The notes: generated by a model not told the origin, from the sequence alone. 64,000 nucleotides of DNA from an uncultured Thermoleophilaceae bacterium (GCA_963812415.1 CAWEVH010000026.1:68973-132972); one strand, 5' to 3'. Numbered from the stretch's first letter, positions 1-64,000 are shown. Made by a program: numbers and translations.

Positions 1-985
1 CGAGCAGCGCCCGCTCGCGCATGCCGGCGATCCCCGCCGTCCCGGCTGGCAGCTGCGCCGGCAGGCCCTTGCCGTCGTCGGCCACGCGGAGCGTCACGCT
101 CTCCGCATCCGCCTCGAGCGACACCGTCACCGAGCGCGCGTCGGAGTGACGCAAGGTGTTTGTGAGGCTCTCCTGGGCGATCCGGTAGAGGACGAGCTCC
201 ACCTCCGCAGGCAGGGGCGGAAGGGTCCCCTGCAGCTCCCGCTTGACCCGTGGCCCGTTCTGGGCCCCGACGCGTGTGGTGAGCGCGATCAGCGCATTCA
301 CGAGCCCGAGGTCATCGAGCGCCTCCGGTCGCAGTTCGCGGGCGATCCGCCGCACCTCGTCGAGGCTCTCCCGAACCGCGTCGGCTACCCGGCGCAGAGC
401 ATCAGGCGCCAGCGCCGGATCGCCATCCGCCGCCCGCTCGGCCTGGATCGTGACGGCGGTGAGCGTCTGCCCAATCTCGTCGTGGAGCTCCCGCGCCACG
501 CGCAGCCGCTCGGCCTCCTGTGCGGCGAGCGCGGTGCGCGACGCCTGATGGCGGGCACTCTCGAGCCTGTCGAGCATGGCGTTGAAAGCACGCGCCATGG
601 CCTGGCCCTCAGCGCTACGTGGATCGACGCCAGATAGCCGCCGGCCCGGCCTGTCCGGGTCGATCGAGCTCATCACCTCGGTGAGCCTGAACAGCGGTGA
701 CAGGACCCTCCGTAACAGGACCAGGTCCACGCCGACGAGCACGACGAAGCCCGCCAGGAGCAGCGCGAACTGCTCGATCTTGATCGGCGCGTCGATCTCG
801 ATCGGGCTGAAGGTCAACAGAAGAAGCGCCACGATGAGCACTGCCCCGTTCGCGAGGAAGACCCACCACAGCAACGACATCGGGTGCGCGCGCCTTGTCT
901 CCGCCAGCGACGCCCCACCGTCACGGGGGGCAGACCTGGAGCGCGCGTCCAGTGACGGGCCTGCGGCCGGGGGTGTCGAAGTCAT
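1..985 (-). CDS. NarL-type sensor histidine kinase (2 TM, HisKA_3, HATPase_c); 3-prime end runs off the window
   Basis: My own minus-strand translation from ATG 985..983: MTSTPPAAG...LLWWVFLANGAVLIVALLLLTFSP...AAQEAERLRVARELHDEIGQTLTAV (H-box)...YRIAQESLTNTLRHS...VADDGKGLP. It is not in the ORF track because no stop is reached before position 1. Track ORF 146..637(+) is its antisense. Clear paralog of the kinase at 59800..60942. Confidence 0.85.
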   Translation of the reverse strand, partial: MTSTPPAAGPSLDARSRSAPRDGGASLAETRRAHPMSLLWWVFLANGAVLIVALLLLTFSPIEIDAPIKIEQFALLLAGFVVLVGVDLVLLRRVLSPLFRLTEVMSSIDPDRPGRRLSGVDPRSAEGQAMARAFNAMLDRLESARHQASRTALAAQEAERLRVARELHDEIGQTLTAVTIQAERAADGDPALAPDALRRVADAVRESLDEVRRIARELRPEALDDLGLVNALIALTTRVGAQNGPRVKRELQGTLPPLPAEVELVLYRIAQESLTNTLRHSDARSVTVSLEADAESVTLRVADDGKGLPAQLPAGTAGIAGMRERALL

Positions 986-1483
986 GGGCTCGACACTGTC
1001 GAGCCTATCCCTGACTGTCGAGCTGAACGCACCGTCGCCGAGCTGCCGGAAGCGCCGACGGGACGGCGCGTGGCGGGGTGGGACGGGGCGCATGACGCTA
1101 GCTTCGCTGCCGGGCCCTGACTTAGCGATGGGTACTAGCACGCATTTGGCCCGCCTGCGAGGCGGGGATCGGCAGATTGCACGTGTCCCCTTGGTGCCGG
1201 TTGGCAGCGCCTAGATCGAACGCGTACTGCGCCCATGGCTGCGGCTTGAAAGCCCTCCTTCCGGCAGAGGCCGCATCCCACGCGAGCAGCATTCTCGTCC
1301 GTGCCCCGACGACCCGGACTTCGGCCAGGCCGACAGCTCTAGACGATCCCCGAGCAGTGCACCGATCGCGACGCCTACGTGGAGCCCGCCCGCGACGTCG
1401 CGCCCGCGGACCGTGGTCCGCCGGGTGGCGAGCTATCCCGATCAACGCAGCCTTCCGCAATAAGGCGACTCTCGCGCAGCGCC

Positions 1484-1570
1484 GAATCTGGGGCCGTTTA
1501 TGTATGGACGCGCCGCCGCCCCGCACCCAGCATTCGGGGATCACACCGCAGTCCGACCAGGGAGCACAGC
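1484..1570 (+). promoter_or_regulatory. Conserved upstream leader of the zinc-ribbon gene (TATGTATGG box at 1499..1507)
   Basis: By eye it aligns with 59551..59629 upstream of the second zinc-ribbon gene. Shared blocks are tgggg, tTATGTATGG, gggnaTCA, tCCGaCCA, and a purine-rich SD just before the ATG. It is unusually AT-rich for this sequence. Confidence 0.45.
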
Positions 1571-1747
1571 ATGCGATTGTTCCGGCGCAAGCGCAGTGAC
1601 GACGACGAGACCGAGCGCTGTCCCCGCTGCAGTGAGCCCGTGCCCGAGGGGGCCGCCAAGTGCATGATGTGCGGACTTCCCCTAGAGCCGTTCCGTACGG
1701 CGTTGTCTAGCGAGGAGGCGGAGACACAGACGGCCGATCGCCCCTAA
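1571..1747 (+). CDS. Small zinc-ribbon protein (58 aa), paralog of 59630..59803
   Basis: MRLFRRKRSDDDETERCPRCSEPVPEGAAKCMMCGLPLEPF... has CPxC-N10-CxxC. GGGAG lies upstream of the ATG. It is the in-frame tail of track ORF 1379..1747. Same architecture and N-terminus as MSLFRRKTTIEDERERCPHCSERVPEGASECAMCG at 59630. Confidence 0.6.
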   Translation: MRLFRRKRSDDDETERCPRCSEPVPEGAAKCMMCGLPLEPFRTALSSEEAETQTADRP

Positions 1748-2120
1748 CCGATGAGCGCTGCGGTCTCGCGCGCGTCATCGGTGTGTCAACTTCGTCCTCC
1801 CGGCGGATCCGACCCAAACCCAGCCTGCCGGTAGGCGGCGTCCAGTGTCTCGCGGAGCAGCACCGCACCGCAGGCACGTATGGCCCGCTTGGCGTAGCCC
1901 GATCGGGCATAGGCCAAGAAGACCGTGTCCCGGGCCATGTACAGGTGCAGACCCTTCGCACTTTGACCACCGTCTTCACTGTCGGGCCCTGCGGCGGGCC
2001 TGCTCAACCGCGGCATGGACCGGCGTTACGGAACCGAACGCGGGGACCCGGGACTCCAGGGGGCCACTTCAGGGGTCGACGACTCTTTACACGTAGAACG
2101 CCACAGCAACGACGAGGAAA

Positions 2121-2209
2121 CGGAGGGGGAGGGATTCGAACCCTCGGTGGACCGAAAGGCGCACAACGGTTTTCGAGACCGCCCCGTTCAACCACTCCGG
2201 CACCCCTCC
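2121..2209 (-). tRNA. tRNA-Ser (anticodon CGA)
   Basis: The reverse complement reads GGAGGGGTGCCGGAGTGGTTGAACGGGGCGGTCTCGAAAACCGTTGTGCGCCTTTCGGTCCACCGAGGGTTCGAATCCCTCCCCCTCCG. It has a 7-bp acceptor stem, anticodon loop CTCGAAA, a long class II variable arm and a GGTTCGAATCC T-loop. CCA is not encoded. Confidence 0.9.
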
Positions 2210-2256
2210 GGGACCTGGAGATCATAGGGGCGTCGGCGATATCCGCCGGGCCGGGT

Positions 2257-3978
2257 CTACAGCACCAGGCCCGCCTCGAGCAGCCCGTCGAGCTCCTCGG
2301 GTGGCAGGGGGCGGGAGAAGAGGAAGCCCTGGCCGATCCGGCACTCGAGGTCGCGCAGGGCCGAGGCGTGGTCGTCGGTCTCGATGCCCTCCGCCACGAC
2401 CTGCATCGAAAGCGCGGCGCCCATCGCCAGGGCGGCGGCCACCAGCGCGGTGTCGGGCGAGTCGGGGCCCATGCCCTGGACGAACGAGCGGTCGATCTTG
2501 AGCACGTCGGCCGGCATGTGGCGCAGCTGGTCCAGCGAGGAGTAGCCGGTGCCGAAGTCGTCGATCGCCACGCAGACGCCCGCGAGGCTCAGCTCGCGCA
2601 GTGCGCGGAAGCCGGAGTCGCGGTCCGCCATCGCGGTGCTCTCGGTGACCTCGATGCAGAGGCAGGAGGGGTCGATCGCGGTGCGGCGGACGGCGCCGAG
2701 CACGGTGCTCACGATGTCCGGGTGGGAGAGCTCGCGCGCGCCGAGGTTCACCGACAGGCGCAGTCCGGCGGTCTCCTCGCGGTCCTGCCAGGTGCGCAGC
2801 CGGCGGCAGACCTCGCCGACGGCCCAGCTGCCGATCTCCACGATCAGCCCGCTCTCCTCGGCGACCTCGAGAAACGTCCCCGGTGCGAGCAGGCCGCGCT
2901 CGGGATGCTCCCAGCGCAGCAGGGCCTCGGCGCCGATCATGCGGCCGCTGACCAGGTCGACCTGCGGCTGGTAGTGGAGCCGCAGCTCGCCGTGCTCGAT
3001 CGCGCGCTGGAGCTCCTGCTCCACCTCGAGCGCCTTCACGGCCCGCTCGCGCATGCCCGTGTCGAAGAGCTCGGCGCGCGAGCCGCCGCGCTCCTTGGCG
3101 CGGTACATCGCGGCGTCGGCGTCCTCGACCAGGCGCTCCACGTCCACGGTCTCGCCGGGCTCGGCCAGCGCGACGCCGATGCTCGCCGACAGCCGCAGCT
3201 CGGCCGCGCCGATCCGGATCGGCTCGGCGAGCGGGCGCTGCAGGCGATCCGCCACACCCACGGCCTCGAGCACTCCCCCGAGCGACTCGCACAGGATCGT
3301 GAACTCGTCGCCGCCGAAGCGGGCCACGGTGTCCTCGGGGCGGAGCGTGGCTCGCAGCCGGCGCGCCACCTCGCGCAGCACCTCGTCGCCGGCGGCGTGG
3401 CCGAGGCTGTCGTTGATGCGCTTGAAGCGGTCGAGGTCCAGGAAGAAGACGGCGGTGCTGGCGTCCTGGTCGCGGCGCGACAGCGCGTGGGCGAGCCGGT
3501 CGGCGAAGAGGCCGCGGTTCGGCAGGCCGGTGAGCGAGTCGTAGAGCGCCAGGTGCTCGAGCTCGGCCTCCATGCGCTTGCGGTCGGTCACGTCGAGGAA
3601 GACGCCATAGAAGAGCGGCGGCTCGCGATCACCCACGCCGCGCACGACGGTCATCTCGTCGCGGATCCAGGCCCAGCGCCCGTCGGCGGTCCGCAGGCGG
3701 TACTCCTGCACGAGCGCGTGGCCCGAGCGCGCGCATTCGGCCTCGTTCTCGGTCACGCGCCCGTAGTCGTCCGGGTGCACGAGGCGGTCCCACATCGCGT
3801 CGTCCGCCATCCATTCCTCGCGCGTGTATCCGAGCACGCGCTCGATCGAGGGGCTGATGTAGGCGCAGCGGGCGTCGAGACCGGGCTCGTACACGTACGC
3901 GACGGACGGCAAGCCCTCGGGCAGGGGCCCGTACCTCGCCTCAATCGTGCGAAGCGCGCGCTCGCGATCCGAAGACAT
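2257..3978 (-). CDS. PAS-GGDEF-EAL c-di-GMP turnover protein
   Basis: Track ORF 2257..4215. The first 79 codons are Arg/Gly-rich and overlap tadA, so I place the start at ATG 3978 (MSSDRERAL). Motifs: RFGGDEFTIL, EALLRWEHP, DDFGTGYSSL. Confidence 0.9.
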   Translation of the reverse strand: MSSDRERALRTIEARYGPLPEGLPSVAYVYEPGLDARCAYISPSIERVLGYTREEWMADDAMWDRLVHPDDYGRVTENEAECARSGHALVQEYRLRTADGRWAWIRDEMTVVRGVGDREPPLFYGVFLDVTDRKRMEAELEHLALYDSLTGLPNRGLFADRLAHALSRRDQDASTAVFFLDLDRFKRINDSLGHAAGDEVLREVARRLRATLRPEDTVARFGGDEFTILCESLGGVLEAVGVADRLQRPLAEPIRIGAAELRLSASIGVALAEPGETVDVERLVEDADAAMYRAKERGGSRAELFDTGMRERAVKALEVEQELQRAIEHGELRLHYQPQVDLVSGRMIGAEALLRWEHPERGLLAPGTFLEVAEESGLIVEIGSWAVGEVCRRLRTWQDREETAGLRLSVNLGARELSHPDIVSTVLGAVRRTAIDPSCLCIEVTESTAMADRDSGFRALRELSLAGVCVAIDDFGTGYSSLDQLRHMPADVLKIDRSFVQGMGPDSPDTALVAAALAMGAALSMQVVAEGIETDDHASALRDLECRIGQGFLFSRPLPPEELDGLLEAGLVL

Positions 3979-4010
3979 CGCGGTTGTATCGGCAGGAACG
4001 GGCCCGACCA

Positions 4011-4475
4011 CTAGCGACGGGAGGCAAAGAACGCGCGCAGGAGGGCGGCCGCCTCGTCGGCGAGCAGCCCTCCGGTGACCACCGGGCGGTGGTTGAGGCG
4101 CGGCTCGGCCAGCACGTCCAGCACGCTGCCCGCCGCTCCGGCCTTCGGGTCGTCGGCCGCGTACACGACGCGCGGCACCCGGCCGAGCACGATCGCGCCC
4201 GCGCACATCGCGCACGGCTCGAGCGTGACGTAGAGCGCCGTGTCGAGCAGCCGCCAGCCGCCGAGCCGCTTGGACGCCTCGCGCAGGGCGAGGATCTCCG
4301 CGTGCGCGGTGGGGTCGCCGCGCAGCTCGCGCTCGTTCCGTGTGGCGGCCACCACCTCGCCGCCGTGGACGACCACCGCCCCGATCGGCACGTCGTCGTG
4401 CTCGACCGCGCGCTCGGCCTCGCGCAGCGCGAGGTGCATGAAGTACTCGTCGCGCGGGAACAGGCCGCTGATCAA
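4011..4475 (-). CDS. tadA: tRNA-specific adenosine deaminase
   Basis: This is the tail of track ORF 4011..5570: FPRDEYFMHLALREAE...HAEILALR...LEPCAMCAGA (deaminase zinc motifs). A TTG at 4475 overlaps the upstream stop as TTGA. An alternative start is ATG 4439. Confidence 0.85.
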   Translation of the reverse strand: MISGLFPRDEYFMHLALREAERAVEHDDVPIGAVVVHGGEVVAATRNERELRGDPTAHAEILALREASKRLGGWRLLDTALYVTLEPCAMCAGAIVLGRVPRVVYAADDPKAGAAGSVLDVLAEPRLNHRPVVTGGLLADEAAALLRAFFASRR

Positions 4476-5578
4476 GGGGCCACCAGCCGGCGGCCCAGGT
4501 AGCGCTCGGCCGCCCGCAGCCCCTCCAGCGCTCCCAGGCGCCCGGCGAGCCGCACCCCGGCCGCCGCCAGCGACATCGGGGAGGGCCGTACGCCGCCCAG
4601 CTGCCCGCCCTCGATCAGCTCGCGGTACCAGGCGATGGTCGCCTTGAGCGTCTGGTCGAGCGGGCGCGCGCGGTAACCGAGCTCGCGGCGCGCCTTGGCG
4701 GACGAGTAGCGCCAGCTCTGCGCCATGAGGACGACGCCCTGCGGCGAGATCAACATCGGCAGGCCGAGCTCGTCGACGGCGCGGGCGAGGTCGGCGGTCT
4801 CGGGCGGCAGCACCACCAGCGGGTGGTGCACCCCGGACAGCGCCGCAACGCGCTCGAAGAGCTCGGTCCAGCGCAGGTCGCGACCGCCCAGCACGTAGCG
4901 CTCGCCGGGCGCCCCGCGCTCTGCGGCCAGCAGGTGCCCCTTGGCCACATCGCGCACGTCGACGACGTTCGTCTCCCCGTCCACGATCGCGGGGAGTCGG
5001 CCGCGCAGGTAGTTGCCGATCATGCGCGTGGAGGTCTCGCCCGGTGCGCTCCGGTCGAGCGCGGGCCCGAAGACGTAGGAGGGGTTCACGATCACGACCT
5101 CGACGCCGAGCCGCGCGCCCGCCGCGAGCGCCTCCGCCTCGCCCTCGTGCTTGGCGTCCGGGTAGGAGAGCCCGAGCCCGGCACCGCGATACACGTCCTC
5201 CTCGTTGCCCGCGCGGTCGCCCGGCGCGGGACCGATCCCGGCGACGCTCGAGGTGAGCACCACGCGCCGCACGCCCTCGGCCGCGGCGGCCTCCACGGTC
5301 AGCCGCGGCGCCAGCGCGTTCACGCGCCAGACCCGCTCGGCCGGCCGCGAGCCAACGTAGCCGACGCAGTGGAACACGATCTCGCAGCCCCGCACGGCCC
5401 GCCGGAGCGCTCCGCGGTCGAGCACGTCGGCCTTCACGAGCTCGGGCTCCAGGTCGCCAAGCCGGGCCAGCCGGCGCTCGTCGCGATAGGTCGCGCGTAC
5501 GGGTCCGAGGCGCTCGGACGCAAGCTTCGTCACGTGCGCGCCGATGAAACCGGTGGCCCCGGTCACGCAAACCGTCAC
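4472..5578 (-). CDS. NAD-dependent epimerase/dehydratase (SDR family)
   Basis: Track ORF 4472..5578. Motifs: MTVCVTGATGFIGAHV Rossmann motif, SYPDAKHEGE (YxxxK). Confidence 0.85.
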   Translation of the reverse strand: MTVCVTGATGFIGAHVTKLASERLGPVRATYRDERRLARLGDLEPELVKADVLDRGALRRAVRGCEIVFHCVGYVGSRPAERVWRVNALAPRLTVEAAAAEGVRRVVLTSSVAGIGPAPGDRAGNEEDVYRGAGLGLSYPDAKHEGEAEALAAGARLGVEVVIVNPSYVFGPALDRSAPGETSTRMIGNYLRGRLPAIVDGETNVVDVRDVAKGHLLAAERGAPGERYVLGGRDLRWTELFERVAALSGVHHPLVVLPPETADLARAVDELGLPMLISPQGVVLMAQSWRYSSAKARRELGYRARPLDQTLKATIAWYRELIEGGQLGGVRPSPMSLAAAGVRLAGRLGALEGLRAAERYLGRRLVAP

Positions 5579-5640
5579 AACTTCGGCCGACCGGGGTTGT
5601 TCTCAGGCTCGTACACTCGAAGGAGCACCGTACCCCCTAC

Positions 5641-6951
5641 ATGCCGATCCGCTTTTCCCCCTCTCTGCTCGCGGCACTGGTAGCGCTGGCGGCGCTCGCG
5701 CTGCCGGCGGGAGCTGCGGCGAGCGACTACGTGCCGGGCGAGGTGATCGTCCACTACGAGGACGGCACGAGCGCGCACACCGAGGCGAGCGTGGAGGACC
5801 GCACCGGCACGGTCACCGAGCAGACGATCCCCGGCGGCTCCGATCAGCTCGCCATCGAGGACGGCGACTCCGTGCGCCAGACGATCGACGAGCTCGAGGC
5901 GCAGCCGAACGTGGCCTACGCGGTGCCGAACTGGCGCGCGCACGCGGCCGCGTTCACACCGAACGACCCGGGCTTCCGCCTCCAGTGGAACCTGTTCGAC
6001 ACCTGGGGCATCAACATGCCCGAGGCCTGGGACCTCGCCAGCCAGCTCGGCGCGCCCGGCGGCCGCGGCGCGGTGGTGGCGGTGCTCGACAGCGGCGTGG
6101 CCTTCGAGAGCCGCGGGCGCTTCAAGCGCGCGCCCGACCTGCGCCGCAAGGGGTTCGTGCGGCCATACGACTTCATCGGCCGCGACCGTCACCCCAACGA
6201 CTCCTTCGGCCACGGCACCCACGTGGCGGGCACGATCGCCCAGCGCACGGGCAACCGCCTGGGCACGGCGGGGATCGCCTACAACGCGCAGATCATGCCA
6301 CTGCGGGTGCTCGACGACGAGGGCTCCGGCGACTCGGCGGCCATCTCCCGCGCGATCCGCTACGCCGCCAAGTACAAGGCCGACGTGATCAACCTCTCCC
6401 TCGAGTTCCCCGCCGAGGTGCGGGCGAGCGAGATCCCCGACGTGCTCTCCGCCCTGCGCCGCGCGCGCCGCGCCGGCGTGGTGGTGGTGGCGGCGGCGGG
6501 CAACCAGGCGGACCCCGAGGTCGCCTATCCCGCTCGGGCGTCGTCTGTGATCGCCGTGGGGGCGACCACGATCAGCGGCTGCCAGGCCGACTACTCGAAC
6601 GGCGGGAGCGACCTCGACCTGGTGGCTCCCGGCGGGGGCGCGGACGCCCCCAACACGGACAGCGCATGGGACGTCGCGCACTGCCGCGTGGACGCGAACG
6701 GCCGCTCCATCTACCAGCAGACCTTCACCAGCGGGGTGCGCCGCTTCGGGCTGCCGGGCGGCTACGAGGGGACCTCGATGGCGAGCCCGCACGTGTCCGC
6801 CATCGCGGCCCTCGTGATCGGCACCAACCGGCTGGGCCCCGACCCCGGACCGCGCGCGATCGAGGAGCATCTCGAGGCCACCTCGCGGCCGACCGACCGC
6901 CCCGACCGCTACGGCGCCGGGCTGGTCGACGCGGCAGCAGCGTTGCGCTAA
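5641..6951 (+). CDS. Secreted S8 (subtilisin-like) serine peptidase
   Basis: Signal peptide MPIRFSPSLLAALVALAALALPAGAAA. Catalytic triad motifs: AVLDSGV, HGTHVAGT, GTSMASPHV. Confidence 0.9.
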   Translation: MPIRFSPSLLAALVALAALALPAGAAASDYVPGEVIVHYEDGTSAHTEASVEDRTGTVTEQTIPGGSDQLAIEDGDSVRQTIDELEAQPNVAYAVPNWRAHAAAFTPNDPGFRLQWNLFDTWGINMPEAWDLASQLGAPGGRGAVVAVLDSGVAFESRGRFKRAPDLRRKGFVRPYDFIGRDRHPNDSFGHGTHVAGTIAQRTGNRLGTAGIAYNAQIMPLRVLDDEGSGDSAAISRAIRYAAKYKADVINLSLEFPAEVRASEIPDVLSALRRARRAGVVVVAAAGNQADPEVAYPARASSVIAVGATTISGCQADYSNGGSDLDLVAPGGGADAPNTDSAWDVAHCRVDANGRSIYQQTFTSGVRRFGLPGGYEGTSMASPHVSAIAALVIGTNRLGPDPGPRAIEEHLEATSRPTDRPDRYGAGLVDAAAALR

Positions 6952-6963
6952 GCCCGGCGGCTC

Positions 6964-7407
6964 TTAGGTCGTCCGGATGATCATCACGCTGCAGGGCGCG
7001 TGATGGGAGACCTTGTTCGGCACGCTGCCGAGCAGGAAGCGCTTGGCTCCGGTCATTCCCTTGTTGCCGACCACGATCAGGTCCGCGTTCGTCTCCTCGG
7101 CCACGTCGAGGATGGCGTCGGCCGGATCGCCCTCGCGCGCGTGGATCTCCACCTCGATGCCCTTCGCCTCGAGCACCTGCGCGGCCTTGGTCAGCGTCTC
7201 GTTCACGTCCTCGCGCGGGTTGACCATCCACTGAAGGTCGTCGGGCACCTGGTCGCGTTCCTCCCTGAGCCGCCCCTCCGGCACCGGCTCGTAGGCGCTC
7301 ACGAGATGAACCTTCGCGCTCAGCTGCTCGGCCAGCTCGGTCGCCTGTCGCACCGCTTCCGAAGCGGTGCCCGATCCGTCAGTTCCCACCACCATCGAAG
7401 CGAACAC
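6964..7407 (-). CDS. Universal stress protein (UspA family)
   Basis: Track ORF 6964..7500. The sequence ...SMVVGTDGSGTASEAV...LIVVGNKGMTGAKRFLLGSVPNKVSHHAPCSVMIIR fits UspA. GTG 7407 is preceded by GGGAGGGAGG. An alternative start is ATG 7395. Confidence 0.85.
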   Translation of the reverse strand: MFASMVVGTDGSGTASEAVRQATELAEQLSAKVHLVSAYEPVPEGRLREERDQVPDDLQWMVNPREDVNETLTKAAQVLEAKGIEVEIHAREGDPADAILDVAEETNADLIVVGNKGMTGAKRFLLGSVPNKVSHHAPCSVMIIRTT

Positions 7408-7490
7408 AGCCCTCCCTCCCGGTTCTTGCGCAGTCCTCAACCGAAAATCATCATAAAACCATTGGCCGCCTGGCCAAAGAGCGGCTATGT

Positions 7491-8129
7491 TTGCCAGCAA
7501 TGTCCACTACACCCACGAGGTGTCTGGCCGTGGACGACCATCCGACCGTGAGGCAAGGACTCGGCCTCATGTTCGGCCACACACCCGACCTGGAGCTGGT
7601 CGGGAGCGTCGAAAACGGCGAAGGCGTGATCGACGCCGTGGCCCGCCTGCGCCCGCAGGTGGTGATCATGGACGTGCGCCTGCCGGGAATCGACGGCATT
7701 TCGGCGGTCAAGCGGATCGCCGAGGCGGCGCCCGAGGTGCAGACGGTGATGTTCTCGGCCTACGGGGACAAGCGCCTGCTCTCGGACGCGATCGCCGCCG
7801 GAGCCCGGGGCTACGTGCTGAAGGGCTCCCCGCCGGAGGACCTGCTGCGGGCGATCCGCACCGTTCAGGGCGGCAAGCCGTTCGTCGACCCCTCACTCTC
7901 GCCGGCGCTCCTGATGAACCAGGTGGGCCCCGACGCGCCGCTGTCGGAGCGCGAGCGCGAGATCCTCCAGCTGCTGGCGGAGGGCCTCCACACCGAGGAG
8001 GTCGCGCGCCGGATCGGCCTCTCGACCGAGACGGTGAAGTCGGACACCAAGCGCGCGATCCTCAAGCTCGAGGCCGACACGCGCGTGCACGCCGTGGCGA
8101 TCGCGCTCCGCCAGGCGATGATCGAGTAG
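7491..8129 (+). CDS. LuxR/NarL-family response regulator (orphan)
   Basis: REC domain (LAVDDHPTVRQG, VVIMDVRLPGIDG) followed by a LuxR HTH (LSEREREILQLLAEGLHTEEVARRIGLSTETVKSD). No kinase is adjacent. Confidence 0.9.
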   Translation: MPAMSTTPTRCLAVDDHPTVRQGLGLMFGHTPDLELVGSVENGEGVIDAVARLRPQVVIMDVRLPGIDGISAVKRIAEAAPEVQTVMFSAYGDKRLLSDAIAAGARGYVLKGSPPEDLLRAIRTVQGGKPFVDPSLSPALLMNQVGPDAPLSEREREILQLLAEGLHTEEVARRIGLSTETVKSDTKRAILKLEADTRVHAVAIALRQAMIE

Positions 8130-8154
8130 CGGCCCGATTTGCCAGGATGGCGGG

Positions 8155-8247
8155 GTGGAGCAGCCCCGCTTCTGGATCGTCGTTCAGGTGCTGATCGTGA
8201 TCTTCACGCTAATCGGCATGGTGATCGCGATCACGAAGCTGGCCTGA
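8155..8247 (+). CDS. Candidate 30-aa hydrophobic small protein (unlisted ORF)
   Basis: GTG 8155 to TGA 8245..8247 reads VEQPRFWIVVQVLIVIFTLIGMVIAITKLA. It has one clean TM helix and G/C at nearly every third codon position. AGGA lies 7 nt upstream. It sits 25 nt after the regulator stop, in a locally AT-richer stretch, and overlaps the AI-2E 3-prime end antisense by 17 nt. Confidence 0.35.
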   Translation: MEQPRFWIVVQVLIVIFTLIGMVIAITKLA

Positions 8248-9364
8248 GCGGCGGCGCCTCCTCCTCGGCCGGCTCGAGCTCGCGCTCCAGGCTCTCCGGG
8301 AGGTCGATCTCGGCGCGGCGGCGCTCGGCCTCGGCCTCGTCGAGCGGCTTGACCCAGAACTCCTCGACGCAGATCACGAGCAGCGCGAGGATCGGCACCG
8401 CCACGAACAGGCCGACGAAGCCGAACAGCTGTCCCACGACCACCACGCCGACGGCGATCAGGGCCGGGTGCAGCCGGGTGCGCTGCGCCATCACGACCGG
8501 GATCGTCACGTTGCTCTCGAGCTGCTGCACGACGATGTAGACGACGAGCGTGAGAATCGCCTTGCCGGGCGAGTCGGTGAGCGCGAACAGCACCGGCGGG
8601 ATCGCGCCGGCGATCGCGCCGAAGTAGGGCACGACCACGAGCAGCGCCGACAGCACCGCGAAGAAGATCGCGAAGTCGAGCCCGATGGCCGTCAGGCCGA
8701 TCCACAGCAGCACGAACGTGACCAGCATGTCGATGGCCACGCCCTCCATCCAGCCGATCCAGGCGCGGCGGATTCGCATCAGCACGAGGCGCGCGTGCGC
8801 GCGCCGCCCGGGCGTGAACAGGCTCAGCATGCCGTTCACGAGCGGCTCGGGGCGCACCGCCATGTAGTAGGCGGTGATCAGGATGAGGATGAGGGCGCCG
8901 AGCACGCCCGCCACGTTCACCCCGATCGAGGTGATCGGGCCGATCAGCCGTTCGGGGTCGTCGGTGTAGTCCTCGACGAAGTTCTGGACCCTGTCCCCCA
9001 CCTCCCCCGGATCCTGGCCCGTCACGTCGGCGTAGAGCTCCTCGAGGTCGGTCACGATGCTCGGGACCGCCTCCACGAACTCGTCCGTCTGGTCCACGAA
9101 CGGCGGGATCAGCAGGTAGATCACGAGCACGACCGCCGCGACTCCGCCGACCAGCGCCAGCAGGGCGCCGATAGCTCGCGGGATCTTGTGGCGCTCGAGC
9201 CGCGTGGCCGCCGCCGCGAGCGGGATCGCGACCACGATCGTGATCAGGATGGCCAGCAGCAGCGTGACGAGCTGGCGGAAGAGCAGACCGAACAGGAGCA
9301 GTCCGGCCGCAAGGAGAACCGCGCGGTAGGCGACCTGATGCGACGGTGTCCGTTCCTCAGTCAC
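8231..9364 (-). CDS. AI-2E family transporter (PerM/UPF0118)
   Basis: Track ORF 8231..9364. Multi-TM protein with the typical ...VVVPYFGAIAGAIPPVLFAL...VVQQLESNVTIPVVM core. Confidence 0.9.
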   Translation of the reverse strand: MTEERTPSHQVAYRAVLLAAGLLLFGLLFRQLVTLLLAILITIVVAIPLAAAATRLERHKIPRAIGALLALVGGVAAVVLVIYLLIPPFVDQTDEFVEAVPSIVTDLEELYADVTGQDPGEVGDRVQNFVEDYTDDPERLIGPITSIGVNVAGVLGALILILITAYYMAVRPEPLVNGMLSLFTPGRRAHARLVLMRIRRAWIGWMEGVAIDMLVTFVLLWIGLTAIGLDFAIFFAVLSALLVVVPYFGAIAGAIPPVLFALTDSPGKAILTLVVYIVVQQLESNVTIPVVMAQRTRLHPALIAVGVVVVGQLFGFVGLFVAVPILALLVICVEEFWVKPLDEAEAERRRAEIDLPESLERELEPAEEEAPPLRPAS

Positions 9365-9456
9365 CGCTACCGCTTACGGTAAGCGATCGGGTGGCCGCAT
9401 CCCGGTCGCGCGGGGACACGGCCTGCCCCGGGGCCGAAGCCCCGGGGCGGCGTGTG

Positions 9457-9645
9457 TCAGGTCCGGCGCTCCAGGTCGGCCACATCCTGGGCCTTCTCGT
9501 CGGCCCGCTCCTGCGCCTCGGCGAGCTTCTCCTTCTCCTCGCCCTTGCGCTCCTCGCGGCGCCCCTGAGAGCGCATCGAGGCGTCGCCGCTGAGGTCGCC
9601 GGCCGCCTTCTTGGCCCGGCCAGTGATCTTGTCGAGGATGCTCAC
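9457..9645 (-). CDS. CsbD-like general stress protein (62 aa)
   Basis: Tail of track ORF 9457..10290: VSILDKITGRAKKAAGDLSGDASMRSQGRREERKGE.... GTG 9645 has AAGGAG 9 nt upstream. Confidence 0.75.
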   Translation of the reverse strand: MSILDKITGRAKKAAGDLSGDASMRSQGRREERKGEEKEKLAEAQERADEKAQDVADLERRT

Positions 9646-9708
9646 AGTCGTTCGCTCCTTCGGTCGAGTCGGGGGCTCGGGTACCCGTTCCGTTCCCACC
9701 GGAAACCG

Positions 9709-10455
9709 GTGTACGGTGCGCCGGTGACCAACGACGAGGCGCACCGCCTCGCGCGCGGGAAGGGGGTGTCGCGGCCTCTCTATGCGCTGGTGCGGGCGCT
9801 GCTCGTGCCGTTCCTGCGGATCTGGTTCCGGATGCACGTGTCGGGCGCCGAGCACGTGCCGGCCGAGGGCGCGGCGATCGTCGCGCCGAACCACAAGAGC
9901 TTCCTCGACTCGTTCTTCATCGCGGCGTGCACCAAGCGGCAGCTGCGCTTCATGGCGAAGACCGAGCTGATCGAGGCACGCTACGGCCGGCTGCTCGTGC
10001 GCCTCGGGGCCTTCCCCGTGCGGCGCGGCGAGTCGGACGCCGACGCCCTCGAGACCGCCCGCGAGATCCTCCGCCAGGGCGGCCTGCTGGCGCTCTTCCC
10101 CGAGGGCACGCGCATACGTGATCCGGAGGGGCTCGGCCACCCTCGGCGCGGCGCGGGGCGGATCGCGCTCGAGATGGGAGCCCCGCTCGTGCCATGCGCG
10201 ATCACGGGCACCGAGAAGCTCTTCCTCGGGCCGTTTCCGAAGCCGCGGCGAGTGCAGGTCGCGTTCTCCGAGCCGATCCCGGTCCACCACCTCGCCTCCA
10301 CGCCGGACGCGGCCTCGCAGCTCGTCGAGGGCACCCTCTGGCCGGAGGTCGAGGGCGAGTACCGGCGCCTGCGGGCACGGCCGACGCTGATCGCCGCGGC
10401 GTTGGCGGCGCTCGGGATCGGCAGCGGGCTGCTCATCCGGCGTCGGCGCCGCTGA
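9709..10455 (+). CDS. 1-acyl-sn-glycerol-3-phosphate acyltransferase family (PlsC-like)
   Basis: Tail of track ORF 9346..10455. Motifs: NHKSFLD (HX4D), FPEGTR. Start is GTG 9709 or GTG 9724, undecided. Confidence 0.85.
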   Translation: MYGAPVTNDEAHRLARGKGVSRPLYALVRALLVPFLRIWFRMHVSGAEHVPAEGAAIVAPNHKSFLDSFFIAACTKRQLRFMAKTELIEARYGRLLVRLGAFPVRRGESDADALETAREILRQGGLLALFPEGTRIRDPEGLGHPRRGAGRIALEMGAPLVPCAITGTEKLFLGPFPKPRRVQVAFSEPIPVHHLASTPDAASQLVEGTLWPEVEGEYRRLRARPTLIAAALAALGIGSGLLIRRRRR

Positions 10456-10499
10456 CGGGGTGGCCGCCGCCGTCCGGGCGCGGGTCTAGCGTCCTCGCG

Positions 10500-11167
10500 G
10501 TGCGCCTGATCGTCGCCCGCTGCGAGGTCCACTACACCGGCCGCCTCACGGCCCTGCTGCCCGAGGCGCTGCGCCTCGTGATGGTCAAGTCGGACGGCTC
10601 GGTGATGGTCCACGCGGACGCGGGCGGCTACAAGCCCTCCAACTGGATGACCGCGCCCACGGTGATCGAGGAGGAGCCGGGGCGCATCGCCGTGCGAAAG
10701 CTCGGCGGCGAGGACCAGCTCGAGATCCGCATCGCCGAGGTGGTCTCGGACGTGGCCCACGACATGGGCGAGGCCGCTGCCCTCGAGAAGCAGGGGGTCG
10801 AGCGAGAGCTCCAGGAGCTCCTGGCGGGCTCGCCCGGTGGTGCGGCGAGGGGCTGCGGCTGGTGCGGCGCGAGTGGCCCACCGACATCGGGCCGGTCGAT
10901 CTCATGTGCCGGGACGGCGAGGACGGGTTCGTGGCCGTCGAGATCAAGCGGATCGGCACGATCGAGGCGGTCGAGCAGCTCACCCGCTACCTCGAGCGGA
11001 TCCGCGGGGAGCCCGGACTGGCCAACTGCCGCGGGGTGCTCGCCGCCCAGTCGATCAAGCCGCAGGCGCGCGTGCTGGCGGAGTCGCGCGGGATCGAGTG
11101 CGCCGAGGTCGACCTCGCCGTGCTGCGCGGCGAGCGCGAGCCCGACCTCACGCTGTTCGGCGGCTAG
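10500..11167 (+). pseudogene. nucS: Endonuclease NucS (EndoMS), split by a frame break near 10836..10838
   Basis: N-terminal half [16 protein letters not shown]...LQELLAGSP is in the frame of track ORF 10194..11249. C-terminal half [26 protein letters not shown]...VAVEIKR...[10 protein letters not shown] is in the frame of ORF 10862..11167. Total length is 668 nt, one short of a multiple of 3. Confidence 0.85.
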
Positions 11168-11926
11168 CCGCGGCACGGGGAAGCCGCTCTCCTCCATCGC
11201 ACGCTCGACGCGAGCGATCACGGTCTCGATCACCTTCACGCGCGCGTAGGCCTTCGAGTCCGCCTCCACGAGGTGCCAGGGGGCCGGCGGATGGTCGGTG
11301 CGCTCGAGCATCGTCTCCACCGCTGCGAGGTACTCGGGGCGCTTGGCGCGGTTGCGCCAGTCCTCCTCGGTGATCTTCCACTGCTTGAGCGGATCCTTCT
11401 CGCGCTTGCGGAAGCGCTTCAGCTGCTCCTCGTCGGAGATGTGGAGCCAGAACTTGATCAGCACGACGCCCTCCAGGCAGAGGGAGTGCTCGGACTCGAC
11501 GATCGTCTCGTACGCGCGCTCCACCTCCTCGGCGCTGGCGAACCCCTCGACGAGCTCGACGAGCACCCGCCCGTACCAGGAGCGGTCGAGCACCGTCATG
11601 CCGCCGTAGCCGGGCAGCGCCGGCCAGAAGCGCCACATGAAGTGGTGACGCTTCTCGTCGGGCGTGGGCGCCGCGAACTGCGCCACCCGCACGTGGCGCG
11701 GGTCGAGCGGGGCGACCATGCGCTTGAGCGCACCGCCCTTTCCGGACGCGTCCCAGCCCTCGAACAGCACGCAGACCGGCGGGCCGAGCTTGTCCTGGTA
11801 GCCCGCCAGCTTGCCGCCGAGGGCCAGGCGCAGCTCCGTCAGGCGCCGCTGGCCGGCCTCGAGCCGCTCGGCCTCCTGCTTCTTCGTCAGCGACAGCGAC
11901 AGGTCGAGTTCGTCGAGCCGGCCCAT
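11164..11926 (-). CDS. ppk2: Polyphosphate kinase 2
   Basis: Within track ORF 10628..12010, starting at ATG 11926 (MGRLDELD...). Motifs: [11 protein letters not shown] Walker [10 protein letters not shown]. The family-like sequence ends at ...[15 protein letters not shown] near 11170, but the frame as given stays open to 10628, antisense to nucS. The lower bound is set at the out-of-frame TAG inside the GGCTAGCC palindrome (see findings). Confidence 0.7.
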
Positions 11927-11927
11927 G

Positions 11928-12750
11928 TCAGGACACGAAGGCGGCCAGCTCGTCGATCCGGCGCTCGACGTCCTCCGGCGGATCGGCCGGGAGGCGGAAG
12001 ATGCAGCCATCGACGCCCGCCTCGCGCAGCCGCTCGAGCGCGCGCTGCTCGGGCTTGGCGTTGAAGAAGGTCACGGGCACGCGCCGGCCCGGCGCGGTCG
12101 CGCAGCTCGGCGATGCGCTCGGCGAAGCTCTCGACGCTCCTGATCCGGTTGGGCAGCCACTCGTCGCCATAGGCGAGCACGCGGTCGAGCACCTTCTCGC
12201 CGTTGCCGCCCACGAGCACGGGGGGATGCGGGCTCTGCACCGGCTTCGGCCACGACCAGACGCGCTCGAACGACACGTGCTCGCCCGAGTAGGAGGCCTC
12301 GTCCTCCGTCCAGAGCGCCTTCATCGCCTCCACTCGCTCGCGCATGATCGAGAAGCGCCGGCGCGGATCGGTGCCGTGGTTTCGCATCTCCTCGCGGTTC
12401 CACCCCGCGCCGACGCCGAACAGGAAGCGGCCCCCCGAGAGCACGTCGAGCGACGCCACCTCCTTGGCCGTCACGATCGGGTCGCGCTCGATCACGAGGC
12501 AGATGCCGGTGCCGAGCTTGATCCGCGACGTGACGGCGGCCGCCGTGGCGAGCGCGACGAACGGGTCATGCGTGTGCCAGTACTCGCGGGGCAGCTCGCC
12601 GCCGCCAGGGTAGGGCGACTCGCGCGCCGCAGGGATGTGCGTGTGCTCGGGGAACAGCAGGCGCTCGAAGCCGCGCTCCTCGGCCAGCCGGGCCAGGCGC
12701 GCGGGATCGAGCGTGTACTCGGTCGGGAAGATGAACAGGCCTAGCTCCAC
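11928..12750 (-). pseudogene. LLM-class (luciferase-like, probably F420-dependent) oxidoreductase with a frame break near 12081..12095
   Basis: N-terminal part is track ORF 11887..12750 (VELGLFIFPTEYT...GVGAGWNREEM...ERIAELRDRAG). The C-terminus ...RRVPVTFFNAKPEQRALERLREAGVDGCIFRLP... is in ORF 11928..12170. One extra nt sits in a GCCGGGCCGG run. Confidence 0.8.
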
Positions 12751-13949
12751 CGGAGCTCCAGGCGCTCGAGACCGTAGATGCCGTGGACCCCGCCGAGCTC
12801 CGGCTCACCGTCGAGCGCCAGGCCGGGCATTCGCTCGGGCAGGAAGGCGAGCGCCTCCTGAAGCTCCGCGCGCGCCAGGTTCGCGCCGAGGCAGTAGTGG
12901 ATGCCGGCGCCGAACGTGAGCGGCTTGGCGCGACCGCGCTCGGCGAGGATGTCGAACGCGTGCGGGTCTCCGTCCACACCGTCGCGGTTCCCCGTGAAGG
13001 AGCAGACCATCACGACGGTGTCGGCCGGGAAGACGACGTCGCGGTACTCGACCTCCTCGTGGAGCAGCCGCGCGGTGAACGGCGTGATGGGCTCGTAGCG
13101 CAGCAGCTCCTCGACCGCTCGCGGCGCCAGCTCGGGCTCGGCCGCCAGCCGCTCCCACTGGTCCGGGTGCTCGGCGAACACGCGCAGGCCATGCGCGAGC
13201 TGGGACTGCGTGGTGTCGACGCCGCCCACGAGCACGTTCAGCACGAGGTTCATGCACTCGACGTCGGAGAGCCGGTCGCCTTCCTGCTCGGCGGCGATCA
13301 GGGTCGAGATCAGGTCGTCGCCCGGCGTGTCCCTGCGCTGCTCGATCAGCGCACCGGCCCACTCGTAGAACTCGGCGCAGGCGCGCTCGATGGCGTCGCG
13401 CTCGTTCATCAGGCTGGGCGGGTCGAACTGACGCTGGATCAGGTTCGACCACTCGTGCAGCTTGGGCGCGTCGTCGAGCGGCGCGCCCATCACGGTCGCG
13501 ATCGTGAGCGAGGGATAGGGCTTGGCCAGCTCGCCGACGAACTCGCAGCGGCCCCTCCCCTCGAGCGGCGCCCAGAGGCGCTCGAGGAAGTCGCGCATCG
13601 CCGGCCGCCAGCTGTCGGCGGCGCGCGGGGTGAAGGCCGGGTTCACGAGGTTGCGCAGCCGCCCGTGCGCATCGCCGTTGACGTGAAGGATGTTGCGCCG
13701 CATCTGCTCGAGCAGCGGGCCCTCGGGAACCTCGAACATCTCCGCGATACGCATGCCGGGAAACGTCGCGCTCTTGGTGCGCAGGAAGAAGGCGGCGGCA
13801 TCGCGGTCGAGCACGATGAAGCCGATCGGCGAGCTCGCAATCCAGCTCCGCTCGCGCAGCTCGCGCATGGTCTCGTGGAAGCGCTCGCCCTTGAGGTCCG
13901 GGCCGAGGTAGTCGAGCTCCGGAGTTTCGATTTCCGTAACGAGAGGCAC
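12741..13949 (-). CDS. Cytochrome P450
   Basis: Track ORF 12741..14138. Motifs: EELLRYEP (ExxR), heme loop FGAGIHYCLGANLA. I place the start at GTG 13949 so it does not overlap msrA. The stop overlaps the next gene's start (GTGGAGCTAG). Confidence 0.9.
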   Translation of the reverse strand: MPLVTEIETPELDYLGPDLKGERFHETMRELRERSWIASSPIGFIVLDRDAAAFFLRTKSATFPGMRIAEMFEVPEGPLLEQMRRNILHVNGDAHGRLRNLVNPAFTPRAADSWRPAMRDFLERLWAPLEGRGRCEFVGELAKPYPSLTIATVMGAPLDDAPKLHEWSNLIQRQFDPPSLMNERDAIERACAEFYEWAGALIEQRRDTPGDDLISTLIAAEQEGDRLSDVECMNLVLNVLVGGVDTTQSQLAHGLRVFAEHPDQWERLAAEPELAPRAVEELLRYEPITPFTARLLHEEVEYRDVVFPADTVVMVCSFTGNRDGVDGDPHAFDILAERGRAKPLTFGAGIHYCLGANLARAELQEALAFLPERMPGLALDGEPELGGVHGIYGLERLELRWS

Positions 13950-13977
13950 TTGACGCCGGACACTAACCTTGATCGGG

Positions 13978-14634
13978 ATGAGCTTCCTCTTCCGCCATAA
14001 GACCGAGATGCCCGACCCGGCCGACGCCCTGCCCGGCCGTGAAACGCGCGCCTTCGACGTTCCGGACACCCACTTCGTGCTCGGCACCCCGCTCGAGCCG
14101 CCCTTCCCGGAGGGCGTCGAGACGGCCGTGTTCGGCATGGGCTGCTTCTGGGGCGCCGAGCGCGGCTTCTGGGAGGCGCCGGGCGTCTACACCACGGCCG
14201 CCGGCTACGCCGGCGGGAGCACACCGAACCCCACCTACGAGGAGGTGTGCAGCGGTCGCACGGGCCACACCGAGGCGGTGCTGGTCGCCTACCGGCCCGA
14301 CGAGATCTCCTACGAGGACCTGCTCAAGCTGTTCTGGGAGGGGCACAACCCGACGCAGGGCATGCGCCAGGGCAACGACGTCGGCACTCAGTACCGCTCG
14401 GCCGTCTACACGACCACGGACGCCCAGCGCGAGGCGGCGATCGCGTCCCGCGACCGCTACCAGGAGCGCCTTGGCGACGCCGGCTACGGCGAGATCACGA
14501 CGGAGATCACGGACGCCCCCGAGTTCTTCTACGCCGAGGATTACCACCAGCAGTACCTCGCGAAGGTGCCGAACGGCTACTGCGGCCTGGGCGGCACGGG
14601 CGTGTCGTGCCCGGTGGGCGTGGTCGGCGCCTAG
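13978..14634 (+). CDS. msrA: Peptide-methionine (S)-S-oxide reductase
   Basis: [21 protein letters not shown]...[13 protein letters not shown]...[22 protein letters not shown] 13978 lies within track ORF 13969..14634. Confidence 0.9.
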
Positions 14635-14716
14635 CGCCGCTGTCTCATCTCAACGGGCGATCTCGTCCGAGTGGGGCTGGTGAGCATGTCAACCCGACGA
14701 CGGCCGCCCGGTCCAG

Positions 14717-15397
14717 TCACTGGTGCCAGGAGCCTACGGCTGCGCGCTTCGACCGACCCGCTCCCCCAGCCCGGCCCCGCAGCCGCGCCATCAGCTTCAG
14801 TCGCTCGTCGGCCTCGCCGGGCCAGTCCCCGACGTCGGCGGGCCACCAGGCCCACTCGTCGTGCTCGTGGTCGGGCACCGGCCGGCAGTCGCCCGCCACC
14901 GTGGCGAGCCCGATGAGCATCGCCATCCCGTTCGATAGCGAGACGAGCGCCTCGACCGACAGTCGCTCGGGCTCGAGCTGCCACTCCTCGGTGAGCTCAC
15001 GCGAGAGCGTGACGGCCGGGCTCTCGCCGAGATCGACGGCGCCGCCCGCCCCGAGCGCCCAGCGTCCCGCCCAGGTGGACACCCAGCCCGCGCGGCGCCC
15101 GGCGAGCCAGCGGCCGTCCTCCGAGCGCACGACGCAGAGCGCGGTCATGCTCCCGTCGGCGTCGTCGAGCAGCCGCAGCGCCCAGCGCACCGGTTGCAGC
15201 TCGAGCCGCAGCCCGGCGCCGTCGGCGCTCCAGCCGGCAAGGCGGCTGGCCATCCCGTCGTGCGCGGGCGAGCCGCGCTCGCGCAGGCCGGTCACCGCGG
15301 CATCGGCGGCGCGCTGGGTGTCCGCGGACGGCTCGTAGGCGTCGTCGCGCCAGAGCACCTCCACCTGGTCGGGACGCCAGGGACCTCGCGCGAGCAT
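14717..15397 (-). CDS. NUDIX hydrolase
   Basis: Track ORF 14717..15475 with an internal ATG at 15397. Nudix box: GGAVDLGESPAVTLSRELTEEWQL. Confidence 0.8.
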   Translation of the reverse strand: MLARGPWRPDQVEVLWRDDAYEPSADTQRAADAAVTGLRERGSPAHDGMASRLAGWSADGAGLRLELQPVRWALRLLDDADGSMTALCVVRSEDGRWLAGRRAGWVSTWAGRWALGAGGAVDLGESPAVTLSRELTEEWQLEPERLSVEALVSLSNGMAMLIGLATVAGDCRPVPDHEHDEWAWWPADVGDWPGEADERLKLMARLRGRAGGAGRSKRAAVGSWHQ

Positions 15398-15437
15398 GCC
15401 GGAGCGCGGCACCACTCGGGAAAATCTAGATGCTCGA

Positions 15438-17141
15438 TCAGGCGGCTTCGACCGAGCCCGCCAGGCCCTCGGCATCGAGCCGGTTGAGCACCGAGAGGAA
15501 GGCGGCCACCACGCGCGCGTCGAACTGCGAGCCGGCGCAGCGCAGCAGCTCGCCGCGCGCCGTGTGCTCGTCGAGCGCCGCCCGGTAGACGCGATCGGCG
15601 GTCATGGCCTCGTAGGAGTCGGCAGCAGCGAGGATCTTCGCCTCGAGCGGGATCCTCACGTCCGGCAGGCCATGCGGGTAGCCGTTGCCGTCGGGCCGCT
15701 CGTGGTGGGCCACGATCCAGGTGCGCAGGTCCTCAAGGCCGCGTCCGCTCAGGATCTGCGCGCCGATCTCCGGGTGGGTGCGGATCTTCTCGAGCTCGGC
15801 CTTGCCGAGCGGACCAGCCTTCTGCAGGATCGCGTCGGGCAGGCCCATCTTGCCGATGTCGTGCAGGATGCCCGCCACCTCAACGCGCCTGACGCGCTCC
15901 GGCGGCAGGCCGAGCTCGGCCGCGATCAGGCCGCAGTAGCGGCCGACCGTGCGCGAGTGGTCCGCGGTGCCGGTGTCGCGCAGGTCGAGCGCCTCCGCCA
16001 GCGAGAGCAGCGTCGCGAGCTGCACCTCGTCCGCGCCGCGGCCGCCCTCGGGCGCGAAGATCGCCGAGATCTCGCGGTTGAAGATCACCGCTCGGTTGCG
16101 CCCGAGCGCCTTGGCCGCGTACAGCGCCTGGTCCGCGGCCTCGAGCACCGCGTCGGCGGAGCGGCCGTGGTCGGGGAAGGTCGCGACGCCGAACGAGAAT
16201 GTGAGCCCCGCCGGGTCGTCATGGAAGGCCTGCTCGACGGCGGCCAGCAGGCGCTCCGAGACCAGATAGGCCTCGTGCTCGGTCGCCTCCGGCAAGAGGA
16301 TCGTGAACTCCTCGCCGCCCGTCCTCGCGATCGAGTCCATCGAGCGGCGGTGGCGCTCGAGGATCTCGCCCACGCGCACGAGCGCCTGGTCGCCCGCCCG
16401 GTGGCCCAGCCGGTCGTTCACGGACTTGAAGTGGTCGAGGTCGCCGATCACGATCGAGAAGGGCCTCTCCGAGCGCTCGGCGCGCGCGACCTCCGCCTCG
16501 AGCTCGCTGTCGAGAGCGAGCCGGTTCTTGAGCCCGGTGAGGGCGTCGGTGAGCGCGGCGTCGGAGAGCCGGTGAACGAGCTGCACCACGGCGTCGCGGA
16601 CGGAGCGCAGCAGCACGGCGGCCGGAAACAGGATTCCCATGACCGTGAGCCAGGTGCCGGCCACCGCCTCGGGCGGGGCGGTGGCCACCAACACCGCCAG
16701 GTAGGCCGCCGCCAGCAGTCCGAACTGCGCCGCGGCGCCGCGCACCGAGAAGAAGTAGCCCACGTAGAGCGCGAGCCACACGTACAGCATCTCCCCCGAC
16801 AGCGAGGTGCCGGTGCCCGCGCTCAGCGCGTGCGCGGAGACCAGCAGCGTCCCGAGGGCTGTGGCCGCGTGCATCATCCTCGGCCCGACCCGGTTGGCGA
16901 ACAGGTAGAGGCCGAGCGCCACCAGAGCGCAGACGAGCGGGATCGCGAGATGGACGGGCCCGAAGCGGCTCGTCAGGATCGCGACGGCGAGCAGCACCAG
17001 CGCCTCGCCGCCGAAGATCGCGGATGCCACGCGCGCGGCCACGAGCGAGCTCGGCTCGACCGCCGAGATCTCCGAGAGCGACGGCACGCGTCGTTCCCCC
17101 TGTTGTCCCGGGACAGGGAGCATTGCCCAGGTTGTCGGCAC
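15438..17141 (-). CDS. Membrane-anchored GGDEF diguanylate cyclase fused to an HD-GYP phosphodiesterase domain
   Basis: N-terminal multi-TM region, then GGEEFTILL and HDIGKMGLP...HHERPDGNGYPHGL. Confidence 0.9.
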   Translation of the reverse strand: MPTTWAMLPVPGQQGERRVPSLSEISAVEPSSLVAARVASAIFGGEALVLLAVAILTSRFGPVHLAIPLVCALVALGLYLFANRVGPRMMHAATALGTLLVSAHALSAGTGTSLSGEMLYVWLALYVGYFFSVRGAAAQFGLLAAAYLAVLVATAPPEAVAGTWLTVMGILFPAAVLLRSVRDAVVQLVHRLSDAALTDALTGLKNRLALDSELEAEVARAERSERPFSIVIGDLDHFKSVNDRLGHRAGDQALVRVGEILERHRRSMDSIARTGGEEFTILLPEATEHEAYLVSERLLAAVEQAFHDDPAGLTFSFGVATFPDHGRSADAVLEAADQALYAAKALGRNRAVIFNREISAIFAPEGGRGADEVQLATLLSLAEALDLRDTGTADHSRTVGRYCGLIAAELGLPPERVRRVEVAGILHDIGKMGLPDAILQKAGPLGKAELEKIRTHPEIGAQILSGRGLEDLRTWIVAHHERPDGNGYPHGLPDVRIPLEAKILAAADSYEAMTADRVYRAALDEHTARGELLRCAGSQFDARVVAAFLSVLNRLDAEGLAGSVEAA

Positions 17142-17217
17142 CCTGCCCCAGGAGGGTGATCGAACGTTTGCCTATGGCCGAATGAAGATGGCGCAATCCC
17201 GCTCTGCGAGCGGGATC

Positions 17218-17924
17218 TCAGGCGCCCAGCTCGTCCCGCAGCGATGAGAGCCCGGCGCGCAGCTCGGCCACCTCGCGCTCGAGGCGCTCGACACGCTCGT
17301 CGAGGCCGTGCGCGGGCGGCGGCGGCGCGGGCGGTGCGGCGGCGGCGGGTCGGTGCGGCGGCGGCGCGGCCGGCGGCGGTCGGGTTCGGATGCGGGGACC
17401 GCCGGTGGCGCGGCGGGCGCGGCCCCCTCCTCCTCGTCCCCGACCGCGCCGAGCAGCTGCCGGTAGCGCTCCTCGCGCTGGCCGGGCCGCCGTCCCAGGC
17501 GCTCCACCAGCCGCCGCTCGGAGAGGCGCCCGAGCACCTCCTCGAGCTCGGCGGCCCCGCCGAACGAGTGCAACCGATCGCTGCGGGCGCGCAGCTCACC
17601 CGGCGTCTGCGGACCGCGCAGCATCAGCACGCACAGGAGCGCGACCTCGGCCTGGTCGAGGCCGAGGGTGCGATCGAGCGTGTGCCGGTACTTCATCGCG
17701 CGCCGGTTCGACCAGCTCGCGAGCGTCGCCCACTTGCGGTGCACGAGGCGATCGAGCGCGCCGCGGATCTCGCCCTCGTCGTAGTTCACCACCGGATCGC
17801 GGTTGGTCGACTGGTTGCAAGCCAGCCGCAGCGAGTTGAGCGTGAGCGGATACACGTCCGGCGTCGTGCGCTGCTTCTCGATCAAGCAGCCGAGCACGCG
17901 GATCTCGGCGGCGTCCGGCTCCAT
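17218..17924 (-). pseudogene. YceH/DUF480 family protein with a frame break in a GGC/GCC repeat near 17370..17395
   Basis: Track ORF 17172..17924 starts MEPDAAEIRVLGCLIEKQRTTPDVYPLTLNSLRLACNQSTNRDPV. The expected coiled-coil end AHGLDERVERLEREVAELRAGLSSLRDELGA followed by a stop (TGA 17220..17218) is in a different frame by my own translation. Confidence 0.7.
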
Positions 17925-17976
17925 CGGTCGGGGAGCCTACCCGGGCACGCGGGCGCTCGGCTGCCATCCTCGGGGA

Positions 17977-19168
17977 GTGGGCATCTACCTGCGCATCCTG
18001 CGCACGCCCGGCGTCGCCCGGGTGGTGGTCGCCACGGTGATCGGGCGGCTGCCGATCGGCATCAGCAGCCTCGCGATCCTGCTCTTCGTCCGCGAGACCA
18101 CGGGCTCGTTCGCCTCCGCCGGCCTGTGCGCCGGCGCGCTCGCGCTTGGCAGCGCGGCCGGCGCCCCGCTGCAGGGCCGGCTCGTGGATCGGCGCGGCCA
18201 GAGCGGACTGCTCCCGCTGGCGGTCGCTCACGCGGCGGGGCTCGTCGCGATCTGGGTTCTCGGGGCCGCCGAGGCGCCGACGGCCCCGCTCGCGCTGGTG
18301 TCGCTCCTGACAGGCGCGGCGCTGCCGCCGCTCACGTCGGTGCTCCGCTCGCGCTGGCCCTACCTGCTCGACGCCGAGCTCGTCCCGGGCGCCTACGCGT
18401 TCGACTCCGTGCTCGTCGAGTTCATCTTCGTCACCGGTCCGCTCGTGACCACGGCGGTCGTGGCCACCGTCGGGCCCGAGTACGCGCTCGCCGTCTCCGC
18501 CGCCTGCGTGCTCACCGGCACTGTCACCATGCTGGCCGGTTTGCGCGACAAGCCCGGGCCCGAGCGCTCCGGCGCCACCGAGCGCGCGCTCGGCCTCGGC
18601 GCGCTGGCGGCGCCGGGACTCCGCACGCTCGTGGTGGCGAGCCTGCCCGTCGGCTTCGCGCTCGGGACGCTCGAGGTCGTGCTGCCCGCGTTCAGCGAGG
18701 ACGAGGGCTCGAAGGTGCTCGCGGGGGTGCTGCTGGCGATCTGGTCCGCCGCGAGCGGCGCCGGCGGGCTGCTGTACGGCACGCGCGTGTTCCAGCTGCC
18801 GCTCTCGGAGGTGCACCTGCGGCTGGCGCTCGTGCTCCCGCTCGCCTGCGGGGTGCTGTTCGCGGCCAGCTCTCCGCTCACGATGGGCCTGCTCGTGATC
18901 GTGGCCGGGGCCCCGATCGCCCCGCTGATCGCGTCGCGCAACCAACTGGTCGAGCGGGTGGCTCCCAAGGGCACGACGACCGAGGCATTCACCTGGCCCC
19001 TCACCGCGCTCGTCGGCGGGCGTCTCGCTCGGAGCGGCGAGCGCCGGCGCGCTCGTGGAGGCCTACTCCTGGACGGCGGGCGTGGGCTCGGCGGTTGCGG
19101 TCTCCGCGCTCGGCGCATGCGTGCTGCTCGCCCGCCGCGAGACGCTCGCGCCGGCACTGGCACGTTAG
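17977..19168 (+). pseudogene. MFS transporter with a frame break near 19015..19022
   Basis: Track ORF 17803..19629 reads through 12-TM-like sequence up to ...TWPLTALVGG and then turns Arg-rich. The next frame gives VSLGAASAGALVEAYSWTAGVGSAVAVSALGACVLLARRETLAPALAR with stop TAG 19166..19168. The start at GTG 17977 is uncertain. Confidence 0.75.
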
Positions 19169-19179
19169 GCTCGCCGGCC

Positions 19180-19629
19180 ATGGGAAACATCACCGGTGAG
19201 CGCGTCGTCGAGATCGACGCGCCGATCGAGCGCTGCTTCGCGATCGCGGCGGACATCGACAACGCGATCGAGTGGCAGGGGTCGCTCAAGGACGTGGAGG
19301 TGCTGGAGCGCGGGCCCGACAAGCGTGCCCTGCTCGTGGACACGGAGTCCGACGCCAAGGTCAAGACGGTCAAGGCGCGGCTGCGCTTCTCCTACGAGGA
19401 GCCCACCTCGATCCGCTGGGTGCAGGAGAAGGGAGACACGAAGTCGCTCGTCGGCTCGTGGAGCTTCGAGGACCTCGGCGAGGGGCGCACGCGCGCCACC
19501 TACGCGCTCGAGGCCGACCCGGGTCGGATACTGGGGATACTCCTGCGCGGCCCGGCGGAGGCGAAGGTGCGGGACTTCCTCGTGGGCGACGCCGCCGACG
19601 GCCTCAAGAAGCACGCCGAGGGCGGCTGA
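19180..19629 (+). CDS. SRPBCC (START/polyketide cyclase-like) domain protein
   Basis: MGNITGERVVEIDAPIERCFAIAADIDNAIEWQGSLKDVEV.... ATG 19180 is in frame inside track ORF 17803..19629. Confidence 0.8.
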   Translation: MGNITGERVVEIDAPIERCFAIAADIDNAIEWQGSLKDVEVLERGPDKRALLVDTESDAKVKTVKARLRFSYEEPTSIRWVQEKGDTKSLVGSWSFEDLGEGRTRATYALEADPGRILGILLRGPAEAKVRDFLVGDAADGLKKHAEGG

Positions 19630-19655
19630 GGCTCCCCCGCGGAGCGGGCGCCGCG

Positions 19656-20121
19656 CTAGCCGCCGCGCCGCTCCAGCTCGAGCAGCGCCCGCTTGCGCTC
19701 GAGCCCGCCGCCGTAGCCGGTGAGCCGCCCGTCCGCCCCGATCACGCGGTGGCAGGGCACCACGATCGGAATCGGATTGCGGCCGTTCGCGAGCCCGACC
19801 GCGCGCGCCGCGTGCGGCGCCCCGATGGTCGCGGCCAGCTCGCCGTAGCTGACCGTCTCGCCGTAGGGGATCGCGGTGAGCGCCCGCCAGACGCGCTGCT
19901 GGAACGGCGTGCCGCCGGCGCTCAGCGGCAGGTCGAAGGTCGTCCGCTCGCCCGCGAAGTACTCGGAGAGCTGGCGGCGCGTCGTCGGCGAGCACCCCGG
20001 GCGCCGGCGCGCGCGGGGGACGCTCCTCGTCGTCGAACGCGAGCGAGCGCAGGCCGCCGTCGCCGGCGGCGACGGCCACGAGCGGGCCGAGCGGCGTGTC
20101 GATGCGGATCCGGGCGCTCAT
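19656..20121 (-). pseudogene. ogt: Methylated-DNA-protein-cysteine methyltransferase with a frame break near 19975..19986
   Basis: N-terminus [29 protein letters not shown] is in the frame of ORF 19165..21681. My translation of the neighbouring frame gives ...[19 protein letters not shown]...[36 protein letters not shown] with stop at 19658..19656. The ATG overlaps the alkA stop (ATGA). Confidence 0.85.
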
Positions 20122-21561
20122 GCCAGCTGCGCCCACAGGTGCTGGGTCGCGTAGGCGCGGTAGGGGCGCCAGCGCCTCCGCCGCGGCGCTCGCGGCCCGC
20201 GGGCTTCCGTCACGGCCGAGCCGCTCGAGCGCGCGCCGCACGCCGAGGTCGGTGGGGAGGAACGCGTCGGGATCGCGGAGCGCGCGCATCGCCACGTAGG
20301 CGGCGGTCCAGGACCCGATGCCGGGGAGCGCGAGCAGGCGACGCTCGGTGTCGGCGCGGTCGGCGCCGGGGTCGAGCTCGAGCTCGCCCGCCTCGATCGC
20401 CGCCGCGAGCCCCGCGAGCGCGCGGGCGCGGCTGCGCGGCATCGGCAGCGCCTCCGGGTCGGCGGACGCGATCGCGGCCGTGGACGGGAACAGCCGCGTG
20501 ACTCCGCCGAGCGGCGTCTCGAGCGGCTCGCCCAGCTCGGCCGCCAGGCGCCCGGCGACCGTCGCCGCGCCCGCCACCGACACCTGCTGGCCGAGCACCG
20601 CTCGCAGCGCCAGCTCCGCGCCATCCACGTGGCCCGGCACCCGCCGCCCGGGGGCCTCGCGCACGAGCCCGCCGAGCAGTGCGTCGCTGCCGAGCGCGTC
20701 GACCACGGCCTGCGGATCGGAGTCGAGGTCGAGCAGCCGCCGGCAGCGCTCGACGGCCGCGGCGAGGTCGCGCAGATCGTCGAGTCGCAGCGTGGCCCGC
20801 ACGTGCCCGGCGGCCGGGGACAGCACCACGGTGCCTCCGCCGTGCGGCAGGCGCAGGCTGCGCCGGTACGAGCCGTTCAGCCGCTCCTCCACGCCGGGCA
20901 CGGCGCGGGCTCCCAGGAACGCCAGCATGCCCGCGGCGTCGAACGGCGCCCGGTACGGCAGCCGCAGACTCACCCCACCGCGCTCGGCGCGCGGCGTACG
21001 CGGCCGGCGCCGGCGCAGCTCGCGCGGCGCCAGCGCGAACACCTCGCGGATCGTGTCGTTGAACTGGCGCACGCTCGAGAAGCCGGCGGCGAAGGCGACA
21101 TCGGTGATCGGCAGGGCGGTGGTCTCGAGCAGTACGCGCGCGGTCTGGGCGCGGCGGGCGCGCGCCAGCTGGAGCGGCCCGGCGCCGAGGTTGTCCACGA
21201 GCCGCCGGTGCAGGTGGCGCTCGGTGTAGCCGAGCCGCCGCGCGAGCCCGGACACGCCCTCGCGGTCGACGACGCCATCGGCGATCAGGCGCATCGCGCG
21301 GCCCACGAGGTCGGCGCGGAGATCCCACTCCGGCGAGCCCGGCACGGCGTCGGGGCGACAGCGCATGCAGGCGCGGAAGCCGGCCGCCTGAGCGGCCGCC
21401 GCGCTCGGGTAGAAGACAACGTTCTCGCGCTTCGGCGTGCGCGCCGGGCAGCTCGGCCGGCAGTAGATCCCGGTCGTCTTGACCGCGGTGAAGAACCAGC
21501 CGTCGAAGCGGGAGTCGCGCGCCTCGGCCGCGCGGCGACAGACATCGAAGTCGAGCGTCAT
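20118..21561 (-). pseudogene. ada: Ada (zinc methylphosphotriester domain + AraC HTH) fused to AlkA-type DNA-3-methyladenine glycosylase; frame break near 20174..20178
   Basis: ATG 21561: MTLDFDVCRRAAEARDSRFDGWFFTAVKTTGIYCRPSCPAR..., then an AraC HTH, then HhH-GPD (LLALPGIGSWTAAYVAMR). The natural end ...ERWRPYRAYATQHLWAQLA is in track ORF 20118..20624, a different frame. Confidence 0.85.
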
Positions 21562-21655
21562 GACCCGGGACGATGACAGGCCGCGTCGGTGATTTCTGGC
21601 GGAAATCGGACCTGCATGCGTGATGCACCACGCGGCGACCGGGTACAGGAGGATC

Positions 21656-22561
21656 ATGCTGAAGAAGACACTCCTGCCCACCCTCGCCGCGCTCGTGCTG
21701 CTCGTGCCCGCGGCGCCCGCTCAGAGTCCCGCCCAGAGCTCGATCGCGCTCCCGAACGAGTTCCGCCCCGAGGGCATCGCCGCCGGCAAGCGGGCCACGT
21801 TCTACGTCGGCTCGATCCCGCAGGGCTCTGTCTGGCGCGGCTCGTTCCGTACCGGCGAGGGCGACGTGCTCGTGCCGCCTCACACGGGCCGCAGCCACAC
21901 CGGCGTCAAGTACGACCGGCGCTTCGACAGGCTGTTCGTGGCCGGCGGAATGTCGAAGGGGATCTACGTCTACGACGCGACGACCGGCGCCGATGTGGCC
22001 AGCTACTCGCTGCCGGACGCGGGCTTCGTGAACGACGTGGTGCTCACGCGCCGCGCGGCGTGGTTCACCGACTCTCAGGTGGCCCAGCTCTACCGCGTGG
22101 ACATCGCGCCGGACGGCTCGCTCTCCGAGCCCGTGCGGGTCCCGCTCAGCGGCGACATCCAGTTCGTCGCCGGGCAGTTCAACGTGAACGGCATCGAGGC
22201 GCTTCCCGCCGGGCGGCGGCTGATCGTCGTGCAGAGCAACACCGGCAAGCTGTTCACGGTCCGCGCGAGCACGGGCGTCACGCGCGAGATCGCGCTCGAC
22301 CAGCCGGTGCCGAACGGCGACGGCATCCTGCTGCGCGGCCGCCGGCTGTACGTGGTCCAGAACCAGCTGAACCAGGTGGCGGAGATCAAGCTCGGCAGGA
22401 ACCTGCGGCGCGGACGCACGCGCGCGCGGCTGCGCGACGACCGGCTTGACATCCCGACGACGATCGCGCCCTTCAACCGCTTCATCTACGCGGTGAACGC
22501 GCGCTTCAACCGGCCGGACGTCTCGGACGACGACGTGGTCCGGCTGCGGCCCCGGCCGTAG
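21656..22561 (+). CDS. Secreted hypothetical protein (beta-propeller-like repeats)
   Basis: ATG 21656 follows CAGGAGGA. The signal peptide is MLKKTLLPTLAALVLLVPAAPAQS. Family not recognised with certainty. Confidence 0.7.
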   Translation: MLKKTLLPTLAALVLLVPAAPAQSPAQSSIALPNEFRPEGIAAGKRATFYVGSIPQGSVWRGSFRTGEGDVLVPPHTGRSHTGVKYDRRFDRLFVAGGMSKGIYVYDATTGADVASYSLPDAGFVNDVVLTRRAAWFTDSQVAQLYRVDIAPDGSLSEPVRVPLSGDIQFVAGQFNVNGIEALPAGRRLIVVQSNTGKLFTVRASTGVTREIALDQPVPNGDGILLRGRRLYVVQNQLNQVAEIKLGRNLRRGRTRARLRDDRLDIPTTIAPFNRFIYAVNARFNRPDVSDDDVVRLRPRP

Positions 22562-22620
22562 ATCGAGCCGCCAGGGTAGGCGGCGGCGTCGAACGCCCCC
22601 CGTTCGGGTATGGGCGTCGG

Positions 22621-23586
22621 GTGACCCTCGTCGGCATTCACGCGTCCCACGAGCAGCTTCCGCCGAGCCGCCTGCTCGACGCGGTTCGCCATGCGGAGCA
22701 GGCGGGATTCCAAGGGGGAATGTCGTCAGACCACTTCTCACCCTGGAGCGAACGCCAGGGCGAGTCCGGGTTTGCCTGGTCGTTCCTCGGCGCCGCGCTG
22801 GAGGCGACGTCGCTCGGCTTCGGTGTGGTGAACGCGCCTGGCCAGCGGTATCACCCGGCGATCGTGGCCCAGGCGGCGAGCTCGCTCTGCGAGATGTTCC
22901 CGGGCCGACTCTGGGTGGCCCTGGGCACCGGTGAGGCGTCGAACGAGCACATCACCGGCGGGCGCTGGCCACCGAAGGCCGAGCGCAATGCGCGGCTCCG
23001 CGAGTGCGTGGACGTGATGCGAGCGCTGTTCGCGGGCGAGGTGGTCAACCACGACGGGCTGGTGCGGGTGGACCGGGCCCGACTCTGGACCTTGCCGCCT
23101 GAGCCTCCGCCGCTCATCGGCGCCGCCGTCAGCGAGGAGACGGCGGGCTGGGTCGGCAGCTGGGCCGACGGACTCGCGACAGTCAACCAGCCGCGCGAGA
23201 CGCTCGAGCGCGTGATCGGCTCCTATCGCGAGCACGGGGGGGACGGCAAGCGGCTCGTCCTGCAGGTCCATCTCTCGTGGGCGCGAACCGAGGAAGACGC
23301 ACTGCGGATCGCGCACGACCAGTGGCGTACGAACGTCTTCCCGCCACCGCTGTGCTGGGACCTCGAGACGGTCGAGCAGTTCGACCTCGCGGCGAGCCAC
23401 GTACGCCCTGACGACGTGCGCTCGACGGTGCTCGTCTCCGCCGACCTGGAGCAGCACGCCGCCTGGCTGCACGAGCTCGCGAGCCTCGGCTTCGACGAGA
23501 TCTACCTGCACCACGTCGGTCGGGAGCAGCGCGAGTTCATCGACGCGTTCGGCGAACGGGTGCTGCCGGCGCTCACGGAGTCCTGA
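22621..23586 (+). CDS. LLM-class flavin/F420-type oxidoreductase
   Basis: Track ORF 22621..23586: ...MSSDHFSPWSERQGESGFAWSFLGA...LGTGEASNEHITG... Confidence 0.8.
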   Translation: MTLVGIHASHEQLPPSRLLDAVRHAEQAGFQGGMSSDHFSPWSERQGESGFAWSFLGAALEATSLGFGVVNAPGQRYHPAIVAQAASSLCEMFPGRLWVALGTGEASNEHITGGRWPPKAERNARLRECVDVMRALFAGEVVNHDGLVRVDRARLWTLPPEPPPLIGAAVSEETAGWVGSWADGLATVNQPRETLERVIGSYREHGGDGKRLVLQVHLSWARTEEDALRIAHDQWRTNVFPPPLCWDLETVEQFDLAASHVRPDDVRSTVLVSADLEQHAAWLHELASLGFDEIYLHHVGREQREFIDAFGERVLPALTES

Positions 23587-23588
23587 CC

Positions 23589-25259
23589 GTGCGCATCGCG
23601 CCAACCAGCGACCTGTGGTGGAAGAGCGCGGTGATCTACTGCCTCGATGTCGAGACGTTCCTGGATTCGGACAACGACGGGGTTGGGGACTTCCAGGGCC
23701 TGATCAGACAGGTCGACTATCTCGCCGGGCTTGGCGTGACCTGCCTGTGGCTGATGCCGTTCTACCCCTCCCCCGGGAGGGACGACGGCTATGACATCAG
23801 CGACTTCTTCGGTGTCGACGGCCGCCTCGGAACCCTCGGCGACTTCGTGCAGCTGGTGCGTCACGCGAACGACCGTGGGCTCAAGGTCGTCGTCGACCTC
23901 GTCATCAACCACACCTCGGACGAGCACCCATGGTTCCAAGCCGCACGGGCCGACTCCGACTCCCCCTACCGCTCGTTCTATGTGTGGCGGGATGAGCCGG
24001 CGGACGAGCCCACCGGCATCGCGTTCCCGGACCGTGAGACCAGCAACTGGGAGAAGGACGAGGAGGCCGGGCAGTACTTCCTGCACCGCTTCTATCGCTT
24101 CCAGCCCGATCTCAACGTGGCCAATCCCGCCGTGCGCGACGAGATCGCGAAGATCGTCGGCTTCTGGTTGCAACTCGGCGTGTCCGGCTTCCGCATGGAC
24201 GCGGTCCCGTTCCTGCTCGAGACCGAGGGGCTCACGGAAGCGGTCGAGGGGGACCCCCAGGAGTGGCTACGCGAGCTCCGCGCGTTCGCTGTGCGCCGGC
24301 GCGGCGAGGCGATGTTGCTGGGCGAGGTGAACGCCGAGCTCAAGGCGATTGCCCGCTTCTTCGGCGACGAGGACGGCGATCAGCTGCACATGCAGTTCGC
24401 GTTCCTCCTGAACCAGCACCTCTGGCTCGCATTGGCGCGCGAGGACGCGGAGCCGCTCGAGGCGGTGATCCGCAGCCTGCCGGTGCCGCCACCTGACAAC
24501 ACCTGGGCCACGTTCCTGCGCAATCACGACGAGCTCAGCCTCGACAAGCTCACCGGTCCGCAGCGCCAGGAGATCTTCGACGCCTTCGGACCGGACGAGT
24601 CGATGCAGCTGTACGGCCACGGTCTGCGCCGCCGCACAGCCGCGATGCTCGGCGGCGACGGCCCGCGCCTTCGCATGGCATGGAGCCTGATGTTCTCGCT
24701 GCCCGGGTCGCCGGTGATCTTCATGGGCGACGAGATCGGCATGGGCGAGAACCTCGACCTGCCCGATCGGATGAGCGTGCGCGTGCCGATGCAGTGGTCC
24801 GACGATCCGAACGGCGGCTTCTCAGGGGCTGACGCTGGGGACCTGGTGAGGCCCGTCTGCCAGGGGCCGCTCGGAGCGAAGCGCGTGAACGTCGCCGCCC
24901 AGCGCCGTGACCCCGGCTCGCTCCTCAACTGGATGGAGCGCATGATCCGCCGGCGCAAGGAGACCCCGGAGCTCGGCTGGGGTGCGAGCACGCTGATCGA
25001 GACCGCGGCGCCGTCACTCTTCGCGCACCGCTGCGACTGGCAGGGCTCCACTGTCGTGGCCGTCCACAACCTCTCCGGTAGCAAGGCAAGCGCCACGCTC
25101 GACCTCGGCCTCGCCGGGAACGGCGAGTTTCGGATCGACGACCTGCTGTTCGGCCGCGACCACAAGCCGAACCGCGACGGGACACTGGACGTCGAGCTGG
25201 ACGGCCACGGGTACCTCTGGCTGCGCCTGCTGCGGGCCGACGAGCGGAGCCTCGGATAG
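23589..25259 (+). CDS. GH13 alpha-amylase family enzyme, trehalose synthase-like
   Basis: The four GH13 regions are present: VVDLVINHTSDEHPWF, GFRMDAVPFL, LGEVN, FLRNHDEL. The N-terminus WWKSAVIYCLDVETFLDSDNDGVGDFQGL is typical of TreS/amylosucrase-like proteins. Confidence 0.85.
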   Translation: MRIAPTSDLWWKSAVIYCLDVETFLDSDNDGVGDFQGLIRQVDYLAGLGVTCLWLMPFYPSPGRDDGYDISDFFGVDGRLGTLGDFVQLVRHANDRGLKVVVDLVINHTSDEHPWFQAARADSDSPYRSFYVWRDEPADEPTGIAFPDRETSNWEKDEEAGQYFLHRFYRFQPDLNVANPAVRDEIAKIVGFWLQLGVSGFRMDAVPFLLETEGLTEAVEGDPQEWLRELRAFAVRRRGEAMLLGEVNAELKAIARFFGDEDGDQLHMQFAFLLNQHLWLALAREDAEPLEAVIRSLPVPPPDNTWATFLRNHDELSLDKLTGPQRQEIFDAFGPDESMQLYGHGLRRRTAAMLGGDGPRLRMAWSLMFSLPGSPVIFMGDEIGMGENLDLPDRMSVRVPMQWSDDPNGGFSGADAGDLVRPVCQGPLGAKRVNVAAQRRDPGSLLNWMERMIRRRKETPELGWGASTLIETAAPSLFAHRCDWQGSTVVAVHNLSGSKASATLDLGLAGNGEFRIDDLLFGRDHKPNRDGTLDVELDGHGYLWLRLLRADERSLG

Positions 25260-26681
25260 GTGAGCGACACGGCGCCGAGGGAGACTCCCCTCTACACGCC
25301 CGATCCTGGCGTCTTCGACGAGGCCGTGGCGGCGGACGGCAGCCCGCGGCCTCCCTACGCGGAGCTGCTCTCCGCGCTGGGCGAAGCCGATCTGGAGGAG
25401 CTGAGCGCGGCCATCGCGAGCGAGGTACGGAGGCACGGCGTCTCGTTCCGGGCCGACGGCCGAACCGAGTCGTTCCACCTCGACCCGGTGCCGCGCCTGC
25501 TGGCCGCGACCGAATGGGCCGAGCTCGAGCGCGGTCTGCGGCAACGCGTGCGGGCACTCGACCAGTTCGTCGCGGACGTCTACGGAGAGCGCCGCATCAT
25601 CGCCGAGGGCGTGGTGCCCGAATGGGCGCTCGAGGGCTGCGATCACCTCGAGCCGCGACTCGCCGAGCTCCCGCCTCAGGCGCTCCACATCGGGGTGGCC
25701 GGCCTCGACGTGGTGCGCGGCGCCGACGGCTACCTGCGCGTGCTCGAGGACAACGTTCGCACGCCCTCCGGGCTCGCCTACACGCTCGCCGCGCGCGCGG
25801 TGCTCGAGGCGTCGCTGCCGCAACGAGCGGCCGAGCGCCCTCGGGAGCTCGGCGACGTCGCCGGCGCGCTGATGCGCACGCTGCGCGCGGCGGCCCCGAA
25901 CGCGGGCGCGGATCCGACCGTCGTCCTGCTGAGCGACGGACCGGAGAACTCGGCCTGGTACGAGCACGAGCGGCTGGCGGCGCTGCTCGACGTGCCGATC
26001 GTGACGTTGGCCGATCTCAGCGTTCGTGCGGGGCGGCTCGTGGCCCGGGTGGACGGCAGGCGCAGCACCGTCGACGTCGTCTACCGCCGCACCGACGAGG
26101 ACCGCCTGACCGACGAGCGCGGTGAGCTCACCCCGGTCGGCGCTGCGCTGTTCGAGCCGCTGCGCGCCGGACGGCTCGCCTGCGTGAACGCCTTCGGCAC
26201 CGGCGTGGCCGACGACAAGCTGATCACCGCCTACGTGGAGGACATGGTGCGCTTCTACCTCGGCGTGGAGCCGTCGCTGCGCTCGGTGCGCACCTACGAC
26301 CCGCAGGTCCCGGACCAGCGAGCGACGGTGCTCGACCGCATCGGCGAGCTCGTGATCAAGCCCCGGTCGGGCTTCGGCGGCCACGGGGTGGTGGTGGCGC
26401 CGCACGCGCGACCCGAGGACGTGCGCGCCGCCGGCGAGGCGCTCGCCGCGGACCCGGCGGGTTTCGTGGCCCAGGAGACCGTGGTGTTGTCCACCCATCC
26501 CACCGTCGTGGGCCCGCGCCTCGAGCCGCGCCACGTCGACCTGCGTCCTTTCGTCCTGCTCGCGGGCGATGATGGTCAGGTGGTTCAGGGTGGACTGACT
26601 CGAGTGGCTCTCGACCGCGGTGCGCTCGTGGTCAACAGCTCGCAGCGCGGCGGGGGCAAGGACACGTGGGTGGTGCCGTAG
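25260..26681 (+). CDS. Circularly permuted type-2 ATP-grasp protein (COG2308-like)
   Basis: Track ORF 25260..26681. GTG directly follows the GH13 stop. Family-typical blocks: RPPYAELL, FHLDPVPRLL, VLEDNVRTPSG, GTGVADDK, VIKPRSGFGG, NSSQRGGGKDTWV. Confidence 0.8.
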   Translation: MSDTAPRETPLYTPDPGVFDEAVAADGSPRPPYAELLSALGEADLEELSAAIASEVRRHGVSFRADGRTESFHLDPVPRLLAATEWAELERGLRQRVRALDQFVADVYGERRIIAEGVVPEWALEGCDHLEPRLAELPPQALHIGVAGLDVVRGADGYLRVLEDNVRTPSGLAYTLAARAVLEASLPQRAAERPRELGDVAGALMRTLRAAAPNAGADPTVVLLSDGPENSAWYEHERLAALLDVPIVTLADLSVRAGRLVARVDGRRSTVDVVYRRTDEDRLTDERGELTPVGAALFEPLRAGRLACVNAFGTGVADDKLITAYVEDMVRFYLGVEPSLRSVRTYDPQVPDQRATVLDRIGELVIKPRSGFGGHGVVVAPHARPEDVRAAGEALAADPAGFVAQETVVLSTHPTVVGPRLEPRHVDLRPFVLLAGDDGQVVQGGLTRVALDRGALVVNSSQRGGGKDTWVVP

Positions 26682-26755
26682 TGCGCGAGGGGCCGGGCTT
26701 AGCCCGGACCGGAGCGATGGCATTGCGCGAGGGGCCGGGCTTAGCCCGGACCGGA
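26682..26755 (+). repeat. Tandem duplication of a 32-nt hairpin-containing unit
   Basis: TGCGCGAGGGGCCGGGCTTAGCCCGGACCGGA occurs at 26682..26713 and identically at 26724..26755, separated by a 10-nt spacer. Each copy contains CCGGGC-TTA-GCCCGG. Confidence 0.85.
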
Positions 26756-26767
26756 CGGGGGCAGGAA

Positions 26768-27532
26768 ATGACGCCGCCGCTGGTAGGCGTCTCCACGTCC
26801 GAGGTGCGCACGAAGGAGCACCACGACGTGGTGCCACAGGGCGAGCCGGCCCGCACCGAGCTGGCGCTGGGCGAGCGCTACCTCGAGGCGATCCGCCTCG
26901 CCGGCGCGATGCCCGTGATCCTCGCGCCGGTGCGCACCGGGACGGTGGACATGCTGCTCGACCGCCTCGACGGCCTCTGCCTCTCCGGCGGGCCCGACCT
27001 CCACCCCCATCACTACGGCGCCGCCGAGCACCCCGAGCTCGGACCCACCGAGCCCGAGCTCGATCGCTTCGAGCTCGCCCTGGCGCGCCGCGCGATGGCG
27101 CGCGGGGTTCCGGTTCTCGCGATCTGCCGGGGCATGCAGGTGCTGAACGTCGCCCGTGGCGGCACGCTTCACCAGCACCTGCCGGACCTCGGCGGGGAGA
27201 TCGAGCATCGTCAGCAGCTCGCGGGCCCGCGCACGACGCACGAGGTCGAGCTGGCGTCCACCAGCAGGCTGGCCCGCCTGCTCGGCCTGGAGACGCTCGC
27301 GGTCAACTCGTTCCATCACCAGGCGATCGACGCGCTGGGCGGCGAGCTGCACGTGGTGGGCCGGGCCGCGGACGGCGTGATCGAGGCCGTCGAGACGAGC
27401 GGGCCGGGCTTCGTGTTCGGGGTGCAATGGCACGCCGAGGGTCTCGTCGAGCGGCCCGAGCAGCTGACGCTGTTCGAGGCGCTGGTGCGGGCCGCGTCGG
27501 AGCACGCCGACGAGGCGACGCGGGCGGCCTGA
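26768..27532 (+). CDS. Class I glutamine amidotransferase / gamma-glutamyl hydrolase (peptidase C26, PuuD-like)
   Basis: ATG 26768 lies inside track ORF 26666..27532. Motifs: LAICRGMQVLN (nucleophile Cys), GVQWHAE. Confidence 0.85.
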   Translation: MTPPLVGVSTSEVRTKEHHDVVPQGEPARTELALGERYLEAIRLAGAMPVILAPVRTGTVDMLLDRLDGLCLSGGPDLHPHHYGAAEHPELGPTEPELDRFELALARRAMARGVPVLAICRGMQVLNVARGGTLHQHLPDLGGEIEHRQQLAGPRTTHEVELASTSRLARLLGLETLAVNSFHHQAIDALGGELHVVGRAADGVIEAVETSGPGFVFGVQWHAEGLVERPEQLTLFEALVRAASEHADEATRAA

Positions 27533-27533
27533 G

Positions 27534-29193
27534 CTACGACCGGTCGACGATCTTGCCCGGGTTGAGGTTGGCGCCCGGGTCGATCCCCTCGAAGAGCGCC
27601 TTCACCATCTCGACCCCCGGCGCCGAGATGTCCTCCTCGAGCCAGCGCGAGTGCTCCGTACCGACCGCGTGGTGGTGCGACAGCGTGGCCCCCGAGTCGA
27701 TGAACGACTGCTGGATCGCCGACTTCACGAGGTCGTACTGCTCGATCGGCTCCCGGCGTCCCGATGGCGTGAGCGCGAACGTGAAGTAGAGGCAGGCGCC
27801 CGCGTGGTAGGAGTGCGAGAGGTGGCACATGATGTACGCGGGCACCGCGAGCTCGGCGAACGCCCCGCGCGCCGCGGCCATCACGTTGTCGTACAGCTCG
27901 GGAAGGACGCTCCAGGGGGCTGACGTCTCCGCCACGTCGGCCAGGACGCCGCGGTCGAGCAGGTAGTCGCGGATGTAGGGCGTGTCGAACTTCTTCTGGT
28001 CGTACAGCGCGCCGGGCCCAGTGCCGATGCACAGCCCCCTACGGCGCCCGACGATCCGACCGACCAGCTTGCGCTGCGCGGCGACGTGCGCCTTCGTGCC
28101 CTCGTAGCCGATGAACGCCAGGCACATCTGCTCGACGTCGTAGCCCTTGCGCTTCTCGAGGTAGGTGGACAGGGCCTTCGACTTCACCCGGTCGAGGATC
28201 GAGTTGCCCGTCCTGGTGGAGAACGAGAAGGCCGTCTCGTAGGCGTCCGAGACGCGCGTGACCGAGGGCGAGGCCTCGTCGGCCGCGATCTCCCGCATCG
28301 CGGCGAGCCCCTCCGTCCAGGACGGGAACAGGTACCCGAGGATCGTCCGCTCCTCGGGCAGCCGGTGCACATGCACCGTGGCCTCGGTGATGATCCCGAG
28401 CCGGCCCTCGCTGCCCAGCACCATCTCGCGCACGCTCGGGCCGGTGGAGGTGCTCGGCACGGGGCGGGTGATGAGCATCCCGGCGGGGGTGGCCACCCGC
28501 ATGGCGCGGGTCAGCTCGGCCACGTCGCCGTAGCGGTCCGACTGCATGCCCGACGAGCGCGTGGCGACCCAGCCGCCGAGCGTGGAGTGGGTGAAGCTGT
28601 CGGGGAAGTGCCCGAGCGTCCAGCCGCGGGCGTTCAGCTGCTCCTCGAGGTGCGGCCCGAGCACGCCCGCCTGGACGCGCGCCATACGCGACTCCTCGTC
28701 GATCGAGAGGACGCGGTCGAGCGCGCTCAGGTCCACGGAGATGACGCTGCGCGTCTCGCCCGGGGGAGCCTCGAGGCTGCCCGAGATGTTCGTGCCCCCG
28801 CCGAACGGGATCAGCACGGCGTCGGCGTCCATGCCGGCGCGCAGCACGGCGGCCACGGCCGCCTCGTCGCCGGGGCGCACCACCGCGTCGGGCACGCGAC
28901 CGACGTCGCCGCCGCGGTGGCGCACGAGATCGCGCAGGCTCTTGCCCCGCGCGTGCACGAGCCGGTCCAGGGGATCGGTCGACAGGCGCTCGGCGCCGGC
29001 CGCGCCCTCGAGCGCCTCCCGCAGCTCGTCAGGGAGGGACGGCTCGGGGATGGCGAGCTCCTCGAAGGAGCACGCGCCGGGCCGCCGGCCGATCGACGTC
29101 GATGGCGAGATGGCGCTCGAGGAACGGCCCGAGCGCCGGCTTGCCGTGGTGGGTGAATGCCACCCCCTCGTCTCCCCAGCCCCACCACTTCAT
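27534..29193 (-). pseudogene. FAD-linked oxidase, alkyl-dihydroxyacetonephosphate synthase-like; frame break near 29077..29086
   Basis: Track ORF 27534..28958 carries the FAD_binding_4-type IPFGGGTNISG and the C-terminal oxidase domain. Its frame stays open upstream (...GACSFEELAIPEPSLPDELREALEG...) but has no start. MKWWGWGDEGVAFTHHGKPALGPFLERHLAIDVDRPAA starts at ATG 29193 in the adjacent frame. Total length is 1660 nt, a multiple of 3 plus 1. Confidence 0.8.
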
Positions 29194-29215
29194 CCGTGGT
29201 AACCATACGCAGGGA

Positions 29216-30215
29216 ATGGCCAGCGACGCCGCGAGACTCCCCGACCTGCCCCATCCCGTGTCCCGGGCGCTCCGCGAGCGGGCGCAGAGCGGCTCGGCGC
29301 CCGGCGCGCGCGACGACCCTCACCGCATCGCCCTGGTGATCGAGGGCGGCGGCATGAGAGGGGTCGTATCCGCGGGGATGACGGCCGCGCTGGAGCGGCT
29401 CGGCCTCACCGCCTGCTTCGACCTGGTGGTGGGCGCCTCCGCCGGCGCCTTCAACGGCGCGGCGCTGATCGGCGGCGTCGCCGGCCACGGCGCAGCCACC
29501 TACTCGGGGGCGCTCGCGTCGCGTGCGTTCGTCAACCCCGCGCGGGTCCTGCGTGGACGGCCGGTGATCGACGTGACCTACGCGCTCAGCTACACCTCCG
29601 CCGACATCGACGCCGGCCGCCACGAGCGGGTGCTGAACAGCCCGATCGAGCTGCACTGCATCGCCGTCGACGTGGACACGGCGCGCCCCGTCGATCTCTC
29701 CGGCATGCGGACGAAGCGCGAGCTGTGGGACGCCCTGCTCGCCTCGAGCCGCACGCCCTGGGCCGGCGGTCCGCCGATCGAGATCGGCGGCCGGCGCTAC
29801 ATCGACGGCGGGCTCGGCGCGGCGATCCCGGTGAGGGAGGCGCTGGCGGCGGGAGCCAGCCACGTGCTCGTGCTGCAGACGAGGCCCCAGGGGGTGCCGC
29901 GCAAGGGAGTCTCGAAGCTGGCGGACCGCCTGATCGAGCGTCAGCTGCGGCGGCTCAACCCGGCGCTCCTGACCCTCTACCGGGACCGGCTCGACTGGTA
30001 CGAGCGCGTGGTCGCCGACATCGCGCGAGCGTTCGCGCGATCCCGGGAGCGACCACCCGCCGGTGCTCGGCCTGCGGCCGCCCGCCGGAACGCCCGTGGT
30101 AGGACAGCTGGAGCGACGCTCCGCGGTGTTGGCCACGGCCGCCCGGGACGCCGAGCGGCTGGTCGAGGGCGTGCTGCGGCCGGCGGCCGCGCCCCAGGCC
30201 CTCGGCGCCGGCTGA
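29216..30215 (+). pseudogene. Patatin-like phospholipase with a frame break near 30044..30053
   Basis: ATG 29216 lies in track ORF 29102..30949. Motifs: GGGMRG, GASAGA, DGG. After ...DIARAFARSRE the track frame turns Arg/Gly-rich and runs antisense through the next gene. The +1 frame gives HPPVLGLRPPAGTPVVGQLERRSAVLATAARDAERLVEGVL... and ends at TGA 30213..30215. Confidence 0.8.
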
Positions 30216-30217
30216 GC

Positions 30218-30694
30218 CTAGGCGCCGAGCGCCTCGCTCACCCGTCCGGTCTCGCCCTCCGGCGCCTCCACGAGCACCAGCACCCGGCCGGCATGCACCG
30301 CCTCGAGGTCGCGCTTGGCCGTCGCCTCGTCGAGGCCGGCCTCGGTCAGCAGGCGCTCGATCTCGTGATGGCTGGCGATGTGGGCGTGCTCGACGCCGCC
30401 CGGGTAGCTGATCACCTGATCGCGGTCGGCGTCGGCGAAGCTGCCGCCGCGCTGCTCGCCGCCGGCGAAGTGGCCCCGCTCGTGGCCCTCCGCGTGCTCA
30501 CCGGCGAAGTCGCCAACGGGCGCTCCCGGCTCTGTCCGACCGGCGAACTCGCCGACCGGCTCCTCGCGCGCGTCGGGTCGCGGCTCGCCCGTGAGCACGC
30601 GCACTTCCGCGCCCGCGATCCCTGCTTCGAGCACGGCGTTCACCGCCTCAGCGGCCTCGTCGTGCGAGGCGAACGATCCACACAGAGCGGCCAC
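30218..30694 (-). CDS. Hypothetical protein with G-[EDH]-F-A-G repeats
   Basis: Track ORF 30218..30742. GTG 30694 follows GAAGGAGGAAG. Internal repeats: VGEFAG, VGDFAG, RGHFAG, GSFAD. Confidence 0.6.
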   Translation of the reverse strand: MAALCGSFASHDEAAEAVNAVLEAGIAGAEVRVLTGEPRPDAREEPVGEFAGRTEPGAPVGDFAGEHAEGHERGHFAGGEQRGGSFADADRDQVISYPGGVEHAHIASHHEIERLLTEAGLDEATAKRDLEAVHAGRVLVLVEAPEGETGRVSEALGA

Positions 30695-30764
30695 GCCTTC
30701 CTCCTTCGTCGGGGGTACTCCGAGTCTACGACTCGGAAGCACGCCTGGCGTGACAGGCGGCGGG

Positions 30765-31124
30765 CTAACCGCCCAGCTCTCCCGTCGCCTCCTCGAACTG
30801 CCCCATCAGGCGGCCAAGGGCCTCGCCCGTGTAGGCGTTCAGCGTGCCGGTCCGCTCGGCGATCATCGACGCCCTCGTCTGGAGGCGCTCGAACTCCGGG
30901 CTGCGCGCGATCTCGTCGAGCGCCTCGCGCTCCCCGCGCAGCAGGATGAAGCCCGCCAGGTCACCGCCGTGCGGCGACAGGAACCACGCCTCGAAGCTCT
31001 CGATCCTGCCCGCCTCCTGGAGCTGCCCGTAGTACTGGACAGACTCGTTGAAGACATCGAGCGCCTTGCGCTCCCGACCGCTCACGATCTCCCCCCAGCC
31101 AAGGAACAGCGCCTCGTCGGCCAT
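30765..31124 (-). CDS. Hypothetical protein (119 aa)
   Basis: Track ORF 30765..31151. ATG 31124 follows AAGGAGG: MADEALFLGWGEIVSGRERKALDVF... Confidence 0.6.
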   Translation of the reverse strand: MADEALFLGWGEIVSGRERKALDVFNESVQYYGQLQEAGRIESFEAWFLSPHGGDLAGFILLRGEREALDEIARSPEFERLQTRASMIAERTGTLNAYTGEALGRLMGQFEEATGELGG

Positions 31125-31202
31125 AGAACCTCCTTGCTCGCGGTGAGCCACCGACCCTAATCCCCCCCGCGGGCACCCGCAAGGGGCGGCGATATGGGCG
31201 AC

Positions 31203-32461
31203 TCAGTCGCTCGTGGGGCTGCGCTCGACGCTGTCGCTGAAGCGGCCCTCCTCATGCTTCTCGGGGGAGTCCGGCAGCGCCTCCTCGCCCTCGCTGAAGC
31301 GCCCCTCCTCGCCCGGCTCGCCCTCGCGAACGCCGCGGGCGAAGTCCGGCTTGAGCTCCTCCTCCGGCGGGTCGGGCTTGTGGTCGACGCCCTTCTCGAA
31401 GCTGTCCTTCTGCTCGGGCTTTGCTGGATGCTCGTCGCGGTCCATGGCGCCCTGGTACCCGCGAACGGGGGTCGATACTCGGGCCTTCACGAGGCCCTCG
31501 CGCTCGGCCCATTCGATCGTGCGCCGAAGGGTGTCGGCGACCGGGGTATAGCGCAGCCCCAGCTCGCGCTCGGCGCGGCTTCCGTCGTAGCGGTGTCCGT
31601 GCAGCAGCGTGCGGACCATCTCGCGGCAGACGGGCGGTGTGCGGCCGCGGAGGCGGAAGCCCGCCTCCACCAGCGCCCCGCCCGCGGTGGCGAGCCGCGG
31701 CGGGAGAAAGCGCACCTCGCGGCGGACGCCGGACAGCTCGGCGACGATCTCGAGCGCCTCGCGGGATGACAGCGTCGCCCCGTTCAGCACGTAGCGCTCA
31801 CCGGGGACGCCGCGCTCGGCTCCGAGCAGGTGGCCCTCCACGCAGTCGGCGATGTCGACGATGCTGATCTGGGTGTCCACGAACGCGCGCAGCCGTCCGT
31901 TCAGGTAGGCGATCAGGATCCGCCCGGTGCCGCTCGCGCGCCCCGGTCCCTGCACCGAGGACGGGTTGATCGAGACGAGCTCGACACCCGCCCGGCGCGC
32001 CGCCTCGAACGCGGCGAGCTCGCCCTCGTGCTTGGAGCGCTCGTAGACCGACAGGTAGGTGCCCCGGTGCGGCGAATCCTCGTTCCCGATCGTGCCGGCG
32101 CCTCGCCGAGCGCCCCGGCCGAGGAGGTGAGCACGACCCTCGGGACGCCCGCTCGGGCGGCCGCGCGCACGGCCGCCTCCGCGCCGCGCACGTTCACGTG
32201 GAACAGCAGCGCCGGATCGCTCGGGCACATCGTGTTGACCCCGGCCACGTGGTAGACGAGCTCGCAGCCGTCCATGCCGGAGGCGAGCGCGTCCTCGTCG
32301 AGGGTGTCGCCGCGCACCACCCGGGCTCCCTTGGCGGTCAGGGCGCGCTCGGCCTCGTCGGAGCGGGCGAGTGCCACCAGCTCGTCGCCCCGCTCGATCA
32401 GGCGCCCGGCGAGCGCGCCCCCGATCAGGCCGCTCCCGCCGGTCAGGAAAACTCGCGTCAC
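31203..32461 (-). pseudogene. NAD-dependent epimerase/dehydratase (SDR) with an acidic C-terminal tail; frame break near 32096..32103
   Basis: The N-terminus VTRVFLTGGSGLIGGAL...VVLTSSAGALGEA is in track ORF 31913..32557. The continuation GTIGNEDSPHRGTYLSVYERSKHEGE (YxxxK)... is in ORF 31203..32498. GTG 32461 overlaps the pgsA stop (GTGA). Confidence 0.8.
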
Positions 32462-33033
32462 GCCTGCCGGTCCTCGCGTGCCACCACGGGGAGCACACGC
32501 ATCAGGTAGTCGGCCGCCGAGGCCACGGTGATCGCCGCGGCGGCGAGCATCGCCCACTCGTCCAGGTAGAGGCCGGCGATCTCCTCGCCGGGCCGCAGGA
32601 TCGCAAGGATGATGGCGAGGAACTGGATGCTCGTCTTGACCTTGCCGAGCATGGAGGGCTCCATCACCTCACCCTCCGATGCCACGACGCCCCGCAGCCC
32701 CATCACGACCAGCTCGCGGCCGACGATCACCGCGACGATCCAGGCGGAGGCGCGCCCCGCCTCCAGCAGCGCGATCAGCACGCCGGAGACGAGCAGCTTG
32801 TCGGCGGTGGTGTCGAGGAACGAGCCGAGCTTGCTGGTCACGCCCCAGCGGCGCGCGAGCCGCCCGTCGATCCAGTCGGTGGCGGCGGCGACGCCGAACA
32901 GGATCGCCGCCGCGAGCTCGGCGGAGTCGCCGTCCCCGTAGAGCACGAGCCACATCACCACGGGGGTGAGCAGGATGCGCGTGGCGGAGCCCGCCGCGAT
33001 CACGCGCGCGGAGCGGATCCTGCTCTCGGTCAC
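32458..33033 (-). CDS. pgsA: CDP-diacylglycerol-glycerol-3-phosphate 3-phosphatidyltransferase
   Basis: Track ORF 32458..33048. CDP-alcohol phosphatidyltransferase motif: DWIDGRLARRWGVTSKLGSFLDTTADK. GTG 33033 overlaps the upstream stop (GTGA). Confidence 0.85.
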   Translation of the reverse strand: MTESRIRSARVIAAGSATRILLTPVVMWLVLYGDGDSAELAAAILFGVAAATDWIDGRLARRWGVTSKLGSFLDTTADKLLVSGVLIALLEAGRASAWIVAVIVGRELVVMGLRGVVASEGEVMEPSMLGKVKTSIQFLAIILAILRPGEEIAGLYLDEWAMLAAAAITVASAADYLMRVLPVVAREDRQA

Positions 33034-35519
33034 GATGTGTGTTGCCACGACGCGCGCGCGGACTCTACCGGCGCCCGCCGCGGCGGCAGGGCGCGGCGGG
33101 CGGCGGCCGCGGCGGCCTCCATGTCGGTCTCGCGCAGCGCCGCCTTCACGGCCGGGATCCTGCTCGCCGCCATGCTCAGCTCGCGCACACCGAGTCCGGC
33201 CAGCAGCACCGCCGCCTCGGGCTGGCCGGCCAGCTCCCCGCAGACCCCGACCCAGCGGCCGTGCGCCTCGGCCGCCTCGACCACATTTGCGATCAGGGCC
33301 AGCACCGGGGCCAGCGAGTCGTCGAGCAGGCCGGCCAGCGCCGCGTTGCCTCGCTCGGCCGCCATCGTGTACTGGGCCAGGTCGTTGGTCCCGACGGAGA
33401 AGAAGTCCACCTCCGGGGCGAAGCGCTCCGCCTCGAGGGCGAGCGCGGGCACCTCGACCATCACGCCCACCTCGAGCTCGGCGTCGCTGCCCAGATCCGC
33501 GCGCGCCTCGGCCAGCAGCTCCAGGGCCCGAGCGAGCTCGTCGAGGGTGGCCACCATCGGGAACATCAGCTTGAGGGGGTGCTCCGCGGCCGCGCGCAGC
33601 ACCGCGCGCAGCTGCGTGCGGAACAGCTCCGGCTCGGCGAGCGACAGCCTGATTCCGCGGCGGCCGAGAAACGGGTTCTCCTCCGGCTCCTGGTCGACGA
33701 AGGGCAGCGGCTTGTCGGCCCCCGCGTCGAGCGTGCGCACGACCACGGGGCGTCCGTCGAGGGCGCGTGCGATCTCGGTCAGCACCGCGACCTGCTCGTC
33801 CTCGTCCGGCGGGGTCGCGCGGTCGAGGAAGAGGAACTCCGTGCGCAGCAGGCCGACCCCCTCGGCACCCTGCTCCACCGCCCGCTCGGCCTCGGCCGCG
33901 CTGCCGAGGTTCGCGAACACCTCCACCCGCCGGCCGTCGCCCATGGCCCCCGGCTCCGCGGCGCGTGCCTCGAGCGCGCGCCGCTCCTCGGCCGCGGCGT
34001 CCCGGCGCGCGCGCCGCTCCGCCACCACCTCCTCCCCGGGGTCGACCTCGACCACGCCCGCCTCGCCGTCGAGCACCAGCTCGGTGCCCTCCGCCACCGC
34101 CAGCAGGGCGTCACCCAGGCCGACCACGGCCGGGATCCCGAGCGCGCGGGCGAGTATCGCCGCGTGCGCGGTCGCTCCGCCGCGGGCGGTGGCGATCGCC
34201 CGCGCGTCGCCGGGGTCGAGGCCCGCGGCCTCGCCCGGGGTGACCTCGGCGGCAACCACGATGCCGGGCCCCTGCAGTGCGCCCGTCGGGGCCGAGCAGC
34301 CGAGCTGGACGAGGACGCGCCGGGCCACGTCCTCCACGTCGACCGCGCGCTCGCGCAGGTAGACGTCGTCGAGCGCCCGGAACGCCTCCGCCGCCTCGGC
34401 GCTCGCCGCCTGCCACGCGCGCGCGGCGCCGGCGCCCTCGTCGATCATCCTCAGCGCCGGATCCGTGATCGCGGCGTCGTCCAGGAGCAGGGCATGGGCG
34501 CTGAAGATCTCCGCGGCCTCGGCGCCGCCGCGCGCCTGCACCGCGCCGCGCAGCTCCTCGAGCTCGCGGCGCGCGGCGGCCCGCGCGTCGTCGAGGCGCG
34601 CGCGCTCCTCGGCCGGGCTGCCCCTCGGGGCGTCGTCGTCCACGACGGGCGCCTGGGCCTGCAGCCGCCGCGCCGGGCCGATCGCGATCCCCGGCGAGGC
34701 GGGAACGCCCTGGAGCCGCGCGCCCGCGGCGGGCGCGCCGGCCGGCGCGGCCGGCTCCGCCGTCTCCGGAGCCGGCTCCTCGCCGCCGCCGTCGTCGGCG
34801 TCGCCGAAGTTCTCCGCCGCGAGCGCCTCGAGCGCCGCGAGCGCCTCGGCGCTCTGAGGCCCGCGAGCGCGGACCACGATCTCGTCGCCCTGGCCGACGG
34901 CGAGCGTGGCCAGGCCGGTGAGGCTGCGGCCGTCGGCCGGGCCGCGCTCGCCGCTGGCGTTCGTGACCTCGACGCGTGCGTCCAGGCCGCCGACGGCGCT
35001 CACGAAGCGGGCGGCCGGCCGGGCGTGGAGGCCGAGCCGGTTCCGCACCCGCAGCCGCAGCTCCTGCGCCGGCCCGTCGTCGCCGCCGGACGGCTCCTCT
35101 TCGCTCGGGGCGCCCGCCTCCGTGTCGAGCTGCTCGGACTTCATCCGGAGCGCGCCGCGCGCCTCGCGCGCCACCTCGTCGAGCGAGCCGCCCGCTCCGG
35201 CCAGTGCCGCCGCGGCCACCGCGCCCTCGACGAGCGGCGCCTCTGAGAGCCGGATCTCCCCGCCTTCCTGAGCGAGCATCTCCGTCGCCATCTCGGCGCT
35301 CATCAGCGCGCTGCCGAGGTCCATCAGCACGAGCACGCCGTCGGGCGAGCGAACGCGCTCGACCGCCTCGAGCACGCGCTGGGCGTCCGTCCCCATCGCG
35401 CCGTCCTCCATCCCGCCCGCCGGCTCGATCGGCACCTTGCCGCCGCCCATCTCCCTGGCCAGCTCGCAGACGCCCTCGGCGAGCGCCGCGCTGTGAGAGA
35501 CGATGACGAGGCCTACCAC
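33030..35519 (-). CDS. dhaM: Multiphosphoryl transfer protein: DhaM (EIIA-Man-like), HPr and full-length Enzyme I
   Basis: Part of track ORF 33030..36692, starting at GTG 35519. VVGLVIVSHSAALAEG is the DhaM domain. RNRLGLHARPAARF is the HPr His site. GGATAHAAILARALGIPAV, LLRTEFLF, GTNDLAQY and CGELAG are the EI phospho-His and PEP-binding domains. Length is 2490 nt, exactly 830 codons. Confidence 0.85.
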   Translation of the reverse strand: MVGLVIVSHSAALAEGVCELAREMGGGKVPIEPAGGMEDGAMGTDAQRVLEAVERVRSPDGVLVLMDLGSALMSAEMATEMLAQEGGEIRLSEAPLVEGAVAAAALAGAGGSLDEVAREARGALRMKSEQLDTEAGAPSEEEPSGGDDGPAQELRLRVRNRLGLHARPAARFVSAVGGLDARVEVTNASGERGPADGRSLTGLATLAVGQGDEIVVRARGPQSAEALAALEALAAENFGDADDGGGEEPAPETAEPAAPAGAPAAGARLQGVPASPGIAIGPARRLQAQAPVVDDDAPRGSPAEERARLDDARAAARRELEELRGAVQARGGAEAAEIFSAHALLLDDAAITDPALRMIDEGAGAARAWQAASAEAAEAFRALDDVYLRERAVDVEDVARRVLVQLGCSAPTGALQGPGIVVAAEVTPGEAAGLDPGDARAIATARGGATAHAAILARALGIPAVVGLGDALLAVAEGTELVLDGEAGVVEVDPGEEVVAERRARRDAAAEERRALEARAAEPGAMGDGRRVEVFANLGSAAEAERAVEQGAEGVGLLRTEFLFLDRATPPDEDEQVAVLTEIARALDGRPVVVRTLDAGADKPLPFVDQEPEENPFLGRRGIRLSLAEPELFRTQLRAVLRAAAEHPLKLMFPMVATLDELARALELLAEARADLGSDAELEVGVMVEVPALALEAERFAPEVDFFSVGTNDLAQYTMAAERGNAALAGLLDDSLAPVLALIANVVEAAEAHGRWVGVCGELAGQPEAAVLLAGLGVRELSMAASRIPAVKAALRETDMEAAAAAARRALPPRRAPVESARASWQHTS

Positions 35520-36763
35520 GAAGCGCTCAGTCCCGACGCCCGGTGGAGCATCTCCACCGGATGCATCGAGCGCACCCCCGTTGCGGCCTCGATGTGCCAG
35601 CGGCAGGTCTCCGAGTCGCACACGGTCCGATCCGGGCCCGCGTCCGCGATCTCCGCGAACAGCCCGGCGCCCACCTTCATGGCGATGTCGTACTTCTCTC
35701 GCTTGAGGCCGTAGGTGCCGGCCACGCCGCAGCAGACGGCGCCGGTCTCGATCGTCTCGAGCTCGGGCACGAGGGCGAGCAGGTCGAGCGCCGGCTTGCC
35801 GATGCCGTGGCCCTGCTGCTGACAGGGAGCGTGGTAGGTCACCGTCTCGGGAACGGGCTGGAAGTCGGCCTTGAGCTCGCCGCGCTCGTGCAGCATCAGC
35901 AGGTACTCGCAGATGTCGAACGTCCGGGCGGACACGGCCTGCAGGTCGGGGTCGTCCGCCATCCCGAGGATCTCGAGCGCCTCTCGCTTCAGCATCAGGC
36001 TGCAGCTCGTGGAGGTGGCGACGATGTCCACCCCCTCGCGCGCGTAGGGGGCCAGCCGCGCGGCGAGCCGGTGCACGTAGCCGCGGGCGTCGTCGAACAG
36101 GCCGTTCGACTGGAGCGGCAGGCCGCAGCAGTCCTGGCGCGGCACCTCGACGCTCAGCCCGTTGTGCTCGAGCAGCTCGACGGTCATCTCGCCGAGCCGG
36201 GGCTCGTAGTAGTTGGTCCCGCAGCCGTGGAAGTAGGCGACCCGCCGCGCGCCGGCCGGCGCGGACCGGCGTCGCGCCCAGCGCTGGAAGGTGCGGCCGG
36301 CGAAGCGCGGCACGGGCGCCCGCTGATCGATGCCGATGGCCTTCTCGACGACCAGTCGGAACAGCCTGTTGCGAAGGCTCCAGTTGGCGATCGGCGCCAC
36401 CGGCGTCCCCAGCCTCCCGGTCAAGGTCGGGCGAGCGAGCAGCCGATCGCGCAGCTTGACCCCCTCGGTGGCCTTGAGCTGGGCGCGAGCCTGCGTGTTG
36501 ATCTCGGCGATGTGGACGCCCTGGGGACAGACCTGCGTGCAGACGCCGCAGCCCGAGCAGTAGTCGAGCGAGGCGTCCGGCGAGGGCTCGTCGTCGATGC
36601 GGAAGCGCTCCGCCTGGGGACCCACGTACTTGGGTCCGGGAAACAGCGGCGTGACGTTCGAGACCGGGCAGTAGGTCTCGCAGATCGTGCACTTGACGCA
36701 GTGGTCGAGCGACCCTCGCATGAGGTCGCCGAGCACGTCGTGGTCTGCGGTGGGGGACGCCAT
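35513..36763 (-). CDS. glpC: Anaerobic glycerol-3-phosphate dehydrogenase subunit C
   Basis: ATG 36763 (MASPTADHD). Two ferredoxin-type Cys clusters: CVKCTICETYCP, CSGCGVCTQVCP. CCG-type Cys motifs: CCGLPLQ, CCGVAGTYG. Confidence 0.9.
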   Translation of the reverse strand: MASPTADHDVLGDLMRGSLDHCVKCTICETYCPVSNVTPLFPGPKYVGPQAERFRIDDEPSPDASLDYCSGCGVCTQVCPQGVHIAEINTQARAQLKATEGVKLRDRLLARPTLTGRLGTPVAPIANWSLRNRLFRLVVEKAIGIDQRAPVPRFAGRTFQRWARRRSAPAGARRVAYFHGCGTNYYEPRLGEMTVELLEHNGLSVEVPRQDCCGLPLQSNGLFDDARGYVHRLAARLAPYAREGVDIVATSTSCSLMLKREALEILGMADDPDLQAVSARTFDICEYLLMLHERGELKADFQPVPETVTYHAPCQQQGHGIGKPALDLLALVPELETIETGAVCCGVAGTYGLKREKYDIAMKVGAGLFAEIADAGPDRTVCDSETCRWHIEAATGVRSMHPVEMLHRASGLSASW

Positions 36764-36768
36764 CCCGC

Positions 36769-38066
36769 TCAGCCCTCGGCCACCCCGGCCGCCGATCCGG
36801 CCGGCTCGGACGCGGCGAGCACGAGCTCCGCCGCCCGGTATCCGGTCGACAGGCTCAGCCCGTCGCCGCTCTTCTCGCGCCACGGCTCGGCGCCGGCGAG
36901 CGTGGCGCCGGCCACGAGCACGTTCTCGTACAGCCGCTCGCCGCGGGCGTCCACGGGACGGAGCTCGGCGTCCACCGACACCCCGGCGCGGCCCATCGGG
37001 TGGTCGTCGAAGTATCCCGGGCCGGAAGCGCTCCTCGCCGGGCTCGGGCACCCCCGCGACCGGCAGGCCGAGCGCCGTCTCGCGCGCCCTCCAGCGCGAG
37101 TCGAGCTCGATTCCGCCGGACGCGAAGCCGCCGGTGGCCAGCACAACCCAGTCCGCGCCGCGACGCTCCTCGCGCAGCCCCACCCGGGTGCGCAGCGCGC
37201 TGACGCGGCCGCTCCCCTCCTCGGCGCCGGTGACGACGGTGTTCAGGATCACCCGGCCACCGACCCGGCGCAGCGCCTCGTGCAGGCTCCTGTGGACCCG
37301 CATGCCCGGCACCGAGGGCGGCAGCGTCGGGATCTCGAACACCGGGCGGCCGAGCCGCTCCTCGAGCTCGCTCCACACGCCGTGCGGGTCGGCGTGGCCG
37401 AGCACCGCGGGAAAGGCGGCGCGCTCCTCGACCCCGAGCCGGCGCAGCAGCTGCCCGGTGACCTCCGCCCTGAAGGCGGGATCGTCGAAGGCGCGGGCGA
37501 ACCCGAGGGAGTTCACGTCGGCGCGGCCCTCGGGCGCGAGGTCGAGCTCCCAGCCGCGTGCGCTCACACCCTGACGCCCGAGCGTGTCGGCGGCGAGCGC
37601 GGGATGGAAGTCCTTGAGCGCCCGGAAGCCGACCACGCAGATCGGCGCGTCGGCGCGCATGTCGCCGCCGGCCATCGTCTCGGGCACGACCGCGGACGGG
37701 CGCCCCACCCCCACGGCCGTCGGCAGCAGCAGGTTCTCCGTCCACGCCGCCCACGTAGGCGTAGGGAGCGAGCGGGCCGGCCGCGATCCGGGCCTTGAAC
37801 CAGTCGACGGCGGCCGTCACGCCGTCGGCGCCCACGAGCGCGTAGGGATGGTCGGGCCGCTCGTCGATCAGCGCGGCGAGCGCCTCGGCGGGCCGCTCGA
37901 CCCGCTCGGGCGCGTAGCCCAGCACGTCGACGGTGCCCGCGCCGAGATGGGTGGCGCCCACGCCCTTCGCCAGCACGAGCACGCGCGCGCCGCTCTCGGC
38001 CAGGCGCACGGCGGCCGTGAGGCCCGCGAGCCCCGTGCCGACGACGATCACGTCGTGGTGGCTCAC
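36769..38066 (-). pseudogene. glpB: Anaerobic glycerol-3-phosphate dehydrogenase subunit B, two frame breaks (near 37736..37743 and 37016..37023)
   Basis: Three consecutive pieces lie in three frames. ORF 36855..38171 has VSHHDVIVVGTGLAGL...YAYVGGVDG. ORF 35513..37714 has ...AVGVGRPSAVVPETMAGG...GEERFRPG. ORF 36769..37146 has YFDDHPMGRAGVSVD...GYRAAELVL. Length is 1298 nt, a multiple of 3 plus 2. GTG 38066 overlaps the glpA stop (GTGA). Confidence 0.85.
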
Positions 38067-39637
38067 GCGACCTCTTCCGCCTCGGGCAGGTGCTCGACGT
38101 CGAGCAGCCCCTGGAAGATCCAGTCGTCGAGCCGGGCCTGGCGCAGCTGATCCCCGTAGAGGATCGGCCATACGCCCTTCCAGCGCTCCTGGAGGAAGCC
38201 ACTCAGCGAGCCGGCCGCCTCGGCGCCGTCGAGCCGCCCCACTCCATGGAGGATCCCGGTGGCGCGGTAGATGCAGAAGCCGCCCTGGCAGGGCCCCATG
38301 CCCAGACGCATCGAGCGCCGGATGTCGTCGAGGTTGGCGGTGCCGCGGCGGCGCATGGCCGCCTCAAGGCGGCTGCGGCCGATCAGCTCGCACTCGCAGA
38401 TCAGCTGCTCGTCCTGGAGCGTCCGCTCGCGCCGGCGCAGGCGCGAGCCGAGGCTGTAGCCCTCGCCGTCCTCGTTGCCGGGCGGACGGACGTCGCGGGT
38501 CCGGCAGGCGCGCTCTGTCCCGAGCTGCTTGCACATGGCGTCCACGATGTCCTCCGCCATCAGGCGGAGCGTGGTGAGCTTGCCGCCGGACATCGTGAGC
38601 AGGCCGTCGACGCCGTCCCGCTCGCGGTGGTCGACCACGGCGTGGGTGCGGCTGATGTCGCGCGTGTCGGCCACCTGCTCGGCCTTCTCGTCCTGGAAGA
38701 GCGGGCGCGCGCCCGCCCACACCCTCAGCGCGCGCGCCTCGCGGAAGCCGGGCACGAGCCGCTCGCCGTCGTCCAGCATCTGGTCCACCTCGGCCTGGGT
38801 GACCGGCAGCTCGTCCGGGTCGGCCGAGCGGATGTCGGTGGTGCCGATCACGCTGACCGTCCGGATCGGCACAAGGATGTCGCCGTCGGCCGGCATCGTG
38901 CAGCGGTTGATCACCGTGTTCACGAGCCGATGGTTCATGGCGATCATGATCCCCTTGCCGGGCACCACCCCGACCCCCTCGATCCCGGCCATGGTGGCGA
39001 TCTGGGCCGCCCACGCGCCCGCCGCGTTGATCGTGAAGCCCGCCTCGATGTCGAGCTCCTCGCCGGTCAGCTCGTTGCGCACGCGCGCGCCGGTCACGGC
39101 ATCGCCCTCCCGGTGCAGGGCGATCGCGCTGTGGTAGGGCAGGATCCGCGCCCCGTGCTCGGACGCGCCGCGGGCGAACGACCAGACCGTCTTCCAGGCG
39201 TCGATCGACGCGTCGGGCACCGCGAAGGCGCGCCGGATCCGAGGGTTCAGGCGCGGCTCGCGGCGGAGCGCCTCCCCCACGCCGATCTCCTCGACCGGCA
39301 GCTCGGCGGCGCGGCAGCCGGCCAGGAAGCGGTCGCCGTAGGCGGGGTCGTCGTCGGGGGTCGTGACGAACAGGCCGCCGGTGTCCTCGATGCAGTCGGG
39401 GATCACCCGGCGCAGGATCGCGTTCTCGGCCACGCACTCCTCGGCGGCCAGCGCGTCCTTGACGACGTAGCGGCCGCCCGAGTGAAGCAGCCCGTGGAAG
39501 CGCCCGCTCGTGCCCTCCGCCAGGTCCGCCCGGTCGATCAGGACCACGTCGAAGCCGCGCAGCGCCGCATCCCAGGCCACACCGGCGCCGGTGGCGCCAC
39601 CGCCGATCACGAGCAGCTCGGCTCCGAGCGTTGGCAC
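38063..39637 (-). CDS. glpA: Anaerobic glycerol-3-phosphate dehydrogenase subunit A
   Basis: Track ORF 38063..39637. Motifs: LLVIGGGATGAGVAWD FAD fold, BFD-like 2Fe-2S region LICECELI...GMGPCQGGFC. Confidence 0.9.
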   Translation of the reverse strand: MPTLGAELLVIGGGATGAGVAWDAALRGFDVVLIDRADLAEGTSGRFHGLLHSGGRYVVKDALAAEECVAENAILRRVIPDCIEDTGGLFVTTPDDDPAYGDRFLAGCRAAELPVEEIGVGEALRREPRLNPRIRRAFAVPDASIDAWKTVWSFARGASEHGARILPYHSAIALHREGDAVTGARVRNELTGEELDIEAGFTINAAGAWAAQIATMAGIEGVGVVPGKGIMIAMNHRLVNTVINRCTMPADGDILVPIRTVSVIGTTDIRSADPDELPVTQAEVDQMLDDGERLVPGFREARALRVWAGARPLFQDEKAEQVADTRDISRTHAVVDHRERDGVDGLLTMSGGKLTTLRLMAEDIVDAMCKQLGTERACRTRDVRPPGNEDGEGYSLGSRLRRRERTLQDEQLICECELIGRSRLEAAMRRRGTANLDDIRRSMRLGMGPCQGGFCIYRATGILHGVGRLDGAEAAGSLSGFLQERWKGVWPILYGDQLRQARLDDWIFQGLLDVEHLPEAEEVA

Positions 39638-39646
39638 CGCGCGAAT

Positions 39647-39669
39647 CCTAATCGAGCCCGACGCTTAGG
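39647..39669. promoter_or_regulatory. Palindrome CCTAA-N13-TTAGG in the 40-bp glpA / aldo-keto reductase divergent spacer
   Basis: CCTAA at 39647..39651 and TTAGG at 39665..39669. These are the only AT-containing symmetric element between the two start codons (39637 and 39678). Confidence 0.3.
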
Positions 39670-39677
39670 CTGGGCCG

Positions 39678-40604
39678 ATGTCCACCGCTCAGATCGGGCT
39701 CGGACTGGCCGCGCTCGGCCGGCCCGCCTACATCAACCTCGGCCACGGCGAGGACGTGGCCGACCCGAGCGTCGACGCGATGGAGCGCAGCGCGCACGAC
39801 GTGCTCGACGCCGCCTACGCGGGCGGCGTGCGCTGGATCGACGCGGCGCGCTCGTACGGTCGCGCCGAGGCGTTCCTCGCGTCCTGGCTCACCAGCCGCG
39901 GGTTGGGCAAGGGTGACCTCGTCGTGAGCTCGAAATGGGGCTACCGCTACACGGCGGGCTGGCGCGTGGACGCTCGCGAGCACGAGGTCAAGGACCTCTC
40001 GGCCGAGCACCTGATGACCCAATGGCGCGAGACGCGGGAGCTGCTCGGCGAGCGCCTGAGCGTCTACCAGATCCACTCGGCCACGATCGAGAGCGGCGTG
40101 CTCGACGACGCCGCGGTGCGCCGCGAGCTCGACGTCCTGCGCGGCGAGGGCGTCCGGATCGGCCTCACAGTCACGGGCGCCGAGCAGGCGGCGACGATCG
40201 AGCGAGCGCTCGAAGTTGGCGGGTTCGACACCGTGCAGGCGACCTGGAACCTCCACGAGCGCTCGGCGGAGGACGCGCTCGCACGCGCGCAGGCCGCCGG
40301 TCTCCAGGTGCTCGTGAAGGAGGGGCTCGCCAACGGACGCCTCGCCGGTCATGAAGCGCCCGCGACGCTCACGGACGCCGCTCGCGCGCGCGGCACGAGC
40401 ACTGACGCCGTCGCGCTCGCCGCGGCGCTGGCGCGCCCGTGGGCCCACGTCGTGCTGAGCGGGGCGACGACCGTCGATCAGCTCGAGAGCAACCTCGCGG
40501 CACGCGCTGTCGCCTGGGACGACGAGCTCGAGCGAGAGCTCGCGGGGTTGGTCGAGGAGCCGGCGGCGTACTGGGAGACGCGCGCCGGGCTCCCCTGGAC
40601 CTAG
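39678..40604 (+). CDS. Aldo/keto reductase
   Basis: Track ORF 39678..40604: ...IDAARSYGRAEAFLASWL...VVSSKWGY...YQIHS... Confidence 0.85.
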   Translation: MSTAQIGLGLAALGRPAYINLGHGEDVADPSVDAMERSAHDVLDAAYAGGVRWIDAARSYGRAEAFLASWLTSRGLGKGDLVVSSKWGYRYTAGWRVDAREHEVKDLSAEHLMTQWRETRELLGERLSVYQIHSATIESGVLDDAAVRRELDVLRGEGVRIGLTVTGAEQAATIERALEVGGFDTVQATWNLHERSAEDALARAQAAGLQVLVKEGLANGRLAGHEAPATLTDAARARGTSTDAVALAAALARPWAHVVLSGATTVDQLESNLAARAVAWDDELERELAGLVEEPAAYWETRAGLPWT

Positions 40605-40609
40605 ATGGC

Positions 40610-42124
40610 CTACTCCTCCTCAGCCTCGAACCAGTCGAAGGTCCGCGTCACGGCCTTCTTCCAGAACTTGTAGTACTCGTCGCGCGTGGCGGCGTCCATC
40701 GACGGCTCCCAGCGCTTGTCCTCCACCCAGTTCTCGCGCAGGTCCTCGACCTCGTTCCAGAAGCCGGTGGCGAGCCCGGCGGCGTATGCCGCCCCGAGCG
40801 ACGTCGTCTCGGGCACCTTCGGCCGGATCACCGGCACGCCGAGCAGGTCCGCCTGGAACTGCATGAGCAGGTCGTTGCCGACCATGCCGCCGTCGACCTT
40901 CAGCGACTCGAGCTCGACGCCCGAGTCCGCGTTCATCGCCTCCACCACCTCGCGGCTCTGGTAGGCCGTCGCCTCGAGCGTCGCCCGTGCGATGTGCCCG
41001 GCGTTGACGTAGCGGGTGAGCCCCGCCATCACGCCGCGAGCGTTCGACTTCCAGTAGGGCGCGAACAGCCCCGAGAAGGCGGGCACGATGTAGCAGCCGC
41101 CGTTGTCGTCGACCGACTTCGCCAGGTCCTCCACCTCCGGAGCGGCCTGGATCATCTTCAGGTTGTCGCGCAGCCACTGCACGAGCGCGCCGGTGATGGC
41201 GATGGAGCCCTCGAGGCAGTACACGGCATCCTCGTCGCCGATCTTGTAGCCGACGGTGGTGAGCAGCCCGGACTTGGACGGAACCGGCTCGGTGCCCGTG
41301 TTGAGCAGGAGGAAGTTGCCCGTGCCGTAGGTGTTCTTCGCCTCACCGACGGCGAAGCACGTCTGCCCGAAGGTGGCCGCCTGCTGGTCGCCGAGGTCGC
41401 CGGCGATCGCGACGCCCTGGAGCGCCCCGCCTACCTTCACCTCGCCGTACACCCCGCTCGAGGGCTTGATCTCCGGCAGCATCGCCGTGGGAACGCCCAT
41501 GATGCCCGCGATCTCCTCGTCCCACTGAAGCGAGGCCAGGTCCATGAGCATCGTGCGGCTGGCGTTCGTGACGTCGGTGATGTGGAGCCCGCCGTCGGTG
41601 CCGCCGGTGAGGTTCCAGATCAGCCACGTGTCCATGTTGCCGAACAGCAGGTCGCCGGACTCGGCCTTGTCCTGGGCGCCGTCCACGTTGTCCAGGATCC
41701 AGCGGATCTTGGGACCGGAGAAGTACGTCGCAAGCGGCAGGCCGACCCGCTCCTGGAAGCGAGCCTGGCCGCCGTCCTTCGAGAACTCGTCCACGAGCTT
41801 GTCCGTGCGCGTGTCCTGCCACACGAGCGCGTTGTGCACCGGCTCGCCCGTGTTGCGATCCCACACGAGCGTCGTCTCGCGCTGGTTGGTGATGCCCACG
41901 CCGGCGATGTCGTCGGCGCTCGCCCCGGCGTCCGCGAGCGCCTCGTCCATCACCTCCTGCGTGCGGGACCAGACCTCGGTCGCATCGTGCTCCACCCAAC
42001 CGGGCTTGGGATAGATCTGCTCGTGCTCCTTCTGGGCCACGCTGACGACCTGGCCACCGTGGTCGAACACCATGCAGCGCGTGCTGGTGGTGCCCTGGTC
42101 GAGTGCTGCCGCGTACTTAGCCAT
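40610..42124 (-). CDS. glpK: Glycerol kinase
   Basis: [21 protein letters not shown]...[12 protein letters not shown]...[13 protein letters not shown]...[10 protein letters not shown]... Confidence 0.95.
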
Positions 42125-42150
42125 TAAGCACCTTTCTCAGTTGAACGAAA

Positions 42151-42867
42151 TCAGCCGGGATACCACCAGTCGAACGCAAGCGCCCCGAGGATGCCGCCGA
42201 CGATGGGGGCCACGACGGGGATCCAGGCATAGCCCCAGTCGGACGGACCCTTGCCCGCGATCGGCAGGATCGCATGCATGATGCGCGGCCCCAGGTCGCG
42301 CGCGGGATTGATCGCATAGCCGGTCGGCCCTCCGAGCGATAGCCCGATGGCGAACACGAGCAGGCCCACCAGCAGGCCGCCGAGACCGGTCGCGGCCGTG
42401 TCGGGGTTGGCGAAGAAGGCGAGCACGCCGAACACCAGCACGAAGGTGCCGACGATCTCGCAGATGATGTTTGCCGCCGTGTTGCGGATCGCCGGCGCGG
42501 TGCTGTAGCAGGCCAGCTTGAGCCCGGGATCCTCGGTCGCGCCCCAGTGCGGCAGGTACGAGGCCCAGACGAGCGTTGCGCCGATGAACGCACCGACGAA
42601 CTCACCGCCCAGGTACTTGGGCACGTCCTCCCACGGGGTGTTGCCGATCACCGCGAAGCCCAACGTCACCGCCGGGTTCAGATGCGCGCCGCTGAATTGA
42701 CCTACGGCGAAGACGGCCACCATGACCGCCATGCCCCATCCGAAGGTGATGACGATCCAGCCCGCGTTCTCCGCTTTCGACTGGCTCAACAGCACTCCCG
42801 CCACGACCCCGTTTCCCAACAGGATCAGGAGCCCTGTCCCGATTACCTCAGCCCCGAAGATGCTCAA
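42151..42867 (-). CDS. glpF: Glycerol uptake facilitator (MIP/aquaporin family)
   Basis: Two NPA boxes (HLNPAVT, INPARD). TTG 42867 follows GGGGAGGAGAAG. Confidence 0.9.
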   Translation of the reverse strand: MSIFGAEVIGTGLLILLGNGVVAGVLLSQSKAENAGWIVITFGWGMAVMVAVFAVGQFSGAHLNPAVTLGFAVIGNTPWEDVPKYLGGEFVGAFIGATLVWASYLPHWGATEDPGLKLACYSTAPAIRNTAANIICEIVGTFVLVFGVLAFFANPDTAATGLGGLLVGLLVFAIGLSLGGPTGYAINPARDLGPRIMHAILPIAGKGPSDWGYAWIPVVAPIVGGILGALAFDWWYPG

Positions 42868-42909
42868 GAGCTTCTTCTCCTCCCCATGGATTTGCCAGAA
42901 GCGGCGCGG

Positions 42910-42939
42910 ACACTATTCCTGCGTTTCCATACGTGTCAA
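42910..42939 (-). promoter_or_regulatory. Candidate sigma-70-type promoter of glpFK (TTGACA-N18-TAGTGT)
   Basis: Minus strand: TTGACA (42939..42934), an 18-nt spacer, then TAGTGT (42915..42910). It sits about 43 nt upstream of the glpF start in the AT-richest part of the dhaL-glpF spacer. Confidence 0.4.
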
Positions 42940-42979
42940 CACAAGCGGCGGAAATCGTCCACCTCTCGGCGCCGGCGGC

Positions 42980-43618
42980 TCAGTCTCCGCCTCCGAACGT
43001 GGTCGCTGCGGCCTCGAGCAGCAGGTGCGACGAGGTCGCTCCCGGGTCCTGGTGATCGACGCTGCGCGGCCCGAGGTAGCTCGCCCGTCCCTTGCGCGCC
43101 TCGAGGGGGATCGTCGCGCGCATTCCCTCCTCGGCGGCGTCGGCGGACCGGCGCAGCGCGTCGCCGAGCTCGGCCCCGTCGCTCGCCGCGGCCTCGAGCG
43201 CCTCGACTGCCGGCAGGAGCGCATCGATCATCGTCTTGTCGCCCGCCTCGGCCTTGCCGCGCGCCTGCACGCCCTTGACGCCCCCCTCGAGCGCCTCGGT
43301 CCAGCCGGCCAGGTCGAGCTCCTCCTTGCCGGCGCTCGCCGTGCCCATCTGCAGGAAGAGCGTCCCGTAGAGCGGACCGGCAGCGCCGCCGACGCTCGAC
43401 ACCAGGGCCATGCCCACCGCCTTCAGGAGCGCGCCGATGTCATCGCCCTCGACGTCGTCGAGCTTCTCCACCGCCTTGCGCATGCCGCGATCCATGTTCG
43501 TGCCGTGGTCGCCGTCGCCGATCGCCGTGTCGAGCTTCACGAGCTCGGCACGGTTCTCGGCAATGACGGCGGCGTAGGCTGAGATCCAGTCGCGGACCGC
43601 TGTCGCCGTAATGCTCAA
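42980..43618 (-). CDS. dhaL: Dihydroxyacetone kinase, ADP-binding subunit
   Basis: Track ORF 42980..43618: ...LDTAIGDGDHGTNMDRG...GGAAGPLYGT... Confidence 0.9.
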   Translation of the reverse strand: MSITATAVRDWISAYAAVIAENRAELVKLDTAIGDGDHGTNMDRGMRKAVEKLDDVEGDDIGALLKAVGMALVSSVGGAAGPLYGTLFLQMGTASAGKEELDLAGWTEALEGGVKGVQARGKAEAGDKTMIDALLPAVEALEAAASDGAELGDALRRSADAAEEGMRATIPLEARKGRASYLGPRSVDHQDPGATSSHLLLEAAATTFGGGD

Positions 43619-43628
43619 GGCGCCTTCC

Positions 43629-44628
<1,000 letters not shown>

Positions 44629-44703
44629 GCTTCCTCCTCCACTCGAATGACCGCGCCGCAAGGCGAGAAGTGGACGGAAGGTATCGGTGCGCGGCTCGGC
44701 GCG

Positions 44704-45630
44704 TCAGGCGACCGGCGCGCGGACGCGCTCGGCGACCGGAGCGGGCGTGACGATCGGCGCCTGCTCGACCGGCTCGGGAGCGAGGCCCTCGCGATCCCAG
44801 AAGGACTTGACCTCGTTCATCACCTCGCGAGGGGTCCTGCCCAAACCTGGCGTGACCGGATCGCCGAAGCGGATCTCGACCTCGTGGCGGCGCGAGAAGG
44901 GACGGGCGGGAATGCGGCTCGGCCAGTTGCGGCCGGGCGGCATCGCCTCGTGGGTTCCCTTGAGGTGGATCGGGACGATGTCGATGCCGTGCTTCTCGGC
45001 GATCACGGCCGCCCCGGAGTGCACCTTGCCGATCCCGCCGTCGCGCGAACGGGTGCCCTCGGGGAACATCACGAGGTTCCACTTCTCGTCGAGGAGGCGG
45101 TCCACGTGGTCGGTGGCACCGTTGCCCAGGCCGCCGCCCTTGCGGCCGAGCGGCACCGTGTTGAACATGAGCGCCACCCCGTTGGCCTTCCAGCGCTTGT
45201 CGTAGAAGTAGTCCGCCGCCGCGGCAACCGCGGTGCGGCGGCGCCACTTCGGCGGCAGGGCGCGCAGGATCGTGGGGGTGTCGAGGTGGCTCGAGTGGTT
45301 GGCGACGAACAGCACCGGATGCTCGAGCCTGTCGAAGAGCTCGGCGCCGACCACGCGGTTGTGCACGTAGAAGTCGATCATCGGGCCGAGCCCGAAGGTG
45401 AGAAGCCCGGCGCGGGCGGCCTTGGCGTAGCCGCAGCGCGCCCAGGAGACGTCCATCTTGGCGTACTGACGCGCGCGCTCTCCGCCCTGCTGGCGCAGCT
45501 CCGCGCCCTTGCTGCGCAGCTCGCTGCCGCGCTGCTTGAGCTCCTCCGGGAGCTCGGGCACGCGCTCGCGCAGCTCAGGAACGCGCTTCTTGCCCTGCGC
45601 GATCGCTCGGTTGACTCGTCCGTCCCCCAT
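44704..45630 (-). CDS. Lysophospholipid acyltransferase family protein (PlsC-like)
   Basis: Track ORF 44704..45630. Motifs: NHSSHLD (HX4D), FPEGTRS. The N-terminus is a charged coiled-coil-like stretch. Confidence 0.8.
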   Translation of the reverse strand: MGDGRVNRAIAQGKKRVPELRERVPELPEELKQRGSELRSKGAELRQQGGERARQYAKMDVSWARCGYAKAARAGLLTFGLGPMIDFYVHNRVVGAELFDRLEHPVLFVANHSSHLDTPTILRALPPKWRRRTAVAAAADYFYDKRWKANGVALMFNTVPLGRKGGGLGNGATDHVDRLLDEKWNLVMFPEGTRSRDGGIGKVHSGAAVIAEKHGIDIVPIHLKGTHEAMPPGRNWPSRIPARPFSRRHEVEIRFGDPVTPGLGRTPREVMNEVKSFWDREGLAPEPVEQAPIVTPAPVAERVRAPVA

Positions 45631-45824
45631 GACCCCATGTACTCCATACCCAGGGCGGGGTTTCTCGGTCTTGGCGCCCCCGGTCGCATCTCGTTGGGCG
45701 ACCTGGAGCTTCGACCCGATCTGGGCTGGGTGAGGATGCGCCCGCCCGGGCCCGCCCGGCCCTAGCGTCCTGACTTTGGTGGCCAGGAGCGACCTAACTC
45801 AGGACGGGTTCGCCCTGCCGAGGC

Positions 45825-46649
45825 CTAGCGCGACTCGATGCGGATCTCGCCCGTACGGCCGTGGATCGTGCGATCGCCCGGAGGATCGGTTGCGAACGCC
45901 AGGCCGCCGATCACCAGCAGGGTCACGACCGCGGCGGCGACGGCCAGCCGAGCGATGTCCGCCCGCAGCCGGCCCCGGCGCGCGCGGCGCCAGCTCTCGG
46001 TCGTCTGGCGCCCGAGCAGCCCCGCCACCGTCGACTCGTCGAGGCCGAACCCGCGCGCGTGGCAGGCTTCGAGCACGTCAGCGGGGCGGTCGGCATCCAC
46101 GACCTCGACGCCGTAGCGCTCGGCCAACCGGTGGTAGAGACGGGCGTTGCGCCCCGGGACGAGGAACAGCGCGGCCGGCCGGGCGCGCTCTGCACGGAAG
46201 CCGTCCTCGTGCAGCTCGATGGCGCCGCGGGCCTCTGCCACCCCCGGGATCTCCCGGCGGCTCGCCAGCACCCTGCGCGCGGAGCTCCGAGAGGGGTGCC
46301 AGGCGTGCACGCCGCAGCCGCAGCCGGCGAACGGCGGCCGGTGCTCCGGCGAGCGGGCGCACGAGGCCTCGAGCCATTCGCCGCCCGTGGGCCAGGTCGT
46401 GTGCTGTTGCGGCGCGGCGAGGCGCTCGGCGCCCTGCTCGCCGACCACCGCCCAGGTCCGCAGACCGTAGACCGGGCTCGGGAGGAGCGGCGCCGCCGCG
46501 CTCACGCCGGCCTCGCGGGCTCGGGCTCGAGAGCCGGCTCGCGAGGATCGGGGGATCGTGGCTCCGGCTCGGCGCGGCGGCGCGGGCGGGACGGGCGCGG
46601 CGATCGCCGCGACCGGCTCCGAGATGATTCGCCGTGAGGGACCGTCCAT
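45825..46649 (-). CDS. Hypothetical protein with a C-terminal TM helix
   Basis: Track ORF 45825..46742: ...VYGLRTWAVVG...FAGCGCGVHAWH...ARLAVAAAVVTLLVIGGLAF. The start is uncertain (ATG 46649 or later). Confidence 0.5.
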   Translation of the reverse strand: MDGPSRRIISEPVAAIAAPVPPAPPRRAGATIPRSSRAGSRARAREAGVSAAAPLLPSPVYGLRTWAVVGEQGAERLAAPQQHTTWPTGGEWLEASCARSPEHRPPFAGCGCGVHAWHPSRSSARRVLASRREIPGVAEARGAIELHEDGFRAERARPAALFLVPGRNARLYHRLAERYGVEVVDADRPADVLEACHARGFGLDESTVAGLLGRQTTESWRRARRGRLRADIARLAVAAAVVTLLVIGGLAFATDPPGDRTIHGRTGEIRIESR

Positions 46650-46794
46650 GCTCACACCCGTAATGGTGCGCCTTCGGGCGCCGATCGGCAACCCCGATTT
46701 GCGCCAAAGCGCCAGCACGGCGACGGCCCAGATCGCGGCCATCCTTCCGGGCCGATAGCTACACGCGCGCGCGAGACAGGCTTAGACCAGCAGG

Positions 46795-47079
46795 TCAGGC
46801 GGGCCCGGAGGCCGACACCTGGTGGCGCACGACCTGCGCGTCCAGGATCAGGGCGCTCAGGTCATCGCCCGGCCCCTCGCCGCGAAACGCGAGCAGCGCC
46901 TCCTCGGACTCCCACGCCTCGTACACGTTGACGCGGTCGGGCTCGAGCGGGTCGGGCGCGACGACGAAGTCGAGGCAGCCCTCGGAGCGCCGGGCCTGCG
47001 CCACCGCCTCGAGTGAAGCCGCCACGAACTCCTCCCGCCGTCCGTCGGCCACCTGAATGCGGCCGGACACGATGATCAT
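46795..47079 (-). CDS. Antibiotic-biosynthesis-monooxygenase (ABM) domain protein
   Basis: MIIVSGRIQVADGRREEFVAASLEAVAQARRSEGCLDFVVAPDPLEPDRVNVYEAWESEEAL. Confidence 0.8.
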   Translation of the reverse strand: MIIVSGRIQVADGRREEFVAASLEAVAQARRSEGCLDFVVAPDPLEPDRVNVYEAWESEEALLAFRGEGPGDDLSALILDAQVVRHQVSASGPA

Positions 47080-47192
47080 CGGGCGCGAGCGTACCGTTCC
47101 CAGCCGTCATCACGGGTACTGCGAGAACCATCGAGGGCGGCCGGCTCGACCGGCGCAGCCGGCGCTCGCTCGTCACGGGTACGGGCCTGATC

Positions 47193-48288
47193 GTGGCGAC
47201 CGTCATGCCCGGCTTCCTGGCCGCGAGCCTGGCGCCGCGGATCCGGGCCGACTTCGCGTTCAGCGACTCGAGCCTCGGCCTCGCGGTCGCGCTGTTCTAC
47301 GTCGTGTCCGCATCCGGGTCGGTACCGGCCGGGCGGCTCGTCGATCGGGCGGGCCCGACCTGGGGCATGAGGCTTGCCGCCGCGCTTCACGGTCAGCTGC
47401 TGCCTTGCGGTGGCCCTGCTCGCCGACTCGGCCCCCAGCCTGACCGTGCTGATGCTGATCGGCGGCATGGCCAACGCCCTCGGGGGCCCCTCGGTGAGCG
47501 CCTTGCTGAAGCGGGAGGTCTCCGCTCAGCGCCACGGGCTCGCGTTCGGAGCACAGCAGGCCGGGGCTCCCGGCGGCGCGCTGCTCGCCGGGCTCGCGCT
47601 GCCTGCCGTGGCGATCCCGTTCGGCTGGCGCTGGGCCTTCGTCGTCGCGGCCGCGCTCGCGCTGGTCGCGGTTGCCTGCGCACCGCGGGCGGGCGGGCCG
47701 GCCGCCCGCTCCGGCACGCCGCCCCGACGGCCCCGCGGCTTCACCTCGGTTCACGCGCTTGGTCTTGCGGCCGTGCTGGCGAGCGCCGCCGGCGTGAGCT
47801 TCGTCTCGTTCCTCGTCACCTATGCGGTCGAGAGCGGTATGCGCGAGGCGACCGCCGGCCTGCTGCTGGCGGGCGTGAGCCTGATGGCCACCGCCAGCAG
47901 GATCGTGCTCGGCGAGCTCGCCGATCGCGGCCGGCAGGAGCCGCTGCGGCCGGTGGCGACGATGCTCGTCGCGAGTGTGGCGGGCTATCTGCTGCTCACC
48001 GTGGGCGAACCGGGCGTGATCGTGGTCGCGGCGCTGCTCGCCGGCGGCCTCGGCTGGGCGTGGCCCGGCGGCCTCAACCTGGCCGTGGTGCAGCGCAGCC
48101 CGGACGCGCCCGCCTGGGCGGTCGGGGTGATGATGACGGGTCTGTTCGTGGGCGCGGTGGGCGGACCGCTGCTCACGGGCATCCTCGCGGAGGACGACCT
48201 GTTCACGGTCGCCTGGATCGCCTGCGCCGGCCTCGCCCTCCTGGCCGCCGCCACGATCGCGGCGACGCTCCGGAGCGAGCGCGGCTAG
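47193..48288 (+). pseudogene. MFS transporter with a frame break near 47380..47390
   Basis: ORF 47193..48680 has the first helices (...VMPGFLAASLAPRIRADF...GRLVDRAGPTWGMRLAAAL). ORF 47374..48288 continues (TVSCCLAVALLADSAPSLTVLMLIGGMANAL...). The true start may lie upstream of 47193, since no start codon is present in the open frame 47076..47192. Confidence 0.7.
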
Positions 48289-48677
48289 GCGCGCCGCGCG
48301 ATCACGCCGTCGGCCCAGCGGCGCAGGCGGTCGGGCAGCGGGCGGCCGAGAAGCGAGCGATGCTCGGCGACCCAGCGGTAGCCGCGCTTCGAGGCGCCCG
48401 GCAAGCGCTCGCTCAGCCGGGCGAGCGGACGCCCGCCCGGTACGAGATCGAAGACATCGGGCAGGGCGTCGCCGCCGGAGCGGACGGCTCCATCCTGGCC
48501 CACCAGGTGCCACGAGGCCATCCGCTCACCCTCCGGCATGGCCGCCAGCAGGTCATCCGCCTCGGCGCCCCCGAGCGGAACGGGCCGGAGCCGGCCGCGC
48601 GTGTCCCAGGACAGGAGCGCGGCCATGCTGACCCGGCAGAAGCCGCAGTCGGGGTCGTAGAGGATCGGCGCCGCCAA
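48285..48677 (-). CDS. DCC-family thiol-disulfide oxidoreductase (DUF393)
   Basis: Tail of track ORF 48285..48947, starting at TTG 48677: LAAPILYDPDCGFCRVSMAALL (CxxC). Confidence 0.75.
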   Translation of the reverse strand: MAAPILYDPDCGFCRVSMAALLSWDTRGRLRPVPLGGAEADDLLAAMPEGERMASWHLVGQDGAVRSGGDALPDVFDLVPGGRPLARLSERLPGASKRGYRWVAEHRSLLGRPLPDRLRRWADGVIARRA

Positions 48678-48721
48678 TGATCTGGGTTCGGTCAGGACGC
48701 CCGGAAGTCTGGCGTTTCCGA

Positions 48722-50596
48722 TCAGCTCGGGGAGGCGTCCGGGCGCTTCAACGCCTGATCGACGTCGCGGTACTCCTCCACCCGCACGATGCGGGCATCG
48801 CGGACCTGGACGGCGTAGGTCTCCCGTACGTCGACCGCGATCCCGCTGCCGCGCCCCCGAAGCCGGGCGCTCCACGGAACGATGACCCAGTCGCCACGCT
48901 CGATGAAGTCCTCGAACTCCATGACCCCGGCGAAGCGGTCCTCCCACGGCTCCCTGAGGGAGTCGACAAAGCGATGAAGGCCCGCGAGCCCTCGATAGAC
49001 CTGCGGGTCGGGCTCGTCATCCGCGGTGTGCCATTCCGCGTCCGCGTCGTGCGCGGCGAACGCCGTGTCGAAGTCGCCGCTGCCGAAGGCCTCGAGGCTG
49101 CGCCGCACGATCTCGACGTTCTCGCTGGGGCGCGCGGGTGTGGCTCGGGGGCGTCGCTGGGGTCGCGCCACAACGAGGTAGGCTAGCCCCAGGACGGCGA
49201 TCAGCGCCAGCACGAGCGGCGCGGCCCAGACCTGGTACCAGGGAGCGCCCGGCGGTGCGAGCGACTCGCGCGGCCAGGCGATGTTGACCGTCTCGAACCC
49301 GAGCCAGGCCACGGCCAGAGCGTTGATCGCCATGCCGGCGCGCCCGAGCCGAACGCGACCGGCGGGCCGCCAGCGGCCGCGCACGCGCGCCGTCAGCGCC
49401 GCCAGGGCGATCAGCAGGAAGGCCACGTAGATGGCCGCCGTGCCGAACGTGATCAGACTGCCCACCGCAGCCGAGCTGAGCCCGAGCAGCAGGCCGAGGC
49501 AGGCGATCAGCGCGGTCAGCGCCACGGCCGGGAGCGGTGAGCGTCGCGAGTCGACTCGCCGCAGGATGCGCGAGCCCGGCAGCACGCCGTCGCGGGCGAT
49601 CGAGTAGATCCCCCGCGCCGTCAGGCCCTGCGCGGCCATGCCGCAGGCCAGGAACGCGACGAGCACCACGGCGGCGAACGGCTTGGCGGACCAGGAGCCG
49701 AAGGAGCTGACGACCGCCGTCGAGATCGGATCGAGGTCATCGCCGGCCACGACGGCGGCGGGGTTCGGATGCGCGAGCGTGGCCGCGACCGCGTTGAGGA
49801 TGACGAGCGCGCCGACGCTCAGGAGCGCCACCCAGATCGCTCGCGGCACGTGGCGCGCGGCGGTGCGAGTCTCCTCGGCGGCCGAGACGCAGGCGTCGAA
49901 CCCGATGAACACCCAGCCCCCGACCGCCAGCGCGGCCAGCATGCCGGCCGAGGTCGATCCGCCCGACAGCGCCTCCGCCCCGAGCGACTCGCTGAGGATC
50001 GACACGTCCTGCTCGCGGAACACGAGCAGCAGGGCCAGGCCGATGCCCACGGAGGCGACGACCTCGGCCGTCACGCCCGCCTTCACCGCCCAGCTGAGCG
50101 GCCGGATGCCGAGGGCGCCGACCAGCGCGCAGATGACTACGAGCACCATGCCCATGAGCACCAGCGCATTCGCCGTCGGGTCGATCTCCAGCAGGGTCAG
50201 GGCCCAGGGCGCCCCGAGATAGGCGATCGTGGTGTTCGCGACCGCGTACGCGCACACCGCGACCCAGCCGGCGAACCAGCCGTACGCGGGCCCGACCAGG
50301 CGGCGCGTCCACTGATAGGCGCCGCCGGCAAGCGGGAACTCCGAGGCCAGCTCGGCGTAGACGGCCAGCAGCAGGCACTGCCCCGCCAGCGCGACCGGGA
50401 GCACCCACACCCAGGCCGGTCCCGCCACCGTCGTGCCGACGAGCACCACGGCGTACAGCCCCACCACGGGGGAGATCGCCGCAAAGCCGAGCGCGACGTT
50501 GTCGACCAGGCGCAGACGCCGCTCGAGCTCCTGCGGATAGCCGAGCTCACGCAGGCGCGCAGCGTCGGCGTCGACCGGCGCCGCCGCGGAGCTCAC
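48722..50596 (-). CDS. APC-family amino-acid permease with an in-frame C-terminal SnoaL/NTF2-like domain
   Basis: Part of track ORF 48722..51496, starting at GTG 50596, which overlaps the regulator stop (GTGA). About 12 TM helices run up to ...LALIAVLGLAYLVVARPQRR. With no stop it continues as ...SENVEIVRRSLEAFGSGDFDTAFAAHDADAEWH...VRDARIVRVEEYRD. Length is 1875 nt, exactly 625 codons. Confidence 0.7.
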   Translation of the reverse strand: MSSAAAPVDADAARLRELGYPQELERRLRLVDNVALGFAAISPVVGLYAVVLVGTTVAGPAWVWVLPVALAGQCLLLAVYAELASEFPLAGGAYQWTRRLVGPAYGWFAGWVAVCAYAVANTTIAYLGAPWALTLLEIDPTANALVLMGMVLVVICALVGALGIRPLSWAVKAGVTAEVVASVGIGLALLLVFREQDVSILSESLGAEALSGGSTSAGMLAALAVGGWVFIGFDACVSAAEETRTAARHVPRAIWVALLSVGALVILNAVAATLAHPNPAAVVAGDDLDPISTAVVSSFGSWSAKPFAAVVLVAFLACGMAAQGLTARGIYSIARDGVLPGSRILRRVDSRRSPLPAVALTALIACLGLLLGLSSAAVGSLITFGTAAIYVAFLLIALAALTARVRGRWRPAGRVRLGRAGMAINALAVAWLGFETVNIAWPRESLAPPGAPWYQVWAAPLVLALIAVLGLAYLVVARPQRRPRATPARPSENVEIVRRSLEAFGSGDFDTAFAAHDADAEWHTADDEPDPQVYRGLAGLHRFVDSLREPWEDRFAGVMEFEDFIERGDWVIVPWSARLRGRGSGIAVDVRETYAVQVRDARIVRVEEYRDVDQALKRPDASPS

Positions 50597-53519
50597 GGCG
50601 CGTCCACAAGCCCCGGCCGCTCTCGGCGATCCTGTTCGACGATGCGGGCCACCTCCACCCGGGACGATGCTCCGAGCTTCACGAAGATGTTGCGGATGTG
50701 CGTCTCGATCGTCTTCTTGCTGAGGAACAGCTTGTCGGCGATCTGCGGGTTGGTCAGCCGATCGGTGATGAGCTCGGCGATCTCGAGCTCGCGCTTGGTC
50801 AGGGACCCGACGCCCGAGTCCTCGCCCGTCGCGGGCCCGCGCACCTCCGCGCGCGCGCCGAGCTTGCGCAGCTCGCGCCTCGCCTCGTCGCGCACGCGGA
50901 GCGACCGGCATCGGTCGAGCGCCTCCTCGGCCTGGCGAAGCACCGCGACGGCCTCCGGCCGCTGGTCTAGGGCGGCGAGCGCCTTGCCCTGGATCATGAG
51001 CGCGTAGGCGGCGGGCAGGCGCGCGCCGAGCCCTTCGAGCTCCGCCGCCGACTGCGCGGCGGCCTCGGCTGCCCCCGCCGCGTCCTCGCTCGCCAGCAGC
51101 AGCGCCGCCCGGCCACGCCGGGCCAGGGCGGTGGGAAGCGCGAGGCCGAGGCGGGCGGCCTGCTCCTCGGCCAGATCCACGTAGCGGGCGGCCGCGTCGA
51201 GGTCTGAGCGGGCGAGCTCGACCGTGGCGAGCTCCTCCCAGTAGAAACAGCGCTCGACGGGTATGGCGTGCTCGAGGTCCCCGCCGCCGATGGCCTCCAC
51301 CACCTCGAACCCGCGCTCGAGGTCCCCGCGCTCGAAGAGCGCCGACGCCAGCGGCCAGCCGGGCCCGCCGCTGGCCGCCGGCATTGTGCTGCCCGCCAGC
51401 CGGCCACCCACGCGATGGCTCTCCTCGCAGAGGTCGACCGCCTCGTCGAGGTTGCCGAGGTAGTAGTGCGCCCAGGCAAGCTCGAAGAGTGCCCACGACA
51501 GGTTGTGCGGGTTGCCGGACAGGCGCGCGCCTTCCACGGCCGCCTCGGTCACCTCGAGCGCCTCGGTCATCCGGCCCTGGATCTCGAACGGGTAGCCCTT
51601 GACCAGCATCAGGGGAAGCAGCAGGCGTCCCTGACCAGCCGAGCGCGCGATCTCGATTCCGCGGTCGGCGTGGGCGATCGCCTCGTCGTAGTGCTCGAGG
51701 TAGTTCTCGGCCCAGCCCAGGTAGTAGAGCGCCTCCAGGCGGGGCGCGAGCTCGGCGTCCGAGAGCCGGTCGACGTACTCGAGCGCCTCGGCGCGGTGCT
51801 CCTTTGCCGCGGCGATGTCACCGACGGCGGCCTCGCCCAGGCAGAGGGCCGACACGGCGGCAGCGATCAGGGCTTCGTCGCCCAACGCATGCGCGGTGTC
51901 GCGAGCGCCGCGGCCCATCGCGAGCGTCTGCTCGAAGTCGCGTTCGTAGAGCCCGTCGATGCTGAGCTCGATCTGGAGCGCCGCGGCCGCGGGTGTCGAG
52001 CGGTCGGGCACCTCATCCCAGGCACGCGTCAGCCGCACGTGGGCCTCGTCGTGCCGGCCCTGCCAGTGCTCGACGGCGGCGCACCGGGTCGTCAGCTCCA
52101 CCCGGCGGACGACGGAGTCGGGCGGGAGCAGGTCGATGGCCTCGAGCAGCGTGCTGCGGCAGCGCTCGAGCTCGCCCACCGACCGCAGCGCGGAGGCGAG
52201 TTCCGCCCGCACCGACACCTGCCGATCCGTGTCGCCGCTCGGCAAGAGGCGCAGCGCCGCCTCGAACCAGCGAGCCGCGGCCTCCGGAGCCCGGGCGTTG
52301 GCGGACCTCCCCGCCTCGAGCAGGAGCTCGATCGCCGCCTCGTCGCCCTGCCGCGCCGACTGCTCCACGTGGTGGGCGCGCTCGGTGGCCTGTGCCCCCC
52401 GGGCAGCGAGGAGCTCCGCGGCGCGCGCATGCGCCGCAAGCCGCCAGCCGGCGCGTGACGAGTCGTACACCGCGCGCCGCACGAGCGGATGGCGGAAGGC
52501 GAACCGGCGCGGCACCCGGGTGGGCCGAACGAGGTCCAGGTCGAGCAGGTCGTCGAGCGCCTCGAGGGCTTGGTCGGTCTCGACGTCCGCGATCGCCCCG
52601 GCGAGGTCGGGCTCGAACGGCTCGCCGGCCACGGCCGCGGCCTCCAAGAGCCGCCGCGGGGCGTCCTGCCAGCGCGGCGAGCTCTCCGGCGATTGCGCCC
52701 GCCACCGCCGGCGGGACGCCCCCGTTGCCCTCGCCGCCAACGTCGGTCGTGGCAAGGTCGCCCTCCTGCGCCGCGCGGCCCAGCTGCTCGAGATAGAAGG
52801 GGTTGCCGCCTCCGTGGCTGTAGGCGGCGGCCACCGCCGCCGGGTCGAGCCCGTCGAGGAGCTGCCTGGCCTCGTCCGGACCGAGCTGGGCGAGATCGAG
52901 CCTCGTGACCGTCGGCGCCGTGAGGGGGCCGGCCAGCCGCTGCGCGGCGGGGCCGGGGCGAAAGCCCAGCGCCAGCAGCACGGGACCGGTCGGGGAGCGG
53001 CGCGCCAGCGCGGCGATCAGCTCGAGCGAGGCGCCGTCGCTCCAGTGCAGGTCGTCGAGGATCACGACGAGCGGCTGGGGCTCGGCTATCAGGGCGAGCA
53101 GGCGCGTGACGGCGCGGTGTGCGCGGTAGCGCTCGTCCGGCAGCGCGCCCGCGCCTCCATCGGCGCCGCCGAGCGAGGGCAACACCTGGGCCGAGCTCCT
53201 CCGCCAGGGCGGCATCCCAGGCCGCGTGGCTCTCGAAGTCCTGTGAGACCACATAGGCGTCGAGGGCGTCGACCCAGACGCTGAACGGCAGCTCGCGCTC
53301 GAACTCCGCCGCGGCGCCCGAGAGCACGACGCAGCCGCGCTCCTCTCCCCGTCGCCGCAGCTCGTCCAGCAGCCGGGTCTTGCCGATGCCCGCCTCGCCC
53401 TCGAAGGTCAGGAAGCGCGCCTCGCCGTCGCCGAGCGCGTCGAGCGCCGCCTCGATCTGCGTGAGCTCGCGCTCGCGACCGATCGTCGTGGCCCGGCCGG
53501 GACTCGACCCTCGCTCCAC
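50593..53519 (-). pseudogene. Large ATP-binding LuxR-family regulator (LAL/MalT-like: AAA ATPase, TPR-like region, LuxR HTH); two frame breaks (near 53188..53193 and 52665..52672)
   Basis: Pieces lie in three frames. ORF 52092..53519 has GEAGIGKTRLL (Walker A). ORF 52013..53254 has PLVVILDDLHWSD (Walker B). ORF 50593..52755 has the long helical repeat region and LTKRELEIAELITDRLTNPQIADKLFLSKKTIETHIRNIF. Length is 2927 nt, a multiple of 3 plus 2. Confidence 0.85.
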
Positions 53520-53536
53520 GGGGCGAGCATACGCCC

Positions 53537-53579
53537 CAGGGTGCGGTTCAGGGTGTCGGTTCAGGGCGCCCGCCCGATG
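53537..53579 (+). promoter_or_regulatory. TCAGGG direct-repeat element, copy A (LAL regulator / MMPL divergent spacer)
   Basis: CAGGGTG at 53537, TCAGGGTG at 53548 and TCAGGGCG at 53561 (spacings 12 and 13 nt), followed by CCCGATG starting 11 nt after the C of the last CAGGG. It lies 18 nt from the regulator start codon. Confidence 0.5.
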
Positions 53580-53639
53580 TCCCCACCCCGGCTCGACATC
53601 GACATTGCCGCTGTTCGATCAACAGCCAAAGGGGAAGCC

Positions 53640-55833
53640 GTGCAAGCACCGAGCAACATCACCGCAAGGATTGGGCGCTGGAGCGTCCAGCATCGTAAGA
53701 AGGCCATCTTCGGATGGCTGGCGTTCGTGCTCATCTCGATGGCGGTGGGATTCAACGTCCTGCCGCAGAAGCAGATCGACCCGAAGGCGGCGGGTCCAGG
53801 CGAGTCCGGCGAGGCCGCCAAGGTCATCGACGGCGCCTTCGAGGACAAGTCCAGCGAGCAGGTGCTGGTACAGAGCAGCGAGCTCACGGCCGGCGACGCC
53901 CGGTTCAAGGCGGCCGTCGCCGACGTGACCGAGCGCCTCGAGGGCACGAAGGGCGTGGACGACGTCGTCGGTCCCTACGACGGCGGCAGGGCAGATCTCG
54001 GCGGACGGGCATTCCGCGCTCGTGACGTTCGAGCTGCCGGGCGACTCCACCACGACCAAGAAGACGGTCGTGGATTCGCTGGCCGCCGTGGACGCGGCCG
54101 CGAAGGCGCATCCGGAGCTTCGGATCGAGGAGACGGGCGACGCCAGCATCACCAAGGCGACGCTCGACAAGAGCAACGAGGAGATGGGCAAGTCCACCTG
54201 CTCACGCTCCCGCTCACGCTGATCATCCTGGTGTTCACGTTCGGCGCGCTGGTGGCGGCGGGTATCCCGGTGCTGCTCGCACTCACGAGCGTGGGCGCCA
54301 CGCTCGGGCTGCTCGGACCGGTCAGCCAGATCGCGCCGGTTAGACGCATCGGTCATGCACGTGGTCCTGCTCGTCGGCATGGCCGTGGGCGTGGACTACA
54401 GCCTGTTCTACCTCAAGCGCGAGCGCGAGGAGCGGGCCGCCGGGCGCGAGAAGGACGCAGCCATCGAGGCCGCCGCCGCGACCTCGGGGCGTGCGGTCGT
54501 GATCTCCGGCCTGACCGTGATGGTCGCGATGGCCGGCATGTACCTGGGCGGGATCTCGAATTTCGCCTCGTTCGCGACCGGCACGATCATGGTCGTGGCC
54601 GTCGCCGTCGCCGGCTCCCTGACCGTCCTGCCCGCCGTGCTCTCGAAGCTCGGCGACCGGGTCGAGAGGGGCCGCGTCCCGTTCGTCGGGCGCATCAAGA
54701 GTCGAGTCGGCGGAGCGGGCCTGTGGTCGCGCTTCCTGGACCGGGTGCTGCGGCGCCCGCTTGTCTCGGCGCTCGTGTCCGCGGGCCTGCTGGTGGCGCT
54801 CGCGGTGCCGGCGCTCGGCATGCAGACCTCGCTTGGCGGCAACGAGGACATCTCGCGTGACCTCCAGGTGATGCAGACCTACGACCGCATCCAGGCCGCC
54901 TTCCCGAGCGAGGGCAGCGCGGAGATGGTCGTGGTGAAGGCCGATGACGTGACCTCGACGGCCGTGGTCTCGGCGATCGACTCGCTCGAGTCGAAGGCCG
55001 CCGAGCGCCCGGGCCTGTTCGAGGGCGAGGCGACCGTCGAGATGAGCTCGGATCAGACGGTCGCAATGGTGACGCTGCCCACCACGGGCACCGGCACCGA
55101 CGAGCGCTCGAACCGGGCCGTGGATGCCCTGCGCGACGACCTCGTGCCCTCCACCCTCGGCGAGCTGGACGGCGTCGAGGCCTACACGACCGGCGAGGCC
55201 GCCGCCACCGGCGACTTCAACGACGCGATGATCGGCAACCTGCCGTACGTGTTCGCCTTCGTGCTCTCGGCGGCGTTCCTGCTGCTGCTGGTCACGTTCC
55301 GGTCACTGGTGGTGCCGATCAAGGCGATCGTGCTCAACCTGCTGTCCGTCGGCTCCGCCTACGGGCTGCTGGTGCTGGTGTTCCAGTCGGAGTGGGCCGA
55401 GGGTCTGCTCGGCTTCGAGGGCAACGGGGCCATCGCGGCCTGGCTGCCGCTGTTCCTGTTCGTGATCCTCTTCGGACTCTCGATGGACTACCACGTGTTC
55501 ATCGTGAGCCGGATCCGCGAGGCGTTCGATCGCGGGATGAAGACCGAGGACGCGGTCGCGGACGGGATCAAGAGCACCGCCGGCGTGGTCACGAGCGCTG
55601 CGATCGTGATGGTCGCCGTGTTCTCGATGTTCGCGCTCTCGTCCGAGCTGCAGATGAAGCAGATGGGCGTCGGCCTGGCGGCCGCGGTGCTGATCGACGC
55701 GACGATCATCCGCGGCGTGCTGCTGCCCTCCGCGATGAAGCTGCTCGGCGACCGCAACTGGTGGCTTCCGAAGCGCCTCAGCTGGCTGCCGAAGCTCCGT
55801 CACGAGCCGGAGGTGGTGCCCGCTAAGGCCTAG
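53640..55833 (+). pseudogene. MMPL/RND-superfamily membrane transporter; three frame breaks (near 53981..53991, 54190..54195, 54338..54344)
   Basis: Pieces: ORF 53541..54860 (ARIGRWSVQHRKKAIFGWLAFVLISMAVG...), ORF 54022..54222 (VTFELPGDSTTTKKTVVDSL...), back to the first frame (HLLTLPLTLIILVFTFGALVAAGIPVLLAL), then ORF 54355..55833 (MHVVLLVGMAVGVDYSLFYLKRERE...GLSMDYHVFIVSRIRE...). Start is GTG 53640 after AAAGGGGAAG, or ATG 53577. Confidence 0.85.
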
Positions 55834-55856
55834 TTCAAGCGACATCCACGCACGAT

Positions 55857-55890
55857 CCGGCGCCCGCCACCCGGCGGGCGCCGGTCTGTT
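55857..55890 (+). terminator. Intrinsic-terminator-like hairpin after the MMPL gene
   Basis: CCGGCGCCCGCC (55857..55868), loop ACCC, GGCGGGCGCCGG (55873..55884): a perfect 12-bp stem followed by TCTGTT. Confidence 0.65.
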
Positions 55891-55914
55891 CGGGGGGGCC
55901 GATGCCGCCTCCCT

Positions 55915-55967
55915 CAGGGCAATCTTTCAGGGTCGACGTGGGCTCGAATCAGGGTGACCGCCCGATG
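55915..55967 (+). promoter_or_regulatory. TCAGGG direct-repeat element, copy B
   Basis: TCAGGG at 55914, 55927 and 55949, then TGACCGCCCGATGA. CCCGATG again starts 11 nt after the C of the last CAGGG. It sits 33 nt upstream of ATG 56000. Confidence 0.5.
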
Positions 55968-55999
55968 ATCGCGGGCGGCTTGGAGAGCACGATCTCCCC

Positions 56000-56203
56000 A
56001 TGTCCGCAATCGAGATGCAAACCCAGCTTCAGGAGCTCCAGGCAGAGCGCGCGCTCGCGTCGCTCGAGGGGCTCGCCGACCTCGACTCCTACATGTCCGA
56101 TCTCGACCACGAGATCGCCGTGACGCGCCACGCGTACGTCGGGGCGGCCGTGACCGAGATCGCCACCCTGCGGGCCCAGCTGTCCGGGCCCCAGGTGGGA
56201 TGA
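56000..56203 (+). CDS. Hypothetical small protein S1 (67 aa, coiled-coil-like)
   Basis: Track ORF 56000..56203: MSAIEMQTQLQELQAERALASLEGLADLDSYMSDLDHEIAV... Confidence 0.5.
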   Translation: MSAIEMQTQLQELQAERALASLEGLADLDSYMSDLDHEIAVTRHAYVGAAVTEIATLRAQLSGPQVG

Positions 56204-56213
56204 GGAGCGTCCG

Positions 56214-56396
56214 ATGGCTCCGCGCTTCTGGACCGTCAAGATCGGCGAGCGCGACTTCACCGTGGCCGCCGGAACCCGCGAGGCGGCAGAGAAGATCGCC
56301 GCTCAGCGCGCGCGGCAGCACGAGCGGCCGTCAGGCCCTTCGCGGAGCCGATATCAGGGTGGCTCAGGGTGCTGGTTCAGGGCCCGCACCCGATGA
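56214..56396 (+). CDS. Hypothetical small protein S2 (60 aa as given)
   Basis: ATG 56214 lies 6 nt after GAGGAG: MAPRFWTVKIGERDFTVAAGTREAAEKIAAQRA.... The 3-prime third overlaps element C, so the true end is uncertain. Confidence 0.4.
   Translation: MAPRFWTVKIGERDFTVAAGTREAAEKIAAQRARQHERPSGPSRSRYQGGSGCWFRARTR
56355..56395 (+). promoter_or_regulatory. TCAGGG direct-repeat element, copy C
   Basis: TCAGGG at 56354, 56364 and 56377 (plus a degenerate TCAGGC at 56330), then CCCGCACCCGATGA. CCCGATG again starts 11 nt after the C of the last CAGGG. It sits 33 nt upstream of ATG 56428. Confidence 0.5.
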
Positions 56397-56427
56397 TCCG
56401 ACGGGCTGGCGAGAGGACGATCGGAGC

Positions 56428-56670
56428 ATGGCGTTCTTCCTCCTCCACCACTCCCACGAGGCACACGAGTGCGCCGCCGCATTCGCCGCCTGGCAGGGCT
56501 TCGACAGCCCGCTGCGGCACCGCCTGGCGCCCTCGAGCTGCCTGACCGGCGGCCATGGCGTGTGGTGGCGGGTCGAGGCGCCGGACCGTGACGCGGCGCT
56601 CGCGCTGCTGCCCCGCTTCGTGGCCGAGCGGACCACGCCCATCTCGATCCGAGAGGTCCAGATCCCATGA
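56428..56670 (+). CDS. Hypothetical His/Cys-rich small protein S3 (80 aa)
   Basis: In frame inside track ORF 56200..56670: MAFFLLHHSHEAHECAAAFAAWQGFDSPLRHRLAPSSCLTGGHGVWWRVEAPDRDAALALLPRFVAERTTPISIREVQIP. It looks like a conserved actinobacterial protein of unknown function. Confidence 0.6.
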   Translation: MAFFLLHHSHEAHECAAAFAAWQGFDSPLRHRLAPSSCLTGGHGVWWRVEAPDRDAALALLPRFVAERTTPISIREVQIP

Positions 56671-56828
56671 CCAATCACGCTGCCCAGGTCCACGTCGACG
56701 TCCCGCTCGTCTACATCGAGTCCACGATTCCGGCGGGAATGACGATCGCCGACTACCGCCGCTCCCGTCCTCCGCGGCCGCGGCTCGCGCGCCGGCTGCG
56801 CTGTGCGATCTCCGGGAGGACCCGATGA
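56667..56828 (+). CDS. Hypothetical small protein S4 (53 aa), translationally coupled to S3
   Basis: ATG 56667 overlaps the S3 stop (ATGA). My own translation: MTNHAAQVHVDVPLVYIESTIPAGMTIADYRRSRPPRPRLARRLRCAISGRTR. It is below the track's size cutoff. Confidence 0.45.
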   Translation: MTNHAAQVHVDVPLVYIESTIPAGMTIADYRRSRPPRPRLARRLRCAISGRTR

Positions 56829-56925
56829 CCCTCAGCTCGGCCCTGCTCATGGCGCCGTCGGGACCGTGCTCGTGGCGCTGGTGGCGCGGCTCGTGCTCGG
56901 CCATGCTAGCGCGACCGCGGCCTGC

Positions 56926-57207
56926 TCACGGCGCCGTGACGCCGTGCTCCCTCAGGTAGTCGAGGTAGAACGGGCGCAGCAGCTCGGCCACCTCGCCGCG
57001 ACCGGAGTCCGTCAGGTCGTCGAGATGCGCCCTCAGGGTCGCCACATCCGCGCCCGCCTCGCGCATCTCACCCGCGCCGGCCTCGGCCACCGGCAGCACC
57101 TCCAGGAGGTTCCAGAAGAACTTGAGGTCGACGTGGCGGCGCGCGCGGCGCAGCGCGAGGTCGTGCAGCTCGGGCGTGGACAGGCGGTCGAGCTCGTCGT
57201 CGGTCAT
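56926..57207 (-). CDS. Hypothetical protein (93 aa)
   Basis: Tail of track ORF 56926..57660, starting at ATG 57207: MTDDELDRLSTPELHDLALRRARRHVDLKFFWNLLEVLPVAEA... Confidence 0.55.
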   Translation of the reverse strand: MTDDELDRLSTPELHDLALRRARRHVDLKFFWNLLEVLPVAEAGAGEMREAGADVATLRAHLDDLTDSGRGEVAELLRPFYLDYLREHGVTAP

Positions 57208-57272
57208 GGCCGCCCAGTGTGACCGATCGGCGCGCTCACTCCACGCCGCCGCTGCGTCGCGCCGCCCGCAGC

Positions 57273-58334
57273 CTAGGCCTCGGCGCGCATGGCCGCCATG
57301 CGCTCGCGGCGTGGCGTCGTGAGCTCGCGGACGATCACCTTGACCGAGCCCGCTACCGGCACCGCCAGGATGGCTCCCACGACGCCGAGCACGGCCCCGC
57401 CGAGCATCACGCTCGCGATCGTCGTGAACCCGGACAGCGAGATCGCCGTGCGATAGACGGCGGGCTGCACGAGGTAGTTCTCGATCTGCTGGTAGATCAG
57501 GATCACGACGGCAAGCGCGAGGGCGGGCGCGAGCCCGGCGGCGGCGAGCGTGATGAGGCAGACGATCACGGCCGCGATCATCGACCCGATCTGCGGTATG
57601 AGGTCGAAGATCCCGACGATCACCGCGAGCGCGACGGGGAAGGGTGCGCCGACGATCCACGCGGTCACGCCGACCACGCTCCCGGCGATCACCGAGATGG
57701 CCACGTTGCCCACAAGGGACGAGGAGATCACGTTGGTCACCTCGTCGACGATCTCGTTGACATGTGCCGCCTGGGCGGGCGCGAGCAACTCGAGCGCGGC
57801 TCGCCGCAGGTCGGGCAGGCCGATCAGCAGAAAGAGCGTCAGGAAGGTCAGCGTCACGACCGACAGGACGGTGCCCACCAGCCCGCCGGTGATCCCGAGC
57901 AGCGCCGAGGCGGCCTCGGGGATCGCGCGCGCGGCGTCCGCGGCCAGCTGCTTGGCCTTCTCGACCACGTCGGTGTTCTGCGAGAGCTGGTCGAATCCGG
58001 GCGTGTCCTCGAGCTCCTCGATGTAACCGGGGAGGTCGGCGACCAGCTCGCGCATGTCCTCCCAGATCGGGGCGACCGCCCAGATCACGATCACGGCGAG
58101 GGCAACGAAGAGCCCCCCGATCACCAGCAGCGCGGCCTTGCCTCGCGCCACCCCTCGCCGCACGAGCGCGGACACGGGCGGATCCAGCCCGAGCGCGAGC
58201 ACCAGCGCGAGCAGGATCGCGAGCAGGGCGTCGATCGCCACCACGCAGAGGAGGATGAGCAGGGCGAGGAGGAGCCCGCTCGCGACCGTCCAGGCGGAGA
58301 CCACGACCTCGACACGGCGCGTTTCGGGCGGCAC
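57273..58334 (-). CDS. AI-2E family transporter (second copy)
   Basis: Track ORF 57273..58334: ...IFDLIPQIGSMIAAVIVCL...YQQIENYLVQPAVY... Confidence 0.9.
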   Translation of the reverse strand: MPPETRRVEVVVSAWTVASGLLLALLILLCVVAIDALLAILLALVLALGLDPPVSALVRRGVARGKAALLVIGGLFVALAVIVIWAVAPIWEDMRELVADLPGYIEELEDTPGFDQLSQNTDVVEKAKQLAADAARAIPEAASALLGITGGLVGTVLSVVTLTFLTLFLLIGLPDLRRAALELLAPAQAAHVNEIVDEVTNVISSSLVGNVAISVIAGSVVGVTAWIVGAPFPVALAVIVGIFDLIPQIGSMIAAVIVCLITLAAAGLAPALALAVVILIYQQIENYLVQPAVYRTAISLSGFTTIASVMLGGAVLGVVGAILAVPVAGSVKVIVRELTTPRRERMAAMRAEA

Positions 58335-58428
58335 GCTAATGCGCTTCGCGCCGGGCGCTCGTCATCCTGCCCATTGGGCGGCGGCTTGGACGCCGACCCG
58401 GAGCGTGGCATCCTCCGGGAGCTAGGCA

Positions 58429-58830
58429 ATGGGTGAGAGAGACAAGCCGGGCGCTCCGGAGCTCAAGGCGTTGATGGGGCGGGTGCTCGACTCGGATGCC
58501 TCCGAGGCGTTCGGGCGCTTCATGGTGCGCCAGGTCGCGCTGAGTGACATGGCGCCCAACGCCGACGACGCCGTGCTCGAAGGGATCGAGGAGTCACCCG
58601 ACGGAGGGGCCGCGATGGCGCAGGCGCACCTCGAGGGCCTGCCGGACGACGAGCGCGACGAGCTCCTCGACCGGGCCGCGGCGGAGACCGGGCGCAGGCT
58701 GCACGCGGCGGCCCTCGCGCTCCTCGGCGCCGTCGGCGCGGCGCGGTTGCCCGTCGAGGTCACCCCTGAGATGGTCGCCGTCGCGGCGATCACGGAGCTC
58801 GGGGACTCGACGGGCGCTGGACGCCGCTAG
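58429..58830 (+). CDS. Hypothetical protein (133 aa)
   Basis: Track ORF 58429..58830. No recognised motif. Its stop overlaps the next start by 1 nt. Confidence 0.5.
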   Translation: MGERDKPGAPELKALMGRVLDSDASEAFGRFMVRQVALSDMAPNADDAVLEGIEESPDGGAAMAQAHLEGLPDDERDELLDRAAAETGRRLHAAALALLGAVGAARLPVEVTPEMVAVAAITELGDSTGAGRR

Positions 58831-59531
58831 TGAGCGAGCTCGAGATCGGCCGTACGCTGCTGCTGTTCCTCTGGTCGTTCGGGCTCGCGGGGATCGAGAT
58901 CGAAATCGAGGGCGGCGTCGGTTGGGCGGAGCGACTCCCGACCTGGTTCCTGAAGCGCGGCCGGGTCGGACGGGTGTACGGGGTCGTGATGGGTCACCGG
59001 CCGCTCACCGGGTACCACGTCTACGCCTTCACGATCCCGATGCTCGTCCTCCACCTGCCGTACGTGATGGGCGTGGACTGGACGCTCGCCGGCGAGCTGC
59101 GGACGATTGCCACGTACTTCGTGCTCGCCGTCGTCTGGGACTACCTGTGGTTCGTGATGAACCCGGCGTACACCGTCCGCCGCTTCCGGCGCGGCAACGT
59201 CTGGTGGTTCGAGGTCCCGTGGATCTGGCGCTTCCCGCGCGACTACTACCTGAGCATCCTGCTGTCGATCGGGCTGGCCGGGCTCGCCGCGCTGGCGGAC
59301 GGCGGCTTCGAGCCGCTGCGGCGCCACCTGTGGATGCTCGCCGGCCTGGCGATCCTCGTTGGGCTGGCGGTGCTCCTCGCCCCCCTCTTCCACCGCTGGT
59401 ACCGGCACATGCGCCGCGCCGGTGCCGACGATCGCGCCGCCACCCCCACCTATCCGCCACCGGCCCCCGAGGCCGTGTGGTCCGGCGGCATGCCCGACCT
59501 CGAGCCGCTCGAGCCCGGCGAGACGCGCTGA
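58830..59531 (+). CDS. Hypothetical integral membrane protein
   Basis: Track ORF 58830..59531. Several Trp/Tyr-rich TM helices (LLLFLWSFGLAGIEIEIEGG, YFVLAVVWDYLWFVMNP, LAGLAILVGLAVLLAPLF). Confidence 0.65.
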   Translation: MSELEIGRTLLLFLWSFGLAGIEIEIEGGVGWAERLPTWFLKRGRVGRVYGVVMGHRPLTGYHVYAFTIPMLVLHLPYVMGVDWTLAGELRTIATYFVLAVVWDYLWFVMNPAYTVRRFRRGNVWWFEVPWIWRFPRDYYLSILLSIGLAGLAALADGGFEPLRRHLWMLAGLAILVGLAVLLAPLFHRWYRHMRRAGADDRAATPTYPPPAPEAVWSGGMPDLEPLEPGETR

Positions 59532-59550
59532 ATCGGCCGCTCGTCGGGCC

Positions 59551-59629
59551 CAAAATGGGGTCTTCTATGTATGGGCCCAGGGACTTCCCCGGGTGATCAT
59601 CGCGGCTCCGGACCACGAGAGGAGGCCGC
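59551..59629 (+). promoter_or_regulatory. Conserved upstream leader of the second zinc-ribbon gene (TATGTATGG at 59566..59574)
   Basis: See 1484..1570; the same blocks occur in the same order. GAGAGGAGG SD lies just before ATG 59630. Confidence 0.45.
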
Positions 59630-59803
59630 ATGAGCCTGTTTCGACGCAAGACGACCATCGAGGACGAGCGCGAGCGCTGCCCGCACTGCAGCGAGAGGGT
59701 GCCCGAGGGTGCCTCTGAATGCGCCATGTGCGGGGTCGACCTGAGGCCCCTGCGCTCGTCCGAGGCTCAGACACGCACGGAGCGCGCGCCAGCCAGCAGG
59801 TGA
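59630..59803 (+). CDS. Small zinc-ribbon protein (57 aa)
   Basis: My own translation: MSLFRRKTTIEDERERCPHCSERVPEGASECAMCGVDLRPLRSSEAQTRTERAPASR. It is below the track's size cutoff. The stop TGA 59801..59803 overlaps GTG 59800 of the kinase. Confidence 0.65.
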   Translation: MSLFRRKTTIEDERERCPHCSERVPEGASECAMCGVDLRPLRSSEAQTRTERAPASR

Positions 59804-60942
59804 TCGCGCCCGCGCGGCGCGCGTCGCGGGTCGTCGCCCGGCGGCCTAAGCCAACGCATCGAGACGGGTTCTGGTGGACTGTCACGGACAGCCTCGATCG
59901 GGCCGAGCCCTTGACCACCTCCCCATCCGCCGCCAGATCGTCACTCGCCGCGCGGCCTCGCGCAGCCGGCCGGGGACGTCGGCTATCGCTGCTCTGGTGG
60001 GTCTTCCTCGCCAACGCGGCCGTTCTCGTCGTCGCTCTGCTGCTGCTCACGTTCAGTCCGATCACCATCGATGCACCGATCAAGACCGGGCAGTTCGTGC
60101 TGCTGCTGGCCGGGTTCCTCGCGCTGCTGGCGCTGAACCTGGTGTTGTTGCGCCGGGTCCTGTCCCCGCTGCTCGAGCTCACGAACCTGATGGGCTCGGT
60201 CGATCCCGATCGGCCGGGCCGGCGGCTGTCCGGTGTGCAGATGCGCAGCGCCGAGGGCCAGGCGCTCGCGGACGCCTTCAACGCGATGCTCGAACGGCTG
60301 GAGACCGCTCGGCGCGAGGCCGCGCGAGCCGCCCTGGCGGCACAGGAGGCGGAACGGCTGCGGGTGGCTCGTGAGCTCCATGACGAGATCGGGCAAACGC
60401 TCACGGCGGTCACGCTCCAGGCCGAGCGGGCCGCCGACGGCGACGGCGCGTCGACGAGGCGGGAGCTTCGCCGGGTGGCCGAGGCGGTGCGGGAGAGCCT
60501 GGATGAGGTGCGGCGGATCGCTCGCGAGCTGCGGCCCGAGGCGCTCGACGATCTCGGCCTCGTGAACGCGCTGATCGCCCTGTGCCGGCGGGTCGAGGCC
60601 CAGGAGGGACTCCGTCTGGAACGCGACTTTTCGACAAAGCTGCCGGCGCTCTCCCCAGACGTCGAGCTCGTGACCTACCGCATCGCCCAGGAGGGCCTCA
60701 CGAACGCGCTGCGGCACTCGGGCGCGCAGCGCGCGACCGTCTCGCTCAAGGCGGATCCGCGGACGGTGGCGCTGGTCGTGGCCGACGACGGTCGCGGCAT
60801 GCCCGCCGAGCTACCGCCTGCCACGGCGGGAATCGCGGGCATGCGCGAGCGGGCGCTGCTCGTGGGCGGCCGGCTGTCGATCGAGTCTCGTCCCGGAGAG
60901 GGGACCGTCGTGCGGTTCACGGTCCCCGTCGAGGACGCGTGA
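59800..60942 (+). CDS. NarL-type sensor histidine kinase (2 TM with a very short outer loop, HisKA_3, HATPase_c)
   Basis: Track ORF 59719..60942. I prefer GTG 59800 (GTGA overlap with the zinc-ribbon stop). Motifs: LLWWVFLANAAVLVVALLLLTFSP, ARELHDEIGQTL, AQEGLTNALRHS, VADDGRGMP. Confidence 0.85.
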   Translation: MIAPARRASRVVARRPKPTHRDGFWWTVTDSLDRAEPLTTSPSAARSSLAARPRAAGRGRRLSLLWWVFLANAAVLVVALLLLTFSPITIDAPIKTGQFVLLLAGFLALLALNLVLLRRVLSPLLELTNLMGSVDPDRPGRRLSGVQMRSAEGQALADAFNAMLERLETARREAARAALAAQEAERLRVARELHDEIGQTLTAVTLQAERAADGDGASTRRELRRVAEAVRESLDEVRRIARELRPEALDDLGLVNALIALCRRVEAQEGLRLERDFSTKLPALSPDVELVTYRIAQEGLTNALRHSGAQRATVSLKADPRTVALVVADDGRGMPAELPPATAGIAGMRERALLVGGRLSIESRPGEGTVVRFTVPVEDA

Positions 60943-61598
60943 CCGTTCCGCTGAAGACGAGGATCCTGCTCGCGGACGACCACGCCGTCGTGCGCGACGG
61001 GCTGCGCCTGGTGCTCGACTCCGCACCGGACCTCGAGGTCGTGGCGCAGGCAGGCGACGGCGCCGAGGCGGTCGAGCTGGCCCTATCCGACGACATCGAC
61101 CTCGCGGTGCTGGACGTGACGATGCCGCGCATGACCGGACTGCAGGCCGCGCGCGAGCTGTCACGGCGCAAGCCCGAGCTGCGCGTTCTCATCCTCTCGA
61201 TGCACGACAATGAGCAGTATTTCTTCGAGGCGCTCAAATCCGGGGCGTCGGGCTACGTGCTCAAGTCGGTCGCGAACCGCGACCTGATCGAAGCCTGCCG
61301 GGCCACCATGCGGGGCGAGCCGTTCCTCTACCCGAACGCCGTCAGGGCCCTCGTTCGCGACTACCTCGACCGCGCCAGCCGCGGCGAGACGACTCCGGAG
61401 GACCCGCTCAGCCCACGTGAGCTCGAGGTGGTCAAGCTGATCGCCGAGGGGCTCACCAGCGAGGAGATCGCGGAGCAGCTGTTCATCAGCAAGAAGACGG
61501 TCGACCGCCACCGCGCCAACGTGCTCGAGAAGCTCGGAATGCGCAATCGCGTGGAGCTGACCCGCTACGCCATCCGCCGGGGACTCGTCGTCCCGTAG
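60939..61598 (+). CDS. LuxR/NarL-family response regulator
   Basis: GTG 60939 overlaps the kinase stop (GTGA). Motifs: RILLADDHAVVRDG, LAVLDVTMPRMTG, LSPRELEVVKLIAEGLTSEEIAEQLFISKKTVDRH. Confidence 0.9.
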   Translation: MTVPLKTRILLADDHAVVRDGLRLVLDSAPDLEVVAQAGDGAEAVELALSDDIDLAVLDVTMPRMTGLQAARELSRRKPELRVLILSMHDNEQYFFEALKSGASGYVLKSVANRDLIEACRATMRGEPFLYPNAVRALVRDYLDRASRGETTPEDPLSPRELEVVKLIAEGLTSEEIAEQLFISKKTVDRHRANVLEKLGMRNRVELTRYAIRRGLVVP

Positions 61599-61623
61599 GA
61601 AGACGCGAAAAACACTCGTCTTT
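61599..61623 (+). terminator. Weak terminator-like hairpin after the response regulator
   Basis: GAAGACG, an 11-nt loop, then CGTCTTT running into TTTGGG. The stem is short and AT-rich, so this is tentative. Confidence 0.3.
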
Positions 61624-61674
61624 GGGCATTGAGACCCATGGCCGCATCCACCCGCCGGGGCGACGATCCGACGC

Positions 61675-61983
61675 ATGAATACATCCGATCGCCTCGCTGA
61701 CCATGCCGCCGAGTTGGTGGCGGCCCTGGTGACGCTCGAGGAGAGGCTTCAGGCGCTGAGTGGCGCCTGCTATCAGCTGGCCGCCGACGCCTCGCCCATG
61801 GACGGGCTCTCGCGCGAGCAGGGGGCACGCCTGATGGGAGCGCTCCACGACGTGGGGGCGGGATTGGCGCGCGGCGCTCGCGTGTGCCGCGACGGCAGGG
61901 CCACGATCGGTCCCCTGATCGACGATGACAACCAGCGCTTCTGGTTCGAGAGCCGCGTGCTGCCGCCGCAGCCCGTCGCGTGA
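61675..61983 (+). CDS. Hypothetical protein (102 aa)
   Basis: Track ORF 61675..61983. No recognised motif. Confidence 0.45.
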   Translation: MNTSDRLADHAAELVAALVTLEERLQALSGACYQLAADASPMDGLSREQGARLMGALHDVGAGLARGARVCRDGRATIGPLIDDDNQRFWFESRVLPPQPVA

Positions 61984-62016
61984 CCTGAGCGCAAACCCCG
62001 TCACGAGGAGGCGGAC

Positions 62017-62439
62017 ATGCCCAACGGAATCTTCCCCCTCCCGGCGATCCAGCCGAATCCCGGCCGAAGCGGCCGGACGCGGCCGAGCCACGCCGCTCGC
62101 CGGCAGCTCCTGTCCGGCGAGGAGCGCTCACGCCTCGCCAACCGGCTCGTGACCCTCCTGGGGGATGCGCGCCGCTCCAACCTCGGCGCGTTCCGGAAGA
62201 AGACGAGGGCGCGGCATGCCGCGATCCGCCACAGCGCCGACGATCTGATGGCGCTCGTCCTTAGGCTCAGAGACGGCGAGCCGATCACGGCCCGGGGCGC
62301 GGCCATGACCGCGCTCCTCGTGGACCGCAAGGCGAGCCCGCTCCGCCGCGGAGAAGGACGCAACCTGCAGTACGCCATTCGGGCGGCGCAGGTGGCGCTT
62401 GACGGGCCCGATGGGTACGTGTCCGACCTGGCGGCCTGA
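62017..62439 (+). CDS. Hypothetical protein (140 aa)
   Basis: Track ORF 62017..62439. No recognised motif. Confidence 0.45.
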   Translation: MPNGIFPLPAIQPNPGRSGRTRPSHAARRQLLSGEERSRLANRLVTLLGDARRSNLGAFRKKTRARHAAIRHSADDLMALVLRLRDGEPITARGAAMTALLVDRKASPLRRGEGRNLQYAIRAAQVALDGPDGYVSDLAA

Positions 62440-62490
62440 GCCTCGGTGTCACGGAGGTAAGAATCGATCGCGTCCCGCCGCTAAGGAGGC

Positions 62491-62724
62491 GTGGAGCTTC
62501 GAATCGGAAACCACGCCGGCGGCGGGCGCCAACCCACGGACGTTGTCGCCTGGCGCCGCGCACGCCTTCGCAGGGCCGGCTTCGAGCCGGGCCTCGCGGA
62601 GCCGCTCGCACGCGAATGCGGCGTGGACCTCCATGCGCTCATCCAGCTCGTCGAGCGCGGTTGCCCGCCGGTGCTGGCGGCGCGGATCCTGGCGCCGCTC
62701 GAGCACGAGAGGCGTGAGTGTTGA
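62491..62724 (+). CDS. Hypothetical small protein (77 aa)
   Basis: Track ORF 62491..62724. AAGGAGG lies immediately upstream. The sequence is ...WRRARLRRAGFEPGLAEPLARECGVDLHALIQLVERGCPP.... It overlaps the sigma-factor start. Confidence 0.5.
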   Translation: MELRIGNHAGGGRQPTDVVAWRRARLRRAGFEPGLAEPLARECGVDLHALIQLVERGCPPVLAARILAPLEHERREC

Positions 62725-63422
62725 GCGCTTCGGGCGGTGTTAGCCTCGGCGCGGGCATGAGCTCGCACCTGCCCATCGGCGCCGCCGCGGGCGAGCCGGA
62801 CCCGGCGCAGGCGGAGTCGCGCGCCTGGCTGGCTGCGCTCCGTTCCACGGGCACTGTGCGCGAGGAGGCCGTCGCGCGCCTGCACGAGCTGCTGCTGCGC
62901 GCGGCCCGCTTCGAGGTCGCGCGGCGGCGAGCGGCGCTTGCTCGCGTACGCGGCGAGGAGCTCGACGACATCGCCCTCCAGGCCGCGGATGACGCCCTCG
63001 TGGCGGTGCTCGCCAAGCTCGACGACTACCGCGGCGCGAGTCGCTTCACCACCTGGGCATACAAGTTCGCCCTGCTCGAGGCCGGCGTGCGGCTTCGCCG
63101 GCGGGCATGGCAGCAACGGGAGGTGGTGCTCGAGCCGGAGGTCTGGCCGCTGATGGCCGATGCCGCCCGCGGTCCCGAGAGCCAGGTCGAGCTGGGTGAG
63201 CTGATGCGGGCGCTCGAGCGCTCGATCAACGACTGCCTCACCGAGCACCAGCGCGAGGTGCTGGTCGCACTCACGCTCAACGGCGTGCCGCTGGACGTGC
63301 TGGCCGAGCGGCTCGGCACGACCCGCGGTGCGCTCTACAAGACACTTCACGACGCACGGCGAAAGCTCCGTACCGACCTCGCGCGGCGCGGCTTCTCGCT
63401 CGACGATCTGGTGGGACACTGA
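62718..63422 (+). CDS. ECF-type sigma-70 family RNA polymerase sigma factor
   Basis: Region 2 (DDIALQAADDALVAVLAKLDDYRGASRFTTWAYKFAL) and region 4 (LTEHQREVLVALTLNGVPLDVLAERLGTTRGALYKTLHDARRKLR). Start is GTG 62718 after GAGAGG, or ATG 62757. Confidence 0.85.
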   Translation: MLSASGGVSLGAGMSSHLPIGAAAGEPDPAQAESRAWLAALRSTGTVREEAVARLHELLLRAARFEVARRRAALARVRGEELDDIALQAADDALVAVLAKLDDYRGASRFTTWAYKFALLEAGVRLRRRAWQQREVVLEPEVWPLMADAARGPESQVELGELMRALERSINDCLTEHQREVLVALTLNGVPLDVLAERLGTTRGALYKTLHDARRKLRTDLARRGFSLDDLVGH

Positions 63423-63424
63423 GC

Positions 63425-63661
63425 ATGGACACGCACATGAGCCACGACAACGTGAAGCGGCTGCTCGGCCCGGCCGAGCCCGAGGTGCTCTGCGAGGAGT
63501 GCTTCGAGAAGCTCGACGAGTACGTCGAGCTCGAGCTGCAGGGCCGGCGGGCCGACGAGCGCATCCCGGGCATGCGGGCGCACCTCGAGGGGTGCCCGGC
63601 CTGTCGCGAGGACCACGACAGCCTGCGCGACTTCGTCCGACAGGAACGGGCGCGCACGTAA
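63425..63661 (+). CDS. Zinc-binding anti-sigma factor (zf-HC2, short soluble type)
   Basis: MDTHMSHDNVKRLLG...CEECFEKLDEYVE...HLEGCPACRED (H-x3-C-x2-C). It starts 2 nt after the sigma-factor stop. Confidence 0.8.
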   Translation: MDTHMSHDNVKRLLGPAEPEVLCEECFEKLDEYVELELQGRRADERIPGMRAHLEGCPACREDHDSLRDFVRQERART

Positions 63662-63718
63662 GGTCCGGCCGCCTGGCGGCGCTAAGCAGGAACACAGCGT
63701 CTCCAAGGAGGAACGACC

Positions 63719-64000
63719 ATGAGTACCGCCATCGCCGCCGTCCTTCGGCCGGTGCCAGTCCCGAGCTCGAACGTGCTGCGCCGCGACCCCGCCGCGCAGG
63801 CGTTCATGGTGCTGCGCATCGCGTTCACGGTCGCGCCGATCCTGTTCGGCCTCGACAAGTTCGCCGAGGTCATGATCAGCGACTGGCCCAAGTACCTGGC
63901 GCCCGAGTTCAACGACATCATCCCCGGCAGCGCCCAGGACGCCATGTACATCGTCGGCGCCGTCGAGATCGTCGCCGGCCTCGTGGTCGCCTTCTCGCCC
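63719..64000 (+). CDS. Hypothetical membrane protein, 3-prime end outside the window
   Basis: ATG 63719 follows AAGGAGGA. My own translation: MSTAIAAVLRPVPVPSSNVLRRDPAAQAFMVLRIAFTVAPILFGLDKFAEVMISDWPKYLAPEF.... Confidence 0.6.
   Translation, partial: MSTAIAAVLRPVPVPSSNVLRRDPAAQAFMVLRIAFTVAPILFGLDKFAEVMISDWPKYLAPEFNDIIPGSAQDAMYIVGAVEIVAGLVVAFSP

Follow-up and report, generated by a model that had tools for sequence, protein, structure and literature searches.

A TCAGGG direct-repeat promoter module shared by MMPL transporter and small-protein genes, and the neighboring LAL gene as its candidate regulator, in Thermoleophilia

Three copies of one direct-repeat arrangement lie close together, next to a gene for a LAL (STAND/MalT-like LuxR) regulator, in a 64,000-nt stretch of DNA from an uncultured Thermoleophilaceae bacterium (GCA_963812415.1, CAWEVH010000026.1:68973-132972), hereafter the window. 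This raises the question of whether the repeated block is an operator read by the adjacent regulator, a site for some other factor, or a leader RNA shared by several transcripts. To our knowledge, almost no experimental genetics exists for the Thermoleophilia soil lineage.

Sequence reading combined with a pattern search placed all three copies on the plus strand. Copy A (53536..53579) carries the repeats CCAGGG at 53536-41 and TCAGGG at 53548-53 and 53561-66, followed by the proximal box CCCGATG at 53573-79. Copy B (55914..55967) carries TCAGGG at 55914-19, 55927-32 and 55949-54, a degenerate CGTGGG at 55937-42, and CCCGATG at 55961-67, and copy C (56354..56395) carries TCAGGG at 56354-59, 56364-69 and 56377-82, and CCCGATG at 56389-95. 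One asymmetric box is thus repeated directly three to four times per window copy, and the general layout of the module is 2-4 direct TCAGGG(T)G repeats, at a spacing of ~13 nt, upstream of a proximal box CCCGATG(T/A) that begins 12 nt past the T of the last TCAGGG. An initial annotation of this DNA had reported the three copies within a base of these coordinates, copy A as occupying the spacer from which the LAL gene (start GTG 53519, minus strand) and the MMPL transporter gene diverge, and CCCGATG as starting 11 nt past the C of the last CAGGG; direct reading bore out all of this, the last point in 3/3 copies. The similarity of copies B and C was also found to reach the start codon as claimed, while the gap from CCCGATG to ATG, given there as 33 nt, is 32 nt in both. 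The pattern CAGGG-N6-CCCGATG had 3 exact matches in the 64 kb window and none in 100/100 dinucleotide-preserving shuffles, and the triple-repeat pattern likewise had 3 matches vs. 0 in shuffles. The TCAGGG hexamer by itself was not enriched in the window (37 found vs. 33 expected). Because the bare hexamer is not enriched and the composite pattern is absent from the shuffles, the signal lies in the arrangement, and the three module copies are not due to chance.

Copy A precedes an MMPL-family transporter gene (53640..55833, plus strand; Pfam MMPL, E 1.6e-60) that starts at GTG 53640; in the window this ORF is fragmented by several frameshifts, while its orthologs are intact with 718-748 aa. 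A terminator-like, GC-rich 12-bp hairpin (55857..55884, plus strand; fold energy -40 kcal/mol, z -3.2) follows the MMPL stop codon, setting promoter B apart from the MMPL unit, and comparable hairpins occur upstream of the module in related loci L008, L154, and L212. Copy B precedes S1 (56000..56203, plus strand), a conserved 67-aa protein with 88-91% identical homologs in L001-L003, which belongs to the recurrent families downstream of the module and has no match in Pfam, NCBIfam, PADLOC, or PHROGs. The small ORF S2 follows (56214..56396, plus strand). Its homology to the S2 of relatives (46-49 aa) is confined to the first 38 codons; relatives have a hydrolase gene at this point, and with that gene missing here the 3′ end of S2 extends into copy C. 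Copy C precedes S3 (56428..56670, plus strand; ATG 56428), which represents an 80-aa protein family and is the commonest gene downstream of the module. In detail, 726 S3 homologs, mostly of 80 aa, were found from Thermoleophilaceae and soil metagenomes, 17 distinct members sit downstream of the module, and structure modeling gave a ferredoxin-like fold (pLDDT 87). S4 (56667..56828, plus strand), a 53-aa ORF overlapping the S3 stop codon, carries the family motif IPxGMTIxDYRRxRP and has homologs in L001, L002, and L008, and some members of its family are preceded by a module copy of their own.

The conservation of the module was evaluated in related loci that had been found via the S3 protein alone or via the LAL protein alone, the motif being unused in either selection. 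In the S3-selected loci L001-L009, the module preceded MMPL, S1, or S3. Among all related loci, it was present in the LAL-MMPL spacer of L001, L002, L004, L007, L008, L009, L018, L032, L213, L214, and L215, upstream of S1 in L001, L002, L003, L032, L213, and L217, and upstream of S3 in L001/2, L005/6, L008, L213-L217, and many metagenome contigs; in Thermoleophilia it is kept upstream of MMPL transporters, S1, S3, S4, MlaE, and other envelope genes. All five LAL-selected loci (64-94% identity) had the module, at 2-3 sites each and 13 in total, and in four of the five a site lay in LAL's own 5′ spacer, with L216 having none there. Among 69 related sites, the second repeat was located 11-13 nt upstream, mostly 13, and 38 had a further repeat beyond it. 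A divergent LAL gene adjoined 8 of the 29 sites whose upstream sequence reached 900 nt or more vs. 1/47 controls, and LAL stayed the constant partner while the target genes changed among MMPL, S3, S1, and MlaE. For many sites, the flanking sequence available contained no LAL; at L003, none was found within 8 kb. The proposal that a shared DNA operator of MMPL, S1-S2, and S3-S4 is tied to the adjacent LAL gene, with LAL as the putative binding protein, gained independent comparative support from the same three promoter kinds being conserved in the S3-found loci, from the module's presence in every LAL-found locus, and from the AAA_16, TPR, and GerE domains of LAL.

An alignment of 38 related sites pointed to what the block does. 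A29, T33, C39, and the ATG were invariant, with A at -11 and T at -7 relative to the ATG, although A29, T33, and C39 were absent from every search pattern and the offset of the ATG had been a selection criterion only. The A and T mark a weak -10 hexamer of the form VANNNT, where V is A, C or G; it lacks a T at -12 and begins 20-21 nt past the box. No -35 consensus was found in the module and no sigma-70 consensus promoter was detected in the region. The ATG offset from CCCGATG peaked sharply at 32-33 nt (54/86 sites). Metagenome sites with a second repeat had A and T at -11/-7 in 46/48 and the ATG 32-33 nt past the box in 38/48, compared with 17/68 and 11/68 for hits lacking this repeat, most of which are due to chance. 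The start codon lies 7 nt past the T of the hexamer for S1, S3, and the MMPL gene of many relatives, which predicts a leaderless mRNA that begins with the A of the start codon. No conserved ribosome-binding site was found before the ATG in the related sites. In actinobacteria, ANNNT at -6..-13, weaker VANNNT promoters, and ATG/GTG leaderless mRNAs are established (PMC6448022), and the module shows the features of such leaderless promoters, namely an ANNNT ending ~6-7 nt before the start codon and no ribosome-binding site.

The predicted -10 of promoter B is CACGAT (55988..55993, plus strand), as indicated by the A-11 and T-7 that do not vary in the alignment, with the predicted transcription start of S1 at the A of ATG 56000; reading of the S1 upstream sequence found no ribosome-binding site at a usable distance. 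For promoter C, the same two bases and the prevailing ATG spacing point to GACGAT (56416..56421, plus strand), which would place the S3 start at the A of ATG 56428. A putative MMPL -10, GACATT (53601..53606, plus strand), is located 21 nt past CCCGATG, as in related sites, and is identical in L001, L002, L008, and L213; it predicts a transcription start at ~53613 and a leader of ~27 nt, with a ribosome-binding site AAAGGGGAAG before GTG 53640. These results indicate that the module is promoter DNA and predict leaderless S1 and S3 transcripts. With the predicted start as +1, the box occupies -39..-33, the last repeat -51..-46, and the next one -64..-59, so that CCCGATG would abut the -35 region of a promoter without a good -35, which is the geometry of a class II/MalT-type promoter.

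The regulator gene next to copy A (50593..53519, minus strand) was recognized by its Pfam matches and passes through three reading frames by indels, its ORFs 52092-53519, 52013-53254, and 50593-52755 overlapping in different frames. The ortholog P0121 is intact (974 aa, 94% identical), and the frameshifts in the window are probably an assembly error, the other reading being that the window LAL is a pseudogene. The N-terminus matched AAA_16 (E 9.6e-15, residues 13-100), with the Walker A motif GEAGIGKT seen in the translation, the center matched TPR_12 at 40.5 bits (cut-off 30.1) and TPR_MalT at 39.1 bits, under its cut-off of 45, and the C-terminus matched GerE (PF00196, E 1.4e-17, 63 bits vs. 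a cut-off of 23.5). The closest solved structures to the GerE domain are the DNA-binding domains of DevR/DosR, GerE, NarL, and LiaR-type regulators. The ~900-1000 aa and the central TPR/SUPR-like sensor that mark LAL/STAND proteins are thus seen here, given the size of the intact ortholog, and more than 2,900 LAL relatives were found at E <= 1e-20.

On this comparative evidence, we infer that the adjacent LAL is the protein that binds and activates at the repeats. It is fairly likely that each copy is a complete activator-dependent promoter, MalT-style, serving as a LAL promoter/operator. In the most likely mechanism, LAL would multimerize on the repeats once its signal is present and recruit RNA polymerase, by which MMPL, S1-S2, and S3-S4 would be switched on jointly. 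Copy A may also act on the regulator itself. A -10 of the LAL gene, TATGCT (53526..53531, minus strand), was predicted by sequence reading 6 nt from its GTG start, a position that implies a leaderless LAL transcript; the LAL-proximal GAGC(A/C)TA block of the spacer is conserved in most related loci, and the -35 position matching this -10 coincides with the second repeat in copy A. LAL's predicted promoter would then have its -35 and spacer covered by the distal repeats, whose occupancy would probably feed back on LAL expression, most simply by repression. The overlap of these repeats with the predicted promoter is what suggests autoregulation.

Compared with known systems, the module resembles a MalT promoter in its proposed working, yet it is not a MalT-box promoter. 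As in the MalT promoters of E. coli and Klebsiella, the candidate regulator combines an ATP-binding NOD with a TPR-like sensor and, at its C-terminus, a LuxR HTH; a short asymmetric box occurs in several copies, direct repeats upstream among them; one of the boxes would overlap the -35 region where no good -35 is present; and several units would be co-activated. However, the MalT box GGGGA(T/G)GAGG is not matched by the repeat TCAGGG(T)G; GATG(A) occurs both in the proximal box CCCGATG(A/T) and in the MalT core GGA(T/G)GA, a possible likeness. Further departures from MalT promoters are a proximal box unlike the repeats upstream of it, a periodicity of ~13 bp, predicted leaderless transcripts, a regulator gene that is divergent from a putative target and probably autoregulated, and a putative target set, in Thermoleophilia, of envelope/lipid transport genes and small proteins rather than maltodextrin genes. 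The operators of SARP and OmpR-PhoB regulators are heptamer repeats that lie beside the -10 or -35 with a strict 11-bp periodicity and are read by winged-helix domains. They likewise place direct repeats right upstream of an activator-dependent actinobacterial promoter core, whereas the spacing here is mostly 13 bp, and no SARP or OmpR-type gene was consistently adjacent in the related loci examined. The MalT boxes of E. coli are found at -35 and in direct repeat further upstream, while the motif of the LAL regulator MalT of Actinoplanes sp. SE50/110 overlaps the -35 of 17 promoters (PMC7567727). The latter is an actinobacterial LAL activator whose single conserved motif, in the promoters of a gene cluster, keeps a constant distance to the transcription start, but this motif is a palindrome, TCATCC-N5-GGATGA, without the upstream direct repeats seen here, and it was defined with mapped transcription starts and deletion/overexpression mutants (PMC7567727), compared with comparative sequence evidence for the present module.

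The best-surviving alternative accepts the promoter/operator but assigns it to a trans-acting regulator other than the adjacent LAL, either the NarL/LuxR-type response regulator of a Lia-like PspC-kinase system or another shared factor, so that the LAL-MMPL-S1-S3 cluster would simply be part of that regulator's regulon. The near-identical motif TCAGGG...TCAGGG-N6/7-CCCGATG-N32-34-ATG was found in divergent PspC-HK/REC-GerE spacers (L024, L044, L090, L131, L148/L155, L177), in seven loci beside PspC-LiaF-like genes and all devoid of LAL, and for this PspC-kinase system a promoter region common to it and a divergent PspC gene has been described (PMC11237479). The targets MMPL, MlaE, LPG_synthase_TM, and PspC/LiaF resemble an envelope regulon, and some module sites have no LAL nearby. 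The two systems share a LuxR/GerE-type domain, the module in a divergent spacer, and envelope themes, while the Lia-like regulator is a phosphorylation-controlled response regulator and LAL a STAND ATPase, and the Lia-like sites often have a repeat spacing of 11 nt and a box spacing of N7. Against this alternative, the PspC-kinase/response-regulator pair is absent from the window and from every LAL locus examined, the window's own NarL-type regulators are just 30-36% identical to the PspC-linked one, and the constancy of LAL beside the module, across targets and in the LAL-selected loci, is hard to explain for a passenger. We regard a reader other than LAL as unlikely, although the occurrence of the same motif beside a PspC-kinase-linked response regulator in other actinobacteria leaves LAL as no more than the leading candidate for the binding protein.

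A tentative and rather doubtful extension is that one architecture is read by two regulators across Actinobacteria, the STAND/LAL ATPase in Thermoleophilia and the Lia-like response regulator. If true, the LuxR-type domains of both would read the same DNA, and LAL may have arisen by capturing the DNA-binding specificity of the Lia-like response regulator; one envelope/lipid-transport regulon of MMPL, Mce/MlaE, LPG-synthase-like proteins, PspC, and S1/S3/S4 could then receive input from both ligand sensing and phosphorylation.

It is highly improbable that an alternative, ECF-type sigma factor, such as the one encoded at 62718-63422, 6 kb away, uses the two conserved blocks as its -35 and -10. 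Envelope genes are frequent in ECF regulons, and the spacing between the two blocks is fixed, but the downstream block is an ANNNT with invariant A and T, of the housekeeping sigma type and not a CGT-type ECF -10, and neither the 20 nt from the end of CCCGATG to the -10 hexamer nor the 6 nt from the last TCAGGG to the box fits a -35/-10 gap of 16-18 nt. Multiple direct repeats are no sigma feature, and the ECF gene is not syntenic across related loci.

A shared 5′ leader RNA (riboswitch or attenuator) made from a promoter further upstream, which the initial annotation had offered as its alternative and which the B/C similarity up to the start codon, a possible short stem in each copy, and the apparent MMPL leader might favor, is rejected as scarcely credible, since the block from CCCGATG to ATG is the promoter core of predicted leaderless transcripts, with nothing past the box invariant except A-11, T-7, C-1, and ATG, a promoter signature, and since RNAalifold predicted no pair and no consensus structure, fold energies were ordinary (z -1.4, +0.35, -0.3), and no Rfam family matched at E <= 1 in 53300-57000 on either strand. 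The two 5-bp stems noted earlier can be read in the sequence, but their registers differ between copies B and C, and they lack comparative support, with pairing in 45.8% and 41.6% of cells vs. 46.1% and 43.1% in shuffled alignments and covariation scores no higher than in shuffles.

The module is most likely a further instance of an established type of gene switch, and not an RNA element. As a clean signature for leaderless, activator-dependent promoters, it could be used for re-annotating start codons. The Lia-like PspC envelope-stress system is widespread in actinobacteria and poorly studied, and the motif beside its two-component genes suggests a candidate operator for it. Three uncharacterized small-protein families become linked to MMPL, Mce-type, and other envelope functions, and the large LAL family of Thermoleophilia would gain a concrete regulon and a candidate operator.

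Direct reading of the sequence located three copies of a module, each composed of TCAGGG direct repeats, a proximal box CCCGATG and a predicted -10 hexamer. Copy A, lying between the divergent MalT-like STAND/LuxR regulator gene (LAL) and the MMPL transporter gene, carries repeats CCAGGG (53536-41), TCAGGG (53548-53) and TCAGGG (53561-66) and its box at 53573-79; copy B, preceding the small ORFs S1-S2, carries TCAGGG at 55914-19, 55927-32 and 55949-54, a degenerate CGTGGG at 55937-42 and the box at 55961-67; and copy C, preceding the small ORFs S3-S4, carries TCAGGG at 56354-59, 56364-69 and 56377-82 and the box at 56389-95. The pattern CAGGG-N6-CCCGATG matched three times in the window vs. 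zero times in 100 dinucleotide-preserving shuffles, and the triple-repeat pattern gave the same outcome, confirming that the three copies described in the initial annotation are real. Since bare TCAGGG was not enriched in the window (37 found vs. 33 expected) and the arranged patterns were absent from the shuffles, the non-random part is the arrangement. No site with upstream repeats was found in the 64-kb window beyond the LAL-MMPL-S1-S3 cluster; relaxed matching added only 59914(-) and 61818(+), which were treated as chance because both lack upstream repeats.

The alternative raised in the initial annotation, a shared 5′ leader RNA with 5-bp stems, failed in all analyses, as the two proposed stems lie in different alignment registers, their pairing (45.8% and 41.6% of cells) stayed at the level after shuffling (46.1% and 43.1%), covariation in them showed no excess over shuffled alignments, RNAalifold predicted no pair on the aligned sites, single-sequence fold energies of the copies were ordinary, and an Rfam search of the region returned no match.

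The related sites pointed instead to a promoter. The metagenome scan (pattern GGTTCAGGG-N6-CCCGATG) matched at least 120 loci, in which A and T occupied the would-be -11 and -7 positions in 46 of 48 matches that carried another repeat 11-14 nt upstream vs. 17 of 68 matches without one, the latter being mostly chance; likewise, an ATG followed 32-33 nt after the box in 38 of the 48 vs. 11 of these 68 mostly chance matches. When 38 distinct sites were aligned without gaps, the columns that did not vary 3′ of the box were A29, T33, C39 and A40-T41-G42, the first three corresponding to A-11, T-7 and C-1 when the A of ATG is +1. This A-11/T-7 pattern reads as the -10 signature of actinobacteria: ANNNT is located at -6 to -13 in M. 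smegmatis, where TANNNT promoters are stronger than VANNNT promoters, and a 5′-terminal ATG or GTG suffices for leaderless translation (PMC6448022). Because the -10 signature is invariant and no conserved ribosome-binding site was found before the module ATGs in related sites, the 32-nt block from CCCGATG to the start codon is read as promoter core, not transcribed leader, which would explain why the similarity between copies B and C reaches exactly to the ATG.

Relative to the predicted +1, the proximal box lies at -39 to -33, the last repeat at -51 to -46 and the next repeat at -64 to -59 (13 nt upstream in most sites), with further repeats another 10-13 or ~22 nt upstream in 38 of 69 sites. 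The predicted -10 hexamers are GACATT (53601-06), CACGAT (55988-93) and GACGAT (56416-21) in copies A, B and C, respectively. That of copy A predicts a start near 53613 and an ~27-nt leader containing a ribosome-binding site, a layout shared by MMPL in four related loci (L001, L002, L008 and L213), whereas many MMPL orthologs elsewhere are leaderless. A consensus sigma-70 promoter scan of the region found nothing, which is uninformative alone and fits activator dependence. The best-supported reading is that each copy constitutes an entire activator-dependent promoter, whose predicted starts make the S1 and S3 transcripts leaderless; the operator reading of the initial annotation is thereby retained and refined to a complete promoter per copy, as opposed to an operator combined with an RNA leader.

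Conservation was evaluated in loci chosen independently of the motif. Nine loci were fetched via S3 homologs, the motif playing no part in the choice, and among the seven distinct ones a LAL gene lay within 8 kb in six. With one mismatch per box tolerated, the module was found in the LAL/MMPL spacer of L001, L002, L004, L007, L008 and L009, in L005/6 before an MMPL gene not adjoining LAL, upstream of S1 in L001, L002 and L003, and upstream of S3 in L001/2, L005/6 and L008; L001 and L002 possess two LAL paralogs, each divergent from a promoter bearing the module. Five further loci, picked by LAL similarity alone (64-94% identity), held 13 sites in total, with a site in LAL's own 5′ spacer in four and, in the fifth (L216), sites located 1-3 kb downstream of LAL, and module-LAL linkage was seen from this opposite direction too. 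The genome-contig scan, with N7 between the last TCAGGG and CCCGATG vs. N6 in the metagenome scan, gave 83 matches, most of which were chance hits in coding sequences from unrelated phyla. Module variants with N7 were nevertheless recovered from Thermoleophilia (L018, L032, L054), PspC two-component loci, Streptomyces and Nocardia. A tandem 21-nt repeat (GGTTCAGGGAACTCCCCCGATG-like) at ~3225-3561 of locus L164 produced many chance pattern matches and is unrelated to the promoter module.

The LAL gene (50593-53519, minus strand; AAA_16, TPR_12, sub-threshold TPR_MalT and GerE domains) consistently adjoins the module even as the driven gene varies (among others MMPL, S3, S1 and, in L054, an MlaE permease). 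A divergent LAL was directly adjacent at 8 of 29 sites for which 900 nt or more of upstream sequence was available vs. 1 of 47 controls. Like a MalT promoter, the module carries multiple direct repeats and a box at -35, lacks a recognisable -35 hexamer and has a weakened -10; the MalT core GGA(T/G)GA and the proximal box both contain GATG(A), noted as a resemblance. A parallel is MalT of Actinoplanes, a LAL regulator with a motif that overlaps the -35 of 17 mapped promoters (PMC7567727). The module would act like a MalT-type promoter, yet is not a MalT-box promoter. A shared operator tied to LAL, the reading preferred in the initial annotation, is the best-supported one and is backed by the LAL linkage in both the S3- and LAL-selected loci, and LAL probably binds the three copies in the window. 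A conserved TA(T/G)GCT hexamer lies 6 nt from the LAL GTG on the LAL side of copy A (plus-strand AGCATA, 53526-31). As repeat 2 of copy A falls at the corresponding -35 position of the predicted LAL promoter, LAL bound at copy A should influence its own promoter, and the steric overlap suggests that such autoregulation would be repression.

The LAL gene is spread over three frames in the window and the MMPL gene (start GTG 53640, right of copy A) is frameshifted, while the LAL ortholog P0121 is intact (974 aa, 94% identical), as are the LAL and MMPL orthologs of L002 and L213. A dihydroxyacetone kinase gene near 43.6-44.7 kb is also broken into overlapping ORFs in different frames, and sister assemblies show the same gene splitting as the window. 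Because unrelated window genes and sister assemblies are split likewise, the LAL and MMPL frameshifts (50593-55833) look like indel errors of long-read metagenome assembly rather than pseudogenes. An amino-acid permease gene (48722-50590, minus strand) lies directly downstream of LAL, whose stop codon it overlaps. The same gene order is kept in L004, L008, L213 (where the permease has a SnoaL-like domain fused to its C-terminus), L215 and L217, and permease and regulator may therefore share a transcript.

The MMPL stop codon is followed by a hairpin, copy B, S1, S2, copy C, S3 and S4. The hairpin (55857-55884) is a perfect 12-bp GC-rich one with a z of -3.2 and no clear U-tract; in L008, L154 and L212, comparable hairpins lie ahead of the S3 promoter. 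A Peptidase_S15-type hydrolase gene of ~1.3 kb lies between S2 and S3 in L001-L003 and L214 and is absent in the window (56331-56353 compared with L002 6650-7925), so that the S2 ORF extends into copy C. Further downstream, 3-6 kb from the cluster, the stretch 59719-63422 encodes a histidine kinase of the HisKA_3 type, a response regulator of the NarL type (60951-61598) and an ECF sigma factor (62718-63422), which are not syntenic in related loci.

The genes directly following the module belong to recurrent families, namely S3 (17 distinct members), S1 (9), MMPL (7), PspC-domain proteins (4) and S4 (4), with single cases that include MlaE, a Peptidase_S15-type hydrolase anchored in the membrane, an LPG_synthase_TM protein, a Peptidase_C26 amidotransferase and a HAD hydrolase. 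The theme of the module-driven genes is cell envelope and lipid transport. S1-S4 had no match in Pfam, NCBIfam, PADLOC, PHROGs or PDB sequences. S3 (80 aa, start ATG 56428) has 726 homologs at E ≤ 0.001, of which the best 120 are nearly all 80 aa, the named ones among these 120 coming from metagenome-assembled Thermoleophilaceae genomes, which places the source of the window in Thermoleophilia. Its invariant residues (F4, H8, H10, C15, W22, C38, H43 and W46-W47) hint that this small protein may be metal- or redox-active; its confident model (pLDDT 87) is that of a small alpha/beta protein of ferredoxin-like type, for which the fold matches were weak (ferredoxin-like, ClcF/ABM-type; E ~0.1, TM ~0.5). 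S1 (56000-56203; 67 aa), with the C-terminal end ...AYVGAAVTEIATLRAQLSGPQVG, and S4 (56667-56828), with the motif IPxGMTIxDYRRxRP, each represent a conserved small-protein family, whose members sometimes have their own module copy.

Both scans also found a near-identical module, with TCAGGG repeats, CCCGATG and a leaderless ATG, in several actinobacterial lineages, where it occupies the spacer between a PspC/LiaF-like gene and a divergent operon for a PspC-domain histidine kinase and a REC-GerE response regulator (L024 from Actinocatenispora, L044, L090, L131, L148/L155 and L177). This gene arrangement is the actinobacterial Lia-like system (PMC11237479), and the module there is a candidate operator of this envelope-stress system. 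In two Streptomyces loci (L075, L087), the module precedes a leaderless gene for a 202-206-aa membrane protein and has a perfect TAGCGT -10, and in Nocardia uniformis (L082) it precedes a leaderless gene for an 86-aa secreted protein; these three have 11-nt repeat spacing, N7 before the box and no adjacent regulator gene. LAL is absent from all these PspC, Streptomyces and Nocardia module loci, which speaks for a regulator other than LAL binding the three copies in the window; however, none of the LAL loci has the PspC-kinase two-component system, and we consider such a regulator unlikely.

Two options remain, that both LuxR-type domains read the same DNA, or that one trans-acting factor reads all sites. 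The LAL HTH is ~40% identical to the PspC-linked regulators vs. 47% to the unrelated window response regulator (60951-61598), and being no closer to the former, its sequence similarity cannot decide the reader of the motif. Among the papers found on possible TCAGGG-type operators (MprA box, Streptomyces LAL footprints), none describes this motif, and the MprA box was rejected as a match, the C. glutamicum MprA motif TKTTAAGAAM being unrelated. Should a Lia-like response regulator and a STAND regulator truly share one operator, the finding would gain in interest.
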